DNA from: Candidatus Bathyarchaeia archaeon
GTDB taxonomy: Archaea > Thermoproteota > Bathyarchaeia > Bathyarchaeales > Bathycorpusculaceae
Length of the DNA: 64,000 nt
NCBI GenBank assembly: GCA_038883775.1
Contig: JAVZLM010000006.1
Location: 64,001-128,000 of the forward strand
Direction of reading: 5' to 3'
Shown here: in pieces, positions 1 to 64,000 of the stretch
Position numbering within the stretch: position 1 is the first letter of the stretch
How the letters are laid out: the number at the start of each line of letters is the position of its first letter
The notes under the pieces: generated by a model
The model's database searches: none
What the model was told of the DNA's origin: nothing
What the model saw: the letters and a program-made list of their open reading frames with translations, nothing else
Translations under genes and position numbers: made by a program

Positions 1-1175
1 TATGCGTCAACTATTACGGAAAAGGATTTGCCACCCATACGATATTCTATAAACCACCAAGGCGCATACACCAGTTCAGGCTCTTCCATAGGGTAGGCTC
101 CAACACTAAACCTTGAAACAAAAGTGTATCTTGACCTTAACTCTTGTAAAGCTAATCCCTTTGCTTTTTCCTTAGCCTCTTGAGCGCTTATTTCCACATT
201 AAGTGTTTCTTCTCCGGTTTTCTTGAAAGGTTCCTTCCTATCCAATGGAATTTTGTAGGCGCCCACGTCCGGCTGATATTGGGCTGCTTTGCGTGCTACA
301 ACAAACACGTCCATTGCCTCGCTAACGGAAACTCTTTCTTTTCTGTCGGCTAACGCTTTTCCTGCTCCTCTTCCAGCTCCGCCGAAGATGCTTCCGAGGG
401 CTCCTCCTAAAGCTTGCATTGCCACTTCTTGGGCAACTTGCGACTTTGTATCTTTCGCTTTTACCAAGGCTTTTTTACCTTCAAGGTCTCCTTCAAGTTG
501 AACAGTTACAGCCCAATTTGGAACATAACGAAGAACAATGGCGCCCCATTCGGCACGTTCAGCCATGCCCCGAGTAACAAGAATTCCTTTTGCCACATGA
601 TTTTTGGCTATTTCCAGCGTCTGAGAACCAGTAAGTAGTACAGGTAGCATGCTGCATCTTGGAGGTTGTTCGCCAGTTGTGTTGTTGACGTATCCGCAGT
701 AGTTGCAAACTACGAGAACTTCTTCTGGATTATATGTGAGTGGGGCTCCGCAGTGCATGCATACTTCAAGTTTAGGTTTCGGCGGTGGTAGTGGTTGTGG
801 TTGAGTTGGAGCGGCTACCGTTGGGGGCGCTGGTGAAATCACGCCTAAACTTTTGGCTATTTCCATGGCTTCCTGTTTCTGTTGCTCTTTCCAGCTAATC
901 AAAGCACTTGGATTGTCGCATGAATTTGCCAAAGCTTGCTCCACAACATCCATCAAATCGCCTGATCCATCAACTTCCACATAAACGTCCTCTGGCACGC
1001 CTCTAACTTTGACTGTTGCCTTTTCAAAAAAGCCTTTTTTCAGTTCAAGCATGAAACTTCTTTCGCCTGGAATAATTTTCTTAGTACTCCAACCCGCATG
1101 CTTAAGGTATTCGGGGAGAACTTGTTGAAAATTTGCCATTTTTGCTCCAATTTGGCGGTAACGGGCTGAGTTCAT
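1..1175 (-). CDS. Zinc-ribbon protein, YdjG-like, paralog of 2105..2857 (3' end truncated by window edge)
   Basis: Not in ORF track. Read manually from ATG 1175 (ATGA overlap with upstream stop): MNSARYRQIG...Pro-rich linker...CMHCGAPLTYNPEEVLVVCNYCG...LRYVPNW...LVYAPWWFIEYRMGGKSFSVIVDA, open to position 1. Confidence 0.8.
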   Translation of the reverse strand, partial: MNSARYRQIGAKMANFQQVLPEYLKHAGWSTKKIIPGERSFMLELKKGFFEKATVKVRGVPEDVYVEVDGSGDLMDVVEQALANSCDNPSALISWKEQQKQEAMEIAKSLGVISPAPPTVAAPTQPQPLPPPKPKLEVCMHCGAPLTYNPEEVLVVCNYCGYVNNTTGEQPPRCSMLPVLLTGSQTLEIAKNHVAKGILVTRGMAERAEWGAIVLRYVPNWAVTVQLEGDLEGKKALVKAKDTKSQVAQEVAMQALGGALGSIFGGAGRGAGKALADRKERVSVSEAMDVFVVARKAAQYQPDVGAYKIPLDRKEPFKKTGEETLNVEISAQEAKEKAKGLALQELRSRYTFVSRFSVGAYPMEEPELVYAPWWFIEYRMGGKSFSVIVDA

Positions 1176-1708
1176 CCTCCCAATCCTCTAAGAATTTCCG
1201 ACCTCTTGTCCACGAGTCCGTCTAGTTCTTCAACTTTTGATATTAATTCGTCCATTGCTGTTCTCCACTCGTCTTTTCCAGGCTCCAGCTCGTTTACTTT
1301 TTCAACATCTGCTTTTATGGCTTCGGCTTTTTCTATCAAACTTACGTCATATTCTAGTACGGTGTCAAGCTTGTCCTCTTTAACTTTGATAGCGTCGAAC
1401 ATTCCAGCATATCCAGCAACTGCCCTATCTATGCGCTGTGTGACTCTATCAATGCGGGCTGTAAGCGTGTCAAACCTAAAGGTGTCTTCGCTTGAAAGTT
1501 TTTGGATGAGGGCTGGGTTTGCGAATTTTCTTCTGAAAGCTGTTTTTGCAGCTTTAAGCCTATTCACAACTTCCATTCGCACAAGGCGGTCGCTTTCTCG
1601 GCGCAGTTCCTTCTCTTTGTAGCCTCTGTATCCAGGGATATAACCCATAATTCTCTCAAGAAGGCCTCGTTCTTTTTGCACTTTTCCCAAATAATCTTTT
1701 CCACTCAT
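1172..1708 (-). CDS. Conserved all-helical hypothetical protein (IPGYRGY motif)
   Basis: 178-aa ORF with overlapping stop/start on both sides, amphipathic helical pattern. Confidence 0.8.
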   Translation of the reverse strand: MSGKDYLGKVQKERGLLERIMGYIPGYRGYKEKELRRESDRLVRMEVVNRLKAAKTAFRRKFANPALIQKLSSEDTFRFDTLTARIDRVTQRIDRAVAGYAGMFDAIKVKEDKLDTVLEYDVSLIEKAEAIKADVEKVNELEPGKDEWRTAMDELISKVEELDGLVDKRSEILRGLGG

Positions 1709-2058
1709 TTTTTACCTCTCCAGTATGTAACTATACCTATAACAGCAACAACAATTAAAAGGATGCCTAAAATAACGAAGGCGTTCACCACATTATAGAA
1801 GGCTGAAGCTGCTGCAATGGCAAACATTATGACGCCCCAAACCAGATAATAAGTTGATTCTTTGCCAGCTATAAAGGAAAAAATTATAGTGTAAACCCCG
1901 AGGGGACCCAAAAGCCAAGCGGGAATGTTTAAAATATTAAGGGGAATTACGTTCATGCTGTAAATAACCGCCGCAAATCCTATGGAGATGACGAGAATGA
2001 CAAGGGCTCCAACATTATAATCCAATGTTTTACGTTCAGCGTTCATCTTATTCCTCAA
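1705..2058 (-). CDS. Small integral membrane protein (about 4 TM)
   Basis: Four hydrophobic segments; stop overlaps next start. Confidence 0.8.
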   Translation of the reverse strand: MRNKMNAERKTLDYNVGALVILVISIGFAAVIYSMNVIPLNILNIPAWLLGPLGVYTIIFSFIAGKESTYYLVWGVIMFAIAAASAFYNVVNAFVILGILLIVVAVIGIVTYWRGKK

Positions 2059-2104
2059 GATATTTTTGACTTATTATTTTGTAATGGTTTCTTTTAAAGT
2101 TTCA

Positions 2105-2857
2105 CTATAAAATTCCAAAACCTGCTGGAGGTATGTCACCCTTCACAACCGTTCCTGTAGCCCCATCCACTATTAGTTGGTAAGTTTTTCCCTTATACTC
2201 ATATTTTATAAACCATATGGGGGAGTGGAGGTAAACTGCTTGGTTAACTTTTATTTCATTTTTTATCTCAATTATTTTATCCACATCTTGCTGGGCTAAG
2301 TATTTATGGTGTTCTTCGATTTCCTCTTTTGCCTCTTCCAAAGCCTCGTCCTTGTCGATTTCACTGTTTAATATTTTGGCATAACCTTCAATTTTTCTAA
2401 AGTCGTAAGGAATTTTGCCTTCTAATGGCACATCATATTCTTTTGTTGGAAATTCTGTGGCTTTTCTTGCCAAAATTAGCCAGTTGTATTTTTTCTTGAT
2501 TTGTCCTTCCTTGACAACGGCTGGTGTGATACGTTCAAAAATTCCTTTATAGGTTGTCTCTGCTTCTGCAGTTATAATCCAGAAAGGTATGTAGATTAGG
2601 GATTTTTCCAAGATTTTTGATTTTCGTGCAAGGTCTGGAGGTTTCAGAAAACCAGTATTCATCCAACCCTTTACGAGTTCTTCAATTTGTGCTGAGTCGT
2701 ATTTGTTTAGGAGCATTGAATGTTCAAAAGTGAAGACTTTTCCAGTTTCTATCACAACCGTATAACCGCAATATTTGCATGTCGCTATTATCTCGCCTGG
2801 TTCAAAAGATATGGGGGCGCCACAATTTGAACATCTAATTTCTTGCACAATGGACAT
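2105..2857 (-). CDS. TFIIB-type zinc-ribbon protein, YdjG-like
   Basis: CSNCGAP...CKYCG; YIPFW and PIWFIKYEY...DGATG motifs resemble Bacillus YdjG (from memory). Confidence 0.75.
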   Translation of the reverse strand: MSIVQEIRCSNCGAPISFEPGEIIATCKYCGYTVVIETGKVFTFEHSMLLNKYDSAQIEELVKGWMNTGFLKPPDLARKSKILEKSLIYIPFWIITAEAETTYKGIFERITPAVVKEGQIKKKYNWLILARKATEFPTKEYDVPLEGKIPYDFRKIEGYAKILNSEIDKDEALEEAKEEIEEHHKYLAQQDVDKIIEIKNEIKVNQAVYLHSPIWFIKYEYKGKTYQLIVDGATGTVVKGDIPPAGFGIL

Positions 2858-2864
2858 TTCTGTT

Positions 2865-4292
2865 TCACGCTTTCGGTTTTTCCCTCTTCATAATTTCCCT
2901 CGCCACCAGAACCCCAGAAGCAGAAGCCTGAACCAAGCCCCGTGTTACGCCTGCTCCATCACCTATGGTGAACAAATTACGGATTTTGGTTTCTAAACAA
3001 CTGCTAAGCTGCAATTTTGAGGAGTAAAACTTCACTTCTACACCATAAAGAAGAGTGTCTCGTGAGTAAATGCCCGACGAGATTTTGTCCAAAGCTCTAA
3101 TCATTTCGCGTATATCCGTAAGATATCGGTATGGCAAGACAAAGCTTAAGTCGCCTGGAGTGGCATTTTTTAATGTTGGGGTTATTACGCTTCTTGAGAT
3201 TCTTTCTGGTGTTGACCTTCTTCCCGCTTCCAAATCGCCGAGACGTTGTATTATTACGCCTCCGCTTAGAAGATTTGAAAGCCTTGCGAGGTATTTTCCG
3301 TAGGCTATGGGTTCTTTGAAGGGTTCTGTGAAAGATGTGCTTACGAGAATAGCGAAATTCGTGTTTTCTGTTTTTCTTTCTGCGTAGCTTTGACCATTGA
3401 CTGTTAAAACTCCATTGTAGGATTCTGTTATAACTTCGCCATATGGCGCAACACAGAAAGTGCGAACTTGGTCGTCAAAATGTTTTGAATAATATATGAG
3501 TTTGGGCTCGTAAAGGGCGCTTGTCAACTCTTCCATTACAGAAGCTAGAACTTCTACTCTTATTCCAACGTCAACGGGGTTGTTGAGGGTTTTTAATCCT
3601 AAGGCTTGGGCTTCTGATTGGAGCCATTCAGCACCGCTTCTTCCAGGCGCCACAATCACGTATTTTGCAAAGAATTTTTCGCCGTTTACAGTTTCAACGC
3701 CTTCAACGGCGTCGTTTTTCAATATGAGCCCTTTAACGTCGGTTTTTGGTTTAAATTCAACTTTATTGTTTAATTCTTGCCTCATTTTTCTTAATGTTTG
3801 GGCGCATCTTTCCGTGCCCATGTGCCGAATTTTTTGGCGAATAAGCTTCAACCCAGCCAAAGAAGCCTTCCGCTCAATTTCTTCTACCTTTTCAATGTCT
3901 GCGCCGTAACTGTGTTCGGGCGCACCAAACTTTAGGTAAATGGAATCCACATAGTTTACGAGTTCCTCAAGTTCTTTTGAGGATACGTATTGGTTGAGCC
4001 AACCGCCAACCTCCGTAGAGAGGGTGAGTTTGCCGTCGCTGAAGGCTCCGGCGCCGCCCCATCCAGACAGAAGCAGGCATGGTTCGCAGTGGACGCATTC
4101 GAATCCTCGGCTTGCTGGACATTTGCGTTGATTAATGTCTGGACCTCTGTCGATTATGAGAATGTTTAGTTTAGTTTTTTCTGTAAGCTCTAAAGCTGAG
4201 AATATTCCTGCGGGTCCGGCTCCGACGATTATTACGTCGTATTTCAATGGTTTTATCTCCTGAAACCCAGAAGTAGATGGGGTAACTTGCAT
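2865..4292 (-). CDS. NAD(P)/FAD-dependent oxidoreductase (COG2509-type)
   Basis: GAGPAG dinucleotide motif, GGAGAFSDGKL, GDGAGVTRG. Confidence 0.9.
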   Translation of the reverse strand: MQVTPSTSGFQEIKPLKYDVIIVGAGPAGIFSALELTEKTKLNILIIDRGPDINQRKCPASRGFECVHCEPCLLLSGWGGAGAFSDGKLTLSTEVGGWLNQYVSSKELEELVNYVDSIYLKFGAPEHSYGADIEKVEEIERKASLAGLKLIRQKIRHMGTERCAQTLRKMRQELNNKVEFKPKTDVKGLILKNDAVEGVETVNGEKFFAKYVIVAPGRSGAEWLQSEAQALGLKTLNNPVDVGIRVEVLASVMEELTSALYEPKLIYYSKHFDDQVRTFCVAPYGEVITESYNGVLTVNGQSYAERKTENTNFAILVSTSFTEPFKEPIAYGKYLARLSNLLSGGVIIQRLGDLEAGRRSTPERISRSVITPTLKNATPGDLSFVLPYRYLTDIREMIRALDKISSGIYSRDTLLYGVEVKFYSSKLQLSSCLETKIRNLFTIGDGAGVTRGLVQASASGVLVAREIMKREKPKA

Positions 4293-4313
4293 ATATTTTT
4301 AGCGAACCACTAA

Positions 4314-4661
4314 TCATTTTTGCGTATATGGTATGAGACAAAGAAACTTCACAACTTTCGAGCCAGTATTCCTAAACTGGTGCTCTTCTTTTGGCGGAAT
4401 AAAAATGACATCACCAGGCTTAAACTCGCTTTCTTCGCCTCCACTTTGCACTATGCCTTCACCTTCTAAAATGAAAACTTCATGCTCCCAATCATGAGAA
4501 TGCAAAGGACTGTAACCGCCAGGCTCCATCTCGAAAAGTCTCATGGCAAAGTTTTCAGCGCCAATATCTTTTGTTATAAGCCATCTAACCCTCAGCTTAA
4601 ATGTTCCTTTTTCCGCATCCTTCGCTTCCACGCTTGTATAAGGAAAAATTTTCATGTTCAT
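4314..4661 (-). CDS. Cupin domain protein
   Basis: HSHDWEHEVFILEG and PGDVIFIP...HQFRN cupin motifs. Confidence 0.9.
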   Translation of the reverse strand: MNMKIFPYTSVEAKDAEKGTFKLRVRWLITKDIGAENFAMRLFEMEPGGYSPLHSHDWEHEVFILEGEGIVQSGGEESEFKPGDVIFIPPKEEHQFRNTGSKVVKFLCLIPYTQK

Positions 4662-4704
4662 TCTCTCCTTAAATAGGAAAGTTAAGTGAATTCGAAAAGG
4701 TGTA

Positions 4705-4992
4705 TTAATCTTTTATGGCTTCTAGGAGGCTCATAACATTCCATAATTTCACTCGTGTATAAGGTGGCATGTTCGGATCCTGCAAAATCTCATCCAAGAT
4801 TGAAATGGCATTAGAAGCCCTAACAGCAGGCGTAAACTCTGTTGTTTGCAAAGCATCCATAGAATCTTTAGCGGCTCTCCTAATATTTCGCGGCGTAGTA
4901 TTATCCTCAGAAACAGCATTTAACACTGCCAAAGCCTGCTTGATTCTTTCCTCATATTCTTCAAGCTTCTTTTTCCTAACCATGACAGCCAC
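4705..4992 (-). CDS. UPF0147 family protein
   Basis: D-TTPRNIRRAA and DPNMPPYTR-LWN signatures. Confidence 0.9.
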   Translation of the reverse strand: MAVMVRKKKLEEYEERIKQALAVLNAVSEDNTTPRNIRRAAKDSMDALQTTEFTPAVRASNAISILDEILQDPNMPPYTRVKLWNVMSLLEAIKD

Positions 4993-5057
4993 CTCACATA
5001 ATTTTCAATAATAAGTTATTATAGGCTTTTATACTATTCTATTGGAGGCTTAAACCC

Positions 5058-5420
5058 TTGCCACAAGAAAAAGACGAAGAAAAATACGTCAAAAGAATGG
5101 CTGATCTACTACGCCAAGGCTCAACCCTCACAGACTTGGCTTGCCCCGTTTGTGCTTCTCCACTATTCAAGCTAAAAAGCGGTGACCTATGGTGCGCAAA
5201 ATGCGAAAAGAAAGTCATAGTGGTAAAAGAAGGAGAAGAACCAAAAATAACCAGCTCTATAGTCCTAGACACTATGGAAGCCACACTCTTAACAAAGATA
5301 CAAGAAATACAAAACAAAATGCAACACGAACAAAACATAGAAGAACTCCAAAAACTTGGCAAGACACTATCTGACTTGCTGGAAAACCTTGAAAAGTTAA
5401 GAAAGGTTAAAAGGTTTTAG
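5058..5420 (+). CDS. UPF0148 / autoantigen-p27-like zinc-ribbon protein
   Basis: MADLLRQG...CPVCASPLF...CAKC plus C-terminal coiled coil; typical neighbour of UPF0147. Confidence 0.85.
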   Translation: MPQEKDEEKYVKRMADLLRQGSTLTDLACPVCASPLFKLKSGDLWCAKCEKKVIVVKEGEEPKITSSIVLDTMEATLLTKIQEIQNKMQHEQNIEELQKLGKTLSDLLENLEKLRKVKRF

Positions 5421-5433
5421 GGCGAAAAGGCAG

Positions 5434-5943
5434 ATGCTTGGGTTTTACGAAAATTTTCCACAAAACATCCACAAAACAGCCCATTTCACCACCTCAATAT
5501 CAAACAAAAAATTACAACAAACACTAATACGCACACTCCAACAAATAAACGCTAAAGCCTTCAAATTAGAAGAAATTGCAGACCCATCAATCCCTCAATG
5601 CACAGTACTTTTCGAGTTTGGCATAGCCGAAGCTAACACCTTCAACTTCCTAAGCAGCGAAGAAACAAACAAGGTGCTAAAAGCTATAAACAAAAAACCA
5701 TTTCAGCTCGTGGATTTCTTCTGCGCCATCCGCTACTATAAAGTAGAAAACGAACAGAAAAAGCCCTTAAAATTTGATTATTACATGATGCGCTTCCTAT
5801 TCAACAAAAACTATGTGGAAACACAAGTTTTCCATGAAAGAGGACCGAGATACCTATCCCCAGACGATGTGGTCAACCTTATTTTAAAGAAGACTAACGA
5901 GGCCTTTTCAAGGAAAATACTAAAAACCCTTCAGCCCCCTTAA
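5434..5943 (+). CDS. Hypothetical protein
   Basis: 169-aa ORF co-oriented with upstream gene; no family recognised. Confidence 0.7.
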   Translation: MLGFYENFPQNIHKTAHFTTSISNKKLQQTLIRTLQQINAKAFKLEEIADPSIPQCTVLFEFGIAEANTFNFLSSEETNKVLKAINKKPFQLVDFFCAIRYYKVENEQKKPLKFDYYMMRFLFNKNYVETQVFHERGPRYLSPDDVVNLILKKTNEAFSRKILKTLQPP

Positions 5944-6539
5944 GTTGTTTTTCCTAAAAAGTTTGTAACAAATTTTAATATGGCTTCAGCCACTTCCGCC
6001 TTTGATTTGTTTCCATCTACCCTAATAAGCTCGCCTTTCTCGACAAAGTCTAAGTATATGGAACGCACTTTTCTTTGAGTTCCCAAATTTTCCATAACTG
6101 ATTTTTTAGATTTTAATCGTTTAATTGCAGTCTCTGGCTCCACGTCAATAAAAATTGCCAAGTCTGGACGAAACGCATGCTTATTTATAGTTTCAATCCA
6201 CTGCAAATCAAGTCCCGTAGCCCCTTGATAAGCCAGAGAAGAATAAACATAACGGTCAGAAACCACAATTTTCCCAGCATTTAAGGCTGGAACAATTTCG
6301 TTATTAACATGTTCAAAACGGTCTGCAGCGAAAAGCAAAGCTTCCACAATAGCTGAAACCCTTTTTCCACTATGCAAACAATACCTTCTTATGAACTGCC
6401 CAATTTTTCCCGAACTCGGTTCCGCCGTGTAAACAGCAGCATAACCCATCCTTTTCAACCTTCTAACAAGGAGTTTTGTTTGTGTTGTTTTTCCACAGCC
6501 ATCTAATCCTTCAATACAGATGAAAGAGCCTTTCTTCAT
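5940..6539 (-). CDS. tmk: Thymidylate kinase
   Basis: IEGLDGCGKTTQ P-loop, LLFAADR, DRYVYSSLAYQG. Confidence 0.95.
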   Translation of the reverse strand: MKKGSFICIEGLDGCGKTTQTKLLVRRLKRMGYAAVYTAEPSSGKIGQFIRRYCLHSGKRVSAIVEALLFAADRFEHVNNEIVPALNAGKIVVSDRYVYSSLAYQGATGLDLQWIETINKHAFRPDLAIFIDVEPETAIKRLKSKKSVMENLGTQRKVRSIYLDFVEKGELIRVDGNKSKAEVAEAILKFVTNFLGKTT

Positions 6540-6625
6540 TTTATCAATCCTTAATTGCGTATAGCATTAGGCATTATAAGTGAAGATGCATTAATAATTA
6601 TTTCAGAAACCACGGAGAAAAGAAG

Positions 6626-7906
6626 ATGCCAAAAAACCATTGGGGAGAAATAAAAGACCCAGTCCACGGATACGTGTACATAACAGAAGAAGAAAAAGAG
6701 ATAATAGACTCTTACCCCGTGCAAAGACTGCGAAGGCTACGCCAATTGGCTGGGGCGGAATATGTTTATCCAGGAGCCAACCACACCCGCTTTGAACATT
6801 CAGTAGGCGTCATGCATCTCGCTGGAAAGGTTGCCGAAAACCCGAACATCTCCCAATACATAAGCCAAGAAGAAGGGGAAGTGATTAAAATTGCAGCCTT
6901 ACTCCATGATGTTGGACACGGACCCTTCTCCCATGTTTTTGAACATTTGCTTGACAAGGAATTAGACAAAACCCACGAGGATATGACTTATTGGATAATC
7001 ACAAATAGCGAATTAAAATATATCATTAAAAAGTTTGGTTACAACCCAGAAGAAATTGGGAAATTGGCTGTTGGAAGGCTTCACAAACCTCAAAAAGCTT
7101 TTTTAGACCAAATAATAAGCAGCGCCGTTGATGTGGACAAATTGGACTTTGTCATAAGGGACACACATCATACGGGCGCAGAATACGGCTTTGTTGACAT
7201 TTTCAGGCTAATCCATGCGTTGGATGTGTTGGGAGAAAATTTGGCAGTGGATTTAGGCGCTCTGTCGGCGCTTGAATCCTTCATAATAGCCAGAATAGAA
7301 TCCTTCAAAAGTATATACTTTCACCGTGTCGGAAGAGCCGCCCAAATAATGCTTGCCATAGCAATGGAAAAGGCAAACCCAGAGCTTGGATTAACCCAAT
7401 TCAAATCTCCAGAAGAGTACCTCGCCATGGACGATTATACGGTTTGGACCCAGCTTAAAAAATGCAAAAAATCAAGCAAGATTATAAAAAATCTTGAAAG
7501 ACGAAAAATGCTCAAATGCGCTTACGAATGGACCTTTTACGAAAAAGACGTAAAAATCTCAAACATTTTCAGCAAAGAAGCCCACAGAAGACAGCTTCAA
7601 ACAGACATTGCGAAAAAAGCTGGAGTAGCAACAGAAGCCGTAATAATAGATGTGCCAACCGTTCCCTCAGTTCCCTATCACCATTCAGTTCTAATGGAAC
7701 CCATGGAAATTCCAGCCTTCTACAAAACCCGTGAAGGCAAAAAATTTCCACAACGCCTAAGCGACATCTCAAAAATCTTCGAAGTTCTCAAAGGATTCAT
7801 AAACATACTGCGCGTTTATACAGACGAAGAAAACCGTGAAAAAGTTAGCGCTGCAGCGGCAAAGATTTTAGGTGGAACACCCACAACAGCAAGAATATCC
7901 TACTAA
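6626..7906 (+). CDS. HD-domain phosphohydrolase (SAMHD1/dNTP triphosphohydrolase-like)
   Basis: DPVHG, QRLRRLRQL, HTRFEHS, LLHDVGHGPFSH, DVDKLDF-RD. Confidence 0.9.
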   Translation: MPKNHWGEIKDPVHGYVYITEEEKEIIDSYPVQRLRRLRQLAGAEYVYPGANHTRFEHSVGVMHLAGKVAENPNISQYISQEEGEVIKIAALLHDVGHGPFSHVFEHLLDKELDKTHEDMTYWIITNSELKYIIKKFGYNPEEIGKLAVGRLHKPQKAFLDQIISSAVDVDKLDFVIRDTHHTGAEYGFVDIFRLIHALDVLGENLAVDLGALSALESFIIARIESFKSIYFHRVGRAAQIMLAIAMEKANPELGLTQFKSPEEYLAMDDYTVWTQLKKCKKSSKIIKNLERRKMLKCAYEWTFYEKDVKISNIFSKEAHRRQLQTDIAKKAGVATEAVIIDVPTVPSVPYHHSVLMEPMEIPAFYKTREGKKFPQRLSDISKIFEVLKGFINILRVYTDEENREKVSAAAAKILGGTPTTARISY

Positions 7907-7916
7907 AGTGCGTGAA

Positions 7917-8333
7917 ATGCAGCCAATAAAACTAAAAGGAAGAAAAATAGTTGAGGGATACTGCAAAGCACAAGCCCTAGTATCCACTAAGCCAATAAGT
8001 TTTTTGGGAGGAGTAGACCCAGCCGACGGAAAAATAATCGAACGCGACCACGATTTGTATGGAGAGTGTATAAAGGATAAAGTCTTATGTTTTCCGCATG
8101 GGCATGGCTCAACTGTTGGTAGTTATGTGCTATATTCCCTAGCCAAGAAAAATTGTGCGCCAAAAGCCATAATCAACCAAACCGCTGACCCCGTCATGGT
8201 TGTTGGAGCCATAATAGCAAACATTCCGATGATTGACCAAATAGACATTAGACAAATAACAACAGGCGACATGATAGAAGTTGATGCACACAAAGGCATT
8301 ATCAAAATTTGGAAAAAGGAAGGAGCAAAATAG
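7917..8333 (+). CDS. Aconitase X swivel subunit (DUF126), probable phosphomevalonate dehydratase small subunit
   Basis: ISFLGGVDP, GSTVGSY motifs; start reassigned to ATG 7917. Confidence 0.88.
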   Translation: MQPIKLKGRKIVEGYCKAQALVSTKPISFLGGVDPADGKIIERDHDLYGECIKDKVLCFPHGHGSTVGSYVLYSLAKKNCAPKAIINQTADPVMVVGAIIANIPMIDQIDIRQITTGDMIEVDAHKGIIKIWKKEGAK

Positions 8334-8335
8334 GC

Positions 8336-9511
8336 ATGTATTTAACAAAGGAAGAAGAACGCATCTACGATGGCGAATTTGGCTGGGCAAACCAAATCTG
8401 CATTAAAATCCTCGTTCGCTTAGGCGAACTCTTCAACGCCAAAAAACTTATTCCAATAAGCTCCTCCCACGTTTCAGGAGTATCCTACAAAACCTTAGGA
8501 GATGCACCCACAGAATTTCTCGAAGCCTTGGCAGGGGCTGATGCCAAAGTAAAAGCAAAATCGACACTAAACCCTCAAAGCCTCGACTGCAGCTTTCTCT
8601 GTAAAAAGCTTCCATCGGAGTTGCATGAAAAGCAAACGAAGGTTCTAAATTGTTTTGAGAAAATGGGTTTTACGCCCTCGTTAACGTGCACGCCATACTA
8701 TTTAGAAAAACCAAAAAAAGGCGTTCATTTGGCTTGGGCTGAATCTTCAGCCGTAGTTTACGCAAACTCTGTGCTTGGAGCGTGGACAAATCGAGAAGGA
8801 GGACCAAGCGCCCTTGCGGCAGCCATAATAGGGAAAACACCAGATTATGGAATGCACCAAGCTGAAAACCGGCAACCAAAGGTTTTAGTGAAATTAGAAA
8901 AACAATTATCAAGCGATGTGGAGTTTGGTGCTTTAGGAATTTTTCTTGGCAAAATTTTGAAGGACGAAATCCCCATAATCCAAGGTTTAGAAAAAGCTTC
9001 AGAGGATAATTTAAAACAGTTGGGTGCAGCCCTCGCAACCGCTGGAATGACAAACATGTTCTACCACAAGCCCCCACACATAAAAACCGGCAAAATGGAA
9101 AAAATAAGTGTGCAAACCAACGATTTAAAAAGAACACTTGAAAAATTAACCACAACACATACACGAAAACCAGACTTAATTTTTGTAGGATGCCCCCACT
9201 GCTCCTTAAAAGAAACCAGACAAATCGCAGAGTTAATAGGCGACAGAAAAATCAGAAAGGAAACAGAATTTTGGGTTTGCACATCACGCTACATAAAAGA
9301 AAAAGCCAAAAAATATGCGGAAAAAATGGAAAAAAGCGGGGTCCATGTGCTTACGGACACATGCGCTGTCGTAACATGGACAGAAAAACTCGGAATAAAA
9401 ACAATAATGACAAACTCCGCAAAAACAGCCCATTATGCGCCTACACTAAACAAAGCAGAAACAATATTCGCACCACTAAAAGAGTGCATAAAAAGGGCAT
9501 GTGAAGGATAA
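8336..9511 (+). CDS. Aconitase X catalytic subunit (DUF521), probable phosphomevalonate dehydratase large subunit
   Basis: MYLTKEEE, TCTPY, WAESSAV-YANSV-GA-TNREG, GCPH, DTC, TNSAK. Confidence 0.9.
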   Translation: MYLTKEEERIYDGEFGWANQICIKILVRLGELFNAKKLIPISSSHVSGVSYKTLGDAPTEFLEALAGADAKVKAKSTLNPQSLDCSFLCKKLPSELHEKQTKVLNCFEKMGFTPSLTCTPYYLEKPKKGVHLAWAESSAVVYANSVLGAWTNREGGPSALAAAIIGKTPDYGMHQAENRQPKVLVKLEKQLSSDVEFGALGIFLGKILKDEIPIIQGLEKASEDNLKQLGAALATAGMTNMFYHKPPHIKTGKMEKISVQTNDLKRTLEKLTTTHTRKPDLIFVGCPHCSLKETRQIAELIGDRKIRKETEFWVCTSRYIKEKAKKYAEKMEKSGVHVLTDTCAVVTWTEKLGIKTIMTNSAKTAHYAPTLNKAETIFAPLKECIKRACEG

Positions 9512-9553
9512 GGTTTATTCGAAGGAAAAAGCATCTTGCATGATGCTACAAAA

Positions 9554-9628
9554 GCTCCGGTAGTATAGCCCGGTCAAGTATTCCGGCCTTTCGAGCCGGA
9601 GACGCGGGTCCGAATCCCGCCCGGAGCA
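9554..9628 (+). tRNA. tRNA-Glu (anticodon TTC)
   Basis: GCTCCGG...CCGGAGC-A acceptor; anticodon arm CCGGC-CT TTC GA-GCCGG; T arm GCGGG-TCCGAAT-CCCGC. Confidence 0.93.
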
Positions 9629-9744
9629 TTAAATTTAAGCTCATTTTAAGCGTATTTTGGTTAAAAAAGCTCAATTCGAGCAGTTTACAAAAGAGGCTAA
9701 AATTGGAACACGAATTTACTGGCAAAACATCAATATATTTTAGG

Positions 9745-9833
9745 CTTAATATTCGCACCTGAACTTTTCTTTCTAAACCCTTGATGTTCTTTAAAAAACG
9801 TGGTGTAAATCGAATTTCAAATTTCGCCTTCAA
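9745..9833 (-). pseudogene. Truncated RelE/ParE-like toxin (N-terminal about 30 codons)
   Basis: MKAKFEIRFTPRFLKNIKGLERKVQVRIL resembles a RelE N-terminus; the rest of the ORF is unrelated and runs antisense into the tRNA; overlaps the antitoxin stop. Confidence 0.65.
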
Positions 9834-10017
9834 GATTTAACTCTCTTATAAGCTCATTTAGTGGCTTAGTCTTGCCCTCTTCAACTTCTCGCAACGCAAC
9901 TTTCAAATCTTTAACGAGTCTCTTGTCTTGCATAACCTCAAGAGTCTCCAATAATTCATCCATTAAACTAGCAGTCTTTGTCAGCAATTCTTTTTCTTCG
10001 GCTGTTAGGAGAGTCAT
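9817..10017 (-). CDS. Putative RelB-like antitoxin
   Basis: 66 aa, acidic; LLETLEVMQD...ALREVEEGKTKPL pattern typical of archaeal RelE partners. Confidence 0.7.
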   Translation of the reverse strand: MTLLTAEEKELLTKTASLMDELLETLEVMQDKRLVKDLKVALREVEEGKTKPLNELIRELNLEGEI

Positions 10018-10141
10018 TTACCTTTCACAACCTCTCCAAATATAAAATCTCCACAAATGTTTTAACTCTTACTCTCAAGGTGAGAACCGCAAAATGTTTG
10101 CTTGTAAATTTGTGCGCTGTTCCGCTAGGAGCACTCACATT

Positions 10142-11347
10142 TTAGGGTAATGCGATTGCGTCTCTTGTTAGTATAGGTATTTCGTCCTTTTTTATACTCA
10201 TTAGATCGAGGTATTTCATGGCGTTACCAGTTAAATATAGAAGTACACTTTCGTTCTTGTCGATGGTTCCGTCATTTTCGAGTTTGTTTAATGCTGTTAG
10301 GGTTGCAGATGCTTCTGGACACGCATATATGCCATTTTTAAGAAAAGTCTTCATCGAAGCGATTATTTCTGTGTCATCAACTGCCACTGCCATGCCTTTC
10401 GTTTCTCTGATTGCTCGTAATACAAGATAGCTTGCATAGGGACGGGGAACCCTTAAACCAGCCGCTATGGTTTCAGCGTTTTCCCAAGCCTCCTTCACTT
10501 CCGCCTCTCCGTTGTTATATGCCTTAACCAAGGGAGCGCAACCAGTAGACTGAACAATGATTAGGCGTGGAACCTTTTTTGTCCAGCCGAGTTCGATTAA
10601 ATCTTTGAAGCCTTTCCAAAGTCCTATTATTCCTTCGCCTCCGCCTGTTGGGAAGATTATGTTGTCTGGTAAATCCCAATTGAACTGCTCTGCAATTTCA
10701 AAGGCCATGGCTTTGTAGCCTTCATATCTGTATGGTTGCTTGTTGGTTGAAATGTCTACCCATCCATATTCTTTTCCAAACTTTTTCACCATGTCCGCAG
10801 CGTCATTTATCAAACCGTCAACAAGGTATACTTTAGCGCCCATGAAAACGCATTCTTTAATGTTGCTTTCTGGTGCATCCTTCGGCATAAAAACATAAAC
10901 TTCCATTCCAGCCTTTACTCCATAAGCAGCCAAAGCCGCAGCGGCATTCCCAGCAGAGGGCAAGGCAACCCGTTTAACTTTTAACTCTTTAAGCTTAGAA
11001 ACTGCCACTGCCATTCCTCTGGCTTTAAAGGTTCCAGTGGGGAGCCTTCCATCATCTTTTAAAAAGACTTTTGAAATCGTCTTGGTGCTCCTTTGAAATT
11101 GTAGTATAGGTGTGTATGGTTCTCCTAATGAGACGATGTTGTTAGGCGATGATAGGGGAAGCAGTTCTCGGAATTTCCAAAAAGTATCTTCTCTATTCTC
11201 TAAATCATGTTTGGAAACCTTCTCAGCAACTTTTGCTAAATCATAATGGAATAAGAGCGCGCCGCCACATTTTGGGCATACTGTTAAAATATTGTCGGAC
11301 GGGTAAACTTCTCCACATCTGCTACACTCAGCCCCAATTGTAAACAT
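10142..11347 (-). CDS. thrC: Threonine synthase
   Basis: N-terminal CxxC/CPxCGG, PTGTFKARG PLP lysine, SAGNA, PTGGG. Confidence 0.88.
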   Translation of the reverse strand: MFTIGAECSRCGEVYPSDNILTVCPKCGGALLFHYDLAKVAEKVSKHDLENREDTFWKFRELLPLSSPNNIVSLGEPYTPILQFQRSTKTISKVFLKDDGRLPTGTFKARGMAVAVSKLKELKVKRVALPSAGNAAAALAAYGVKAGMEVYVFMPKDAPESNIKECVFMGAKVYLVDGLINDAADMVKKFGKEYGWVDISTNKQPYRYEGYKAMAFEIAEQFNWDLPDNIIFPTGGGEGIIGLWKGFKDLIELGWTKKVPRLIIVQSTGCAPLVKAYNNGEAEVKEAWENAETIAAGLRVPRPYASYLVLRAIRETKGMAVAVDDTEIIASMKTFLKNGIYACPEASATLTALNKLENDGTIDKNESVLLYLTGNAMKYLDLMSIKKDEIPILTRDAIALP

Positions 11348-11489
11348 ATGGTTTCCCGAACAATTGTAAGAAGGAAATTCTTTAAGTTTATTGCGAAAAA
11401 CTGTTAAACCATAAGCATACTTTACATAAAACTCAAATAGAAGGTTGTTCCTATCGATAAATCTTCAATTTTAAAACGGAGATGAAGAA

Positions 11490-13025
11490 ATGACCGAAAA
11501 AGCACCATCAAGTTACAAAAAGCTGATGGAAAAAGTCAAGGATTTACTAACCCTTCAATCCGCCATTGCAATCATTCACTGGGACATGGAGACAATGATG
11601 CCGCCAAAAGCAATCGCGTTACGAAGCCAACAATTAGCCCTTCTCAGCCGAATCGAACATAGAATGAGCACGGATCCGGAAATAGGTAAGCTATTGGAAG
11701 AAATTATGCGCCCTTCAGAATATGAAAAGCTTGACGCTGTCCAGAAAAGAAATGTGTATTTGACAAAGAAGCAGTATGATGAAAAGACAAAGCTTCCAGA
11801 AGAACTCGTTGCAGAAATTGCAAAACAACAGGCTATAACTGTGGATGTTTGGAAAAAAGCCAAAGCAGCCAAAAACTTCGCTATGTTCAAGCCTGAACTT
11901 GAAAAACTTGTCGAATTAGAAAAGAAGGCTGCAGAAATTTTAATGAAAGTAAAGGAAACTGCCACGCCATATGATGCGCTAATAGATATTTTTGAACCAA
12001 AAATGACAGCGAAAACAATAACAAAGGTATTCAATGAGTTAAGAGAAGGCTTAGTTTCACTGCTAAAGAAATGTGAAAATGCTCCAAAACAACCCGACAT
12101 AAGCATTCTTAAACGCAAAGTTCCAATCGATGTGCAGAAGAAAATTGCTAAAACTCTTGCCGAAGTTGTCGGTTATGATATAGAGTCAAGAGAAGCTGGA
12201 GGAAGAATTGACGAAACAGAGCACCCTTTCACAACAGGTTATTATGATGATGTGCGGATAACCACGCATTATTATGAAGACAACTTTACATCTTCAATAT
12301 TTTCAGTATTGCACGAAGCAGGACACGCTATCTACGAACAAAACTTGAAAAAGGAGTGGATGTTTCAGCCTGTTGGAACAAGCTGCTCTTCAGGCTTCCA
12401 CGAATCTCAATCCCGATTTATAGAAAATATAATCGGTAGGTCCCGTGAATTTTGGATTTATTTCCTGCCAAAAATGAAAGAAATTATGGGCAGCATCCTT
12501 TCTGACGTAAACTTGGACACCTTTGTCCACGCCGTTAATCAAGTTACGCCCTCAAAGATCCGCGTTGAAGCCGACGAAGTAACATATGGACTTCACATAA
12601 TAATAAGGTTCAACATGGAAAAAGAACTTTTCGCCGACAAAATAATGGTGAAAGAACTTCCAGAAATATGGAATCAAAATTACAAGGAATATTTAGGAGT
12701 TAAAATCGAAAACGACTCGGAAGGCGTAATGCAGGACACCCACTGGGCCAGCGGATTGTACGGTTACTTCCCAAGCTATGCACTAGGCAATATTTATAGT
12801 GGGCAAATCCTCGCAACCATGGAAAAAGATCTTAAAAACTGGAAAGAACAAATTGCAAAAGGAAACATTAAGGAAGTGAAGGGGTGGCTTGTCAAAAACG
12901 TTCACTCATACGGAAACCTTTACGATCCAGAAGACCTTATAAAAAAGATTACTGGAAAAGGATTAAGCGTTAAACCATACTTAAACTATTTGGGCGAAAA
13001 ATACTCTAGACTTTACGGCTTTTAA
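11490..13025 (+). CDS. Carboxypeptidase, M32 family
   Basis: HPF, DVRITT, HEAGH, HESQ, IRVEADE, QD-HW, GYFPSYALG. Confidence 0.95.
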   Translation: MTEKAPSSYKKLMEKVKDLLTLQSAIAIIHWDMETMMPPKAIALRSQQLALLSRIEHRMSTDPEIGKLLEEIMRPSEYEKLDAVQKRNVYLTKKQYDEKTKLPEELVAEIAKQQAITVDVWKKAKAAKNFAMFKPELEKLVELEKKAAEILMKVKETATPYDALIDIFEPKMTAKTITKVFNELREGLVSLLKKCENAPKQPDISILKRKVPIDVQKKIAKTLAEVVGYDIESREAGGRIDETEHPFTTGYYDDVRITTHYYEDNFTSSIFSVLHEAGHAIYEQNLKKEWMFQPVGTSCSSGFHESQSRFIENIIGRSREFWIYFLPKMKEIMGSILSDVNLDTFVHAVNQVTPSKIRVEADEVTYGLHIIIRFNMEKELFADKIMVKELPEIWNQNYKEYLGVKIENDSEGVMQDTHWASGLYGYFPSYALGNIYSGQILATMEKDLKNWKEQIAKGNIKEVKGWLVKNVHSYGNLYDPEDLIKKITGKGLSVKPYLNYLGEKYSRLYGF

Positions 13026-13201
13026 ACCCAAACCTTTTCTTTATTTTTTAAATTCGACAAAACTCCGAGCATATAAATGCCTCAAATCCGACATAACCGA
13101 CACAAAAATGCAAAGCAAAGAAGAACAGGGTTTTTATATCACGCATTACCGACAGTTTTATATATGGCTTGTAAGAGATTACCTCTATTGGTGAATTTAA
13201 A

Positions 13202-14659
13202 ATGTCGGAATACAATTTCAAAAAACCAGAATCAAGAGAAGAGCTTATCAGAGTGTTGACGGATGCCGCCAGAAGAGAAATGCAAGAACGACTTCGCACC
13301 AAGGAAAAACCGACAAAACCTACAGTTTCTGGGACGGCGAAAATTTTAAACATACATAGGGATACTCTTTATACTTGGCTTAAGGAGTTTAATGTCGATT
13401 TTGATGATATTTGTAAACAAGTGTCTACACAAGTTTTGTCGGAAACCGTCGAAATGCCTGGAAAATACACTTATCTAATTGGCGAAGCCCTTGTAGGAGA
13501 GGGCAATGAGGTTGCACATATCGATCTTTTGATAGGGGATAAGGAGGGTCCTGTGGGAGAAGCTTTTGCTCAAGGGCTTTCTAATCTTTCTATGGGGCAC
13601 ACGCCATTATTAGCAGTTATAAGGCCTAATCTTCCGCCAAAGCCTCATACGTTGCTTGTGCCGAAGGTTACTGTGCATCGTTTGGAAGACGCAAACAAGA
13701 TTTTTGGTCCAGCGCAGGCTGCTGTGGCTAAGGCTGTTGCGGATGCTGTTGAGGAGGGGATTATTCCTAAAGAGAAAGTGGATGATTGGGTTATAATTTG
13801 CAGTGTTTTCATACATCCACAAGCAAGCGATTACCGAAAAATATACCATTACAATTATGGGGCAACCAAGCTGGCTTTGAAGAGGGCGTTGGCAAAGTAT
13901 CCTTCGTTAGAGAAAGTTTTCTATGATAAGGATAGGGCTAAACATCCTATAATGGGATTCAAAGTGCCGCGCCTTTGGAGACCCCCTTATTTGCAAATTT
14001 CTTTGGATATACCAGATTTGGATAAGACTAAGAAGATTATAGCTCAGATTCCCAGAAGCGACAGAATAATATTGGAGGCTGGGACGCCGCTAATTAAGCG
14101 ATATGGAACAAGGGTGATAAGCGACCTTCGAGATGTCGCCAAAGATGTTTTCTTCATTGCGGACTTAAAAACTTTAGATGTTGGAAAGGTTGAGGTGGAC
14201 TTGGCTTATGATGAAACCGCAGATGCCGTTATCGCTGCTGGATTAGCGCCAGAAGAAACCCTTAACGCCTTCATTCACGAAGCAAAAAGGCTTGGAATAT
14301 ATGCTGTGGTGGATATGCTAAACGTAGAAGATCCCATCAAAAAATTGAAGACGCTTAGAGAATTCCCTGACGTAATAATCTTGCATAGAGGAATAGATGA
14401 AGAAACTGGACGGACAATAGGATTAGAACTTATACCAGAACTAAGGAAAACTTTCAGCGACAAGCGCTTTCTGATTGCTGTGGCAGGCGGTATAGTGCCA
14501 GAGACTGCGAAAGAGGCTTTGGAAAAAGGTGCTGATATAATCATTGTTGGAAGGTATGTTACGCAGTCAAAGGACATTGAAAGGGCTGTGAGGGACTTCC
14601 TTGAGCTTACGCCTTCAATGCGAGAAGATATAGACTTGTTCCGAGTTCACGTAGAATAG
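13202..14659 (+). CDS. fae-hps: Bifunctional formaldehyde-activating enzyme / 3-hexulose-6-phosphate synthase with extra N-terminal HTH
   Basis: Fae: [28 protein letters not shown]; HPS: [26 protein letters not shown]; about 85-aa N-terminal extension. Confidence 0.92.
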
Positions 14660-14771
14660 TCTTTGCTAACTCCATATTTCATGATGCTTGTCTCTCGCAA
14701 GTTTCTCAATTTTTCGTAAATCCTTAATAGAGAGAAGTTTAACTTTCATAACACTACGGAGAAAACCATTC

Positions 14772-15212
14772 ATGCCAAAGTTCAAAGTAATCATATCAGA
14801 CCCGGAAACCGGAACATCAAAAAGTGTGGAGCTTGAAGAAGCTCGAGCGCTTCCATTGATTGGAAAGAAAATAGGCGATATAGTAGACGGCTCAATAGTG
14901 GATTTGCCCGGTCATAAAATACAGATTATGGGTGGTTCCGACAAGGATGGTTTTCCAATGAGACCAAACGTTCATGGAGGAGTTCGCAGAAAAGTGATTC
15001 TAAGCGGAGGGGTAGGATTCAACCCAAAGAGTGAGGGGGCTAGGAGACGTAAAACAATTCGTGGAAACGTAATAACTGATGAAATTGTGCAAGTAAACAT
15101 AAAAATTGTTGAGAAGCCAAAAAAGCCTAAGGAGAAAAAGAAAGCAAAGGAAGAGAAGGAAAAAGTAGCAGAAGAGGCATCGGAAACAAGGCTAAGCGAC
15201 CAAGAAGCGTAG
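14772..15212 (+). CDS. rps6e: 30S ribosomal protein eS6
   Basis: MPKFKVIISDP, GGSDKDGFPM, RRKTIRGN; start reassigned to 14772. Confidence 0.95.
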   Translation: MPKFKVIISDPETGTSKSVELEEARALPLIGKKIGDIVDGSIVDLPGHKIQIMGGSDKDGFPMRPNVHGGVRRKVILSGGVGFNPKSEGARRRKTIRGNVITDEIVQVNIKIVEKPKKPKEKKKAKEEKEKVAEEASETRLSDQEA

Positions 15213-15281
15213 AGTCAACATTTATTAGCTTGCATAGGTTTAACCATTCTAATAATTTGTAAGATTTATGGGAAAAGAAAA

Positions 15282-16532
15282 ATGAGTAGCGAAAAACGCA
15301 CCGGCATACCAAAACAACCTGAAATTAACATAGGCACTATAGGGCATGTTGACCATGGCAAAACAACGCTGGTGCAAGCGTTGACTGGTGTTTGGGCTTC
15401 AAGGCATAGTGAAGAATTGAAGAGGGGCATAACAATAAAATTGGGATACGCAGACATGCCAGTTTACAAATGCCCAAAATGCGAACCGCCCAAAAATTAT
15501 TCCACAAAACCAGTTTGCCCAAACTGCAATTCAAAAACAACTTTTGAAAGAGCCATAAGTTTCGTTGACGCCCCAGGACATGAGGCATTAATGGCGACCA
15601 TGCTTTCAGGAGCAGCAATAATGGATGGCGCAATACTTGTGATAGCCGCTGATGAGCCATGTCCTCAACCGCAAACCAGAGAACATCTTGCAGCCGCCGA
15701 GATTATAGGCATAAAGAACATAGTTATCGTACAGAACAAAATTGATATTGTGGACGAGAAAAGAGCACGTGAAAACTATAATGAAATCAAGAATTTTGTT
15801 AAGGGAACAGTTGCTGAAAACGCTCCAATAATTCCTGTTTCGGCACAGCGTGGAGTCAACATAGATGTTCTCATACAAGCAATTGAAGAGTTTATACCAA
15901 CGCCAAAAAGAGACGAAACAAAACATCCACTTATGTATGTGGTTCGCTCCTTCGACGTTAACAAGCCAGGCACCCCGATTGAAAAGTTGGAAGGCGGCGT
16001 AATTGGGGGGACAATACTTCAGGGCAAATTTGCCGTGGGTGATGAAATTGAAATTCGCCCAGGAGTCATTTTGGAGAAAGAGGGAAAAGGTAACTATAAT
16101 CCGCTTTTCAGCCAAATTGTGAGTTTGCATGCTGGTGGAAGAAGCGTAAATGACGCCCATTGCGGCGGACTCGTAGGTGTCGGAACCCTCTTGGACCCAT
16201 CATTTTCAAAAGCTGATGGCTTAACTGGAAACATTGCTGGAAAATCGGGAATGCTACCGCCAACATTGTCGGAGTTAACATTAGAAACAAATGTTTTGGA
16301 ACGGGTGGTTGGAACGAAAGAACTTTTGAAAGTTGAAGAAATAGGCATGAACGAAAACCTCCTTTTGCATGTTGGCGCCGCCATAACCCTCGGAAAAGTA
16401 ATTTCAGTGAAGGGAGAAAAGGTTACAGTTAAGCTTACAAGACCAGTATGCGCACAAAAGGGTTCTAGAGTGGCGCTAAGCAGAAAAATTGCTGGAAGAT
16501 GGAGACTCATCGGATACGGAATGATACAGTAA
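15282..16532 (+). CDS. eif2g: Translation initiation factor 2 gamma subunit
   Basis: QPEINIGTIGHVDHGKTT, RGITIKLGY, DAPGHE, QNKID, WRLIGYG. Confidence 0.97.
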   Translation: MSSEKRTGIPKQPEINIGTIGHVDHGKTTLVQALTGVWASRHSEELKRGITIKLGYADMPVYKCPKCEPPKNYSTKPVCPNCNSKTTFERAISFVDAPGHEALMATMLSGAAIMDGAILVIAADEPCPQPQTREHLAAAEIIGIKNIVIVQNKIDIVDEKRARENYNEIKNFVKGTVAENAPIIPVSAQRGVNIDVLIQAIEEFIPTPKRDETKHPLMYVVRSFDVNKPGTPIEKLEGGVIGGTILQGKFAVGDEIEIRPGVILEKEGKGNYNPLFSQIVSLHAGGRSVNDAHCGGLVGVGTLLDPSFSKADGLTGNIAGKSGMLPPTLSELTLETNVLERVVGTKELLKVEEIGMNENLLLHVGAAITLGKVISVKGEKVTVKLTRPVCAQKGSRVALSRKIAGRWRLIGYGMIQ

Positions 16533-16943
16533 ATGAAACCATCAGACAAAAATGCAATAAAAGTGATTTTAGATTCAAACGCGTTATTTGTCCCGCTTCA
16601 ATTCAAAATTGACATTTTTGAAGAATTACAAACGCTGTTAAATAGGAAATTTGAGCCCATTTTGCTTTTACCTGTTAAACGTGAGCTTGAAAGGCTGGTG
16701 AATGAGGGTTCTCCGAAAATGAGGAAGAATGCTTCTTTTGCTTTGAGTCTTGCTGAAAAATGTAAGTTAATTAATGATGAATTTACAGCATCTTCTGACG
16801 AGGCAGTTATTCAAGCTGCTAAAAAATGGAGTTGCCCAGTGTTTACGAATGATAGATTGTTGCGGAAGAGGCTAAGAAATATAAATGTGCCAGTTATTTA
16901 TGTGAGGCAAAAGTCGCGTTTAGAAATTGACGGGAGGATATAA
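16533..16943 (+). CDS. PIN-domain protein (Fcf1/Utp24-like)
   Basis: VILDSNAL, FTND-LRKRL; conserved position after aIF2gamma. Confidence 0.9.
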   Translation: MKPSDKNAIKVILDSNALFVPLQFKIDIFEELQTLLNRKFEPILLLPVKRELERLVNEGSPKMRKNASFALSLAEKCKLINDEFTASSDEAVIQAAKKWSCPVFTNDRLLRKRLRNINVPVIYVRQKSRLEIDGRI

Positions 16944-16947
16944 CTCC

Positions 16948-17532
16948 TTGTTTAAGCTTATAACATTGGAAGATACAATTCGCATTCCACCTGAAACCTT
17001 CGGCAACCCCTTAGAGGCAGTAGGTTATCAACAGGTTAAAGCAAAATATGAAGGGGTTGTGGACGAAGAATTAGGATATGTAATAGCTGTAACCGAAGTG
17101 AAAGTAAGCCCCATTGGAAAAATAATTCCAGGCGACGGCGCAGCATATCATAAAGTAACCTTTTCCCTACTAACATTCTATCCCAAAATTCAAGAAGTGG
17201 TGGAAGGAGAAGTTGTTGAAGTAGCTGATTTTGGTGCTTTCGTGCGCATAGGTCCCATTGATGCTTTATTGCATGTTTCGCAGCTTATGGATGACTTTAT
17301 TTCATACGATGAGAAACAGGGAGTCCTTTTTGGAAAGGAAACTAAGCGAAAACTTGCAAGCGGCGACCAAGTTCGTGTTCGAATAACAGCTGTCTCGCTA
17401 ACAAGGGCTGGAAGCTCAGGAAAAATAGGTGTGACAGCAAGACAGCCTTTCCTCGGCAAGTTGGAGTGGATTGATGAGGATGTAGAGAAAATAAAGAAGA
17501 AACCAGAGAAAGAGGAGAAAGTCAAAAAGTAG
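16948..17532 (+). CDS. rpoE1: RNA polymerase subunit Rpo7 (E')
   Basis: IRIPP, GKIIPGDG, FGAFVRIGPIDALLHVSQ, RQPFLGK; TTG start after GGGAGG. Confidence 0.95.
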   Translation: MFKLITLEDTIRIPPETFGNPLEAVGYQQVKAKYEGVVDEELGYVIAVTEVKVSPIGKIIPGDGAAYHKVTFSLLTFYPKIQEVVEGEVVEVADFGAFVRIGPIDALLHVSQLMDDFISYDEKQGVLFGKETKRKLASGDQVRVRITAVSLTRAGSSGKIGVTARQPFLGKLEWIDEDVEKIKKKPEKEEKVKK

Positions 17533-17547
17533 AGAAAGGGTGGTTGA

Positions 17548-17733
17548 ATGAGTGAAAAAGCCTGTGCAACATGCCATTTCATAACAAAAGAAAACGTATG
17601 CCCAAAATGTAAAACCTCATCCCTAAGCGACGACTTCAGCGGAATAGTAATAGTTTTTGACCCAGAAAACTCAGCTATTGCAAAAGCCATGAACATTAAA
17701 GAGAAGGGACGCTATGCATTAAAGGTTAGGTAG
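17548..17733 (+). CDS. spt4: Transcription elongation factor Spt4 (RpoE'')
   Basis: ACATC...CPKC...SAIAK...GRYALKVR. Confidence 0.95.
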   Translation: MSEKACATCHFITKENVCPKCKTSSLSDDFSGIVIVFDPENSAIAKAMNIKEKGRYALKVR

Positions 17734-18267
17734 ATGAACAATTTATACACTTTAACGCCAGAGTTGCGCATCAAACTTAAGAAGCCCTTAGGTACATTAA
17801 TTCGAGGCTCATATACTGAAACAATGAAAAAACTTTTGGACATGATAAGGGAGGAAAAACCATCAACAATAATTTCTGTTGGAGACACTGTTTCAAAAAA
17901 TATTGCAGAAAATCATGTAATGCCCCAATTAGCGATAGTGGATAACAAAGTCATGAGAAAGAACATCCAGCCAATTCCAACTACAGCAGAAAAAATCATC
18001 TATGTCAAAAATCCTCCTGGAACAATAACTGAAGAGGCAGTAGCAGCCATTCAAACAGCATTAAAAAGCAATTGCCACGTCAAAATAGTCGTAGATGGAG
18101 AAGAAGACCTCTTAGCCCTCATTGCCGTTTTACATGCACCCGAAAGTGCTTTTGTTATTTACGGACAACCTTACGAAGGCATAGTAATCGTTAAAGCCAC
18201 ATCAAAGAAAAAGGCTGAGGTTTCCGAAATTTTGAAATCGATGAAAACCGCTCGAAAAACTAAATAA
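17734..18267 (+). CDS. GTP-dependent dephospho-CoA kinase (DUF359)
   Basis: VGD, NPPGTIT, VDGEEDL, YGQP; conserved operon position. Confidence 0.9.
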   Translation: MNNLYTLTPELRIKLKKPLGTLIRGSYTETMKKLLDMIREEKPSTIISVGDTVSKNIAENHVMPQLAIVDNKVMRKNIQPIPTTAEKIIYVKNPPGTITEEAVAAIQTALKSNCHVKIVVDGEEDLLALIAVLHAPESAFVIYGQPYEGIVIVKATSKKKAEVSEILKSMKTARKTK

Positions 18268-18310
18268 GAAGGGATTATATTCAATCAACAACCACATTTG
18301 AGGAGCCGAC

Positions 18311-18622
18311 ATGGACATTAAGATAATTTCCGACAAAAAGAACCCATTACTAAAAAGGAGAGAAGTTGAGTTCCAAGTGGAACACACGCAGATGGGAAGC
18401 ACGCCACATAGGCTGGAGGTTAGAAAGGCTTTGGCTAGTGCTTTAAAGGCAAATATAGATTTGGTTGTTATCAAAAAATTTGAAACCAAAACTGGAACGA
18501 ATACTGCCATTGGGATGGCAAATGTTTATGATTCTGCTGAGCAGTTAAAACTTATCGAACCCGAATATATTATTAAGCGGAATTTTCCCGCTGAAAAACC
18601 AAAGGAAGAAGAAAAGGGATAA
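18311..18622 (+). CDS. rps24e: 30S ribosomal protein eS24
   Basis: NPLLKRRE, TP-R, G-A-VYDS, EPEY. Confidence 0.95.
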   Translation: MDIKIISDKKNPLLKRREVEFQVEHTQMGSTPHRLEVRKALASALKANIDLVVIKKFETKTGTNTAIGMANVYDSAEQLKLIEPEYIIKRNFPAEKPKEEEKG

Positions 18623-18624
18623 AC

Positions 18625-18867
18625 ATGAGCGAAAAAACCGAAGAAGCACCGGAAGAGAAGAAGGAAGCTGAAAAAGCAGCCAAGGCTGAAAAGAGGAAGA
18701 AAAGGAAAAAGGGACTTTTCTCATTATATAAAATTGAAAAGGATAAAGTTGTAAGACTGCGCCCAACATGCGAGCGGTGCGGACCAGGATATTTTATGGC
18801 TGACCATGGCGACAGATATACTTGCGGACATTGCGGTTTTACACGGTATAAACCCGCTGAAAAGTGA
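18625..18867 (+). CDS. rps27ae: 30S ribosomal protein eS31 (S27ae)
   Basis: CERCGPGYFMADHGDRYTCGHCGFT. Confidence 0.95.
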   Translation: MSEKTEEAPEEKKEAEKAAKAEKRKKRKKGLFSLYKIEKDKVVRLRPTCERCGPGYFMADHGDRYTCGHCGFTRYKPAEK

Positions 18868-18912
18868 ACAACTTTAAATCATGCGAACGCTTGATAATTT
18901 CAGATGACCTAA

Positions 18913-19335
18913 ATGATTAGAGTAAATGTTTCCATAAATAATGTTTCAGCCGAACGCTTTTGGGACTTTCGAAAGCCCATTCCACCAGTCCAAATAAACA
19001 CAAACCTAAACCTTTTGGGAATGGAGAAAAAACCAGACGCTCTAGAAGTCCCCTTCGTTTTAACAATCAGCTTCAACCCTTCTATAGCTCAGATAAGCCT
19101 AAAAGGCAGAGCCTACGTGGTTGGAGACGCAAACGATATTGATAAAATCTACAAAGATTACGAGGAGAAAAAGCCACCACCACCAGTCATAGTGCAGTCC
19201 ATTTCTAACGTTGTCTTCATAGAATCTGTAATAATATCTAAGACATTAAATATTCCGCCGCCAATTCCGTTACCGCAAATACCAGAAGCTAAACAGCCCA
19301 GCAAAAAGCCTTCAGAAAGGGATTACAGCGCCTAA
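18913..19335 (+). CDS. Conserved hypothetical protein (beta-strand-rich N-half, C-terminal helix and PPPIPLP)
   Basis: 140-aa ORF with normal codon usage. Confidence 0.75.
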   Translation: MIRVNVSINNVSAERFWDFRKPIPPVQINTNLNLLGMEKKPDALEVPFVLTISFNPSIAQISLKGRAYVVGDANDIDKIYKDYEEKKPPPPVIVQSISNVVFIESVIISKTLNIPPPIPLPQIPEAKQPSKKPSERDYSA

Positions 19336-19348
19336 AATTTAAGAAATG

Positions 19349-19753
19349 CTACTTTAAGGGAACATACATGGAAGAGCGGGAAGCGCCTATACCGGGAGTT
19401 CCATGCTTTACTGGTTTATTTGTAATTGCAAACTCGCCAAGATAATGCCCAATCATTTCTGGCTTAATTTCAACGGGAACGAATTCCTTGCCATTGTGAA
19501 CAAATATTGTAAGTCCAACCATTTCGGGAAGAATAATCATGTCCCGCACATGAGTCTTAACCTTTATACTGCTTCCTTTTCTAAGGGCTTCTTTTGCTTC
19601 TCTTATTTTTTCAAGCAATATTCTCTGCTCAGGAGTTAAGCCCCGCTGGAAACTTCTTCTTTGCCTTGAAGGCAACAGATTTATGAACTCGTCCATGGAC
19701 AGATTTTGCAGTTGGTTAAGAGTGTATCCGCGGTAAGTGAATTCCTTGGGCAT
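19349..19753 (-). CDS. rps19p: 30S ribosomal protein uS19
   Basis: [38 protein letters not shown]. Confidence 0.97.
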
Positions 19754-19813
19754 TTTATCACTCCATTATGATTGCAGTAACATTAAATGCTATAAACCTT
19801 CTGTTGTTTTCAA

Positions 19814-20554
19814 TTATATTGCCCTTTTCTTCTTTTGTCCAGCACCCCTCGCTGCTATTAAACCAACCTTTTGCCCAGGTGGCGCTCCATGAGAAGTTGT
19901 TGTAACTTTCCTCGCACTTCTTTTGCTACTACCATAGGGGTGTACAGCAGCAACCATCGCCCTGCCACGAGTTCTCGGATACTTACGTCCCCTCGCCCTC
20001 ATTAAATGAAATTTCACACCAGCCTTCAAAAAGGGTTTCTCTGTTCTGCCAGCCCCAGAAACAACACCAATAGTTGCTCTACAGCGATCATCAATGTATC
20101 TGGTCTTTCCGGAAGGAAGCCTAATTATGGTTCCTTGACTAGTATGTGTAACAACCATAGCGTATGCGCCAGAAGATTTTGCGATTTTTCCGCCATCGCC
20201 TGGACGGAGCTCTATGTTACATATCATGGTGCCTTCTGGGATTTTCCCTATGGGAAGAATGTTGCCCACATCCACTGGGGCGTTTCCGCCAATTTGGATT
20301 TGCTGTCCCAAGTATAGCCCTTCTGGAACCACAGTATAGCACGTTTCACCATTTTCAAACCTTATTAAGGCTAGAGGTGTGCCCCGTCCAGGGTCGTGAA
20401 CGAACTCTTCAACAACCCCTTTTATTGTCTTTTCAAAATACTCTTCTGTCGTCACGATTGTGGGGTATTGCGATGGGGCTACTCTTTTGTGGGTTGCTGC
20501 CCGAAATGTGGGGGCACCGCGCCCACGTCTTTGAACTCGAATTCTTTTTCCCAT
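19814..20554 (-). CDS. rpl2: 50S ribosomal protein uL2
   Basis: MGKRIRVQRRGRG, HDPGR, RLPSG, PPGQKVGLIAAR. Confidence 0.97.
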   Translation of the reverse strand: MGKRIRVQRRGRGAPTFRAATHKRVAPSQYPTIVTTEEYFEKTIKGVVEEFVHDPGRGTPLALIRFENGETCYTVVPEGLYLGQQIQIGGNAPVDVGNILPIGKIPEGTMICNIELRPGDGGKIAKSSGAYAMVVTHTSQGTIIRLPSGKTRYIDDRCRATIGVVSGAGRTEKPFLKAGVKFHLMRARGRKYPRTRGRAMVAAVHPYGSSKRSARKVTTTSHGAPPGQKVGLIAARGAGQKKKRAI

Positions 20555-20575
20555 AAATCATTCCTCTACAAACGC

Positions 20576-20836
20576 TTACAATATTCCAAGCTTGATTGCG
20601 ACATCTGCCGCTTTATAGTCTGGATGAAGCTTAACAAACGCTTTCTTTTCCCCTTGAGGGGTGATTTGAATGTTTACCTTTTCAACTTCAACCTCGTAAA
20701 GCTGCTCAACAGCCCTTTTCACATCTTTTTTGGTTGCCTTAAGATTAACTATGAATACGAGCTTGTTTTCCTTTTCAACCATTAAGCTGGCGGCTTCTGT
20801 CATCAAAGGATAAAGTATAACTTCATGGGGGTCCAT
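20576..20836 (-). CDS. rpl23: 50S ribosomal protein uL23
   Basis: P-MTE, ENKLVFIV, KKAFVKL. Confidence 0.96.
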   Translation of the reverse strand: MDPHEVILYPLMTEAASLMVEKENKLVFIVNLKATKKDVKRAVEQLYEVEVEKVNIQITPQGEKKAFVKLHPDYKAADVAIKLGIL

Positions 20837-21618
20837 TAGGCTTTGCCTCCAAAAAGCTCATCAAGCTTCTCAATTGCCCCCCGCGTCCAAATGGTGAGCC
20901 TACCCGGATGCGCTCCCGGAGCAAGAATTTCAGCATTTAAACTGTTAAGCGTGACCACATCTAAGCCTGGAATGTTTCTTGCCGCTTCCATTATCCCCTT
21001 ATTTTCATTCACAACTATGAGGGGTCCAACAGCTTGTTTTATTTTTCTTCCTCTACGCTTGCCTTTTCCAGCGCGGATGTTTCTGCTTTCTTTAACTCGG
21101 TAAACATCTGAAAATACGCCCAATTGTAGTAGAGCTTCTTCAACTTCTTTTGTTCTTTTTAACTCCTCAATATTATCTGTGACTATAAGCGGGATTTGTG
21201 GAACATCCTCAATGGCATGGTTTCGAGAAGCTACAACTTCTTTGCGGGCCGTTGCGGCAATTGCCGAAAGCAACGCAAGCTTTTTCTCCTTCTTTGGGAT
21301 TTTTTTTACAATCTTTTTATTAGAAGTTGGTGGGTGTGCTGCTCTTCCGCCAACCGTTCCCGGAGCGAAAGCTCCTCTCGCACCTGGTCCTTTAACTCTT
21401 GGGATTCTTGCTATGCCAAGGTCTACTCCTCTGGATTCCGCTGTGGTTCTTTTTCCAGCCATGGAGTCTCTGCCTTGAGGTTGAATTCTGCTTGATTGTA
21501 TTGCTAATACGGCTCTTTTTATGACGTCTGGTCTTAAAGGAGTTTCAAAGACCCGCGGCAGCTTTATTTTTCCAACTGGTTTTCCTTGAAGGTTAAAGAC
21601 GTTTACTGTCCTTGGCAT
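20836..21618 (-). CDS. rpl4: 50S ribosomal protein uL4
   Basis: RPDVIKRAV, ARIPR, RAGKGK-RGR, LAPG-HPGRLT. Confidence 0.96.
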   Translation of the reverse strand: MPRTVNVFNLQGKPVGKIKLPRVFETPLRPDVIKRAVLAIQSSRIQPQGRDSMAGKRTTAESRGVDLGIARIPRVKGPGARGAFAPGTVGGRAAHPPTSNKKIVKKIPKKEKKLALLSAIAATARKEVVASRNHAIEDVPQIPLIVTDNIEELKRTKEVEEALLQLGVFSDVYRVKESRNIRAGKGKRRGRKIKQAVGPLIVVNENKGIMEAARNIPGLDVVTLNSLNAEILAPGAHPGRLTIWTRGAIEKLDELFGGKA

Positions 21619-21630
21619 TTGTTCTCACCG

Positions 21631-22644
21631 CTACTTTCCTTGAGGGGATTCAAGGGATATTTGGGTGATTCGCGGCAATTCTTCAATGGCTTGTTTTGGT
21701 GGGCGGGCTGGATAACGCAGTTTTATTGGGCGTTTTTCTGGTCCTGGCACACTTCCATCAAGCAGAATGTACGGTCCGCGGACTATGCCATATCTTATAA
21801 AGCCACCTTTTGGTGTCACTTCTTTTCCGTCACTTCCTATTTTGAGAATTCGTTTGTTGTATTCGGTTCTTTGGTGGAACCCCATTTGTCCAGCTCTTGG
21901 AATGCTATACATTACGTGGTGGGGGTTCCATGGACCTAGGGTGGCTATGCCCCTTTTTGTTTTTCTTCCTTTATGCTGAAGAATGGTTACGCCCCAACGT
22001 TTTACTGGTCCTTGGAAGCCTTTTCCAGTGGAGACGGCGATGACGTCTACGTATTGTCCTTCTTTAAAAATTTCTGTTGAGTTAACAGTTTTTCCAAGCA
22101 GGTTTTTTGCATATTCAAACTGTTGTTGGATTGTTCCTCCGCCTACTTCAATTTCTGTTATATCTGGTTTTTTCTTTGGCACGCTGGTTTGTTTTGGCTG
22201 GGTTATGGCGATAACTCGGATTTTTGTAGTTTTACCCAGGTTTTCTTCAATTTTTTTGAGGTTTTCTTCTGTGTTGAAATTTTCTGGGATGGTGAAAACT
22301 CTTTCAAGCTCTTCTGGAGGGTCTTTCATCCACGCTTCTGTGATAGTTTGTAAGCCATAAGCATTCTTTGTGTAGGCTCTAACGGCGCATATAAGCATCG
22401 GCGGAGTTTCTATAACGGTTGCGGCTCGCATGACTTCTTTTCCATAATTTGGCGAGCGTTTCCTATCTTCTATTGCAAATACGTAGGTCATGCCAGCCTT
22501 ATAACCAATATAGCCCAAAAGCCTAGGAGTGTCAGCCACTATTTTTGGCCAAAAGCGTATTCTAGCCAATAATCTTTTAGCACGTTTCCTAGGCAAATAA
22601 GCAAGCGAACCGTGCTTTGGCGCATGAGTTTTTCGGTGACCCAT
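21631..22644 (-). CDS. rpl3: 50S ribosomal protein uL3
   Basis: PKHGSL, GYKAGMT, GKGFQGPVKRWG, GQMGFHQRTEYNK. Confidence 0.97.
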   Translation of the reverse strand: MGHRKTHAPKHGSLAYLPRKRAKRLLARIRFWPKIVADTPRLLGYIGYKAGMTYVFAIEDRKRSPNYGKEVMRAATVIETPPMLICAVRAYTKNAYGLQTITEAWMKDPPEELERVFTIPENFNTEENLKKIEENLGKTTKIRVIAITQPKQTSVPKKKPDITEIEVGGGTIQQQFEYAKNLLGKTVNSTEIFKEGQYVDVIAVSTGKGFQGPVKRWGVTILQHKGRKTKRGIATLGPWNPHHVMYSIPRAGQMGFHQRTEYNKRILKIGSDGKEVTPKGGFIRYGIVRGPYILLDGSVPGPEKRPIKLRYPARPPKQAIEELPRITQISLESPQGK

Positions 22645-22818
22645 TGTTTCTCGCTTCGCGTCTTTTAGGAATGAGAATAAGGGGTTATAAACGTTACCGT
22701 TATGCGTCTAGAAAAGACAATTTTTGGAACGAATTTTATCCAATACGGGATAGGCCCTCTAGGTTTTTGCCTTAGTAAATGTTATAAAGTGAGGGATAAA
22801 ATCTTTTAGGGGTTCAAC

Positions 22819-23448
22819 GTGTCAGATATTGCGTCTAAAGTTGCTTTTGCCCTTTATAATTCTGGATGCTTAAAGTTCGGCATTTTCAAGATTAAATCTG
22901 GGGCTATAAGCCCCTATTACATTGACTTGGCCGCCTTACTTTCATCACCAAAAAATTTATCCACAATTGTGAACATGGCAGCAGAAAAAATCAAAGAAAT
23001 TATGAAGACTGAAAAAATAGACAAGTTAGCCTCCATCGAATTGAAAGGCGCTCTAATAGTGCCGAGCATAGCATGTGAAGTAGACTTGCCATGCACCATA
23101 GTAAGAAAAGAAGACAAAACATATGGAGTTGCTGGAAGGATTGCTGGAGCAGAAATTGTTGAAGGCGAAAACATACTCTTCTTTGATGACGTCATCACAG
23201 AGGGATTATCTAAACTTGAGGGAATAAAAGCATTAGAAATGCATGGGGCGCATGTTAAAAACGTGATGGTGGTTGTAGACAGAGAAGAAGGCGGCAAAGA
23301 AAAACTTGAAAAATTAGGGTATAAAGTACATGCTTTAGCAAAAGTTTCCGAACTTGTCAACTTTCTCTTTAAATCAGAACATATTTCGCAAGAGCAAAGA
23401 GATGCCGTCTTAAATTACACTAAGAAGACGCTAGAATTAGTTCAGTAA
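22819..23448 (+). CDS. pyrE: Orotate phosphoribosyltransferase
   Basis: F-IKSG-SPYYID, RKE-K-YG, DDVIT-G PRPP motif, VDREEGG. Confidence 0.9.
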   Translation: MSDIASKVAFALYNSGCLKFGIFKIKSGAISPYYIDLAALLSSPKNLSTIVNMAAEKIKEIMKTEKIDKLASIELKGALIVPSIACEVDLPCTIVRKEDKTYGVAGRIAGAEIVEGENILFFDDVITEGLSKLEGIKALEMHGAHVKNVMVVVDREEGGKEKLEKLGYKVHALAKVSELVNFLFKSEHISQEQRDAVLNYTKKTLELVQ

Positions 23449-24255
23449 CTGACATTTTGGGCAAATGTATGAAGACGTGCTTCCGGTTTTAATCTTTTCT
23501 ATAGGCGTCTTACATCTAGGGCATGGTTGTCTTGTTTTGTAGCCAACCAAGAATTCTTTTATAGTTAGTCTACCTTTTTGTCCATAAATGTCTTTTTCAT
23601 AGGCTAACCCGCCAAGTTGGATGGCACGATTTAACACATCCCGAATCGCATGGTATAACTTGCATATCTCTTTTTCAGAAAGCGTTGAAATTTTTCGGTT
23701 TGGATGCAGCTTAGCTTCAAAAAGTATGTCTTGTATGTAAACATTTCCTATACCTGCAACATTCTTCTGGTCAAGCAAGAAATTTTTTATTACAGTCTTT
23801 TTGCCTGTCAACAATTTCTTGAAGTGTTCCAGCGTGAATTCTTCGTCTATGGGAGAAAAACCAAGATGGGCTGTAAGCTTATGTTTGTTTAGGTCTGTTT
23901 CTTTGAGAAGGTGAATATAGCCGAACCACTGGAAATGTATTGTGAAACCTGTTCCGTCGTCAAAGATTAGTTTGAATTGGTATTTTTCCGGAAGCTTCTG
24001 GCTTGGAGTGAAATAAAGCAGATCGGCGTTCATTCCAAGGTTAATAAGCATGTAATATGACGGATTCAGCTTTATGAAAATCCACTTTCCTTTGCCTATA
24101 ACTTTTTCGAGTTTTTCCCTTAGAAATTTTCACGAATTCTTGAATCGACAGGTTTAGGTTTTTGGCTGTCTGGCTTCGATGTTGGCGATGCATTTCTCTT
24201 TGATTTCATCATCCAATTGCCTAGCTTTTAATATTATTTCTGGTAGCTCTGGCAT
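23437..24255 (-). pseudogene. mutM: Fpg/MutM-type DNA glycosylase, disrupted near 5' end
   Basis: ATG 24255 encodes catalytic MPELPE; in-frame TAA/TGA caused by two compensating frameshifts at about 24160-24110; then GKGKWIF, LLDQ-VAGIGNVY and C-terminal CPRC...CPKCQ zinc finger. Confidence 0.85.
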
Positions 24256-24263
24256 AAGATAAC

Positions 24264-24564
24264 TTACCAATCAAGTTTTTCATCTAAATAACAATAGCCA
24301 TAATCCACTTTCTGGCGCATTTCCTCAGCCCACTTGTCGGCGCCAATAATTTTAATCCAGCCATCTAGAATTTTCTCATATTCTGCGTAATGCTGAAAAA
24401 GCTGGTTCCCATCTTGCTAGTTCTGGGGCGATTTTGTCAAAGCCATATGCTTTTGTAACTTTTCGAAGGTTTTCAACAGCCTGTTTTATTTTTCCTTGAT
24501 GTATTCCGCATGCGCAACAGTATAAACCGCAACATCCCACTAAATTTTTGTTAGATTCTGTCAA
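24264..24564 (-). pseudogene. DUF3795-like Cys-rich protein, frameshifted and internally deleted
   Basis: GCCGLYCCAC start; central Cys cluster missing; C-terminal IKIIGADKWAEEM remnant in another frame. Confidence 0.65.
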
Positions 24565-24639
24565 CAGAAGACACCTTGTGCATACTGCTAATCATAAAGA
24601 TGTAGTTAAGCTTTCCCAGAAAAAGAGTAATTTACAGAT

Positions 24640-25188
24640 TCAATGTGCTTTTAATATTACATTTAGTATTTTTTGGGCGCATTCTTTAGGCTTAAATTTA
24701 GTAGTATCAATAGTTATTTCTGGATTTAATGGCGCCTCATAAGGCTGTCCAAAACCAGGAACCGTGGGCGCCTTACCTTCCAACGCTTTAGCGTAGATTT
24801 GTTTTGGTGCATGGTAAGTTTTTCCTCTTTCAGCTTCACGTTTCATACAAACTTCTAAGGGACATTCCAAATATACTTCTATGAAACGTGGGATTTGTTT
24901 TCTGGCATTTTCTCGATAACGTCTCAAATTTCCAGTGGCATCAATGATAACATTTACTCCATTTTGCGTCAAAAGTTTGGCAATGTAAACAAGGGCGGAA
25001 TAAACTATGTCACGTTCTTCTAGGGTGTACGTTGGCTTGGGAGTTAAAACCTTACGTAAGGCATCTGAAGCCAAAAGCTGAGCGTTAATGTCGTTTTCTT
25101 TAAGAAGTTTGAGTAATGCTTCAGAGACAACGGATTTACCGCTTCCTGGCAAACCAGTAATCCAAACACACCAGCCTTCTTTAACCAT
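24640..25188 (-). CDS. Adenylylsulfate kinase-like P-loop kinase
   Basis: WITGLPGSGKS, RYRENAR, FIEVYLECPLEVC-RE, PYEAPLNPE. Confidence 0.85.
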   Translation of the reverse strand: MVKEGWCVWITGLPGSGKSVVSEALLKLLKENDINAQLLASDALRKVLTPKPTYTLEERDIVYSALVYIAKLLTQNGVNVIIDATGNLRRYRENARKQIPRFIEVYLECPLEVCMKREAERGKTYHAPKQIYAKALEGKAPTVPGFGQPYEAPLNPEITIDTTKFKPKECAQKILNVILKAH

Positions 25189-25594
25189 GAGCTTCGCTCC
25201 CATAAAACAAATCTAATGACAATTCATGCATAAATCCTCTCAAAAACTCATATTCTCCTATCTTAAACAAGTGGCTTACACATTTGCAATCAGAAGAACC
25301 AAACCCTTGCATGGGAAACCCACTTTCACTTATAATCTTGGCTACATCACACTCACTAAAGGATTCTTGCACAGTAAAAACCCTCAAAACTTTTATACAG
25401 TCGCCATTGAGCAGATAGTCTATGTGCCAAAATTTTGGCTTATCCTTCCTCAAATGGCGTTTTATCCTTTTGTTTAAGCCCTTTTTGGCTGAAATGCCCT
25501 TCTCAAAATTTACGTTCCCCAAAGCACCTATGTTCACGTTAATGTTTTTGTTAACTTCGATGACTAAAACATACACACTGTTCACTATGCTCAT
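25181..25594 (-). CDS. DUF123 / GIY-YIG (Uri) nuclease family protein, probably degenerate
   Basis: VYVL...IGALG...RIKRH...WHIDYLL...EC...GFGSSDCKC-SHL present, but the Y-YVGSA motif is missing. Confidence 0.7.
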   Translation of the reverse strand: MSIVNSVYVLVIEVNKNINVNIGALGNVNFEKGISAKKGLNKRIKRHLRKDKPKFWHIDYLLNGDCIKVLRVFTVQESFSECDVAKIISESGFPMQGFGSSDCKCVSHLFKIGEYEFLRGFMHELSLDLFYGSEAHG

Positions 25595-25598
25595 CCAT

Positions 25599-25727
25599 TT
25601 AGGAATTATTAGGGTTGTACCATTTCAAAATTTCAGCAATAGCCTCATCAGAATAGCCCATCTCTTTAAGCTGCCTCTTCAAATCCTCAATCAGTTCATC
25701 AGCCAAATCAGACGCCACAAACACCAA
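25599..25727 (-). CDS. Small acidic helical protein (about 40 aa)
   Basis: Read manually: (M)VFVASDLADELIEDLKRQLKEMGYSDEAIAEILKWYNPNNS*; stop 4 nt before the next gene. Confidence 0.55.
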   Translation of the reverse strand: MVFVASDLADELIEDLKRQLKEMGYSDEAIAEILKWYNPNNS

Positions 25728-25772
25728 AATTCAATCCAAAACTATTTATCCTTTACCCTCAACGCTTAAGCC

Positions 25773-26242
25773 ATGTCAAACCAAAAACTACTCCACCACG
25801 TAACCTACTGCGGCTTATACTGCAAACTATGCGCACAACAAAGTCGCATACCAAAACAAGCATCTCAACTAAAGCAAAGTCTCCACGAAGAAGGGTTTGA
25901 CGACTTTTACCAATATGTTCAGAGATGAAAGAAGTTTTCCCCATATTCTGGCAGTTTCTACAAAAACTTACAACATTCGACTGCAACTGCAGAGTTAGAA
26001 AAGGCGGACCGCCAGACTGTAAAATCCGCAACTGCGCTAAAGAGAAAGACATAGAAGTTTGCCCTCAATGCAAAGATTATCCATGAATGCTTATCAAATC
26101 GCTGGCAGAACATTACCCAACCTTAATCCAAGATGGAAAACGCTTACAAAAAGTTAGCATAGAAAAATGGATTAGGGAACAAGAGGAAAGAGCTAAGCGG
26201 GGAGTAGTTTACGCTGACATACGCTACAAAACAGAAAGCTAA
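25773..26242 (+). pseudogene. DUF3795-like Cys-rich protein, frameshift plus nonsense codon
   Basis: MSNQKLLHHVTYCGLYCKLC...; frameshift at about 25920; CNCR...CKIRNCA...CPQCKDYP-TGA; ends YKTES*. Confidence 0.75.
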
Positions 26243-27360
26243 ATTTCGTTAATGTAGGAGTTTACATTCTCCAAATCGAATCTTTCAAACTGCAAAACAT
26301 TCCTCACAAAGTTTAGAAGTTTTATGCGAACATCCTTGCTTAAGTTGGGGTACCAAATTGGCGAAGCAACAACCAATCCACGCCATGCATAGAAGGGTTG
26401 AACCACTTCAAGAATTTCCCAATCATCTGTTTTTTCTAAATAGTTTTTCCAGAACAAACGGAACAGACGTTCGAAAACTCCAGTTAACTTGCCATATTTT
26501 TGCAGAGAATAAAAAATGTAGTTGATTGTCATGGCGGTAACGTCATCTGCAGGCTCACCCCATTCACCTCGGCTGCGGTCTAAAACTGTAAAGTCTGTAC
26601 CCTTGCAGAACATGATGTTCCATGGATGAAAATCGCCGTGCACTTGACTGAGCCTATGGGCTTTACGTTTGAGCCTCCAACGCCAAATGATGCAGTTTCG
26701 TTCAATATCAATTAAATCTGACTCGTGAACGAAGTCAAGTTCGGATGGATAACTATCCAACAAGCCCATAATACATTCACCATGCCCAACAAGTTCGCGG
26801 GCACGTCTAACATAAAGCCATGGAGCATCCCGCTTAATCTTGTGAATTTCGACAAGGTAATCCGACAAAACCGAACAGCGTTGCTCATCCAACCTGCTTA
26901 ACTGTCCGGTCTTTTTTAAACGGTCAAGGTCAAAATGGTATAGTTTGCCATCAACAAGTTCGGTTAATATGAAAAATTCGCCACAATCACCCAAAGATTT
27001 CAAACCATCGCCTTTTACGGTAAAAGCGCCTACATCAATTGAACGCACATGACGCGGTAAGTTATTGAATGCGGAATGCTGCCAAAGCAGAATTTGCGCC
27101 CTATCAGAGAAATAATCGTGCCCAAACCCTTCAGAACGCATAGTCTCCAAAACAACTCGCTTAGTAACGCCATCAACTATAAACTCAATGACGTATGGAA
27201 TGCCATATCCAAAACCTTTCAAATCCTTTGAAGCCTCAGACCTTTCAGAACCAAGTCTCCAAACTCCACAAATCTTCACATCAGCATTATAGAGGGAAGA
27301 TAAATATCCGCACAGAACATTTTCGGAAACTTTTAGTTGATTACTTCTTTTTGTTGCCAT
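26239..27360 (-). CDS. Aminoglycoside phosphotransferase / choline kinase-fold kinase
   Basis: HGDFHPWNI catalytic loop, LDRSRGEWGEPADD. Confidence 0.85.
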   Translation of the reverse strand: MATKRSNQLKVSENVLCGYLSSLYNADVKICGVWRLGSERSEASKDLKGFGYGIPYVIEFIVDGVTKRVVLETMRSEGFGHDYFSDRAQILLWQHSAFNNLPRHVRSIDVGAFTVKGDGLKSLGDCGEFFILTELVDGKLYHFDLDRLKKTGQLSRLDEQRCSVLSDYLVEIHKIKRDAPWLYVRRARELVGHGECIMGLLDSYPSELDFVHESDLIDIERNCIIWRWRLKRKAHRLSQVHGDFHPWNIMFCKGTDFTVLDRSRGEWGEPADDVTAMTINYIFYSLQKYGKLTGVFERLFRLFWKNYLEKTDDWEILEVVQPFYAWRGLVVASPIWYPNLSKDVRIKLLNFVRNVLQFERFDLENVNSYINEI

Positions 27361-27471
27361 TTGCCCTCACTACAATAACCTATTGCCACAATTAAGGCTT
27401 AAGGTAAAAGCTGTACTTAAGTATATAAACAGATTATCTTGACTTCAGTAATGTATCCCATGGCGATTTAA

Positions 27472-28827
27472 ATGAATATACTAATCCAAAACGGAACAAT
27501 CTTAACAATGCATAATGGTAAAGTTATCCGCCAAGGCGCCGTTGCAGTAGAAGAGGAAATAATTGTTGATGTTGGAAAAACTAACGAATTAAAAAGAAAG
27601 TATGGAAGAGGCTACGAAAAAATAGATGCAAAAAATAAAATAGTCATGCCAGGCTTTGTCAACACGCATCAGCATGCAGCCATGAGCTTATTACGAGGAT
27701 ATGCTGACGATTTACCACTACAAGAATGGTTGGAAAAATGGATATGGCCAATAGAAAAACACATGACCGCCCATGACATTTACGTTGGAGCTTTATTAAC
27801 CGCTGTGGAGTCCATAATGGGTGGAACAACAACAGTCAACACAATGTACCATTACACGCCAGAAGAAAACGAGGCAAAAGCCTTCGCCGACGCTGGCTTA
27901 AGAGGAATAATCGGACATGTTTGTTTCTCATGGAGAAAAGAGGAGGATAGAAAAGCTTTATGGAATTTAGCTAAAAACTGGCATAACAAAGAGAAAGGAT
28001 TAATCCGGGTTAGCGTGGACCCCCATGCACCATACACTGTTGACCCAGAATATATGAAAGAACTAAAAACCATAAGAGAGGAGTTGACGGAAAAGTTTGG
28101 CTCGGAAATTGCGCCAATCATTTGGCATACGCATATTGCTGAAACAAGCGATGAAAAAGAAAAAATCCGAAAAGCCTTCGACGTCCAAATTAAAAATGGA
28201 ATCATGGCATACTTAGATTCTTTAGAAGTTTTGAATGAGAAGGTGGTTGCAGCCCACTGTGTAGCAGTAACAAATGAAGATATAGAGATCATGGAAAAAA
28301 GGAGCGTTAAAGTTTCGCATAATCCAATTTCAAATCTTAAACTTGCTTCTGGAATAAGCCCTGTTCCAAAAATGTTAGAAAAAGGCATAACAGTTTCCTT
28401 AGGCACAGACAGCCCATGCTCAAACAATACTGCAGACATGCTTGAAACCATGAAAACAGCCGCCCTCTTACATAAAGGAATAAACAAAAACCCAACCCTT
28501 CTGCCAGCGGAAAAAATTTTGGAAATAGCCACCATAAACGGCGCAAAGGCGTTGGCTTGGGATAAGGAAATAGGTTCAATAGCTGTGGGCAAAAAAGCAG
28601 ATTTAATTGTTGTCAACTTGAAAAAACCTCATCTTAATCCCATGCATAATGAAACAAGCCACATGGTTTACGCTGCAAAATCCTCTGACGTGGAAACTGT
28701 AATGATAAATGGCAAAATAATCATGGAAAATCGAACATTAAAAACGCTAAAAGTTGAGAGAGTTATGGCGCTTGCGGAAAAAACAAAAAATAATCTTCTT
28801 AGGCGAGCAAGCGCCAATATTAAATAG
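27472..28827 (+). CDS. mtaD: MTA/SAH/5'-deoxyadenosine deaminase (amidohydrolase)
   Basis: PGFVNTHQH, PHAPYT, HTHIAET, HNPISNLKLASG, GTD; adjacent to ahcY. Confidence 0.88.
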   Translation: MNILIQNGTILTMHNGKVIRQGAVAVEEEIIVDVGKTNELKRKYGRGYEKIDAKNKIVMPGFVNTHQHAAMSLLRGYADDLPLQEWLEKWIWPIEKHMTAHDIYVGALLTAVESIMGGTTTVNTMYHYTPEENEAKAFADAGLRGIIGHVCFSWRKEEDRKALWNLAKNWHNKEKGLIRVSVDPHAPYTVDPEYMKELKTIREELTEKFGSEIAPIIWHTHIAETSDEKEKIRKAFDVQIKNGIMAYLDSLEVLNEKVVAAHCVAVTNEDIEIMEKRSVKVSHNPISNLKLASGISPVPKMLEKGITVSLGTDSPCSNNTADMLETMKTAALLHKGINKNPTLLPAEKILEIATINGAKALAWDKEIGSIAVGKKADLIVVNLKKPHLNPMHNETSHMVYAAKSSDVETVMINGKIIMENRTLKTLKVERVMALAEKTKNNLLRRASANIK

Positions 28828-28836
28828 TTAGTTTTA

Positions 28837-30120
28837 ATGAGCATAAAAGAGAAGGCGTTTAAAATGGAAAATTTCAGAGTAAAAGATACAATCCTCGCCT
28901 CTAATGGGCGTCTGCAAATAGAATGGGCATCAAAACACATGCCAGTCCTAAACCAAATAAAAGAAAGATTCCAAAAAGAAAAACCCCTAAAAAACTTAAC
29001 CTTAGGCGCATGTTTACATGTAACAAAAGAAACAGCCGTTCTCATTGAAACTTTTCTTGCTGGAGGAGCCAAAGTTGCACTATGCGGTTCAAACCCGCTT
29101 TCCACACAAGATGATGTTGCAGCTGCCCTTGCAGAAAAAGGCGTGAATGTTTTTGCTTGGAGAGGACAAACAACAGAGGAGTATTACTGGTGTATTGAAA
29201 GGGTGATAGACTGCAAGCCAATAATAACTCTTGATGACGGCGCAGACTTGGTTGGAACAATTCACAACAAAAGAGCCGAAGCGCTGCCAAACATTAAAGG
29301 AGGAACTGAAGAAACAACCACTGGTGTCCTACGATTAAGAACTATGGAAAAAACTGGCGCACTAAAATATGCGATAATAGCCGTAAACGACGCTTTCACA
29401 AAATATTTGTTTGACAACAGATATGGAACGGGACAAAGCACAATAGACGGAATCCTGAGAGCTACAAACATCCTTTTAGCAGGCAAAAACTTTGTTGTTT
29501 GCGGTTATGGATGGTGCGGAAGAGGAATAGCCATGAGAGCGCAAGGAATGGGCGCAAACGTAATAATAACTGAAGTGAACCCGTTAAGAGCTTTGGAAGC
29601 GGCAATGAACGGTTTCCGCATAATGCCAATAGCCGAAGCGGCAAAAATAGGCGACATATTCGTAACAGCCACGGGTGACATAAGCGTTATAAGGAAAGAG
29701 CACATGCAAAAAATGAAAGATGGGGCAATTTTAGCAAACAGCGGTCACTTCAATGTCGAAATAAACTTGAAAGAGTTGAAAGAATTAGCAGTTTCAAAAC
29801 GCATCATAAGACCAAACCTTGAAGAATACACATTAAAAGATAGAAGAAAACTGTATCTTCTAGCTGAAGGAAGACTTGTGAACCTAGCATCAGCGGAAGG
29901 ACACCCATCAGAGGTTATGGACATGTCATTTGCAAACCAAGCCCTCTGCGTTGAATACTTAGCCAAAAAAGAAAAAATGCCACCAAAGGTTTACGAAGTC
30001 CCCAAAGAAGTGGATGAAGTTGTGGCGAGGTTGAAGCTTAACGCAATGAAAATAGAAATAGACGAATTGACTGAGGAGCAGAAGAAGTATTTGGCAACAT
30101 GGGAAATGGGAACGACATAG
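28837..30120 (+). CDS. ahcY: S-adenosylhomocysteine hydrolase
   Basis: [55 protein letters not shown]. Confidence 0.97.
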
Positions 30121-30196
30121 AATTAAAACCGAAAGCCATGGTAAACTTTTTAAAGCTTAAACGAATAAACATGGCTTTTAAAGGGTGATGATATAA

Positions 30197-30541
30197 ATGG
30201 TTAGTAAAGACCAAACAATTGGCGGAATAATATTCGTAGTCTGCGTGGTAATAGGTATATTATACACGGTTGGCTTGTTCTACTTTGGAAATCCGATTGG
30301 ACGTTGGGCTATAGAATTTTGGCTTATTGCAATTCCAGTGTTTCTTGCATTCATTGCCATAATGGGCATAGGTGCATGGATAGGTTGGACCATGGCAACA
30401 ACACCTCCACCAAAGCCGATAGAAGAAATAACGAGTGAAGTGGAAGAGAAAAAGGAAGAAGAGAAGGCGGAAGAAAAACCAGTAGAGGAAGCAACAGAAA
30501 CTGAAGAAGAGAAAAAGCCTGAAAGGAAAAAGAAAAGCTGA
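30197..30541 (+). CDS. Conserved archaeal 2-TM membrane protein
   Basis: Two TM helices, WIGWTMATTPPPKPIEE, acidic/basic tail. Confidence 0.85.
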   Translation: MVSKDQTIGGIIFVVCVVIGILYTVGLFYFGNPIGRWAIEFWLIAIPVFLAFIAIMGIGAWIGWTMATTPPPKPIEEITSEVEEKKEEEKAEEKPVEEATETEEEKKPERKKKS

Positions 30542-30603
30542 AAGCAACAACTTTTGTTGAAAATTTCATCTTACAAGAATGTGAACCATTTTACCAAGGA
30601 ATA

Positions 30604-30978
30604 TTATAATCCGAGAAACTTAAAGGCAAAATATAAAGCCATATAAACAACTGCGGAAACTCCAAAAATCACAGCGATAACTTTTGGAGAAATCGAAATA
30701 AAAGGAGTCTCTTCGCCTTTGGGTTGTATCTCATACTCCTTAATGATGTGTGTTTCAGCGTCAACCTTAACCAAAGCTAAAAACTTTTTCATCTCCACCT
30801 CCACCGTGTAAACTCCTTCCTCTAATGACACTCTTTTTGGCTTTAGACCGCCTTTATTTCCAATTCTCTTGAGAAATCCAGTGGCAATGGCTGTTACAGT
30901 TTCAGCATTCAGCTCTCTCGTCTGAGGAGTAGCGGATGTAAGAGCGCCAGGCGCTTTTCTCTGCAGGGTTGCTGACAA
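30604..30978 (-). CDS. Tail-anchored protein with PepSY-like domain
   Basis: Helix plus VYTVEV...VKVDAETH-IKEY pattern; single C-terminal TM. Confidence 0.65.
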   Translation of the reverse strand: MSATLQRKAPGALTSATPQTRELNAETVTAIATGFLKRIGNKGGLKPKRVSLEEGVYTVEVEMKKFLALVKVDAETHIIKEYEIQPKGEETPFISISPKVIAVIFGVSAVVYMALYFAFKFLGL

Positions 30979-31056
30979 TTATATTGTCTCCTATGTCAGT
31001 TTATACAGAATAGGTGGACGTTTAAAAGGGCATGTGCGTATCATTGTTAACCAACC

Positions 31057-31452
31057 TTAGCCAGTTACGTTTTTGAGCATGCACTGCACTATGTTTTCGC
31101 ACATCATACATTCTTCTGGAATTTTCTCCTTTGTTTTACGCTCGCTTAAATATCCAAAATGGTGAGCGCACCCTTGCGTTTTAGGCGGTGCTTGCAAAGT
31201 TTCCTTTTCTTTGACAATTACCTCTTGAGCCTTAACTTCCAATTCTACCTCTGCTTTTTGGCTTGTCTCAATTATTGGAGCGCTTTTTTCAACCGTGATT
31301 TCTGTTAAGCAGTATGGACACGCGTTATAGCTTTTAGCGTGTTTTAGGTTTAGATTTTCAGCTTTAAGTGGAGCTGTAAACACTTTTCCACATGATGGGT
31401 TTGGGCATATATAGGTTTGGTTATGGGGTGGGTTATCTTTCTTTTTTGTGAT
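31057..31452 (-). CDS. Double zinc-finger protein (probable non-canonical start)
   Basis: Frame is open upstream of GTG 31383 and encodes CPNPSC, which pairs with CPYC; C-terminal CAHHFGYL...PEECMMC...C. Confidence 0.7.
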   Translation of the reverse strand: MTKKKDNPPHNQTYICPNPSCGKVFTAPLKAENLNLKHAKSYNACPYCLTEITVEKSAPIIETSQKAEVELEVKAQEVIVKEKETLQAPPKTQGCAHHFGYLSERKTKEKIPEECMMCENIVQCMLKNVTG

Positions 31453-31551
31453 TTTTGACCCTCCTTTAACATAGAATCGGATTCCGAGTTTATAGTGTTA
31501 ATGAATCCAGAATTAATATCGTGAATATTCGCCAAAAATTACATTAAAAAT

Positions 31552-32130
31552 TTATGGAGAAGCCAACTTTTTTAGGTCTTCCTCGCCCTCCGCATATCCC
31601 GAAGCTATCAAGATGTCGTCTACTTGAATTTTGGTTTCAGGCTTCGGTCGTATACATCTGTCTCCCCTTCTTATGGCAAGAACCCACATTCCAGTTTCTT
31701 CATGAACCTTAACATCTCGCAAGGTTTTGTTTACCAAGGGAGAGTTTTCTGACACTTTTACGTATGTAACGGTTTCTTTCGCTTCTTCTATCGTCAATTT
31801 CAGCACTAGGTGGGGCTCTATTTCTCTCAAAACAACCTCAGCTATTTCCGCTGCAGCATCGGCTATTTTTTCTGTCGCAACACCCAATCTTATCAGTCCT
31901 AAGAAGCCTTTAGCTTCTTCTTTTTTGAAACCACTTGACAAAACAAGCAATTCAAAATCTGTGTGCAATTTATCCATATACTCTTCTAATTTCTGCACTT
32001 CTTCAGCCAACTCCTTACTATTTAATAACAATGATGAATAAGCCAAATCCATCATAAGCTCCGAAGTATCTTTAAGCTCAACAAACTTCTCCACTATTTC
32101 CTCAAATCTTTGGCTAGCCTTTACCGACAC
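31552..32130 (-). CDS. PhoU-like plus TrkA-C (RCK_C) domain protein
   Basis: ELKDTSELMMDLAYS, EKIADAA, ETGMWVLAIRRG. Confidence 0.88.
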   Translation of the reverse strand: MSVKASQRFEEIVEKFVELKDTSELMMDLAYSSLLLNSKELAEEVQKLEEYMDKLHTDFELLVLSSGFKKEEAKGFLGLIRLGVATEKIADAAAEIAEVVLREIEPHLVLKLTIEEAKETVTYVKVSENSPLVNKTLRDVKVHEETGMWVLAIRRGDRCIRPKPETKIQVDDILIASGYAEGEEDLKKLASP

Positions 32131-32741
32131 AGGTTAAGCCCCCATTTAAGCCGTTTTCCCTCGCAAAATTCTCTAAACTCTTTTAAGCCCTCAGGAGCCC
32201 CACGGGCTATAATAATATCACCCACCTTGATTTTTTCCATTTCTTTTGGGTCGATTATCCAGTCCTTGTTTCTGTGGATTGCAATTATGTCAACACCCAT
32301 TTCTGCCGCCAACTTCAATTCGCCTATCGATTTTCCAACAAGTATGGAGTTGCTCAATACTTCAGCTCTAATTAAGCGTTCTTCAACTTTTTCGAAAATT
32401 TCTCCAACTATAGGGTGCACACCAATGTTTTGGGTAACTATGGCTGCTATATCTGCAGCTGCATCGGATATCTTGTCTGCGGCAGCTGCAACTGTTGAAA
32501 CCCCTGTTAAGGCTTCAGCGTCTTCGGGATCTCTTGCTGCAAGCATTATTGTCATGTCTAACAAATAAGCTAAGGTGTCAACGCGCTTTTCGAGTTCCAA
32601 AACATCTTCTGCAAGGTTCTTATCATTGAACAAAGCTGCAGAATACGCCAAATCAATCATCAATTCTGATAGGTTCTTGATTTCAAGGAAAAGTTCTCGA
32701 ACAGGGATTGGTCGATATTCAATCTTCTCGAAACGGGGCAT
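32121..32741 (-). CDS. PhoU-like plus TrkA-C domain protein (paralog)
   Basis: EIKNLSELMIDLAYS, DKISDAA, GVDIIAIHR; start reassigned to MPRF. Confidence 0.88.
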   Translation of the reverse strand: MPRFEKIEYRPIPVRELFLEIKNLSELMIDLAYSAALFNDKNLAEDVLELEKRVDTLAYLLDMTIMLAARDPEDAEALTGVSTVAAAADKISDAAADIAAIVTQNIGVHPIVGEIFEKVEERLIRAEVLSNSILVGKSIGELKLAAEMGVDIIAIHRNKDWIIDPKEMEKIKVGDIIIARGAPEGLKEFREFCEGKRLKWGLNLCR

Positions 32742-32802
32742 ATTGTTAAAGTCGCTCCAACCACTATAATAAAAGTTTTTCATTATTATCTTTTTCTTGA
32801 AA

Positions 32803-33993
32803 TTAGCCTACCAAAAATAGGGCTGCAAGTAAAGCTATTGTTGTGATGCTATCTGCAAGGGAACTTTCAATCGGGATAACAAAGTTGTCTGGGTCTAAGC
32901 CCTTCTGAAAGGTTAAGATTGCCACAGCAAAAGATATTATGATGATTGCCGACACCGCAATCAAGTTAGCTATGAGCAAGAGGGCTGTGAAATCAAGAAA
33001 GGCGGAAAGAGAAAGCATGTTATTTATGGAAAGCGATAAAGCCGAAAATAAAACAAAGTAAACAACAGCAGAAGCCCAAGCTGCAAAAATTTGTTGAGAA
33101 TGGTTTCGCATATCAGTAAAGGAGGGCTTAAGCAAACCTAATGCAAGCTTTGTTGTGGCTGTAGAACCAACAACAGAACCCACATCTCCTACAGTATCAA
33201 TTAGGGCGGGGTAGACACTATAAATCTCTTTGCGCCCTTCTACAATAATGCTTATCCTATTAAGCACAGTTCCGGTGATGTTAACGATAAAAGCCACAAT
33301 TAGCAGTGTAGCTAAAGATTCTTTCAAAGTTTTAATAAACTCATTTGTCTTAAAATCTCGCAAAACAAGATATAATGTCAAAAATATATGGAAAAACATG
33401 ACGAAAACAACCGCATATTTAGAAAAACCGTATAAAACAAGCACGAAAATGTAACACATTGTTATAAATATGTCAGCAACAGTCGACATTATTGGATATT
33501 CAATCACATCCGGGTCTAAACCCTTCTTAAACGTTGTAAAACCAACACCCATGGTAATAAAAGAAAGAAAAAGCCCAAAAGTCATGGTTGAAACCACAGC
33601 GGCAAAAATATCAAAGAAAACATCTGAAGATATCCCCCAAAAAACGCTGCCAAAAAGCATTGAAACACAACTCATGAAAATGCTAGTTTCCAAAGTTAGA
33701 ACAATAATCGCATCAAACAAAACATAAAAACTCTTTGTGTTCCCAAAAAACTTTGGATAAATTGTACCAAGATGCAATGCCGTACCCAAGCGTCCACTGA
33801 ACAATCCACTTATCATTCCCCGCGCACTCAGGATTGTTGGATAAACAGCTATAGCCCAAGGATAAGATTGAAAAACGTTAAAGTAATAAGCCACAAGAAA
33901 ACCAGCGACTATACCGCCAAAATCAAAAGCATAGGCTATCAAAGTCTCTCTTAAAGCTTTAGAGAAAGCCTTATGGTTTTCATAGCTTGTCAT
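32803..33993 (-). CDS. MgtE/SLC41-type divalent cation transporter (two membrane repeats)
   Basis: Two GLDPD motifs (GLDPDVIEYP, GLDPDNFVIP), RLGTALHLG. Confidence 0.88.
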   Translation of the reverse strand: MTSYENHKAFSKALRETLIAYAFDFGGIVAGFLVAYYFNVFQSYPWAIAVYPTILSARGMISGLFSGRLGTALHLGTIYPKFFGNTKSFYVLFDAIIVLTLETSIFMSCVSMLFGSVFWGISSDVFFDIFAAVVSTMTFGLFLSFITMGVGFTTFKKGLDPDVIEYPIMSTVADIFITMCYIFVLVLYGFSKYAVVFVMFFHIFLTLYLVLRDFKTNEFIKTLKESLATLLIVAFIVNITGTVLNRISIIVEGRKEIYSVYPALIDTVGDVGSVVGSTATTKLALGLLKPSFTDMRNHSQQIFAAWASAVVYFVLFSALSLSINNMLSLSAFLDFTALLLIANLIAVSAIIIISFAVAILTFQKGLDPDNFVIPIESSLADSITTIALLAALFLVG

Positions 33994-34348
33994 CGGCTAA
34001 AAGCCTCCTTTTTCGAACTTTCATCAAGCGGAATGGTTTAGGAAGAGACGTTATGGGCAAGATTATTTGCCTACTAACAACATGGAGGGCTACCCCTGTT
34101 ATAGGCTGTTGTGTTGGAAAATAAAAAGCATCCATGAAGATAATGTTGGCTTGCCTCATCCTGCACACCTTCTGAATCGCCATGCCCCTCCACTTCAATG
34201 CCAACCTCTCATTTGCTCTTAAACCTAAACAATGGCACCATATTGCTTAAATAGATTTCCAACAAAACTTATGGAAAATTCATATTCAAAATTCATAACG
34301 GTTTTAATTTTTCAAATTCTAACCTTCGCCATATTAAAGGTGAAAAAA

Positions 34349-34537
34349 GTGTATATAATATGGATAAAAATTGATGAAACCCTGCCAAAAATTGAACTAA
34401 AAGGTGAATATCAAACCAGAAAAGAAGCAAAAAAGGCAGCAAAACAAATCATAGGAAACATTAAAGTTGAAATCATAAATGCTTCCCAAATGAGAGACTC
34501 TATAAAACCGTTAGCAACAGCAAAGGCTATACGCTAA
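34349..34537 (+). CDS. Small hypothetical protein
   Basis: GTG after AAGGTGA SD-like motif; start uncertain. Confidence 0.45.
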   Translation: MYIIWIKIDETLPKIELKGEYQTRKEAKKAAKQIIGNIKVEIINASQMRDSIKPLATAKAIR

Positions 34538-34553
34538 GAAGCAATCTTCCGTT

Positions 34554-34943
34554 TCATGAGGGACGTTCACAAATTGAACATTTGCATGTTTTTAATGCTG
34601 GTAAATCTTTTTGGTGCAGTTCACAAATAATCTCTTCAGACCTTATCTTAGTGCATATGTCGCACAATTGTTCCACAACCCCCTCCATTGAAGCCCCACC
34701 TTTCGCTAAGGCATCTGCAAGTTTTGAAACCTCTTTCATCACCTCTTCAGAATGCCCTATCTCCTCTAAAAGTATGGAACCTCTTTCTCCCTTCAAATAT
34801 TGAGTTATTGCCGCTGGCGTTAACTCCATCCTCGTTGACGCATCAATTTTGCGCATATTATACTTTTTCATTAGTTCCTTCATTACAAGCACTCTGATTG
34901 CTGGAAGCACATGTTTGACTATGATTACGCATGGTGGTTTCAT
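34554..34943 (-). CDS. Cys-rich HTH transcriptional regulator (COG2522-like)
   Basis: KPPC...LPAIR...ELTPAAITQYLKGERG HTH; CDIC, C-LH, CKCSIC. Confidence 0.85.
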   Translation of the reverse strand: MKPPCVIIVKHVLPAIRVLVMKELMKKYNMRKIDASTRMELTPAAITQYLKGERGSILLEEIGHSEEVMKEVSKLADALAKGGASMEGVVEQLCDICTKIRSEEIICELHQKDLPALKTCKCSICERPS

Positions 34944-34983
34944 TTTGTTTCCCTAGTTTATTTAGGCATTAAGCTTATACATG

Positions 34984-35016
34984 TTTAACGGCGTTAAATT
35001 ATTTAACACTGTTAAA
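34984..35016. promoter_or_regulatory. Two tandem palindromic operators TTTAAC-N3-GTTAAA
   Basis: TTTAACGGCGTTAAA at 34984-34998 and TTTAACACTGTTAAA at 35002-35016, between divergent genes. Confidence 0.75.
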
Positions 35017-35027
35017 AAAGGATTGCC

Positions 35028-35450
35028 ATGATACACGCCCAACTACAAATAGTCAAACTAACAGAACTAAAACAACACGAAGAAGTTGACCCTACCCACT
35101 TAAAAGAGTTAAAAAAAGAAATAGCCTCAGACAAAATCCTAAAATTTGCCATAGTAGCCGACAAAAACACGAACATCATTCTCGATGGCCAACATAGGTT
35201 CAACGCTATCAAAGAATTAGGGTACAGCCGTATTCCCGTAGTATACGTTGACTACAACTTACCAGAAATAGAAGTTCAAAGCTGGAAAGGCAATCCATAT
35301 TTGACTAAAAAAGAGGTAATAGAAGCTGGCTTAAGCGGAAGAAAATTTCCGCCAAAAACCTCAAAACACATGATAAGAATTGGCGGCTCGCTACATCACA
35401 TATCTGCAATTGAGAAGCGTCTCGACATTCCATTAGAAAAGTTAAGGTGA
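35028..35450 (+). CDS. ParB/Srx-fold protein, SerK (free serine kinase)-like, short form
   Basis: QHEE, ILDGQHR, VDY, W, TKKEV...G-KFPPKTSKH, DIPLE-L match the SerK core motifs (from memory). Confidence 0.75.
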   Translation: MIHAQLQIVKLTELKQHEEVDPTHLKELKKEIASDKILKFAIVADKNTNIILDGQHRFNAIKELGYSRIPVVYVDYNLPEIEVQSWKGNPYLTKKEVIEAGLSGRKFPPKTSKHMIRIGGSLHHISAIEKRLDIPLEKLR

Positions 35451-35455
35451 TCCGG

Positions 35456-36373
35456 ATGATTGTGGCAAAAGACATAACACAACTTATCGGCAAAACTCCA
35501 ATGGTAAAAATAAACAAGCTCACAGAACCAAACGACGCCACAGTTTATGCAAAATTAGAATGGTACAACATCGGTGGCTCTGTTAAAGACAGAATGGCAC
35601 TATACCTAATAGAATATGCAGAAGCAGCGGGCAAAATTACCAAAGATAAAAAAATATTGGAAGCAACCTCCGGAAACACTGGAATAGCATTGGCTATGAT
35701 AGCTGCTGCGAAAGGCTATAAAATATGCATTGTAATGCCGGAATCTGTAAGTGTTGAAAGAAGAAAAATTTTGGAGGCATATGGAGCTGAATTGATCCTA
35801 TCGCCGGGCGAAAAGGGAACGGGCGGAGCCATAGAGCTCAAACAAAAACTTCTCAAAAATCATCCAAACGAATACATAAACTTAGACCAATTTAAAGACC
35901 CGGCAAACATCCTCGCCCACTACCAAACAACAGGCAAAGAAATTCTTGAACAAACCAGAGGCAAAGTAGACATGATTGTTGTAGGCGTTGGAACCGCAGG
36001 CACAGGCGTTGGAGTCTCCTTACGCGTCAAAAGCTATAATCCAAACATAAAAATAGTCGGCGTAATGCCAAGCCTGGGCGTAAAAATCCAAGGTTTAAGA
36101 AATCCAAAAGAACCTTACCCAACACAGCTTTTCAGACAAGAATGCTTTGACGAAATTGACGAAATTACGGAAAGCGAAGTGCCCAAAACCTTTGAAGTGG
36201 CACGAAGGGCTGCAAGGGAAGAGGGCCTACTTATTGGTATGAGTTCAGGAGCAATTCTATATGTTGCATTGAAAAAAGCGAAAGAGCTGGGTAAAGATAA
36301 GATGATAGTGGCAGTTCTACCCGATTCAGGAGAAAAATACCTGAGCACGCAACTATTCACACAAACAACTTAA
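35456..36373 (+). CDS. cysK: Cysteine synthase (CysK/CysM, PLP-dependent)
   Basis: IGKTP, GGSVKDR, EATSGNTG, GVGTAGT, GMSSGA, PDSGEKYLS. Confidence 0.92.
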   Translation: MIVAKDITQLIGKTPMVKINKLTEPNDATVYAKLEWYNIGGSVKDRMALYLIEYAEAAGKITKDKKILEATSGNTGIALAMIAAAKGYKICIVMPESVSVERRKILEAYGAELILSPGEKGTGGAIELKQKLLKNHPNEYINLDQFKDPANILAHYQTTGKEILEQTRGKVDMIVVGVGTAGTGVGVSLRVKSYNPNIKIVGVMPSLGVKIQGLRNPKEPYPTQLFRQECFDEIDEITESEVPKTFEVARRAAREEGLLIGMSSGAILYVALKKAKELGKDKMIVAVLPDSGEKYLSTQLFTQTT

Positions 36374-36377
36374 ACAA

Positions 36378-36390
36378 AAGCGCCGGGGAA
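36378..36390. repeat. 13-bp direct repeat of the tRNA-Ser 3' end (att-like)
   Basis: AAGCGCCGGGGAA here is identical to 41483-41495. Confidence 0.6.
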
Positions 36391-36613
36391 TAGGTTTACA
36401 TCTTGGTTTGAATTCTCGGCAAATCCTCCTTCCATAGAGCGCCGATGCAGGTTCTTAGGTTAAATTCCAACCCACCGAGAGCTTGATGCGCCTCCCGCGT
36501 AAAAGTTCTAGTGCCGTCTTTTCTTTCTTCTAAACTTCCTTTTTTGCTGCTTCGCAACCTTGGCCTCACGACGCCTCCTAGAACCCACCAACCATCTTCA
36601 CTCTTCATATATT

Positions 36614-36751
36614 TTATTCGGCGACCCATGCTTTTACGGCTTCTTCAACAGCTCTAGATAGATCACCCTTTTTCCCGCCGAATCTCTCAATGGCCTTTAA
36701 TCTGAGCTTCTTTTCCAGTTCATCTGGAATATCCACGCATATCCGGCCCAT
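36614..36751 (-). CDS. Ribbon-helix-helix (CopG-like) DNA-binding protein, 45 aa
   Basis: Not in ORF track. MGRICVDIPDELEKKLRLKAIERFGGKKGDLSRAVEEAVKAWVAE*, preceded by GGTGA. Confidence 0.8.
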   Translation of the reverse strand: MGRICVDIPDELEKKLRLKAIERFGGKKGDLSRAVEEAVKAWVAE

Positions 36752-36880
36752 TTCAATCACCAAACTATTAATTTTTGACACGATTCGCACGTGCTAGATG
36801 TTCTTCCAATAAGCAAATTGCCAGATGCCAAGTACTTCCTTCATTTTTGTTATCATCTTTTTCACCGTAATTTGCTTATC

Positions 36881-36898
36881 CGCATAATACATTATGCG
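36881..36898. promoter_or_regulatory. Perfect inverted repeat CGCATAAT-AC-ATTATGCG upstream of the RHH gene
   Basis: 8-bp arms, next to a TATA-like AT tract. Confidence 0.5.
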
Positions 36899-37119
36899 AT
36901 TACTAAATTATAAATGTATCTGATTAAGCATTTACGCGCTAAAGATATAAGTAGCACCATGATTACCATACCCATTGCCAATATCTTCCTCATCTTTTGC
37001 CCCTACGTATGCCATGATTCCGCCGATGAGACCGAAGAAGAACGATATCAGATACCAAGAAAAGAACAACTAATTTCACAGTTTTCACGATAAGCACATA
37101 AATAGCAGCAATAGTCTTT

Positions 37120-37926
37120 CTAAGCCTTGTTTATTAACGATGGGCTTTCGGTCTGTGTTGCTGCTTTGTTTTTCTCGAGAGTGTCTATGACCTTATCTAC
37201 GAGGTTAAAGTAGGTGGGGTCTCTCATGTGTTTTTCTCGTGGCCTTGGTATGTCTATTTTCACTTCTCTGATGACTTTTCCAGGTCTAGGCGACATGACT
37301 ATGACTCTGTCTGCCATAAAAACTGCTTCTTCAACGTTGTGGCTTACCATTATGAAAGTGTTTGTCGGCAGGGTTGGGTCTCGCCATATATCGAGAACAA
37401 GTTTGCGGAGGGTTTTTGCTGTAAGCTCATCCAGGGAAGAGAAGGGTTCATCCATTAAGAGGGCTTCGGGTTTTAGGGCTAGCGCCCTTGCTATTCCGAC
37501 GCGCTGTTTCATTCCGCCTGAAAGGTCATGGGGATAAGTGTTTTCGAAGCCTTCAAGCCCAACCATCCTCAAGTATTCTCGGGCTATTTTCCAACGCTCT
37601 TCTTTTTCTAAGCCAAGCACTTCTAATGGCAATTCAACATTTTCCAATGCTGTTTTCCAAGGCAATAATCCGAAAAGCTGGAAGACCATGGCAATTTTTG
37701 GAGTTGGCTTGGTTATGGGTTGCCCGCGGAACAGCACCCTGCCCGAGTCAGCTTTCTCTAAGCCGGCAATTATTCTAAGTAACGTAGATTTTCCGCATCC
37801 TGAAGGCCCAACTATGCAGGCGAATTCGTCATTTCCAATGGAGAAGCTAACATTTTCCAAAACAAGTATTCTTGATTTACCTGTTGTGAACGTTTTGGTT
37901 ACGTTTTCTACTTCAATCAGTGACAA
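37120..37926 (-). CDS. ABC transporter ATP-binding protein, NitT/TauT family
   Basis: GPSGCGKST, LSGGMKQR, LLMDEPF, VSHNVEEA, PRPG. Confidence 0.93.
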   Translation of the reverse strand: MSLIEVENVTKTFTTGKSRILVLENVSFSIGNDEFACIVGPSGCGKSTLLRIIAGLEKADSGRVLFRGQPITKPTPKIAMVFQLFGLLPWKTALENVELPLEVLGLEKEERWKIAREYLRMVGLEGFENTYPHDLSGGMKQRVGIARALALKPEALLMDEPFSSLDELTAKTLRKLVLDIWRDPTLPTNTFIMVSHNVEEAVFMADRVIVMSPRPGKVIREVKIDIPRPREKHMRDPTYFNLVDKVIDTLEKNKAATQTESPSLINKA

Positions 37927-37928
37927 GG

Positions 37929-39593
37929 TTATACCTCCACATGGTATTTTTCAAATTTTCTAAGTAGTCGTCTCCAAACAAACACCTCCATAGAAAGCAC
38001 AATCGCCGCCACTATGCCGAGGATGAAAATGAGTAACACGGTGTTTCCATACTCGTATCCAGCCTTATCCAACAGCGAACCCAAACCTGGAACAGAAAGT
38101 GGTGGAATCGATGGTTGTGTTGAAGGCATATATTCTGCAAATATAATAGTGTTCCAGCCTGTTCCCCATGAAAGTATGCTTCCAGTAACTATTGAAGGCA
38201 GGATGGACGGAATAACTATATGCGTTATTCTCTTCAAGCCCTTAAATCCGAACAGTTGACCAACCTCCCTTATCTCTGTTGGAATGTTTTTCACGGCGCT
38301 TACAATGTTTAGGAACATATACCAAATCATATCCAGAACAAGCATTATTATGCAAGTAAGTTCAAGGGCAACTCTGGGAATCCCAATAAGCTGATTTAAT
38401 CCAAGAAAAAGCACAGGAAACAACGCCAATATCGGCACTCCCTGCCCAATATCGTAAAGAGGATAGAAGATAGCCGCAACTTTCTTGTGCTCCGCAGCGA
38501 GAACCCCCATGCCAATAGCCACAACGAGAGAAACTCCATAAGCTATTGCAAGTCTTCCCATGGTAAAGGCAATTAAAATTGGGAGATAGCCTAGTTGTTC
38601 CGCTGGCGGTTCGCTGAATCCTCCACGAATTATTCCCAACGTTGGAAATTGACCAAGCATCACATACAAGACGAAGAATACAGCTGAAAAAGCGAGGACA
38701 ACTGCAATAATCTTTTCGATGCGTGCATATTTTCGCAAGCGTTGAGAAGCTACAGAGAAAGCTTTCGGCCAATGAAACCTTCCAAAATGCAACAACCTTC
38801 TGGCTCGGGCAACCTCAATTTTTCCAACTCCAGACAAGTCCACTGAAAAGACGGGTTTAAACGTGCCTGTGCTAGCCTTCTCCACCAGCCGGTGCCATGT
38901 CAAAGTGTTAAAGTAAACAACAATGAAAGTTATGAATAGGAGAAGGATTATTGCAACGTTCATGTCCTGCCACTCGTAGGCTGCCTTTGCCAAGAGAGAA
39001 CCCAACCCGCCTGAAGGCGGCGTCACGACCCCTCCCTTGTATTGGATGTATTCCGCGGCTATCATAAAGAACCAGCCGTCGCACCACGCAAGGTTTGCTC
39101 CAGAAATCACAGCAGGAGTAATGGCAGGCAGAATCACATGTCTAACATATTTCCATCCCACTAAACCGAAGCTTCGAGCTGACTCTACAACGTTTGTTGG
39201 TATACCTTTTATGGCTCCCAGCACTCCGAAGAATATGCTCCAAGCCATAGATGTAAAGAGTAAAACGATTACTGAAAGTTCGATTCCTATAGGGCCTAAA
39301 GCGAATAAAAAGCCAATCACCATTGGGAAATATCCAAGTATAGGAATCGACTGCAAAAGGTCTATGAAAGGTGTAAGAATAAACGAAGCATACTTGTTTG
39401 TGGCGGCTAATATGCCGAATGAAACTCCCCAAACAACAGAAATTAAAAGAGTAATTATGATTCTTGAAACTGTGCTAAAAGTATAAAGTGGAAGATTTTT
39501 TATCTCCGGATAACCCACGAAGGTTACAATTAGCCAAGCCATAACACAGAGAGTTAACAACCCGCCAAAGAAGCTTACTAAGTATTTTCGCAA
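37929..39593 (-). CDS. ABC transporter permease, NitT/TauT family, two fused TM domains
   Basis: Two repeats (LQSIPILG / GQGVPILA, EAA-like loops, W---I-AEY). Confidence 0.9.
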   Translation of the reverse strand: MRKYLVSFFGGLLTLCVMAWLIVTFVGYPEIKNLPLYTFSTVSRIIITLLISVVWGVSFGILAATNKYASFILTPFIDLLQSIPILGYFPMVIGFLFALGPIGIELSVIVLLFTSMAWSIFFGVLGAIKGIPTNVVESARSFGLVGWKYVRHVILPAITPAVISGANLAWCDGWFFMIAAEYIQYKGGVVTPPSGGLGSLLAKAAYEWQDMNVAIILLLFITFIVVYFNTLTWHRLVEKASTGTFKPVFSVDLSGVGKIEVARARRLLHFGRFHWPKAFSVASQRLRKYARIEKIIAVVLAFSAVFFVLYVMLGQFPTLGIIRGGFSEPPAEQLGYLPILIAFTMGRLAIAYGVSLVVAIGMGVLAAEHKKVAAIFYPLYDIGQGVPILALFPVLFLGLNQLIGIPRVALELTCIIMLVLDMIWYMFLNIVSAVKNIPTEIREVGQLFGFKGLKRITHIVIPSILPSIVTGSILSWGTGWNTIIFAEYMPSTQPSIPPLSVPGLGSLLDKAGYEYGNTVLLIFILGIVAAIVLSMEVFVWRRLLRKFEKYHVEV

Positions 39594-39803
39594 GTTTCAT
39601 GCGCCTTCTAAACCTCAACTATAATAGGCGAAAATACAAGGACGATTTAAGAATATCGCATGCTTAACAACAGCTTACTAATGCTGCCCTAATATCAAAC
39701 TACCTTAAAAAAGAGTTAAACATCTTAAAACCTTTCATTGTTGCGCTTAATTACATGTGTGCCTGAAATAAGTTTAAATGTGTTTGAAATGTTAGGATTT
39801 ATT

Positions 39804-40211
39804 ATGAGCAAATTGACTGCGGCTGAGGTGAAAGTTAGCAGAGTTATGACTAAAAATCTGATTACTGTTTTCCTTGGCAGTATGGTGGAAGAAGCTGTGA
39901 GGAAGATGATTGATTTTGATGTCGAATGTCTTCCAGTCGTTGATTCAAAAGGAACATTACATGGCTTACTCACTTTTAGAGACATAGTGACGAAAGTTAT
40001 TTACTCACAAGCTGATGTAAGAAAGCTTAAAGTTGAAGACATAATGGCTAAAGACTTAGTGACTTGTAATCTTAGTTGCACGGTTCTTGACGTTGTAAAA
40101 TTAATGAAGAACAAACATCTTAGGCGGATTCCAGTCGTAAACGCCAAAAACAAACTTATGGGACTAGTTACAGATTTTGACTTGGCATTGTTTGAATGGG
40201 ACTTCAAATAA
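39804..40211 (+). CDS. CBS-pair domain protein
   Basis: KVSRVMT, LPVVD, KVEDIM, RRIPVV; start reassigned to 39804. Confidence 0.9.
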   Translation: MSKLTAAEVKVSRVMTKNLITVFLGSMVEEAVRKMIDFDVECLPVVDSKGTLHGLLTFRDIVTKVIYSQADVRKLKVEDIMAKDLVTCNLSCTVLDVVKLMKNKHLRRIPVVNAKNKLMGLVTDFDLALFEWDFK

Positions 40212-40226
40212 GTTTTGCACCGAGGG

Positions 40227-41192
40227 CTAAAAAGCTTCAACTTTATTCTTGAAAGGTGCGACTCTTTTTGCAACTTTAAACATTCTAAGCCATTCCGTAT
40301 CAGATAAAAACAATCCTGTGTATGCTCCGGCGTTGCAGGCTATTCCACATCTTTCACATATAGGTTTGATTCCATTCTCATCTGTGTTAGATATGACACA
40401 AGATTGTTTTGTTTTGCCGTTGCTATCCAAATTTACAAAAAACCAGTTTGGACAATTTGCAGTCCATTTTCCATCTCTGAATAGGTTTAGTTGTTTCGAT
40501 GTGTTAGCAATAAAATCCGGATATTTTTCTTTTATTTTCAGTAATTTGTCTATGATGTTGTTTCTTAGTTTTCCATAAGGCAACCATAATTTATCGTTGT
40601 AAGAGAAAGGTGTATGAAATTGAAATGTGAAAGCTCTGGCGAAACTGTACCATTCATCGACAACATCCTCGACGCATCCATAGTTTAAACTGTTTATCGT
40701 CATGTTAATGACCACATCCACTTCTGGATGGTCAAGAACGTTTTGTTTCACCTTCCTATATATTTTCTCGCCTCTAATTGCGTCGTGAATACTTTCTATT
40801 CCATCTATTGAAATGAAATATCCTGCACCAAAATCGACCAATGGCAATGTCCCATTTGTCACTATAGTGACATAGCGCCATTTCATCTCGCTTAGAATAG
40901 CCTCAATAACGTCTGGTCTAAGAAGTGGTTCGCCGCCTGTTAGACTAACGGACATTACATCGTTTTTTATGAATTTTTCCCTTACGATATTTCTCCATTC
41001 ATCGGCACTTAATTCTTTGCGCGGCTTCATGTTCAGCCACCAGTAGCAATGTTTGCATTTTAGATTGCAAGAATTTGTAATGTCGGCGGAACCAAATATG
41101 GGCAATTTTTTCTTTAAATATTTTATTTGAATTATTTTATAAGCAACTTTTGTAACGCCAACTAGTTTTTTCAAGTTAGAAGACCCGCGCAT
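40227..41192 (-). CDS. Radical SAM protein
   Basis: CNLKCKHC, TGGEPLL, TNG, SIDG...HD-IRG; C-terminal Cys cluster. Confidence 0.92.
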   Translation of the reverse strand: MRGSSNLKKLVGVTKVAYKIIQIKYLKKKLPIFGSADITNSCNLKCKHCYWWLNMKPRKELSADEWRNIVREKFIKNDVMSVSLTGGEPLLRPDVIEAILSEMKWRYVTIVTNGTLPLVDFGAGYFISIDGIESIHDAIRGEKIYRKVKQNVLDHPEVDVVINMTINSLNYGCVEDVVDEWYSFARAFTFQFHTPFSYNDKLWLPYGKLRNNIIDKLLKIKEKYPDFIANTSKQLNLFRDGKWTANCPNWFFVNLDSNGKTKQSCVISNTDENGIKPICERCGIACNAGAYTGLFLSDTEWLRMFKVAKRVAPFKNKVEAF

Positions 41193-41255
41193 GATTAATT
41201 ATTTTATTGCCCTTTTTATTTTAGAATTTCTGGTAAATGTTTTCAAGCAGTATAT

Positions 41256-41369
41256 TTACCTTCTCTTCTGTTTCTTTCCACCACGAGCTCTTCTAGTTTG
41301 ATGCCCCCTCGCTTTGTCACGGCGAGCGCTCTCTTTGGCTTTTCTACGGGAATCCTGTTCTCTACTCAT
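41256..41369 (-). CDS. Small, very basic peptide (37 aa)
   Basis: MSREQDSRRKAKESARRDKARGHQTRRARGGKKQKRR*, with GAGGTGA upstream. Confidence 0.4.
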   Translation of the reverse strand: MSREQDSRRKAKESARRDKARGHQTRRARGGKKQKRR

Positions 41370-41485
41370 GCTAGTTCACTTCACCTCTCAAATATCAACA
41401 GCGCCCTCTCCAAAAAACCTTCTGTTAAAAATACAAGTCTGCTTTTTCTTACTAGTACCAAATTACATTAATGATTCAGCATAAG

Positions 41486-41605
41486 CGCCGGGGAAGGGAT
41501 TCGAACCCTTGCGAGCCCGAAGGCTCACTGGCTCACTTGCCTTATTCTAGCCCTTCTTCTTTTTTGATCTCGAGGCCAGCGCGTTAACCGCTCCGCCACC
41601 CCGGC
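41486..41605 (-). tRNA. tRNA-Ser (anticodon CGA) with 35-nt intron at 37/38 (41534-41568)
   Basis: GCCGGGG/CCCCGGC-G acceptor; CTGGC-CT CGA G|intron|A-GCCAG; long variable arm GAGCC-TTCG-GGCTC; AAGGG-TTCGAAT-CCCTT. Confidence 0.93.
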
Positions 41606-41642
41606 AAATGGAATTAGGTTGTTTATCTTCTAAAAAGGGTTT

Positions 41643-42455
41643 TTATTTGGTTAATAGGGATGGGAAGATCCATTTTTTCTTCTTTTCTTGTTTTTTCTTG
41701 TCCCATTGGTATAGTATTTTTGTGGCTTCGTTTGCGATTTTTATGGCGTTTTCTTCGCCTGCTCCGGGCTTAAATTCGTTTTTGCATCTATTTGCGTAGA
41801 CAGCGCAAATTGCTCCTGCCCTTAGTCCGTAAAGGTTTGCTAAAGTGTAAAGGGTGGCTGTTTCCATTTCAAGGTTTAACACTTTTGCCTTTTGCAACAT
41901 TGAAAGCAAGTTTTCCATGTGCGGCGAATAGTCTTTGATTGTTGGGCGGTTTTGTCCAGCGTAAAAGTCTGCTGTTGTTGCAGTTATGCCCACATGATAA
42001 TTGCTTATTTTAAGGCTTTCAGCCGCCTCAATCAAGGCTAACAAAACTTCATAGTTTGCCACGGCTGGATACTCGGGTATAACGTAACAATTGCTTGTAT
42101 AATCCAAGCGAACGGCAGCAGACGAAATAATTACATCGCCACAGTTTATGTCAGCTTGTATGGCACCGGTGCTGCCCACTCGAATAAAAGTATGAACCCC
42201 AACACGCGAAGCCTCATTAACAACAATAGCCATACAAGCCGGACCTATACCACTTGAGAGAGCAGAAATTGGAACACTCTTATATTTTCCTGTGAAACTT
42301 CGAAACTCGCGGTGGCAAGACACTTCCCTTCCAGAATCCCAGAAAGAGGCAATTTTTGGAACACGGTCCGGGTCTCCTGGCACAAGCAAATACTCAGCTA
42401 AATCGCCTTTTTTGCATGCGATGTGGTATTGTTTGTCGGATAATGTTGTATGCAT
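41643..42455 (-). CDS. udp: Uridine phosphorylase / nucleoside phosphorylase
   Basis: QYHI, PGDPDRV, HREF, GIG, IRVGSTG, FYAGQ-R, EME. Confidence 0.88.
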   Translation of the reverse strand: MHTTLSDKQYHIACKKGDLAEYLLVPGDPDRVPKIASFWDSGREVSCHREFRSFTGKYKSVPISALSSGIGPACMAIVVNEASRVGVHTFIRVGSTGAIQADINCGDVIISSAAVRLDYTSNCYVIPEYPAVANYEVLLALIEAAESLKISNYHVGITATTADFYAGQNRPTIKDYSPHMENLLSMLQKAKVLNLEMETATLYTLANLYGLRAGAICAVYANRCKNEFKPGAGEENAIKIANEATKILYQWDKKKQEKKKKWIFPSLLTK

Positions 42456-42475
42456 TCTGTTCACCAAAGCTAGAG

Positions 42476-43459
42476 TTAACCTTTTCGAGGCATCGCTAAA
42501 TCCGCTATGTCTACGCTGTGCTCATAGATCTGTCTTAACATTGAGGCTGCCGCTAGAATGTGAGGCATAATATCTAAAGGCTGTTCCTTGGCAACCTTTT
42601 CTAGGCTTGTAAATATTTTTTCAACCATTTCTCGCTCACCACGCACTTTCTCTGCCACGCCCACATCACCTGCCAGAAAAGCCTTCAAGGCATCTTCATG
42701 CGCTTGAAAACAAGCAAGGTGAAGGTCAACGAAGATTTTTTTAAAGTTTTCAGCTAAAGTTTTGCCCTTCAACTCGACTGTTTTCAATGCTATTCGAACA
42801 CATTCATCGCCTATTGCTTCCACCAAACTTGCTACGAGGCGATAGTCTAGGCATTCAATGGGACGCACACCAAGTTTTTCGCTTAAGCTTGGGTTTTGAA
42901 TTATGGTTCGAAGAATGCGCACTAAAAGGAAATAAAGCCTATTCACCTCATCATCGCGGGCTATAACCGCCTTTGCTAAGTGCATGTCTCCATCCACCAA
43001 CGCATTAACAACATCCCTATGCATACCAGCAGCAATTGTGTAGCCTCTTCGAAGAATTTTTTCAGGTGGAAAACCAGAAGGCTCTAGCAAACATTGTAAG
43101 ACTATACGAGAGTAATCTTCTTCCACAATTTCTAATCCAATAAGTCGACTAACGGCATTCTTAACTATGTCACGAACCTCAAAGCTAATACGCTCTTTTG
43201 TCTCAATAGTGATAATGTCAAATCCTAAGAGATACTTCGCTATGATTTCACGACTCAAATAGGGGCTAGGCCCCAAAGTAATGGTTCGCGGAGAAAGCTC
43301 AGCTCCATATTCAGGATCGATTAGAAGCTTGCCCTCGCTAGTTTCGCTGACCGCCACCACAGAGCCTGGTTTAAACCCGTGACGTTCAGCCCAGCGCTTA
43401 GGCAAACAAACGAAAAATGTGCCGCTTGGAGTACGTTGGACTTTACGCAATTCGCTCAT
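42476..43459 (-). CDS. Phosphate uptake regulator (AbrB-like N-domain plus two PhoU domains)
   Basis: RKVQ-T-SGTFFVCLPK-W, RDDEVNRLY, EAIGDE, EHSVDIAD. Confidence 0.9.
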   Translation of the reverse strand: MSELRKVQRTPSGTFFVCLPKRWAERHGFKPGSVVAVSETSEGKLLIDPEYGAELSPRTITLGPSPYLSREIIAKYLLGFDIITIETKERISFEVRDIVKNAVSRLIGLEIVEEDYSRIVLQCLLEPSGFPPEKILRRGYTIAAGMHRDVVNALVDGDMHLAKAVIARDDEVNRLYFLLVRILRTIIQNPSLSEKLGVRPIECLDYRLVASLVEAIGDECVRIALKTVELKGKTLAENFKKIFVDLHLACFQAHEDALKAFLAGDVGVAEKVRGEREMVEKIFTSLEKVAKEQPLDIMPHILAAASMLRQIYEHSVDIADLAMPRKG

Positions 43460-43541
43460 TTCAATCACTAACCGTAAATTTGCTTATCCCTATAATATAA
43501 ATGCATCTAAATAAAAAATTAAAATACAAACGTAAATGTGA

Positions 43542-44138
43542 GTGTTAGAATTGGAAAATTCAATTATAATAGGTATAGATTTGGCAGGAAGCTCCAAAAA
43601 TCCAACAGGATGGGCTTTATGGAAGAACAAAATAGTGAAAGCAAATTTGGTTTATACCGACGAGGAAATTCTTAAGGGCATTTTAAGCCATAGCCCATCC
43701 ATTGTTGCGATTGATGCTCCCTTAAGGCTGCCGAAAGAAGGAATTTTAAGAAAGGCAGATAAAGAAATGATAAAAAGGGGATACAGAGTCTTTCCGCCAG
43801 GTCTTCCAGCAATGGAAAAGCTAACATTGCGGGCTATAAAAATAAACAAGTTAATACTAGAAAAAAAGTATAAAACGGTAGAAGTACACCCAACATCAAC
43901 AAGAAAAGCTTTAAACATGCCTTTAAAAGAGTGGAAACCCATTCAAACAATCCTAGAGAGTATGGGAATAAAAGGAGACATTAAAACTCGCACCTTGACA
44001 TCTCATGAAATCGATGCCATAACAGCAGCCCTAACAGCCTATCTCCACCTACAAAAACAAACCGAAGCGATAGGAGATGAGGAAGAAGGCTTCATAATAG
44101 TTCCTAAAAAAATGGATTGGAGAACCCTAAAAATATGA
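43542..44138 (+). CDS. DUF429 family protein (RNase H-like fold)
   Basis: GIDLAG, AIDAPL, R-AD, EVHP, HEIDA. Confidence 0.85.
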   Translation: MLELENSIIIGIDLAGSSKNPTGWALWKNKIVKANLVYTDEEILKGILSHSPSIVAIDAPLRLPKEGILRKADKEMIKRGYRVFPPGLPAMEKLTLRAIKINKLILEKKYKTVEVHPTSTRKALNMPLKEWKPIQTILESMGIKGDIKTRTLTSHEIDAITAALTAYLHLQKQTEAIGDEEEGFIIVPKKMDWRTLKI

Positions 44139-45688
44139 GCCAAAATGAAAAGTTGCACAAAGCTGTAGAATTAACAATTGAGGCAGGATACCAACTTGAC
44201 AAAGAAGCCTTCGAATTTCTAAGCAGTTTGGCAACCACAGAAGATCCTACAGAAATCATAAGCAAAGCCCTACAAAAAATTGGAATGCTAACGGAAAAGC
44301 CGCTTTTTATTGGCAAAACGTTTCTAGAGCAATTGATAAAAGAACAGAAGCTAGTAGAAGAGGCATTTCCCCAACAAGTAGAACAAGTTCAAACATTACC
44401 AGAAACCTCCCCCCCTCTTGGAAGAGGAAAATTCCGCCCATTTGCAAAGGACATTGAAGCCCGCATTAAAATAATTGATAATCCAGCGGAAAAGTTAAGC
44501 TCAGGCGGAACGATGGAGGATTACCTACAATATTTCCAAGATAGGTTCAAGCGCATAGAAAAATTGTTAAGACAGCGAATGGATGTTAAAAGCGCAACTT
44601 CAATTATTGAAGCCCTAAAATCTCCTCCAAACACACGTTTAAAAGTAATTGGCATGGTCACAGAAAAAAGAGAGGCAAAACAAAAAATCTTGCTAACGGT
44701 AGAGGATTTGAATGCAAGTACCACAATGCTAGTGCCTCAAAACGCTTCAGCAGAAGTTTTGAAGAAAGCGCAATGTCTCCTCCTTGATCAGGTGGTTTGT
44801 TTTAGTGTTGTAAAAACAAGAAGCAACCTATTACTTGTCGAAGACATAATTTTACCAGACGTGGCGCAGAAAACGCCCCATAAAGCATCAATTCCAGTTT
44901 ACGCTGTGCTCACGTCGGATATGCATGTGGGCAGCACAAAATTTCAAGAGAAGGCTTTTGACCGCTTCCTTTCATGGCTTAAGGGCGAATATGGAAATGA
45001 AAAAATGAGAGAGATAGCAAGCCATGTCAAATATGTTTTGGTGGCAGGCGATATAGTAGACGGTATAGGCGTTTATCCAAACCAAGTTAAAGAACTGGCA
45101 ATAAAAAATATTGATGAGCAGTATAGGCTTGCTCGAGAATATTTAGAAAACATTCCAGATTATATAGAAGTGGTGATTATACCGGGAAATCATGATGCCC
45201 CCAGAAAAGCGCTGCCCCAACCACCTATATCCAACACTTTCTTTGAAACACTACAAGAAACCCGAAAATTTTATTCCCTTGGAAACCCCTGCACTCTAAG
45301 CCTCCATGACGTAGAAGTTCTGCTCTATCACGGTCGCAGCTTAGACGATGTCATCCCCACAGTTCCTGAAATGGATTCTAACCAGCCAGAAAAAGCAATG
45401 AAACTATTACTGCAGAGTCGCCACTTAGCGCCAGTCTATGGTGAAAAAACGCCAATTTCTCCTGAAAATAGAGACTGCCTCGTCATTGAGCGAATTCCAG
45501 ACATTTTCCATGCCGGACACATACATGCATTAGGTTATACAACCTATCGTGGAGTTTTAATTGTAAACTCAGGAGGGTGGCAAGAACAAACAGAGTATAT
45601 GAGAAGAATGGGTTTTGTTCCAACCCCTGGAAAAGTCCCGGTGATTAATCTTCAAACATTAGAAGTCAACATCCTCTCTTTCTCTTAA
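44135..45688 (+). CDS. polD1: DNA polymerase D small (exonuclease) subunit DP1
   Basis: SDMHVGS, AGDIVDGIGVYPNQ, PGNHD, LYHGRS, RHLAP, HAGHIH. Confidence 0.95.
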   Translation: MSQNEKLHKAVELTIEAGYQLDKEAFEFLSSLATTEDPTEIISKALQKIGMLTEKPLFIGKTFLEQLIKEQKLVEEAFPQQVEQVQTLPETSPPLGRGKFRPFAKDIEARIKIIDNPAEKLSSGGTMEDYLQYFQDRFKRIEKLLRQRMDVKSATSIIEALKSPPNTRLKVIGMVTEKREAKQKILLTVEDLNASTTMLVPQNASAEVLKKAQCLLLDQVVCFSVVKTRSNLLLVEDIILPDVAQKTPHKASIPVYAVLTSDMHVGSTKFQEKAFDRFLSWLKGEYGNEKMREIASHVKYVLVAGDIVDGIGVYPNQVKELAIKNIDEQYRLAREYLENIPDYIEVVIIPGNHDAPRKALPQPPISNTFFETLQETRKFYSLGNPCTLSLHDVEVLLYHGRSLDDVIPTVPEMDSNQPEKAMKLLLQSRHLAPVYGEKTPISPENRDCLVIERIPDIFHAGHIHALGYTTYRGVLIVNSGGWQEQTEYMRRMGFVPTPGKVPVINLQTLEVNILSFS

Positions 45689-46218
45689 GATAAACCACGT
45701 GCAATCAATCGCGCAGCCCGAAGGGGTTCTGGAATTCTGCCACAAAAGCACAAAAAGCGCACAAGGCTGGAGGCCCACCTAACATTTGCGCCTACCGTTT
45801 CCATATACAATGGAGCTTCGTCACTTTTGATGTGGATTTTATGAACTGGGCCAAGCCTTTGAAAAACTTTCCAACGGATTTCCCAATCTTCAAAGTGCCT
45901 TTTTAGGGCGCGCCTTACTGCTTTATTGTTTGGTTTTGTTTGCGCTATTATGATGATTGGTTTTTTGAATCTTTCATGAATTAGCATGGGGTTGATAAGG
46001 TTAAAGCCACCATAAGATACGCCCGCCAACAGAACGACATCAAATTCCCAATTTTCCAAGATTTTGGCAAGTTTTTCTGTTGCATCTAATCCATCAACCG
46101 TTATTTTTGTGACTTTCACATTTTTAATGGTGGCTTGCCTTAGCAAAACTATGGCAAGAAGTGCTTCACGAGTTATTCCTTTTTGGAAACTTCCGTCTTC
46201 AACCCCCACGATTAGCAT
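45685..46218 (-). CDS. DUF99 family protein (endonuclease V-like)
   Basis: GVEDGSF, VDGLDAT, GGFN, IPEPLRAARLIA. Confidence 0.88.
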   Translation of the reverse strand: MLIVGVEDGSFQKGITREALLAIVLLRQATIKNVKVTKITVDGLDATEKLAKILENWEFDVVLLAGVSYGGFNLINPMLIHERFKKPIIIIAQTKPNNKAVRRALKRHFEDWEIRWKVFQRLGPVHKIHIKSDEAPLYMETVGANVRWASSLVRFLCFCGRIPEPLRAARLIARGLS

Positions 46219-47443
46219 GTTTTGAAAGGCTTTTCGCCTCATATTCCACCAGACGCCCAAGTCTAGTGTCATTAGCAAAAACGTCTCTAATAAGAGTGCG
46301 AGCTATTTCCAGCCTAATTTTTTTCGTTCTTCCATACCTTCCCATACTTATAACCTTAGCATTCACAAGCCCCATAGAATCAAGCTCATTCACCAACGTG
46401 CTTAATCGGCGTTGCGTCAAAGGAGTGACGCTCACTTCTCCACAAAGCTCCGCATATACATCATATATCTCGCCTGTGATGGCACTATGAATGTTTGCCC
46501 TATTCAAATGGTACACGCTTAAAATCACAAGTTTTGAATGCAAAGTTAAGTTCCGCAGAGCCTCCACAACCCTATTATGTTCAATATGTTTTTCAGCTTC
46601 TCGAACATGCTCTTCAGTTACAAAACTCGCCCCTTTCCGTTCGGCAACTTCTCCAGCAACCCGTAACAAATCTAAGGCCCGTCTAGCATCACCATGTTCC
46701 GCAGCTGCCAAAGCAGCGCAAAGGCTTATAGCTGCTTCAGACAAGGCGCCTTCATAAAATGCTAATTTTGCCCGTTCAAGCAAGATATTGCCCAATTCAT
46801 TAGCATCATAAGGCCTAAAAACGATCTCCTCTTCGCTTAAAGAACTAAAAACTCTTGGGTCCAGAAACTCTTTCAAACGAAGGTCATTAGATATGCCTAC
46901 AATAGACGCTTTACTACTGCGTAAAGTTTCATTTATTCTTGTTAGCTCATAAAGGAGGCTGTCTCCGCGCACCTTCACCAAAGCATCAATTTCATCCAAA
47001 GCAACAATAAAAATAATTTTTAAAGTATCTAAACCAACTCTGAACCTATCAAAAACTTCGCCAACAGACAAACCAGTAAAAGGAACCTGCACGCCTATAC
47101 TTTGGCATAACCCAGAAAAAACGCGGTATTCAGAGCCAGCCATGCGGCAGTTTACGTAACAGAATTTGACAGGAGCGTTAAACTCCTTCGCTTTAGTTTC
47201 TAAATGACTTAAAACATATTTTGTTACAGCCGTTTTGCCTGTGCCAGTTTTTCCATATATAAAAACATTGGAGCTTCTGGATCCTTTTAAAACTGGGGCA
47301 ACGGTTTCTCCAAGCCTCGTAATTTGTTCTTCTCGATGAGGCAGTTTATCAGGTAAGTAATCATGCCGCAAGACCTCTCGGTTTCTGAAAATCCTATTGT
47401 TGGAAACAAATTTCTTGAACACTTCGTCGAGAATGCTATTCAA
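46199..47443 (-). CDS. cdc6: Orc1/Cdc6 replication initiator
   Basis: LPHRE, YGKTGTGKT, LDEID, GDARRALDLLR, C-terminal wHTH with GRYGRT. Confidence 0.97.
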   Translation of the reverse strand: MNSILDEVFKKFVSNNRIFRNREVLRHDYLPDKLPHREEQITRLGETVAPVLKGSRSSNVFIYGKTGTGKTAVTKYVLSHLETKAKEFNAPVKFCYVNCRMAGSEYRVFSGLCQSIGVQVPFTGLSVGEVFDRFRVGLDTLKIIFIVALDEIDALVKVRGDSLLYELTRINETLRSSKASIVGISNDLRLKEFLDPRVFSSLSEEEIVFRPYDANELGNILLERAKLAFYEGALSEAAISLCAALAAAEHGDARRALDLLRVAGEVAERKGASFVTEEHVREAEKHIEHNRVVEALRNLTLHSKLVILSVYHLNRANIHSAITGEIYDVYAELCGEVSVTPLTQRRLSTLVNELDSMGLVNAKVISMGRYGRTKKIRLEIARTLIRDVFANDTRLGRLVEYEAKSLSKHANRGG

Positions 47444-47590
47444 ATTGGTCCCTCAGTAAATTTTAGTGGTAAAACCACTCTTTCTGGTAGAAAAAATAAG
47501 CTCTGCCATACAGAAAACTAAATGTTCAACACAAAAATCCTAAAACAAAACTTTCGCACATTACTTCTCTTTATGATTAAGGAAAGGCAC

Positions 47591-47612
47591 ACCCCACAAT
47601 TTCTTCTGGAAC
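47591..47612 (-). promoter_or_regulatory. ORB element 1
   Basis: Reverse complement GTTCCAGAAGAAATTGTGGGGT fits the ORB consensus TTCCA-N-GGAAA...GGGG. Confidence 0.75.
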
Positions 47613-47775
47613 TCTGTAAGTTTTAATAATAATTCTTTTAGATTTTTGTTTATTTAGAAAGAAAGAAATATACTCTGAAAGGTTAAAAATCACAAAAGTT
47701 ACTATAATACTTGCTGTAAAAGTTTTTTGATAAATAACTAAAAAGGCAAACTAAAACACAAGTGAAAAGGAAAAA

Positions 47776-47797
47776 TTTCCAAAGGAAATGAAGGGGT
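47776..47797 (+). promoter_or_regulatory. ORB element 2
   Basis: TTTCCAAAGGAAATGAAGGGGT. Confidence 0.85.
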
Positions 47798-48019
47798 GCC
47801 ACTAAAATATAATTAAACATTATAGTATGCTATTATTATTTCATTTTATTTTTCTTCTTTATTTTTTCCTGCATATCTCCGTCTAAGAAAATTCTGTTGA
47901 ATATTTCACAGCAATTCACAAAATGTAAAGACCTTGTGAAATTAACTTAATAGCGCCTCTTTTAAACCTTCTTAATTCGGATTATTAACTTTTTCTTGTC
48001 TCTTTTTTGTGAATTAGTC

Positions 48020-48041
48020 ACCCCTCCGCTTCCAATGGAAA
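48020..48041 (-). promoter_or_regulatory. ORB element 3
   Basis: Reverse complement TTTCCATTGGAAGCGGAGGGGT; its G-string faces ORB2 across the DUE. Confidence 0.85.
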
Positions 48042-48239
48042 TAAACATTATTCAAGGCTTCTTTTTCTTTTTAAAATTTGGAGAAAATGTGAAGCCTGTA
48101 AACTCAAAAACATTAAGAAATTTCCTTCTTTTTCATTTTTCTCCATTTAATCCGCTTTCTTCTTTTTTCTTTTTTACCATAACAGCTATAACTTGTGAAG
48201 TGTAAAATTGTGAAACACCTACAATGGGTGCTTCCGCTA

Positions 48240-48671
48240 ATGCCAGCTAAAAAAATGCGCGTAGAACTCTACGATAGTGAGGGCAACAAGTATACCGTGT
48301 CCTTTGAAGGTCAGATAACTAGAGAAAAGGCTCTTCGCTTATTAGACATGGTGGAGCTTTTGGGCGGGGTATCAGCAAGCGAAGGAAATCCGGGAACACC
48401 GGTCCCTGTGACGCTCGATCAGCCAAATAAGTATAGCAAAGTTCGTATGATAATTCAGAAACATTTTCCACTGGTTTGGTTTTCTTCTAGGGATGTTCAG
48501 TTAGTTTATGAGCAGGAATTTAAGGAGCCTATAAGTCTTAGCACGGTTGCCACATACCTTTATAGAATGGCAAGCAAGGGATTACTTGCTAAAGCTGGGG
48601 CTTCTAACCGTTTGAAATACAGGCTGATGCCTACTTATCCACAAATATTGCCTAAACAACAGATGTCATGA
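48240..48671 (+). CDS. Origin-adjacent winged-helix protein
   Basis: Small N-terminal beta-beta-alpha domain, linker, then FSSRDV...ISLSTVATYLYRMASKGLL...KYRL wHTH; start reassigned to ATG 48240. Confidence 0.8.
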   Translation: MPAKKMRVELYDSEGNKYTVSFEGQITREKALRLLDMVELLGGVSASEGNPGTPVPVTLDQPNKYSKVRMIIQKHFPLVWFSSRDVQLVYEQEFKEPISLSTVATYLYRMASKGLLAKAGASNRLKYRLMPTYPQILPKQQMS

Positions 48672-48679
48672 TCCCTTTT

Positions 48680-49390
48680 TTATTGGGCTTCTGTTTCCTT
48701 CTTTTTTAGAATGTTTTCCATTTCTTTCTTCACATTATATTTGAATGGGATTTTGCTTGTATCCCTCTCCAGATAACCTCCTTCGTAAAGTTTCTTCATC
48801 AACCGCGCTGTGTGCTCTCGGCTGAGTTTGATTCGCTCTTTTATTTCTGGTGCGGTTTTAGGGCCTTCAGAAGCCAACATTTCCAGAACCGCCAATTCTG
48901 TTTCTGTGAGGGGGGCTAGGGCTTTTTCTCTTTTTATGGGTATTGCCGCCTCAATTTTTGCCTCGGGAACAATAGAAAGCCGCCGACTTTGCTCTTCAAC
49001 TTCCGAAACCTTTAAATTTAACTTTTCAAATGCCGCAGAAAGATCACTTACTTTTTCATCAACTTCAACAAATCTTTTTGAAATTTCCTCTTTGTGCTCC
49101 AGAACTTTACTTACCTTTTCCTCTAAAGACTGAACCCTCTTATGAGTTTCTTCTGCCTTGTTTAGTGCTCTTTCACTTTTTGTGGAAATGGCTTCAACTT
49201 TATAAATCACACGCTCCGTCCTTTCGGCTTCCTGCTTTAACTCTCTATTAAAACTCACCAAAATGTCGCCGATGATTTCTCTTGCCTTTTCATATTCTCT
49301 CCGCACCTTTTGCAACTGCCTGTAATACTCGACAGCAGCCCAGACGGTTATGACAAGCAAACTTCCAAAAAGAATCAAGAGCGCATCCAT
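48680..49390 (-). CDS. Membrane-anchored coiled-coil protein with C-terminal winged HTH
   Basis: N-terminal TM (residues 3-22), about 115-aa coiled coil, LTETELAVLEML...TAPEIK...SREHTARLMKKLYEGGYLER wHTH. Confidence 0.85.
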   Translation of the reverse strand: MDALLILFGSLLVITVWAAVEYYRQLQKVRREYEKAREIIGDILVSFNRELKQEAERTERVIYKVEAISTKSERALNKAEETHKRVQSLEEKVSKVLEHKEEISKRFVEVDEKVSDLSAAFEKLNLKVSEVEEQSRRLSIVPEAKIEAAIPIKREKALAPLTETELAVLEMLASEGPKTAPEIKERIKLSREHTARLMKKLYEGGYLERDTSKIPFKYNVKKEMENILKKKETEAQ

Positions 49391-49405
49391 ATAGAGTACC
49401 CCACT

Positions 49406-49680
49406 TGTGATTTATATGTGATTACGCCCAATTCAGACATGTTACATCACACATCACAGTTTTAACATAGAAGATTTAAAGATTACGGTAAAAAGGAAGC
49501 TGTGAAAGTTTCGATGACATCACACATCACAGCTAATAGAGACAAATGCTTGCAATCACAAAAATGCACTAAAAGGTCAGCTTTTTTGGTTTTTTGCTTT
49601 TTGCGCCTTAATTTGCACTTCAAATTAGCATAGCTGATTAAAGGTATTTCTCCTTTCTTGTATGTGACTTGTGATGTCAC
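49406..49680. repeat. TGTGAT / ACATCAC repeat array
   Basis: TGTGAT at 49406, 49417, 49670; ATCACA at 49446, 49453, 49519, 49526, 49555; TGTGAA 49501; TGTGAC 49663; exact 16-mer ACATCACACATCACAG at 49444 and 49517. Confidence 0.85.
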
Positions 49681-50156
49681 GTAAAGCCCTCGGTGGGATT
49701 TGAAAGCTTTTTTAGGCTTGTTTCAAGCTCTTCTCTAACCATTTTGATGAGTTTTAAATGTTCATCAAGTTCGCTGTCCTTGTTTGGTATATCCTTGTAT
49801 GCTTCCATGAACTCGTGTAATTTATTTGCTATTTCGAGATAGGGGTCAAGTGTCGTGTCTTCAAACACTCCCAAGTATCCTAAGAGCAATACTGTGTAAA
49901 TTGATTTTATGACGTTTTCTTTTGCCTGTTTTAAAGTTCTGTTGAAGGCTCCGCGGCTTATTTTTGCCTTTGATAGTCTTAATCTGGCTTTTTCGTCGTA
50001 TTTTAGTTGTTTTTCTGAAAAATTTTCAGCCAATATGTCAATAAGTAACGTTTCAAGCTGAATTTTTGTTAAATGACTATTTTTAGCGAGCATTTTCACA
50101 ATAGGGTCGTTTAATGCGTTTGTTAACCAGGCTTGGATGTTTTCTTTAAGCTTCAC
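49677..50156 (-). CDS. Hypothetical HTH-like protein
   Basis: SHLT-IQLE...ISRGAFNRTLKQAKEN resembles a sigma-region-4 / HTH_10-type recognition helix. Confidence 0.75.
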   Translation of the reverse strand: MKLKENIQAWLTNALNDPIVKMLAKNSHLTKIQLETLLIDILAENFSEKQLKYDEKARLRLSKAKISRGAFNRTLKQAKENVIKSIYTVLLLGYLGVFEDTTLDPYLEIANKLHEFMEAYKDIPNKDSELDEHLKLIKMVREELETSLKKLSNPTEGFT

Positions 50157-50285
50157 ACTTTTCTCTCCACAAACTTGCTGGATGGATACACTTTTGTATA
50201 CAGGACTATTTTAAATTATTGAGTGCTATGATGAAAAGCATGCTTTGCTAACACAAACATTTTATGTTAAAGAAAACAGTGTAAG

Positions 50286-51470
50286 ATGAGGGTCCCTTTG
50301 GATTCGGACTTTAAGCCCGCAGATCGCCTAAAAGGCATAAAATATTCTGGAATACGCCGCTTTTTCGATATAGCTCAAAAAACGCCGAATGTTATCAATT
50401 TAAGCGTCGGAGAACCCGATTTTGTGCCGCCGAAACATGCTTTGGAGGCTGGATGGCAAGCCATGAAAGAAGGTAAAACCCATTATACACCAACTAATGG
50501 CATTCCTGAACTTAGAGAGGCTTTAGCACAGAAAGCCTACCAAGACTATGGCCTCCACTACGATCCAAACGCTGAAATCCTTGTTACCGCCGGCGGGACT
50601 GAAGCTATTTTCTTAGCCATTGCTGGATTAGTGAATCCCGGCGATGAAGTGCTTATTCCAAATCCTGGATTTGTTTGTTATGAACCAAGTGTTCTTTTGG
50701 CAGGCGGTGTTCCTGTTTCTGTTCCTTTGCGGGAGGAAAATTCATTCAAACCTTCTGTTGAGGATGTGATATCGCGTATCACGAAAAAGTCACGTGTGAT
50801 GATACTTAACTATCCTAACAATCCCACAGGTGCCGTTCTTTCCCATGATGAGGCAGCTTCTTTAGCAAAAGTTGCTGTAGAACATGATGTGATTGTGATT
50901 TCAGATGAGGTTTATGAAAAAATAGTTTACGATGACGCTAAACACTGTTGTTTTGCGGCTTTCCCAGGAATGTGGGAGCGCACCCTAGTGATTAATTCTT
51001 TCTCTAAAACTTATGCCATGACTGGTTTGCGTGTTGGATGCATTTATGGACCCAAAGAGCTTATGTCTTTTCTTTGGCTTGTCCACCAGTATACGGTTGC
51101 CTGCGTAGATAGTCTTGCACAGCATATTGCCTTAGCAGCATTGAAAGGGCCACAAGATTTTGTTAAGAATATGGTGTGCGAGTTTGACAGGCGAAGGCAC
51201 TTGGTTCATAAAAGGCTTATGGAAATTGAGGGTTTTAATTGTAGCCTCCCAAAAGGCGCTTTCTATATGTTCCCAGACATAAAAGCTTTTGGCATGCGTT
51301 CAGAGGAGTTTGCTGAGTTCCTTGTGAGAGAGGCGGGAGTTGTGACCGTTCCAGGGTCTGCTTTCGGCGTTCAGGGTGAAGGTCACATAAGAATGTCTTA
51401 TGCTGCGACTTACGAAAAATTGGAAGAGGCATTAAACCGCATAGAAAGGGCTGTTAAAAAGATTAGGTAA
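50286..51470 (+). CDS. Class I/II PLP aminotransferase (aspartate aminotransferase-like)
   Basis: GEPDF, NYPNNPTG, SDEVYE, SFSKTYAMTGLRVG. Confidence 0.93.
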   Translation: MRVPLDSDFKPADRLKGIKYSGIRRFFDIAQKTPNVINLSVGEPDFVPPKHALEAGWQAMKEGKTHYTPTNGIPELREALAQKAYQDYGLHYDPNAEILVTAGGTEAIFLAIAGLVNPGDEVLIPNPGFVCYEPSVLLAGGVPVSVPLREENSFKPSVEDVISRITKKSRVMILNYPNNPTGAVLSHDEAASLAKVAVEHDVIVISDEVYEKIVYDDAKHCCFAAFPGMWERTLVINSFSKTYAMTGLRVGCIYGPKELMSFLWLVHQYTVACVDSLAQHIALAALKGPQDFVKNMVCEFDRRRHLVHKRLMEIEGFNCSLPKGAFYMFPDIKAFGMRSEEFAEFLVREAGVVTVPGSAFGVQGEGHIRMSYAATYEKLEEALNRIERAVKKIR

Positions 51471-51476
51471 GTTATT

Positions 51477-52310
51477 TTATAACTCCTCTGCACGCCTTTT
51501 AAGTTCGTCGAAGAGTTCTGGGCGCAAATCCCTTAATGTAGGAACGAAAGTTTCCACAGGCTTTATGTCCGCATAATCCACATCACACATCACAAGGTCC
51601 TCTTCGTCATATTTTGCTTGAGCTAAAACTTTTCCATTAGGCCCCACAAGTCGACTTCCTCCCCAAAACTGTAAACCGTCTTCTATGCCTACAAGGTTAA
51701 CATAAGCCAAAAAAGCCGTGTTTTCTATAGCCCTTGCTATGGTTAATGTCTCAAAAAATTTTTTTCTAATTGCTGGGGATGCAGAAATGCAAACTATTAA
51801 TTGTGCCCCTTTAAGCCGTGTTAGGCGGCTTACTTCTGGGAAAAATATGTCATAACATATGATTAAGCCTATTTTTCCAATTTTTGTTTCAAAAACTGCT
51901 GTGCTATATCCTGCGCGGAAATATCTTTTTTCTTCAAAAACGCTGTGAGTTGGGAGATATATTTTTCGGTATTTTCCTATGAAGCCTTCTGGGCCTATGA
52001 GAACTGCTGTGTTATAAAGGGTTGCTTTAGTTTTTTCGCTTAATTCTGGCATGCCAAAAATAATATGAGCATTTGTTTTTCTGGCTATGTTCTCTAAAGC
52101 TTTGACTGAAGGGCCTGGTATTGTTTCTGCTAACTCATATAGTTCGTCTCTGACCGTATAGCCTGTCAGTGAAAGTTCTGGAAAAATTACGAGATTTGCG
52201 TCTTGTTTCTTGGCTTTATTTACAAATTTTTCCATTTTCTTTATGTTTGCCTTTTTGTCTCCACGTTTGCAACTGATTTGCGCCAATGCTATCTTAATTT
52301 TATTTTCCAT
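51477..52310 (-). CDS. Carbon-nitrogen hydrolase (nitrilase family), probable glutaminase partner of NadE
   Basis: FPELSLTGY (Glu), YRKIYLP (Lys), ICYD (Cys) catalytic triad. Confidence 0.9.
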   Translation of the reverse strand: MENKIKIALAQISCKRGDKKANIKKMEKFVNKAKKQDANLVIFPELSLTGYTVRDELYELAETIPGPSVKALENIARKTNAHIIFGMPELSEKTKATLYNTAVLIGPEGFIGKYRKIYLPTHSVFEEKRYFRAGYSTAVFETKIGKIGLIICYDIFFPEVSRLTRLKGAQLIVCISASPAIRKKFFETLTIARAIENTAFLAYVNLVGIEDGLQFWGGSRLVGPNGKVLAQAKYDEEDLVMCDVDYADIKPVETFVPTLRDLRPELFDELKRRAEEL

Positions 52311-52328
52311 TTTTATTACGCCCCATTA

Positions 52329-53168
52329 TCAGTAACTTCGGGGAAGTCTGAAATCCGCTCCCACAGTGCGATACTCAAGCTTAGTTGTTAATAACATTCT
52401 CCTTTTATGTTCCGTGGAAAGCCACCGATTTTTTATTCTATCCACAAGATTCTTTTCTACACCCAATTGTTGGGCTATGTCTTTTGTTTCCATAAAATGT
52501 TCAAGTCCGTAAAGGATAAGGTCTAAAAGGTCATATTTTATGCCAAGTTCCGTTTCTGCCAGCTGTCCAGGCCATAGGGCGGGGGATGGTGGTTTTGTCA
52601 AGATTTCTTTTGGAATCCCTATGTGTTGTGCGAGTTTTCGAACTTGTGTTTTGTATAAGTCCATTATTGGCGATATGTCGGCGGCCACGTCGCCCCATTT
52701 TGTGAAGTAACCCATCATGGTTTCTGATTTGTCTGAGCTTCCGCAAACGAGCATATTGTGCCTATTGGCGAAGTAATAAAGGTAAATCATTCGGGTTCTC
52801 GCCTTTATATTGCCCTTACACACTTTATCGTTTGGGTCAAAATTTGGTATTGACTTATATAGTGTTTCCAAAGTGGGGGTAATATCTATCATTTTTGTTT
52901 TGAACCCAAACTTTTCAGCCACAAGTTTCGCGTGTTCAACATCCTTTTTGCTGTAGGTTTCCTTTTCTGGTAATATGAGCCCTAAAACTTTTTCGCCGCC
53001 AATGGCTAGAGTAGAAAGAGCAGCTACTGTGGAGCTGTCTAGACCTCCAGATAATCCTAAAACTACGCCCTTCACTTTGGATTTTTCCACATAATCTCTT
53101 ATGAAACGCCTTATTTTCATCTCTACTTCTTGAAAGTCCAAATCTAGAACTGAAGGTTTTAATTCCAA
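52329..53168 (-). CDS. nadE: NAD+ synthetase
   Basis: GLSGGLDS, GNIKAR-RM, GYFTKWGD, KPPSPALW-GQ-E, HKR. Confidence 0.95.
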   Translation of the reverse strand: MELKPSVLDLDFQEVEMKIRRFIRDYVEKSKVKGVVLGLSGGLDSSTVAALSTLAIGGEKVLGLILPEKETYSKKDVEHAKLVAEKFGFKTKMIDITPTLETLYKSIPNFDPNDKVCKGNIKARTRMIYLYYFANRHNMLVCGSSDKSETMMGYFTKWGDVAADISPIMDLYKTQVRKLAQHIGIPKEILTKPPSPALWPGQLAETELGIKYDLLDLILYGLEHFMETKDIAQQLGVEKNLVDRIKNRWLSTEHKRRMLLTTKLEYRTVGADFRLPRSY

Positions 53169-53267
53169 ATAGGTGCATCCTCATTATTTTTGTGGTTATA
53201 AGCGTATTTAAGGACAAAAATAAAATAGTGGAGTGATGTAAGCTTTACGGTATAGAAGGATTGGAGT

Positions 53268-53534
53268 ATGGGGCGAAGAAGGAGGAAAGTTGTTCGTATT
53301 CCTAAGAAACGTTTGCCTAAATTCTTCTCTTGCCCAAGATGTGGAAAGGAAGCGGTAAGGGTTGAAATTCTTCGTGAGGAAGGGCGTGCAATTGTTGGTT
53401 GTGGAAGTTGTGGTTTAAAGGAAGAGTTTAATGTTAAACCAGCGCAAAGTGAGGTTGATGTTTACTGCCTGTTTACAGACAAACTTTATGGAGGTTCTAA
53501 GAAAGGCGTAACCCCTCAAGTTCAAGGATTTTAA
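53268..53534 (+). CDS. elf1: Transcription elongation factor Elf1
   Basis: MGRRRRK...F-CPRCG...CGSCG...VDVYC-F-D. Confidence 0.9.
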
Positions 53535-53549
53535 GGATGAGTGGTCTCA

Positions 53550-54302
53550 ATGGTAGGACGTGTTGAGAAATATCTTCTTGAAAAAATCGAGGCGGAAGGT
53601 GCAATTCACATAACCCTTATAGACCCTGAAAAGGTCACCCCGCCTCAAGCTTCTAGAATTGTTACTAAGGCAACTTTAAGTGGGACATCAGCTATAATGG
53701 TTGGTGGCTCCACGTTCGTTTCTACAACCCATCTGGACAGTATTGTTAAGGCGGTTAAACGCACCGTAAAGATTCCAGTAATCCTTTTCCCTAACAATAT
53801 CACTGGAATAAGCCGCCATGCAGACGCCATATGGTTCATGTCACTATTAAATTCTGTTGACCCCTACTTCTTGATAGGCGCCCAAGTTTTAGGTGCCCCC
53901 CTCGTTAAGAAATACCATTTAGAACCTATCCCAATGGGCTACATCATTATTGGCGATGGCGGAACCGCTGGCATTGTTGGAAAAGCCGTTCCAGTTCCAT
54001 ACAACAAATACGAGCTTGCTGCAGCGCATGCCTTAGCAGGGCAATATTTAGGCATGCGCTTCATATATTTAGAGGCGGGGTCTGGCGCTAAAAAGCCTGT
54101 TCCCCCAGAAATGATTCGAGTTGTTAAAAGTTACGTTGATGTTCCCTTGATTGTTGGAGGAGGCATAAAAACAAGAGAACAAGCTTTGGCAGCTGCATCT
54201 GCAGGGGCAAACATTATAGTGACTGGTAATATTGTTGAGAATACCGAGGTTAAAGAGAAAGTGTCTGAAATTATTGAAGGTATAAAAGGACATAGGTCGT
54301 AA
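53550..54302 (+). CDS. Geranylgeranylglyceryl phosphate synthase (group II)
   Basis: LIDPEK, MVGGS, PVILFP, FMSLLNS, YLEAGSGA, VGGGI, VTGN. Confidence 0.93.
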   Translation: MVGRVEKYLLEKIEAEGAIHITLIDPEKVTPPQASRIVTKATLSGTSAIMVGGSTFVSTTHLDSIVKAVKRTVKIPVILFPNNITGISRHADAIWFMSLLNSVDPYFLIGAQVLGAPLVKKYHLEPIPMGYIIIGDGGTAGIVGKAVPVPYNKYELAAAHALAGQYLGMRFIYLEAGSGAKKPVPPEMIRVVKSYVDVPLIVGGGIKTREQALAAASAGANIIVTGNIVENTEVKEKVSEIIEGIKGHRS

Positions 54303-54308
54303 AAGCCT

Positions 54309-54620
54309 TTGACATCCTTTGAAAACTATTTTAACGCTTTAAAGAAGATTTTAGGAAATGAGAATGCTTATGAAATTTGGCCGAATTTTGAGCCCCAGTA
54401 CGATGAGCATGAATATGCGTGGACCGCGCTGAGAGGTTTAGGCGAAGTATTGCTACTGAATTGTGGAGTTTGTGATGGCCCATCTGATTTGCGTCACATG
54501 AACTGTAAAGAATGCGTTGAAAAACGAAGCAAAATTGCAAAGAATGCTTATGAAAAAGCCACTGGACGTTCTAAAGAAAAGTGGGCTACTATATTTTTGT
54601 GTAGAATTCACACGGAATAA
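54309..54620 (+). CDS. Cys-rich hypothetical protein
   Basis: CGVCDGPSDL...CKEC, C-terminal CRIH; inside the elf1-GGGPS-polD2 run. Confidence 0.7.
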   Translation: MTSFENYFNALKKILGNENAYEIWPNFEPQYDEHEYAWTALRGLGEVLLLNCGVCDGPSDLRHMNCKECVEKRSKIAKNAYEKATGRSKEKWATIFLCRIHTE

Positions 54621-54719
54621 AAGCGCCTCGCAGCCTTTATTTTTGATTTTTCTGTGTCACAAAACCAAAATAAACTGTTGACAACACAAGAAAGTGCGTG
54701 TTGCGGTATGAACGGTCCC

Positions 54720-57700
54720 ATGAGCGAATCCTATAAGCAATATGTGGAAGCTTTAGAAGACCACCTTCAGCAATTATACATTTTAAGCCAGAAGGCAAGA
54801 GAAGAAGGCTTTGACCCAGCACTAAAACCTGAATGCAAAATTGCCAAGGATTTAGCCGACTTGGTAGAAGGGCTCGTGGGGCCAAAGGGCGTTGCTGAAA
54901 GCATAAGAGAATTAAGCAAGAAACTTTCAAGGGAAGAGTTAGCCTTTAAAATTGCTGAAGAAATTGTCTATGGCAAATTTGGGCACATGGAAGCTGAAGC
55001 AGCAGCCGAACAAGCAGTGCGCACTGCCCTCGCAATTTTAACAGAAGGGCTTACAGCAGCACCTTTACAAGGCGTGGCAAAAGTGAAAATCAAAACAAAT
55101 CATGATAGGACACGTTATCTCGCCGTCTATTTTGCTGGTCCAATACGCTCCGCTGGCGGAACAGATCAAGCCTTAACATTAGTTGTGGCTGATTTTGTGC
55201 GCCGTTTGCTTGGGCTTGATCGTTACAAACCTACGGAAGATGAAATTTCGCGATTTGTTGAGGAGATGAGGCTTTATGAACGTTCTGTGGGTCGTTTTCA
55301 ATATCATGTTTCAGATGATGAGCTTAGGAAGGCGCTCCATTGGCTTCCAGTGGAAGTGACTGGTACAGAATCTAACCCTATTGAAGTTTCTTCTTTCCGT
55401 AATCTTCCACGTATTGAAACTAATCGTGTGCGGGGTGGAGCACTTAGGGTTGTGAATGATGGTGTTGTGGGGAGGGCGTCTAAAGTTTTGGCTATTGTTG
55501 AGAAGCTTGGCATTGGTGGGTGGGATTGGCTAAAGGATTTTCGTAAAAAGTCGGAGAAAAAATCTGCAGGGTTTATGGATGAAGTAATTGCTGGACGCCC
55601 AATCTTCTCGTTTCCATCCACCCGCGGCGGCTTTCGTCTCAGGTATGGAAGAGCACGCAATACTGGTTTGGCTGCTGTTGGAGTACATCCGGCGACTATG
55701 CTTGTGCTTCAAGGATTTCTGGCTGCTGGCACACAACTCCGTTTGGAGCTTCCTGGAAAAGGGGGCATTGCTGTTCCGGTTGACGGCATAGAACCACCCA
55801 TTGTTTTGTTAAAAGATGGGTCAGTTGTTCGTGTGTCTATAGAAAATTTTAATCGTGTGAAAGATGAAATTTCCAAGATTCTTTTTTTGGGCGACCTTCT
55901 GATTAGCTTTGGAGATTTCTTGTATAATAGTAAGTCTCTTGCACCTTCTGGTTATGTGGAGGAGTGGTGGGCTAAAGATTTACAAAAGGCTATTATAGAA
56001 AAGTTTAATGGGAACGTTCAAAGCTTAGCGGAAGCCACTAAAATTCCCTTTGAAAGGCTTAAGGATTTTTTAGAAAATCCCTTCGCCAATAAACCAACAA
56101 TCCAAGAAGCAATCACTCTATCACTAGTGCTAAATGTGCCCCTCCATCCATCTTTCACATTCTTCTGGTCAAATCTTCGCTCGATTGAGGCGCTTGAACA
56201 ACTGCGAAGTTGGCTTCTTAACTCCAAAGTACAGAAAGACGGCGGTCTAGTTTGTGAAATTGTTGGAGATAAGCACGCAAACGTTAAACAAGCTTTGGAG
56301 ACGATATGCTTACCTCACAAAGTTTTGGAAGGCAAAATCGTTATCGAAGGGGTAGATGCACATGTCTTTGCCTTCTCCCTTGGTTACGAATCTACAAATG
56401 CCATAGACTTTTCTTCTGCCAAAACCATTAAGGAGGCGGTCAGCCAACTTGCTGGCGTAGAAATTCGAGAAAAGGCTGCGACGTTTGTTGGAGCCCGTAT
56501 GGGAAGACCCGAAAAGGCAAAAAGGCGTGAGATGAAACCGCTTGTGCATTTTCTTTTTCCAGTAGGTTTAGCTGGCGGAGCTCAGCGGGATATTGTGGAA
56601 GCGGCTGAAAAAGAGCGGGTTTTTGTGGATATTGTTAAGCGTAAATGTCGGGTTTGCGGTACTTCTACTTTTAGGGTTAAATGTCCAAATTGTGGCTCTG
56701 AAACAGTGATTGAAAAAAGCTGTCCTCGATGTGGTAAAGTTTTGAATGGGAACGAGTGTCCCGTCTGTAAGGTGCGCACTAATCCCTATCAAAAACAGCG
56801 CATCAATTTTAGGGAGTTGCTTGAAACTGCTTGTGAGCGTTTAGGTGTGTCTATTCCAAAAATTTTGAAAGGCGTTAAAGGCTTATCTAATGAGAGTAAA
56901 ACTCCTGAAATTATTGAGAAAGGGATTTTGCGGGCTAAGTATGATTTATCAGTTTATAAAGATGGAACGGTGCGCTTTGATGCCACAAATGCTCCTTTAA
57001 CCCACTTTAAACCCTCAGAGATAGGGGGTTCCGTGGAAAGGCTCAAACAGCTCGGTTATAGCCATGATATTTATGGTGCACTGTTAACAGATGCAAACCA
57101 AATATGCGAACTAAAAATTCAAGACGTCATCATCCCCACAAAATGCGCAGAATATTTCGTACGAGTTGCAAACTTTTTGGATGAACTTTTAACGAAAGTC
57201 TACAAGCTTTCACCCTATTATAATGTTAAGCGAATAGAAGACTTGGTTGGGCACCTTGTTGTGGGTTTGGCTCCCCACACTTCTGTAGGCATTCTTGGAC
57301 GTATAATTGGCTTTACAAATCTAAACGTCTGTTATGCTCATCCAATTTGGCATTCAGCCAAACGTAGAGATTGTGACGGTGACGAAGATGCGTTAATGCT
57401 TGCTTTGGACACTTTGCTTAACTTTTCTCGTGAATATTTGCCAGCCCAAATTGGTGGAATAATGGATGCCCCCTTGCTTCTGATTCCAATTGTTAACACT
57501 CAAGAGGTGCAGAGGCAAGCATACGATTTCGACGTTGCTACCGCATATCCTCTAGAATTTTATGAGAGAACACTGGAAAACGTAGACGCCAAGAACGTGA
57601 GCCGCATCATAGACCTCGTTGGTCATCGATTGGGCACTGAAGCACAGTTTGAAGGCTTCCGGTTTACAACTCCAGTTTCCAACATTAATATGGGGAATGC

Positions 57701-58124
57701 TGAAAGCGCATATAAACGGTTCAAAACAATGATTGAGAAGTTAACATGCCAACTTGATCTGGCTGAAAAAATAGAAGCAGTAAATGCAAGAAAAGTGGCT
57801 TTTAAAGTTTTGACAAAACATTTTATGCGTGACATTGCTGGAAACCTACGAGCATTTTCCATGCAAAGATTCAGGTGTAAATCATGTAGCAAACGTTTCA
57901 GACGTTTGCCTTTACGCGGCAAATGCCCCATATGTGGCGGAGAATTAACCTTAACCGTTTACCGTGGTGGAATTGAAAAGTACTTGGAGGCTGCGCAGCA
58001 TTTAGTTAAAAAGTATGGTTTGCCCCAGTATTATTCCCAGAGAATTTTGCTTATGAAAGAGGAAATTGACTCCCTGTTTGTGGGGAAAAAGCCCAAACAA
58101 ATTAGCCTAACGGATTTTGCTTGA
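54720..58124 (+). CDS. polD2: DNA polymerase D large subunit DP2
   Basis: GPIRSAGGT, RVRGGA, GFRLRYGR, RMGRPEK, catalytic RRDCDGDED, zinc fingers, C-terminal PIP box QISLTDF; exact start uncertain (54654-54720). Confidence 0.97.
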   Translation: MSESYKQYVEALEDHLQQLYILSQKAREEGFDPALKPECKIAKDLADLVEGLVGPKGVAESIRELSKKLSREELAFKIAEEIVYGKFGHMEAEAAAEQAVRTALAILTEGLTAAPLQGVAKVKIKTNHDRTRYLAVYFAGPIRSAGGTDQALTLVVADFVRRLLGLDRYKPTEDEISRFVEEMRLYERSVGRFQYHVSDDELRKALHWLPVEVTGTESNPIEVSSFRNLPRIETNRVRGGALRVVNDGVVGRASKVLAIVEKLGIGGWDWLKDFRKKSEKKSAGFMDEVIAGRPIFSFPSTRGGFRLRYGRARNTGLAAVGVHPATMLVLQGFLAAGTQLRLELPGKGGIAVPVDGIEPPIVLLKDGSVVRVSIENFNRVKDEISKILFLGDLLISFGDFLYNSKSLAPSGYVEEWWAKDLQKAIIEKFNGNVQSLAEATKIPFERLKDFLENPFANKPTIQEAITLSLVLNVPLHPSFTFFWSNLRSIEALEQLRSWLLNSKVQKDGGLVCEIVGDKHANVKQALETICLPHKVLEGKIVIEGVDAHVFAFSLGYESTNAIDFSSAKTIKEAVSQLAGVEIREKAATFVGARMGRPEKAKRREMKPLVHFLFPVGLAGGAQRDIVEAAEKERVFVDIVKRKCRVCGTSTFRVKCPNCGSETVIEKSCPRCGKVLNGNECPVCKVRTNPYQKQRINFRELLETACERLGVSIPKILKGVKGLSNESKTPEIIEKGILRAKYDLSVYKDGTVRFDATNAPLTHFKPSEIGGSVERLKQLGYSHDIYGALLTDANQICELKIQDVIIPTKCAEYFVRVANFLDELLTKVYKLSPYYNVKRIEDLVGHLVVGLAPHTSVGILGRIIGFTNLNVCYAHPIWHSAKRRDCDGDEDALMLALDTLLNFSREYLPAQIGGIMDAPLLLIPIVNTQEVQRQAYDFDVATAYPLEFYERTLENVDAKNVSRIIDLVGHRLGTEAQFEGFRFTTPVSNINMGNAESAYKRFKTMIEKLTCQLDLAEKIEAVNARKVAFKVLTKHFMRDIAGNLRAFSMQRFRCKSCSKRFRRLPLRGKCPICGGELTLTVYRGGIEKYLEAAQHLVKKYGLPQYYSQRILLMKEEIDSLFVGKKPKQISLTDFA

Positions 58125-58167
58125 GAAAACTTTTCTACATCAATGACAATAATTGTTTTTGGTGGGT

Positions 58168-58440
58168 ATGTTAAAAGAGGCTTATCACCCTAACGCTTAC
58201 TTGTCAAATATCAAAAATATTAAGCTTGGGCTTCGGACGCGAACCAAAATATTGGGTGTTTTGGATAAAGGCTCAGCAGACACAAAAACAATCGCAAAAG
58301 AAACCGAATTGCATTACAACGTTATAATGCATCATTTAAGGCTTTTGGAAGCTGAGGGAATCGTAGAGCGTAAAGGCAGTAGACCACACACTTGGGCTCT
58401 AACTGGTTTGGGTCAGCGGCGTTTAGTTAACCTTGGCTAA
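58168..58440 (+). CDS. ArsR-like winged-helix protein
   Basis: RTKIL...IAKET...HHLRLLEAEGIV; C-terminal QRRL. Confidence 0.8.
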   Translation: MLKEAYHPNAYLSNIKNIKLGLRTRTKILGVLDKGSADTKTIAKETELHYNVIMHHLRLLEAEGIVERKGSRPHTWALTGLGQRRLVNLG

Positions 58441-58724
58441 AAGGGGCATTGGCATGGAGAACTCTTACACTTTGGACATATATTTTCGTATTTGTTAAAG
58501 GCTGCTTTTTCAAGATCCACATTTGTGACATTGGCAAGTGAAGCCAACCACGCAATTGCATCTGCAAACTCGTCTTCCAAAGCCTTTTTATTGTTTGTTT
58601 TTAATGCTTCTCCTAACTCCTTTACTTCGTCTACAAGCCAATTATACGTTTCAAGAGCCCCTCGTTTGGAGTCTTTATGAAAGTATAGGCGATGCATCAT
58701 TTTCTGAAACTCATGAATATGCAA
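58437..58724 (-). CDS. MazG-like nucleotide pyrophosphohydrolase
   Basis: WLVDEVKEL, EDEFAD--AWL-SLAN, C-terminal CPKC--PC-C; TTG start after GGTGA. Confidence 0.88.
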   Translation of the reverse strand: MHIHEFQKMMHRLYFHKDSKRGALETYNWLVDEVKELGEALKTNNKKALEDEFADAIAWLASLANVTNVDLEKAAFNKYENICPKCKSSPCQCPF

Positions 58725-58807
58725 GGTATTTTCACCTTTTTCTCTATGAATCGAGTAGTTTTTAAGATAAAAATGCATCTAACGTTTCAGTTTGGATGTG
58801 ATGCTTT

Positions 58808-59305
58808 ACGCGTGTTGTTGTTAGAAATTATAGAGAAGAGGATAGAGAAAATTGCCGTTCGCTGTGGCGGGAACTAACGGAGTGGCACCGAAAAATCTAC
58901 AAAGACCCAAAAATTGGCGGAGAACATTCAGAAGAATACTTTGACAAGCATTTGGCTAAAGTTGGACCCGACAAACTATGGGTTGCCGTACACAACTCTA
59001 AAGTTGTAGGGCTTGTGGGCCTAATTGTTGAAGGAAATGAGGCTGAAATAGAACCTCTTATAGTCAGCAAAACCTACCGTGGTAAAGGAGTAGGAAAACA
59101 ACTCCTAAAAACCGTTATTTCCGAAGCCCAGAAAATGGAAATAAGGTTTCTCTGCATAAAACCCGTAGCCCGAAACACTAAAACCATAAAATTCCTATGT
59201 GCTCAAGGTTTCAAAACGCTGGGGGAAATCGAACTTTTCATGGACTTTTCAAATTACAAGTGGAAGCGTGGACCCCAGCTTTTCGGATGCAAATTTAACT
59301 ATTAG
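58808..59305 (+). CDS. GNAT acetyltransferase (start codon non-canonical or mutated)
   Basis: Frame open from ACG 58808 (TRVVVRNYREEDRENCRSLWREL); V---YRGKGVGK acetyl-CoA motif. Confidence 0.75.
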   Translation, partial: TRVVVRNYREEDRENCRSLWRELTEWHRKIYKDPKIGGEHSEEYFDKHLAKVGPDKLWVAVHNSKVVGLVGLIVEGNEAEIEPLIVSKTYRGKGVGKQLLKTVISEAQKMEIRFLCIKPVARNTKTIKFLCAQGFKTLGEIELFMDFSNYKWKRGPQLFGCKFNY

Positions 59306-59723
59306 ATAAAACCTTTTGCCCCTTCTCAATTATATGGTGGACTTTGACGCCTTTTCTTTCTAAATGTGCTGAGATAAACCGTCTATGACAGCATTTTGGG
59401 CTCACTTCCATACACATGATGCATACGCGATTGTTTTGTGCAATTTCCAAAAGCCTTCTTATTCCTTCTCTGAAAATTTTGGTTCGCATATGCCTTTTGT
59501 ATCCGCCTCGCCTGTAACCTCCCAATTCTTTGCCAAGCCAAACATATTCTATGCCATTTTGAGGAAGCCATTTTTCCATTTGTTCTTTTTTGAAATGTTC
59601 AATTTTTGACGTTGGAAAACTACGAATGTCCACGAGAACTTGAATTTTATGCTCATTCAATAACTTTAAGAATTTTTCTATGGAACGATTGCTATGTCCA
59701 ATAGTCCATAGTGTAGTTTGCAA
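59295..59723 (-). CDS. DUF488 family protein
   Basis: TIGHSNR, LVDIRSFP-S, LGG-R, MC-E-P-CHR. Confidence 0.9.
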   Translation of the reverse strand: MQTTLWTIGHSNRSIEKFLKLLNEHKIQVLVDIRSFPTSKIEHFKKEQMEKWLPQNGIEYVWLGKELGGYRRGGYKRHMRTKIFREGIRRLLEIAQNNRVCIMCMEVSPKCCHRRFISAHLERKGVKVHHIIEKGQKVLSNS

Positions 59724-59725
59724 TT

Positions 59726-60327
59726 TTACCGCTTGCTTTCTAAATCTTTAAGGATTAACTTCACCAAATTGTCCAGTCGGTCTCTAACTTTTTCATCTTC
59801 AAGAAGGTCTCCATAAATGGAGCCTCTGTCGTATTCAACCGATTGAAGTAAGATTGATGGGGGTGGATTTTTGCACTCATAATGGTCGAGAATTATGCTA
59901 TGATATGTGAGGTCGCCGCCCGCGGGTACGTTTCCGATAACTATTAGGGCTATAATCTTGTTTAGAATGGTGTTTTTGAATTCGTCGTAACCTTTAAAGA
60001 CGCCTTGTGTTCTCTCCGTGAAGGCACTATAAAGTCCTGCGGGTTTGCCTCCGTATGTTGGAACTGCAAGTATGATGATGTCTGCTTCTTTCATTTTTCT
60101 GTAAATCTTTGGAACATCATCCCTTATTGGGCATTCCTCTTTTTTACTTCTAAGCTTAACACCAAAACACTCGTAATTGCAATGGCTGCAAGGTTTTACG
60201 TCATAGTCGTAGATGTTGATTATTTCTGTTTCGAATTTTGAGCTTTTAACTTCTCAAGGACGTATTCCAGAGAGTTTAGGCAGTTGCCTCTTTTCCTTGC
60301 ACTAAATGCGATACCTAAGGCTTTCAT
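59726..60327 (-). pseudogene. Flavodoxin-like / iron-sulfur flavoprotein, frameshifted
   Basis: MKALGIAFSARKRGN from 60327; 1-nt frameshift at about 60237; then PCSHCNYEC...CPIRDD...ADIIILAVPTYGG. Confidence 0.8.
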
Positions 60328-60336
60328 GGTTTTGCT

Positions 60337-61653
60337 CTACCGAATTTTTACGTATTTGTAGGCTTCTGTCGAGTTTTCAAAGCAGTAATGCACTTTTTGA
60401 TAGTCCTTTCGGAACTCTGCCACATCCGCCCTTACCTTTTCTGGCGGTTCCTTGTCTATTATTACTCGTTTGATGAGCTCTGCTATGTCAGTCATCTCTG
60501 ACTCTTTCATTCCAAGCCTTGTGACCTCTGAAACTCCAAGCCTTATTCCGCCCGGGTGCTGGAAATGTCTCCCTTCCTTAATGTCCCATGGCAACAAATT
60601 CCTATTTATTATTATGTTTGCCTTCTCTAAGGTTTCTTCGATTGTCCCGCCGTCGCCATATTTTGTAATGTCTATTATCATCACGTGGGATTCTGTGAAC
60701 CCTTTATGCTCTGCTAAAACGTTAAATCCTCTTTCATAAAGGGCTTGGGCTAAGGCTTTAGCGTTCTTCACGATTTGGTTTGCATATTCTCTTCCAAACT
60801 CAAGCATTTCAGCGCAAGCAATAGTTACGCCGGCAACCGCATGCAAGTGGTGATTGCTAACCATTCCTGGAAATGTTGCCCTTTTTATTTTTTCAGCGTA
60901 TTTTTCCCATGATAGGACTCCGCCATGTTGGGGTCCAAAGAAAGTTTTATGCGTGCTTAGGCTTACTACGTCTGCTCCTTCTCTAAGCGGGTCTTGGAAT
61001 TTTCCTCCAGCAATTAAGCCAGCCACATGGGCAGCGTCATACCCTACAGTTCCTCCCACCGAACGAATTGTATCTGCAAGCTCTTTGACTGGATGGGGGA
61101 ACGGGAAAACGCTTGCGCCAAACATGACAAGTTTTGGCGGTTTTCCCTCAGTTGCTAACTTTTCAATTCTCTGCTTTGCCTTGTCCACATCTATGTTCAA
61201 CTCCTTGTAATCTAAAGGAAGGTATTCAACAATTAAACCATGAACGGCGCCCGCTGTGCCTCCCAACTCTTTTTTGCCCATTGTTATGTGTCCACCGCAT
61301 GGAATGGATAATGCCATCATGGTGTCGCCTGGTTCTGTAAATGCTGTGTAAACAACTAGGTTTGCCACAACTCCTGAAATTGGTCTGACATCCACAAATT
61401 CTGCCTTGAAAAGTTTTTTCATGAGTTCAATGCATTTGTTTTCCACTTGGTCTATGAAACGGCAACCAGCATAGACACGTTCTCCAGGCCACCCTTCAGC
61501 ATAGCGGTTTCCAAAGTCTGTTGTGAGAGCTTCGCGAACAGCTGGGCTTGGAATGTTTTCGCTCGCTATTAGCGGAATGTTTTCTTGAAACCACTTGTGA
61601 TGTTGCTCGAGGAGACCAAGCACATAATTATACTCTTCTCGTGAACTTGACAT
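60337..61653 (-). CDS. glyA: Serine hydroxymethyltransferase (archaeal type)
   Basis: LIASEN, RYAEG, YDAAHV, STHKTFFGPQ, GIRLG. Confidence 0.96.
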   Translation of the reverse strand: MSSSREEYNYVLGLLEQHHKWFQENIPLIASENIPSPAVREALTTDFGNRYAEGWPGERVYAGCRFIDQVENKCIELMKKLFKAEFVDVRPISGVVANLVVYTAFTEPGDTMMALSIPCGGHITMGKKELGGTAGAVHGLIVEYLPLDYKELNIDVDKAKQRIEKLATEGKPPKLVMFGASVFPFPHPVKELADTIRSVGGTVGYDAAHVAGLIAGGKFQDPLREGADVVSLSTHKTFFGPQHGGVLSWEKYAEKIKRATFPGMVSNHHLHAVAGVTIACAEMLEFGREYANQIVKNAKALAQALYERGFNVLAEHKGFTESHVMIIDITKYGDGGTIEETLEKANIIINRNLLPWDIKEGRHFQHPGGIRLGVSEVTRLGMKESEMTDIAELIKRVIIDKEPPEKVRADVAEFRKDYQKVHYCFENSTEAYKYVKIR

Positions 61654-61767
61654 TTTATACACCCTTTTTTTGCATCAAACTATCACCCATCCACAAATAA
61701 AAACTCTTTCGAAAGGGCACAACATTAATAATGGAGATTAATTATCATACTAAAAGGAGAACGCCAA

Positions 61768-61941
61768 ATGAGCAAGAAAAAGAAAGAGAAAGCAGCGCCA
61801 ATGCCTGCTGCCAGCGCTGGGCTTCTAAGATTCTTTGAGGAAGAAACAGAAGGGGTAAAAGTTCGCCCAGAAATCCTTGTGGGTTTGGCAATAGCCCTGA
61901 TAGTAGTGGTTGTTTTAGCTCGTATTTTCTTTCCCACGTGA
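61768..61941 (+). CDS. secG: Preprotein translocase subunit Sec61beta (SecG)
   Basis: Not in ORF track. MSKKKKEKAAPMPAASAGLLRFFEEETEGVKVRPE plus TM helix. Confidence 0.92.
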   Translation: MSKKKKEKAAPMPAASAGLLRFFEEETEGVKVRPEILVGLAIALIVVVVLARIFFPT

Positions 61942-61946
61942 TATTT

Positions 61947-62234
61947 TTATCGACGAGAAGATGCATGCAAAACTTCTATTCGCTGCACAGAATTTAAGTG
62001 GATAAATATTTCGCTTCTTTCTTCTCTTCCAGCAACTTGCGGTATTGGTTGGGCTATAGTTGCCCGCAATATGACAGCCTCAGCTTCTGAAAGCCAAATT
62101 CCCGCTGGTTCTCGGGTTACTGCCGCCAAGGTTCCTTCAAAACCGTAGGAGGGGTCTAGAATTACTCTTAGTTTCTTGCCTAAATTTTTTTCAAGCATGT
62201 GAAATATTGTTGGAGGGATAGACTGATCTGGCAT
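61947..62234 (-). CDS. Divergent Sm/Lsm-fold protein
   Basis: LEKNLGKKLRVIL...FEGTL...L-EAE...IFI-LNSV-RIE follows the Sm1/Sm2 pattern. Confidence 0.65.
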   Translation of the reverse strand: MPDQSIPPTIFHMLEKNLGKKLRVILDPSYGFEGTLAAVTREPAGIWLSEAEAVILRATIAQPIPQVAGREERSEIFIHLNSVQRIEVLHASSRR

Positions 62235-62488
62235 TGGATTCGCAAAGTGTATAATCAGCAGTTTACAAATAAAACAGTTACCCTCCTAAAACATTGTATA
62301 CTTAATGTTGCTGTATTTTAGGGCGCCTTCTTTTCAGTTTATCTTTTTTCATGTTTCATGTCAAAACTAATTTAGCGTAATATGAAATAATTACGCAAAT
62401 AATGTCTTAACTTTCCATAGGGACGCAACGTTAACTCTCGACACTTTAATATGTCTGTTAAACTTTCATAGAAAATTCGCCGAGAAAG

Positions 62489-64000
62489 ATGGATATGGAA
62501 AAGGAAAATTCGCTAAAAATTTCTATGGATGAGGCGGTCAAACATTATTCCGCCCTCTTTAAGCTCCCATCATACAAAAAAGTAATTCTGTTTTTGGCAT
62601 TGATTTGCATAAGCTTAGGGCTTGTTTTTGCAGGCTTTTTCTTCTCTGGTTTAGAAGGGTTAGCTCTCGGCTTGTTGTTGGGGGCTTCAATATTTTCCAT
62701 AAATTGCATTGTAGATTATTTTACAACTACTAGACTTTTAAGACATGAACCCATTTATGATGTGCGAAGAACAGCAGCGCTTTCTCTTTACTGTTGGGTT
62801 TTTTGGTTTCTTTTTATTGCTGGAGGCGCTTTCATTACAATATTTACAAGCCTAGTATGGTTAGTTAGGCTTTTGTTTCTGGGTTTTTCTGCTGTGCTAA
62901 TCTTACGTTTAGTAGTGTTAAATTCGACATCCTTCGCTAGCTATAAACGCCTTTTTACAGCCTCGATTCTTCAACCCATTTTATGCGTCATTCCATTTTT
63001 GTTTATCTTAACAAAGGCTGCTTATCCCCTCGATTTTTATTACGCACTTTTGTTCTTTGTTTCCTCAATTATCGTGAGCATAGCCTCAAGTTCCCTTTTC
63101 ATTTCAGCCTTAAATAATGTTGGCAAACAGATACTAGGGTTTCCTTCCATATCGCTTTTCAAGGCTTTTCTGCTTAACTGGATAGCTGACTTAAATGCTC
63201 CCTTTGAGGAGTTTCTTGAAAAGTTAGGTGAAAAGCAGACAGTGGAAGTTTCGTTAATAAAATTCAACTCTTCCAAACCCAAAGCATTCATAGTCACGCC
63301 TTCCATACATCCAGGCCCCTTCAAAAATATTGGAAGCAGTCTTCTTCCCTCCCAGCTTAAAACCACTTTGGAAAAGAAACTAAACTGTATTGTATGTGTT
63401 CCTCATGGGTTGTTTGGACACGAATTTGATTTAGCTTCTCAAATCCAAAGCCAAAAAGTAATCGACAGGGTTCTTGAAAATGCGAATTTTGAGGTTCAAG
63501 AAGCAAGAGCTACCTCTCTTGTTAAAATCCATAATGGTCTAGCCACTGTGTGCTGCCAAATTTTCGGTAGTTGCGCCTTTCTCTCTTTCACCCTAGCTCC
63601 TAAGACAACTGAAGATTTTCCACATGAGCTGGGAATGTTTATTCGCCAAGAAGCCGAAAGGTATGGGTTGAATTGTTGTGTTATTGTTAACGCTCATAAC
63701 AGCATTAACGGAGCAGTGAATATGCAAGAGGCGTTAGATGCTCTAAAAGATGCTGCTGTAGCGTGCCTACAAAAGGCGTTTTCTCAAGAGAAATTGCCTT
63801 TTAATGTTGGCGCTGCTACGGTTATTCCTAAGGAATTTGGTCTTAAGGATGGTATGGGCCCCGGCGGCGTCACAGTTGTCGTGGTTAAGGTTGGGGTTCA
63901 AAAAACTGCTTATGTTGTGGTTGATGGGAATAATATGGTTGCTGGATTGCGTGAAAAAATCCTTTCTGCCCTTCATCTCATAGAAATTGATGATGGTGAA
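62489..64000 (+). CDS. DUF2070 family membrane protein (truncated by window edge)
   Basis: Not in ORF track (no stop in window). Multi-TM N-terminus; PSIHPGPFKNIGSS, PHG--GHE-D, NAHN, DGNN motifs. Confidence 0.85.
   Translation, partial: MDMEKENSLKISMDEAVKHYSALFKLPSYKKVILFLALICISLGLVFAGFFFSGLEGLALGLLLGASIFSINCIVDYFTTTRLLRHEPIYDVRRTAALSLYCWVFWFLFIAGGAFITIFTSLVWLVRLLFLGFSAVLILRLVVLNSTSFASYKRLFTASILQPILCVIPFLFILTKAAYPLDFYYALLFFVSSIIVSIASSSLFISALNNVGKQILGFPSISLFKAFLLNWIADLNAPFEEFLEKLGEKQTVEVSLIKFNSSKPKAFIVTPSIHPGPFKNIGSSLLPSQLKTTLEKKLNCIVCVPHGLFGHEFDLASQIQSQKVIDRVLENANFEVQEARATSLVKIHNGLATVCCQIFGSCAFLSFTLAPKTTEDFPHELGMFIRQEAERYGLNCCVIVNAHNSINGAVNMQEALDALKDAAVACLQKAFSQEKLPFNVGAATVIPKEFGLKDGMGPGGVTVVVVKVGVQKTAYVVVDGNNMVAGLREKILSALHLIEIDDGE

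Follow-up and report, generated by a model that had tools for sequence, protein, structure and literature searches.

Chromosome positioning and segregation are accounted for by SegAB and SMC-like proteins in only a part of the archaeal lineages, and a membrane tether for archaeal DNA is not known to us; a search of the literature for such a tether likewise found none. In the ParR/parC system of plasmid R1, two blocks of short iterated sites lie on either side of the promoter from which the operon for the binding protein is transcribed, the centromere being at the same time an autoregulatory operator. The canonical members of the MarR, TrmB, and Lrs14 families are soluble proteins of 100–150 amino acid residues, in which a dimer interface flanks the winged helix (wHTH); in a canonical MarR regulator, of about 150 residues, helices at the N- and C-termini build this interface. 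Among bacteria, RacA, RocS, and RicO are characterized as helix-turn-helix (HTH) and coiled-coil proteins which anchor origins at the membrane, with RacA linked to DivIVA and with RicO-family domains often annotated as MerR or MarR (bioRxiv 10.64898/2026.03.06.710092).

The window analyzed here is a stretch of 64,000 nucleotides of Bathyarchaeia DNA in which three genes, designated P1, P2, and P3, lie beside a candidate origin of replication. They make up an old, widely conserved module, and each protein appears to be paired with its own DNA element. Existing annotation gives the members no more specific labels than "MarR family," "winged helix," or "hypothetical," and our literature search found no description of an orc1-oriC-P1-P2-P3 module.

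The candidate origin and its gene neighborhood

The orc1/cdc6 initiator gene (46199..47443, minus strand) is of the orc1-1 type, matching NF001625 with an E value of 6.8e-153 and possessing Cdc6_C and Cdc6_lid domains. The 796-bp gap between this gene and P1 (47444..48239; GC 0.25-0.30) contains three ORB-like boxes, CACCCC-N5-TTTCnnnnTGGAA, located at 47590-47611 (+), 47777-47798 (-), and 48019-48040 (+); the inverted ORB2 and ORB3 enclose an AT-rich stretch of approximately 220 bp (~47799-48018, GC ~0.25). The same ORB pattern is found in 39 of 43 orc1-P1 intergenic regions, that of the window included. The archaeal oriC is defined as an AT-rich region adjoining orc1/cdc6 with ORB repeats on its flanks (PMC4010727). 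The region 47444-48239 is AT-rich, adjoins orc1, and has flanking ORB repeats, which makes it a candidate oriC by this definition.

Directly to the right follow P1 (48240..48671, plus strand; 143 residues), P2 (48680..49390, minus strand; 236 residues), and P3 (49677..50156, minus strand; 159 residues). An earlier sequence-only reading of this DNA had placed three DNA-binding-type genes here, and the open reading frames occupy exactly these coordinates. The order orc1-oriC-P1-P2-P3 is conserved across the Bathyarchaeia and is seen again elsewhere in the phylum, in further classes to which Nitrosopumilus contributes an example. P2 is present as a single copy in 99 of the 151 Bathyarchaeia genomes of the class sample and was found in 162 of the 301 genomes of the phylum sample, counts which, like the other co-occurrence counts given below, are drawn from related genomes and overstate independence. 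Where P2 and the orc1 ortholog share a contig, they are less than 5 kb apart in 60 of 61 genomes of the class sample and on the same strand in 59, at a median gap of 1240 bp. All 59 P2-centered loci with full flanks contain P1, P2, P3, and orc1, and in most loci P2 and P3 are adjacent and co-oriented. Two Nitrosopumilus-type loci exhibit the identical order PolD-orc1-P1-P2-P3; the P2 homolog of this type shows 96% identity to a protein of N. maritimus, and cultured Nitrosopumilus maritimus carries the P2 homolog ABX13693.1. The synteny with cdc6 and ORB that the sequence-only reading had proposed as a check is thus borne out in the Bathyarchaeia, and the trio lies beside orc1 in Nitrosopumilus-type genomes too.

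Linkage to the origin is not universal. The orc1 ortholog is absent from 28 of the 99 P2-bearing Bathyarchaeia genomes. In the Bathyarchaeia family f18 the gene order is P3-hypF-P2-PolD, ORB and AT-rich gap both being absent, and in a single-contig genome of this family (G123) approximately 290 kb separate P2 from the sole Orc1 homolog. An origin within the f18 P2-PolD gap was rejected, as neither an ORB nor an AT-rich stretch occurs there. By eye, this gap appears to hold a small protein-coding gene. In families f40 and f45, P3 and P2 overlap within one operon, and the nearest 6 kb contain no orc1. The origin linkage expected under the sequence-only reading is seen in all but one of the same-contig cases, with the genomes lacking the ortholog and f18 pointing the other way. 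Several Bathyarchaeia families have lost P2 while retaining orc1, oriC, P1, and P3; P2 is therefore dispensable for origin function. Furthermore, NadE, CN-hydrolase, and PhoU are neighbors conserved in the same block, so that synteny alone is not replication-specific.

Several other features of the region were considered. Rfam yielded zero matches at E<=1 across 47000-52500; a known ncRNA therefore does not explain the long P3-P2 gap. A 65-residue open reading frame (49483-49680, minus strand) was rejected as spurious, being unconserved even at 88% P2 identity (best E 0.2), and a sigma-70 promoter scan, which is not applicable to archaea, gave matches at the level of shuffled sequence. Within the window, the module has no gene for a motor NTPase. 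The ParABS/SegAB test, made with profile libraries that hold no SegB model, revealed no ParA or SegA gene next to P2: there is no AAA_31 match on the window's contig and no ParA among the genes of 42476-51470. The claim that ParA and Smc are missing from the window is upheld for the families SMC_N and AAA_31 (ParA/MinD-type), all matches to which lie on other contigs. Genes of both families are carried elsewhere in the organism's own genome.

The proteins and their candidate DNA elements

P2 combines a hydrophobic N-terminal 19-mer (residues 3-21, nt ~49328-49384), a heptad-rich, Pro- and Gly-poor stretch which is probably a coiled coil (residues ~25-150, nt ~48941-49318), and a C-terminal wHTH of the MarR/TrmB type (residues 161-220, nt ~48731-48910). 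The last exceeds the Pfam gathering cut-off for MarR (PF01047; 31.0 bits versus 24.6, residues 161-212) and the Pfam cut-off for TrmB (27.7 bits versus 25.6), while the best NCBIfam matches, Lrs14 and Sta1, are both far under their cut-offs. Alignment of 75 orthologs reveals an invariant recognition helix. The 19-mer is found in 66 of these, preceded by approximately three residues with a net charge of -1; five Lys/Arg residues occur in the 20 residues after it, and there is no second transmembrane (TM) segment. On the basis of hydrophobicity and the positive-inside rule, an N-out/C-in topology with a cytoplasmic wHTH is predicted for those 66 orthologs, in agreement with the membrane anchor and internal DNA-binding head envisaged by the sequence-only reading. 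Searches at E<=1e-8 gave no longer, fused forms of P2, and no extracellular or ligand-binding domain was found in it, both of which are weak evidence. Prediction of a homodimer from two copies gave a score of 0.17 against a mark of 0.42, which counts neither way; P2 presumably dimerizes and inserts into the membrane.

The DNA around P3 is rich in the hexamer RTCACR/YGTGAY. Array 1 (49403..49681) possesses ten of these, at 49406, 49417, 49446, 49453, 49519, 49526, 49555, 49663, 49670, and 49676, and extends from the P3 stop codon, with one site enclosing the TGA, almost up to the P2 start; hexamer pairs flank a TATA-like TTTAAA at ~49473. Array 2 (50765..50899) consists of six hexamers (50765, 50778, 50789, 50795, 50888, and 50894) inside an aminotransferase ORF (50286-51470, plus strand). 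Array 3 (51582..51594), the tandem pair ATCACAcATCACA, falls toward the 3′-end of the gene for CN-hydrolase (51477-52310, minus strand), where loci L014, L016, and L018 also have a cluster. Together the three clusters comprise approximately 18 hexamers over 2.2 kb around P3, with arrays 1 and 2 on its two sides, arranged as tandem (7-bp), inverted, and everted pairs. Against a background of 0.86 per kb in the 1.69-Mb genome, array 1 is the densest 300-bp cluster, which substantiates the dense repeat array that had been noticed between P2 and P3; array 2, 1.1 kb away, is the sole other window of the genome with at least five. Ten of the 22 close hexamer pairs of the whole genome fall in 49406-51582, and the 12 close TGTGAY pairs outside the locus, nine of them in coding DNA, approximate chance expectation. 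Over 50 loci, the P3-P2 gap has 35.4 hexamers per kb, versus 1.4 in oriC and 1.95 in the flanks; TGTGAY is unenriched in oriC (16 observed versus 14.7 expected).

The arrays follow P2. Two or more hexamers occur at the P3 stop codon in 162 of 173 P2-bearing loci versus 0 of 12 P2-less loci, and this position at the P3 3′-end is kept in loci where P3 and P2 are separated by hypF or other genes, as well as where the two are divergent. P1-less f18 genomes retain the hexamers, and P2-less genomes with P1 and P3 have no array. This association is partly trivial, because array 1 lies in the upstream region of P2 and would disappear together with the gene; the array serves at the same time as promoter region of P2, so that it is in part explained by autoregulation. 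In 138 loci, DNA 0.5-1.5 kb past P3 contains a second cluster (5.6-6.4 hexamers per kb, 429 close pairs). In 48 aminotransferase ORFs there are 315 hexamers, where 91.6 are expected from synonymous shuffles, and in 33 of the 48 genes the observed count was not reached by any of 200 shuffles. The sites in coding DNA exceed what the protein sequence needs, which fits a structural, centromere-like role. The idea of the repeats as a centromere-like site thus gains from their association with P2 and their extension into coding DNA, and loses from the double duty of array 1 as promoter. If they are bound as proposed, the arrays represent an unusual case of protein-binding sites preserved within a metabolic gene.

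P1 is a soluble protein, its wHTH being recognized by a weak profile match and a structural model. The start at ATG 48240 is backed by ortholog alignment (consensus MPxRKxRVE), and the model comprises an N-terminal beta-beta-alpha domain (residues 1-42), a disordered linker (43-60), and the wHTH (61-130). The match to Penicillinase_R (E 0.017, 15.9 bits) is below the Pfam cut-off of 22.6; a Foldseek search of the PDB gave generic wHTH matches only, with 1okr and 1p6r among the top, and the C-terminal wHTH matches 2k4b by sequence at E 0.0093. P1 is restricted to genomes with an orc1 ortholog (90 of 90 P1 genomes, versus P1 in 0 of 48 ortholog-less genomes), and it is divergent from orc1 in 75 of 82 same-contig pairs, the median distance being 754 bp. 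The P1-side half of oriC (47905..48214) contains seven TGTGAA hexamers, the proposed P1 sites, at 47905 (-), 47915 (-), 47935 (+), 48008 (+), 48088 (+), 48194 (+), and 48209 (+), that is, seven in 310 bp versus 54 in the whole 64 kb. The TATA-like ACAGCTATAAC, a conserved block of the P1 promoter, stands immediately upstream of the last two. In 43 origins TGTGAA occurs 211 times versus 23.2 (sd 4.5) in shuffles, and 131 P1-bearing origins have 6.57 copies per kb versus 0.24 per kb in eight P1-less ones. In Nitrosopumilus-type origins it is replaced by TGTTAA, with 10-11 copies per origin.

P3, present in 135 of the 301 phylum genomes, represents a new family with an HTH (~26-90) and a C-terminal helical hairpin (97-159). 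It matches no Pfam or NCBIfam family. Its AlphaFold model (pLDDT 82.7) reveals an HTH resembling sigma region 4, LuxR, or Tfx. Pfam searches with 74 orthologs at E<=1 touched 68 families, the commonest being GIT_SHD (13 of 74); none of the 25 most frequent hints at a function. Assignment of P3 to Tfx or sigma-70 region 4 by sequence was rejected, as neither Sigma70_r4 nor Tfx is among those 25 and the P3 sequence profile matches no PDB entry, 8hno included. Foldseek against the PDB gave nothing at E<=0.001, and the fold matches obtained (7vim, Z 6.2; 8hno_A, 6.0; 4ldz, 5.8; 3vep and 3hug, 5.7) have Z scores common for helical models. The ESM Atlas returned "hypothetical protein" clusters only, plus one weak lead (0.78) to a Hadarchaeota cluster, 14% of the members of which have Sigma70_r4. 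Element B, the palindrome GGATACA-N4-TGTATAC (50184..50203), lies ~30-45 nt upstream of the P3 start and is the proposed P3 operator. The pattern ATACA-N4-6-TGTAT stays with P3 across genomes, also without P2 or P1, and the strict form occurs three times in the genome, the other two within coding DNA. The suggestion that the other HTH proteins are partners at the array finds no backing here, since P1 tracks the different motif TGTGAA within oriC and P3 its own palindrome.

A putative membrane tether and its alternatives

Our preferred reading, to which we assign a probability of roughly 0.45, is that P2 binds the arrays and so tethers DNA 1.3 kb from oriC to the membrane while repressing its own promoter, with P1 as an accessory origin binder. 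P2 would be a single-pass membrane protein with approximately three residues outside the cell and a stalk of ~125 residues, probably a coiled coil, bearing a cytoplasmic MarR-type winged helix. This would recognize TGTGAY hexamers in the three clusters of the 2.2 kb around P3, with TGTGATGTGTGAT and TGTGATATCACA as candidate DNA for the wHTH dimer. Since P2 would be fixed in the membrane, array DNA bound by it would be kept near the membrane, within a few tens of nanometers. The sites bracket the P2 TATA-like box and continue downstream over the expected transcription start, so that binding would also repress P2, in parallel with the centromere-promoters of plasmid ParR/parC. P1 would bind the TGTGAA repeats which fill its side of oriC and extend into the P1 promoter, acting as accessory origin-binding protein and autoregulator, and P3 would bind the palindrome of its own promoter. 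From the sequence patterns we infer which protein binds which motif, as well as any role in origin positioning, segregation, or initiation control. A broader proposal, conceivable and on balance doubtful, is that of a motor-less origin-organizing system extending from Bathyarchaeia to the ammonia-oxidizing Nitrosopumilus, in which P1 would coat half of oriC and modulate initiation, P2 would clamp a multi-cluster "centromere" to the membrane and position or segregate new origins, and P3 would set the level of the system.

P2 may instead be a plain membrane-bound, autoregulated transcription factor, perhaps proteolytically released or locally acting, in which case the arrays are operators, the distant ones looping to repress P3 and P2, and the adjacency to the origin is inherited gene order. 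We regard this as less likely than the tether but as a serious competitor. The hexamers of array 1 bracket the TATA-like box together with the stretch immediately ahead of the P2 gene, and arrays 1 and 2, on either side of P3, would suit repression by looping; auxiliary operators within coding DNA are known, for instance lacO2. The P2-P3 pairs far from any orc1 (f18) or with none nearby (f40 and f45), as well as the metabolic neighbors conserved in the block, point the same way. Such a factor would, however, regulate little besides P2 and P3, as there is no further site cluster in the genome besides array 2, and some 18 hexamers, some of them kept in an ORF against synonymous drift, exceed what most operators need. 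The lack of fusions and of an extracellular or ligand-binding domain also counts, weakly, against it, and a membrane-resident P2 that binds DNA would physically tether it anyway.

Were the TGTGAY arrays bound by another protein, be it P3, P1, or an unlinked factor, with the P2 wHTH binding elsewhere or non-specifically, the P2-less lineages with P3 and P1 might be expected to keep an array, and none of their 12 loci does; the P1-less f18 genomes keep their sites, oriC shows no enrichment of TGTGAY, and P3 is accompanied by a separate conserved palindrome even where P2 or P1 is missing. We consider this improbable, even though sequence alone gives no direct assignment, the P3 gene adjoins every array and ends inside a site, and the core TGTGA is common to the P1 motif and the array motif. 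More improbable again is an anti-sigma-like P2, the coiled coil of which would hold a sigma-r4-like P3 at the membrane via the P3 helical hairpin as a signaling switch, the arrays being secondary. It would account for the likeness of the P3 HTH to sigma region 4 structures solved with membrane anti-sigma factors (3vep, 3hug, and 4cxf; Z 5.6-5.7, within the range common for helical models) and for the frequent adjacency and co-orientation of P3 and P2, overlapping in f40 and f45. It leaves the invariant P2 wHTH unexplained, and P3 survives without P2 in several families.

Should the broader, motor-less proposal hold, it would provide the first description in archaea of a chromosome-membrane tether and of a conserved accessory origin-binding protein. 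The module is single-copy and highly conserved, and lies beside oriC in two large, ecologically important classes. With homologs in cultured Nitrosopumilus maritimus the hypothesis is directly testable, and the three motif-protein pairings provide concrete probes for ChIP or EMSA.

Comparison with described systems

The C-terminal wHTH of P1 finds its best sequence and fold matches among the BlaI/MecI/CopY repressors, from which P1 differs by its sub-cut-off score, its distinct N-terminal beta-beta-alpha domain, and its tie to an archaeal replication origin. Residues 26-88 of P3 superpose on residues 4-55 of EnfR (Tfx, PDB 8hno) over 52 residues with an rmsd of 1.4 Å, 31% identity, and Z 6.0, a value common for helical models. 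EnfR is described as a dimer on a promoter pseudo-palindrome (PMC10570040). EnfR has an alpha+beta "note-head" domain where P3 has a helical hairpin, and the palindrome sequences differ.

The P2 wHTH passes the Pfam cut-offs of both MarR and TrmB, which relates it to the MarR/TrmB/Lrs14-type regulators. A canonical MarR regulator was nevertheless rejected: P2, at 236 residues, begins with a TM helix, continues as a coiled-coil stalk of ~125 residues, carries its wHTH at the very C-terminus, and has no ligand pocket region. The likeness to ParR/parC is one of DNA layout, in that the P2 arrays are proposed to double as centromere-like sites and as the operator of the P2 promoter. The P2 module has no ParM or ParA motor gene and its locus is chromosomal; ParR is a ribbon-helix-helix protein, whereas P2 is a wHTH protein that would itself be membrane-anchored.

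RacA, RocS, and RicO of Firmicutes, as portrayed in the preprint cited above, differ from P2 in several respects. They possess an N-terminal MerR-like HTH followed by the coiled coil, with or without an amphipathic helix at the C-terminus, whereas in P2 the membrane element is N-terminal and the wHTH C-terminal; they reach the membrane through an amphipathic helix or the DivIVA partner, whereas P2 has an integral TM helix; and RicO has nine sites over ~700 kb, whereas P2 would use one 2.2-kb locus with ~18 hexamers. P2 is archaeal, and no sequence relation to the three was detected. Membership of their family was rejected given the reversed domain order and the absence of MerR from the best 25 of 31 Pfam families. 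P2 shares with them the joining of a small DNA-binding HTH to a coiled coil and to an element for membrane attachment, the latter in P2 being a predicted one. The three also recognize specific sites that cluster toward the origin, and for P2 such binding is proposed; P2 is accordingly viewed as an architectural analogue only of RacA, RocS, and RicO.

oriC and its syntenic neighbors

The orc1/cdc6 gene (46199–47443, minus strand; NF001625 match, E 6.8e-153) of this 1.69 Mb Bathyarchaeia genome (91% complete; the window is contig C6:64001–128000) is preceded by genes for the PolD small subunit, endonuclease dU, a DUF429 protein, and a PhoU-domain protein. If the longest ORF is taken for endonuclease dU (45685–46278), it shares 80 bp with the 3′-end of orc1, both genes being on one strand; the real start of the downstream gene is probably later. 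The 796 bp gap between orc1 and P1 is AT-rich (GC minimum 0.25) and carries ORB-like boxes (CACCCC-N5-TTTCnnnnTGGAA) at 47590 (+), 47777 (−), and 48019 (+), the latter two inverted with approximately 220 bp between them. This matches the archaeal oriC definition from PMC4010727, namely an orc1/cdc6-adjacent AT-rich region flanked by ORB repeats. The ORB pattern is common to 39 of the 43 orc1-P1 intergenic regions examined, this one included. One in-frame stop was noted in the tblastn-type match of each of three orc1 orthologs (TAA in G090:C1:113478–114704 and G098:C41:168150–169376; TAG in G064:C2:350209–351399), and one in-frame TGA in the P2 matches of genomes G242 and G221; sequencing error, a pseudogene, or recoding could account for these.

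Right of oriC lie the three genes described in the sequence-only reading: P1 (48240–48671; 143 aa), a soluble winged helix-turn-helix (wHTH) gene; P2 (48680–49390; 236 aa), encoding a transmembrane segment, coiled coil, and wHTH; and P3 (49677–50156; 159 aa), an HTH gene of a new family, with a dense array between P2 and P3. Their synteny with orc1/oriC is also borne out. Among 151 evenly drawn Bathyarchaeia genomes, P2 is present in 99 (single-copy save for a few split matches) and a close orc1 ortholog (E ≤ 1e-120) in 103; both occur in 71 and share one contig in 61, where they lie ≤5 kb apart in 60 (median gap 1240 bp; same strand in 59/61). Most of sixty loci picked for P2 and orc1 on one contig, and mapped by tblastn, have the order PhoU-DUF429-PolD-(EndoDU)-orc1-oriC-P1-P2-P3-(aminotransferase)-CN-hydrolase-NadE. 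When the 80 closest P2-centred loci were picked irrespective of neighbors, all 59 with full 6-kb flanks contained P1, P2, P3, and orc1. Profile matches to P2 (single-copy) and P3 were found in 162 and 135, respectively, of 301 genomes of the phylum. The order PolD-orc1-P1-P2-P3 recurs in two loci of family f32, in one of which the P2 homolog is 96% identical to ABX13693.1, “winged helix DNA-binding protein [Nitrosopumilus maritimus]”; the P3 and P1 homologs are each a “hypothetical protein” in Nitrosopumilus species. The orc1-side module P1-P2-P3 is real, old, and unannotated, and it is testable in cultured Nitrosopumilus.

Additional genes are found inside the module in some lineages. A NurA-like (PF09376, E 1.4e-6) and HerA-like ATPase (DUF87, E 1.4e-7) pair lies between P1 and P2 at L003:6431–8966, an insertion shared by several families within the order. 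A gap of this size, not seen in the window, occurs in many relatives of the same family/order (L005–L007, L010, L012–L016, L018–L020), and the insert accounts for those orc1-P2 gaps that measure about 3.8 kb. In other classes of the phylum, an XRE-type HTH + CBS gene, apparent by eye, is located between P3 and P2 (L095:6432–7273, L104:6367–7008, L107:6422–7040), and probably also between P2 and P3 in L094 and L113; this gene could be a fourth component of the module, specific to those lineages. Most loci of family f18 (L062–L081), L076 included, have hypF between P3 and P2, and a small cupin-like protein is apparent by eye in their P2-PolD gap.

P2 and the TGTGAY arrays

At residues 161–220, P2 scores above the respective Pfam cut-offs with both MarR (31 bits) and TrmB (27.7 bits). 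An N-terminal hydrophobic 19-mer is present in 66 of 75 orthologs, with approximately three residues (net charge −1) ahead of it and five K/R within the 20 residues after it; a second hydrophobic segment is absent. The positive-inside rule is used to predict the orientation of membrane anchors, and by this rule P2 is predicted to be an N-out/C-in anchor, which would place its wHTH in the cytoplasm, as had been supposed. Residues 25–150 are rich in heptads with a Pro/Gly count of 1. The stalk is variable; R191, E192, H193, R196, and K199 of the recognition helix are invariant. There are 4533 database relatives at E ≤ 0.001, and among the 120 listed the length is 227–257 aa and the only names are “MarR family,” “helix-turn-helix,” or, for coiled-coil matches, “chromosome segregation ATPase.”

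Array 1, in the P3-P2 gap, contains ten RTCACR/YGTGAY hexamers, whereas the genome as a whole has 0.86 per kb, and no denser cluster of them exists in this genome. Five or more hexamers within 300 bp recur at just one other place, array 2 (50765–50899), inside the aminotransferase ORF; array 3 is a pair at 51582 in the 3′-end of the CN-hydrolase gene, as in L014, L016, and L018. Ten of the genome's 22 close hexamer pairs fall within 49406–51582. In 50 relatives the P3-P2 gap is long (~180–450 bp) and motif-bearing, with 35.4 hexamers per kb versus 1.4 in oriC and 1.95 in the remaining locus. The conserved layout comprises a site pair over the P3 stop codon, with TGA inside a site; a central tandem pair spaced by 7 bp, a TATA-like TTTAAA, and a second tandem pair ~10 nt downstream of it; and a pair with 10–11-bp spacing directly ahead of the P2 start. 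Half-sites combine into perfect palindromes (TGTGATATCACA or TGTGACGTCACA) in some lineages. At 49677–49681 in the window, the P3 stop TGA lies within a TGTGAY site, as in most P2-bearing loci, other classes included; a protein on this site might affect how transcription ends or reads through into P2. The distance profile of 138 loci reveals a second cluster 0.5–1.5 kb beyond P3 (5.6–6.4 per kb, 429 close pairs), situated in non-coding DNA between P3 and CN-hydrolase or, if the aminotransferase is present, at a fixed place within its ORF. In 48 aminotransferase genes, 315 hexamers were observed versus 91.6 expected from synonymous-codon shuffles, and for 33 of these genes the real number was higher than in all 200 shuffles.

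Families f8, f17, f20, and f21 lack P2 (locus orc1-oriC-P1-P3); no P2 profile match over the wHTH was found in five genomes (94–100% complete), and these four families have ≤3 hexamers per any 250 bp of locus. When every locus retaining an intact P3 3′-end is considered, 162/173 loci with P2 have at least two hexamers between −18 and +45 relative to the P3 stop, and the 12 without P2 have none. All of these array counts derive from related genomes and are not independent events. The sites are kept at the P3 stop where hypF separates P3 from P2 (f18), where P2 is 2.4 kb off (L201), and where P2 and P3 are divergent (L094); they are therefore not just P2 promoter DNA. From these patterns we surmise that P2 is probably the protein that binds the TGTGAY arrays.

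P1 and P3 and their candidate sites

P1 matches Penicillinase_R below threshold only (E 0.017), and a profile of 51 orthologs matched 2k4b, a regulator of the CopY type, with E 0.0093. Its AlphaFold model (pLDDT 70.4) consists of a beta-beta-alpha domain (1–42), a disordered linker (43–60), and a winged helix (61–130). All 90 P1-bearing genomes have an orc1 ortholog, and P1 occurs in none of the 48 genomes without one; 75 of the 82 pairs on one contig are divergent (median gap 754 bp). The conserved P1 promoter region is TTCACCATA-ACAGCTATAAC-TTGTGAAGTGTAAAgT-TGTGAA. In 43 orc1-P1 regions, TGTGAA was observed 211 times versus 23.2 (sd 4.5) in dinucleotide shuffles, nearly all copies lying ≤350 nt from P1 with one orientation prevailing; TGTGAT showed no enrichment there (16 versus 14.7 expected). 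Across 131 P1-flanked origins TGTGAA occurs at 6.57 per kb, compared with 0.24 across eight origins without P1, at similar GC; the window has seven copies at 47905–48214. P1 would accordingly be a candidate binder of TGTGAA. Two Nitrosopumilus-type origins (L111:4081–4523, L112:7831–8304) keep the layout with a different motif, TGTTAA, present in 10–11 copies in the orc1-P1 gap (five as GTTAAC) and at 0.26–0.93 per kb elsewhere in these loci.

P1 had also been proposed as a partner at the array, a role that did not survive: P1 is found in 0/27 f18 genomes, which keep the TGTGAY sites, so P1 is excluded as array binder, and it tracks TGTGAA in oriC.

Neither Pfam nor NCBIfam yields a match for P3. 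Its 74 orthologs match 68 Pfam families at E ≤ 1, and the 25 commonest of these gave no hint of function. Its model (pLDDT 82.7) shows a four-helix HTH (~26–90) and a helical hairpin (97–159). Fold comparison by domain ranks LuxR/GerE and sigma region 4 domains highest, together with EnfR, an archaeal repressor of the Tfx family (8hno_A: Z 6.0, a value common for helical models; rmsd 1.4 Å over 52 residues, 31% identity), which PMC10570040 describes as a dimer on a promoter pseudo-palindrome. A palindrome with the consensus GTATACA-AAAn-TGTATCC, to which P3 may bind, lies ~30–45 nt 5′ of P3 in 53/76 loci by a loose pattern and is kept in P1-less f18 loci, P2-less loci, and other classes. The strict form has three copies in this genome, the two besides that of P3 being in coding DNA. 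Where P2 is missing (L105:5544–6351, L106:5522–6317, L194–L205), P1 and P3 are convergent with 3′-ends abutting or overlapping, and thus stay paired beside oriC.

Membrane tether or regulator

Seated in the membrane and bound to its arrays, P2 would hold DNA 1.3 kb from oriC at the membrane; the varied half-site arrangement would suit DNA-binding heads joined to the stalk end by flexible linkers. If transcription starts at the distance from the TATA box that is usual in archaea, the sites around the TATA-like box would mediate repression of P2 too. That P2 tethers origin-side DNA to the membrane, with autoregulation, is given a probability of about 0.45. The origin-tether interpretation in the sequence-only reading is supported in part, including by the synteny and the tracking of P2 by the array, and has been refined; linkage to the origin is not universal, 28 of the 99 P2 genomes lacking an orc1 ortholog. 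In f18, a close ortholog is present in 1/27 genomes (G054), neither an ORB nor an AT-rich gap is seen at the locus, and in the single-contig genome G123 P2 lies ~290 kb from the sole Orc1 homolog. Families f40 and f45 have a P3-P2 operon with orc1 absent within 6 kb, and several families lost P2 yet kept the origin. The conserved block also holds metabolic neighbors, and no motor gene is present in the module; the SMC and ParA/MinD-type genes of this genome are on other contigs. Because of the missing orc1 linkage, P2 losses, metabolic neighbors, and lack of a motor, a plain autoregulated membrane-bound regulator, with arrays 1 and 2 looping around P3, stays a strong rival to the tether. A purely regulatory role is judged less likely than the tether, and other readings take up the remainder.

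In ParR/parC the centromere and promoter overlap, and the overlap of array and promoter at P2 may be a comparable arrangement. Three bacterial anchors, RacA, RocS, and RicO, are the nearest known parallel; they combine an HTH and coiled coil with binding of origin-side sites, and RocS and RicO also possess a membrane helix (bioRxiv 10.64898/2026.03.06.710092). P2 differs in its mirror-image order and predicted integral TM helix, and is therefore an analogue of these anchors rather than a member of the group.
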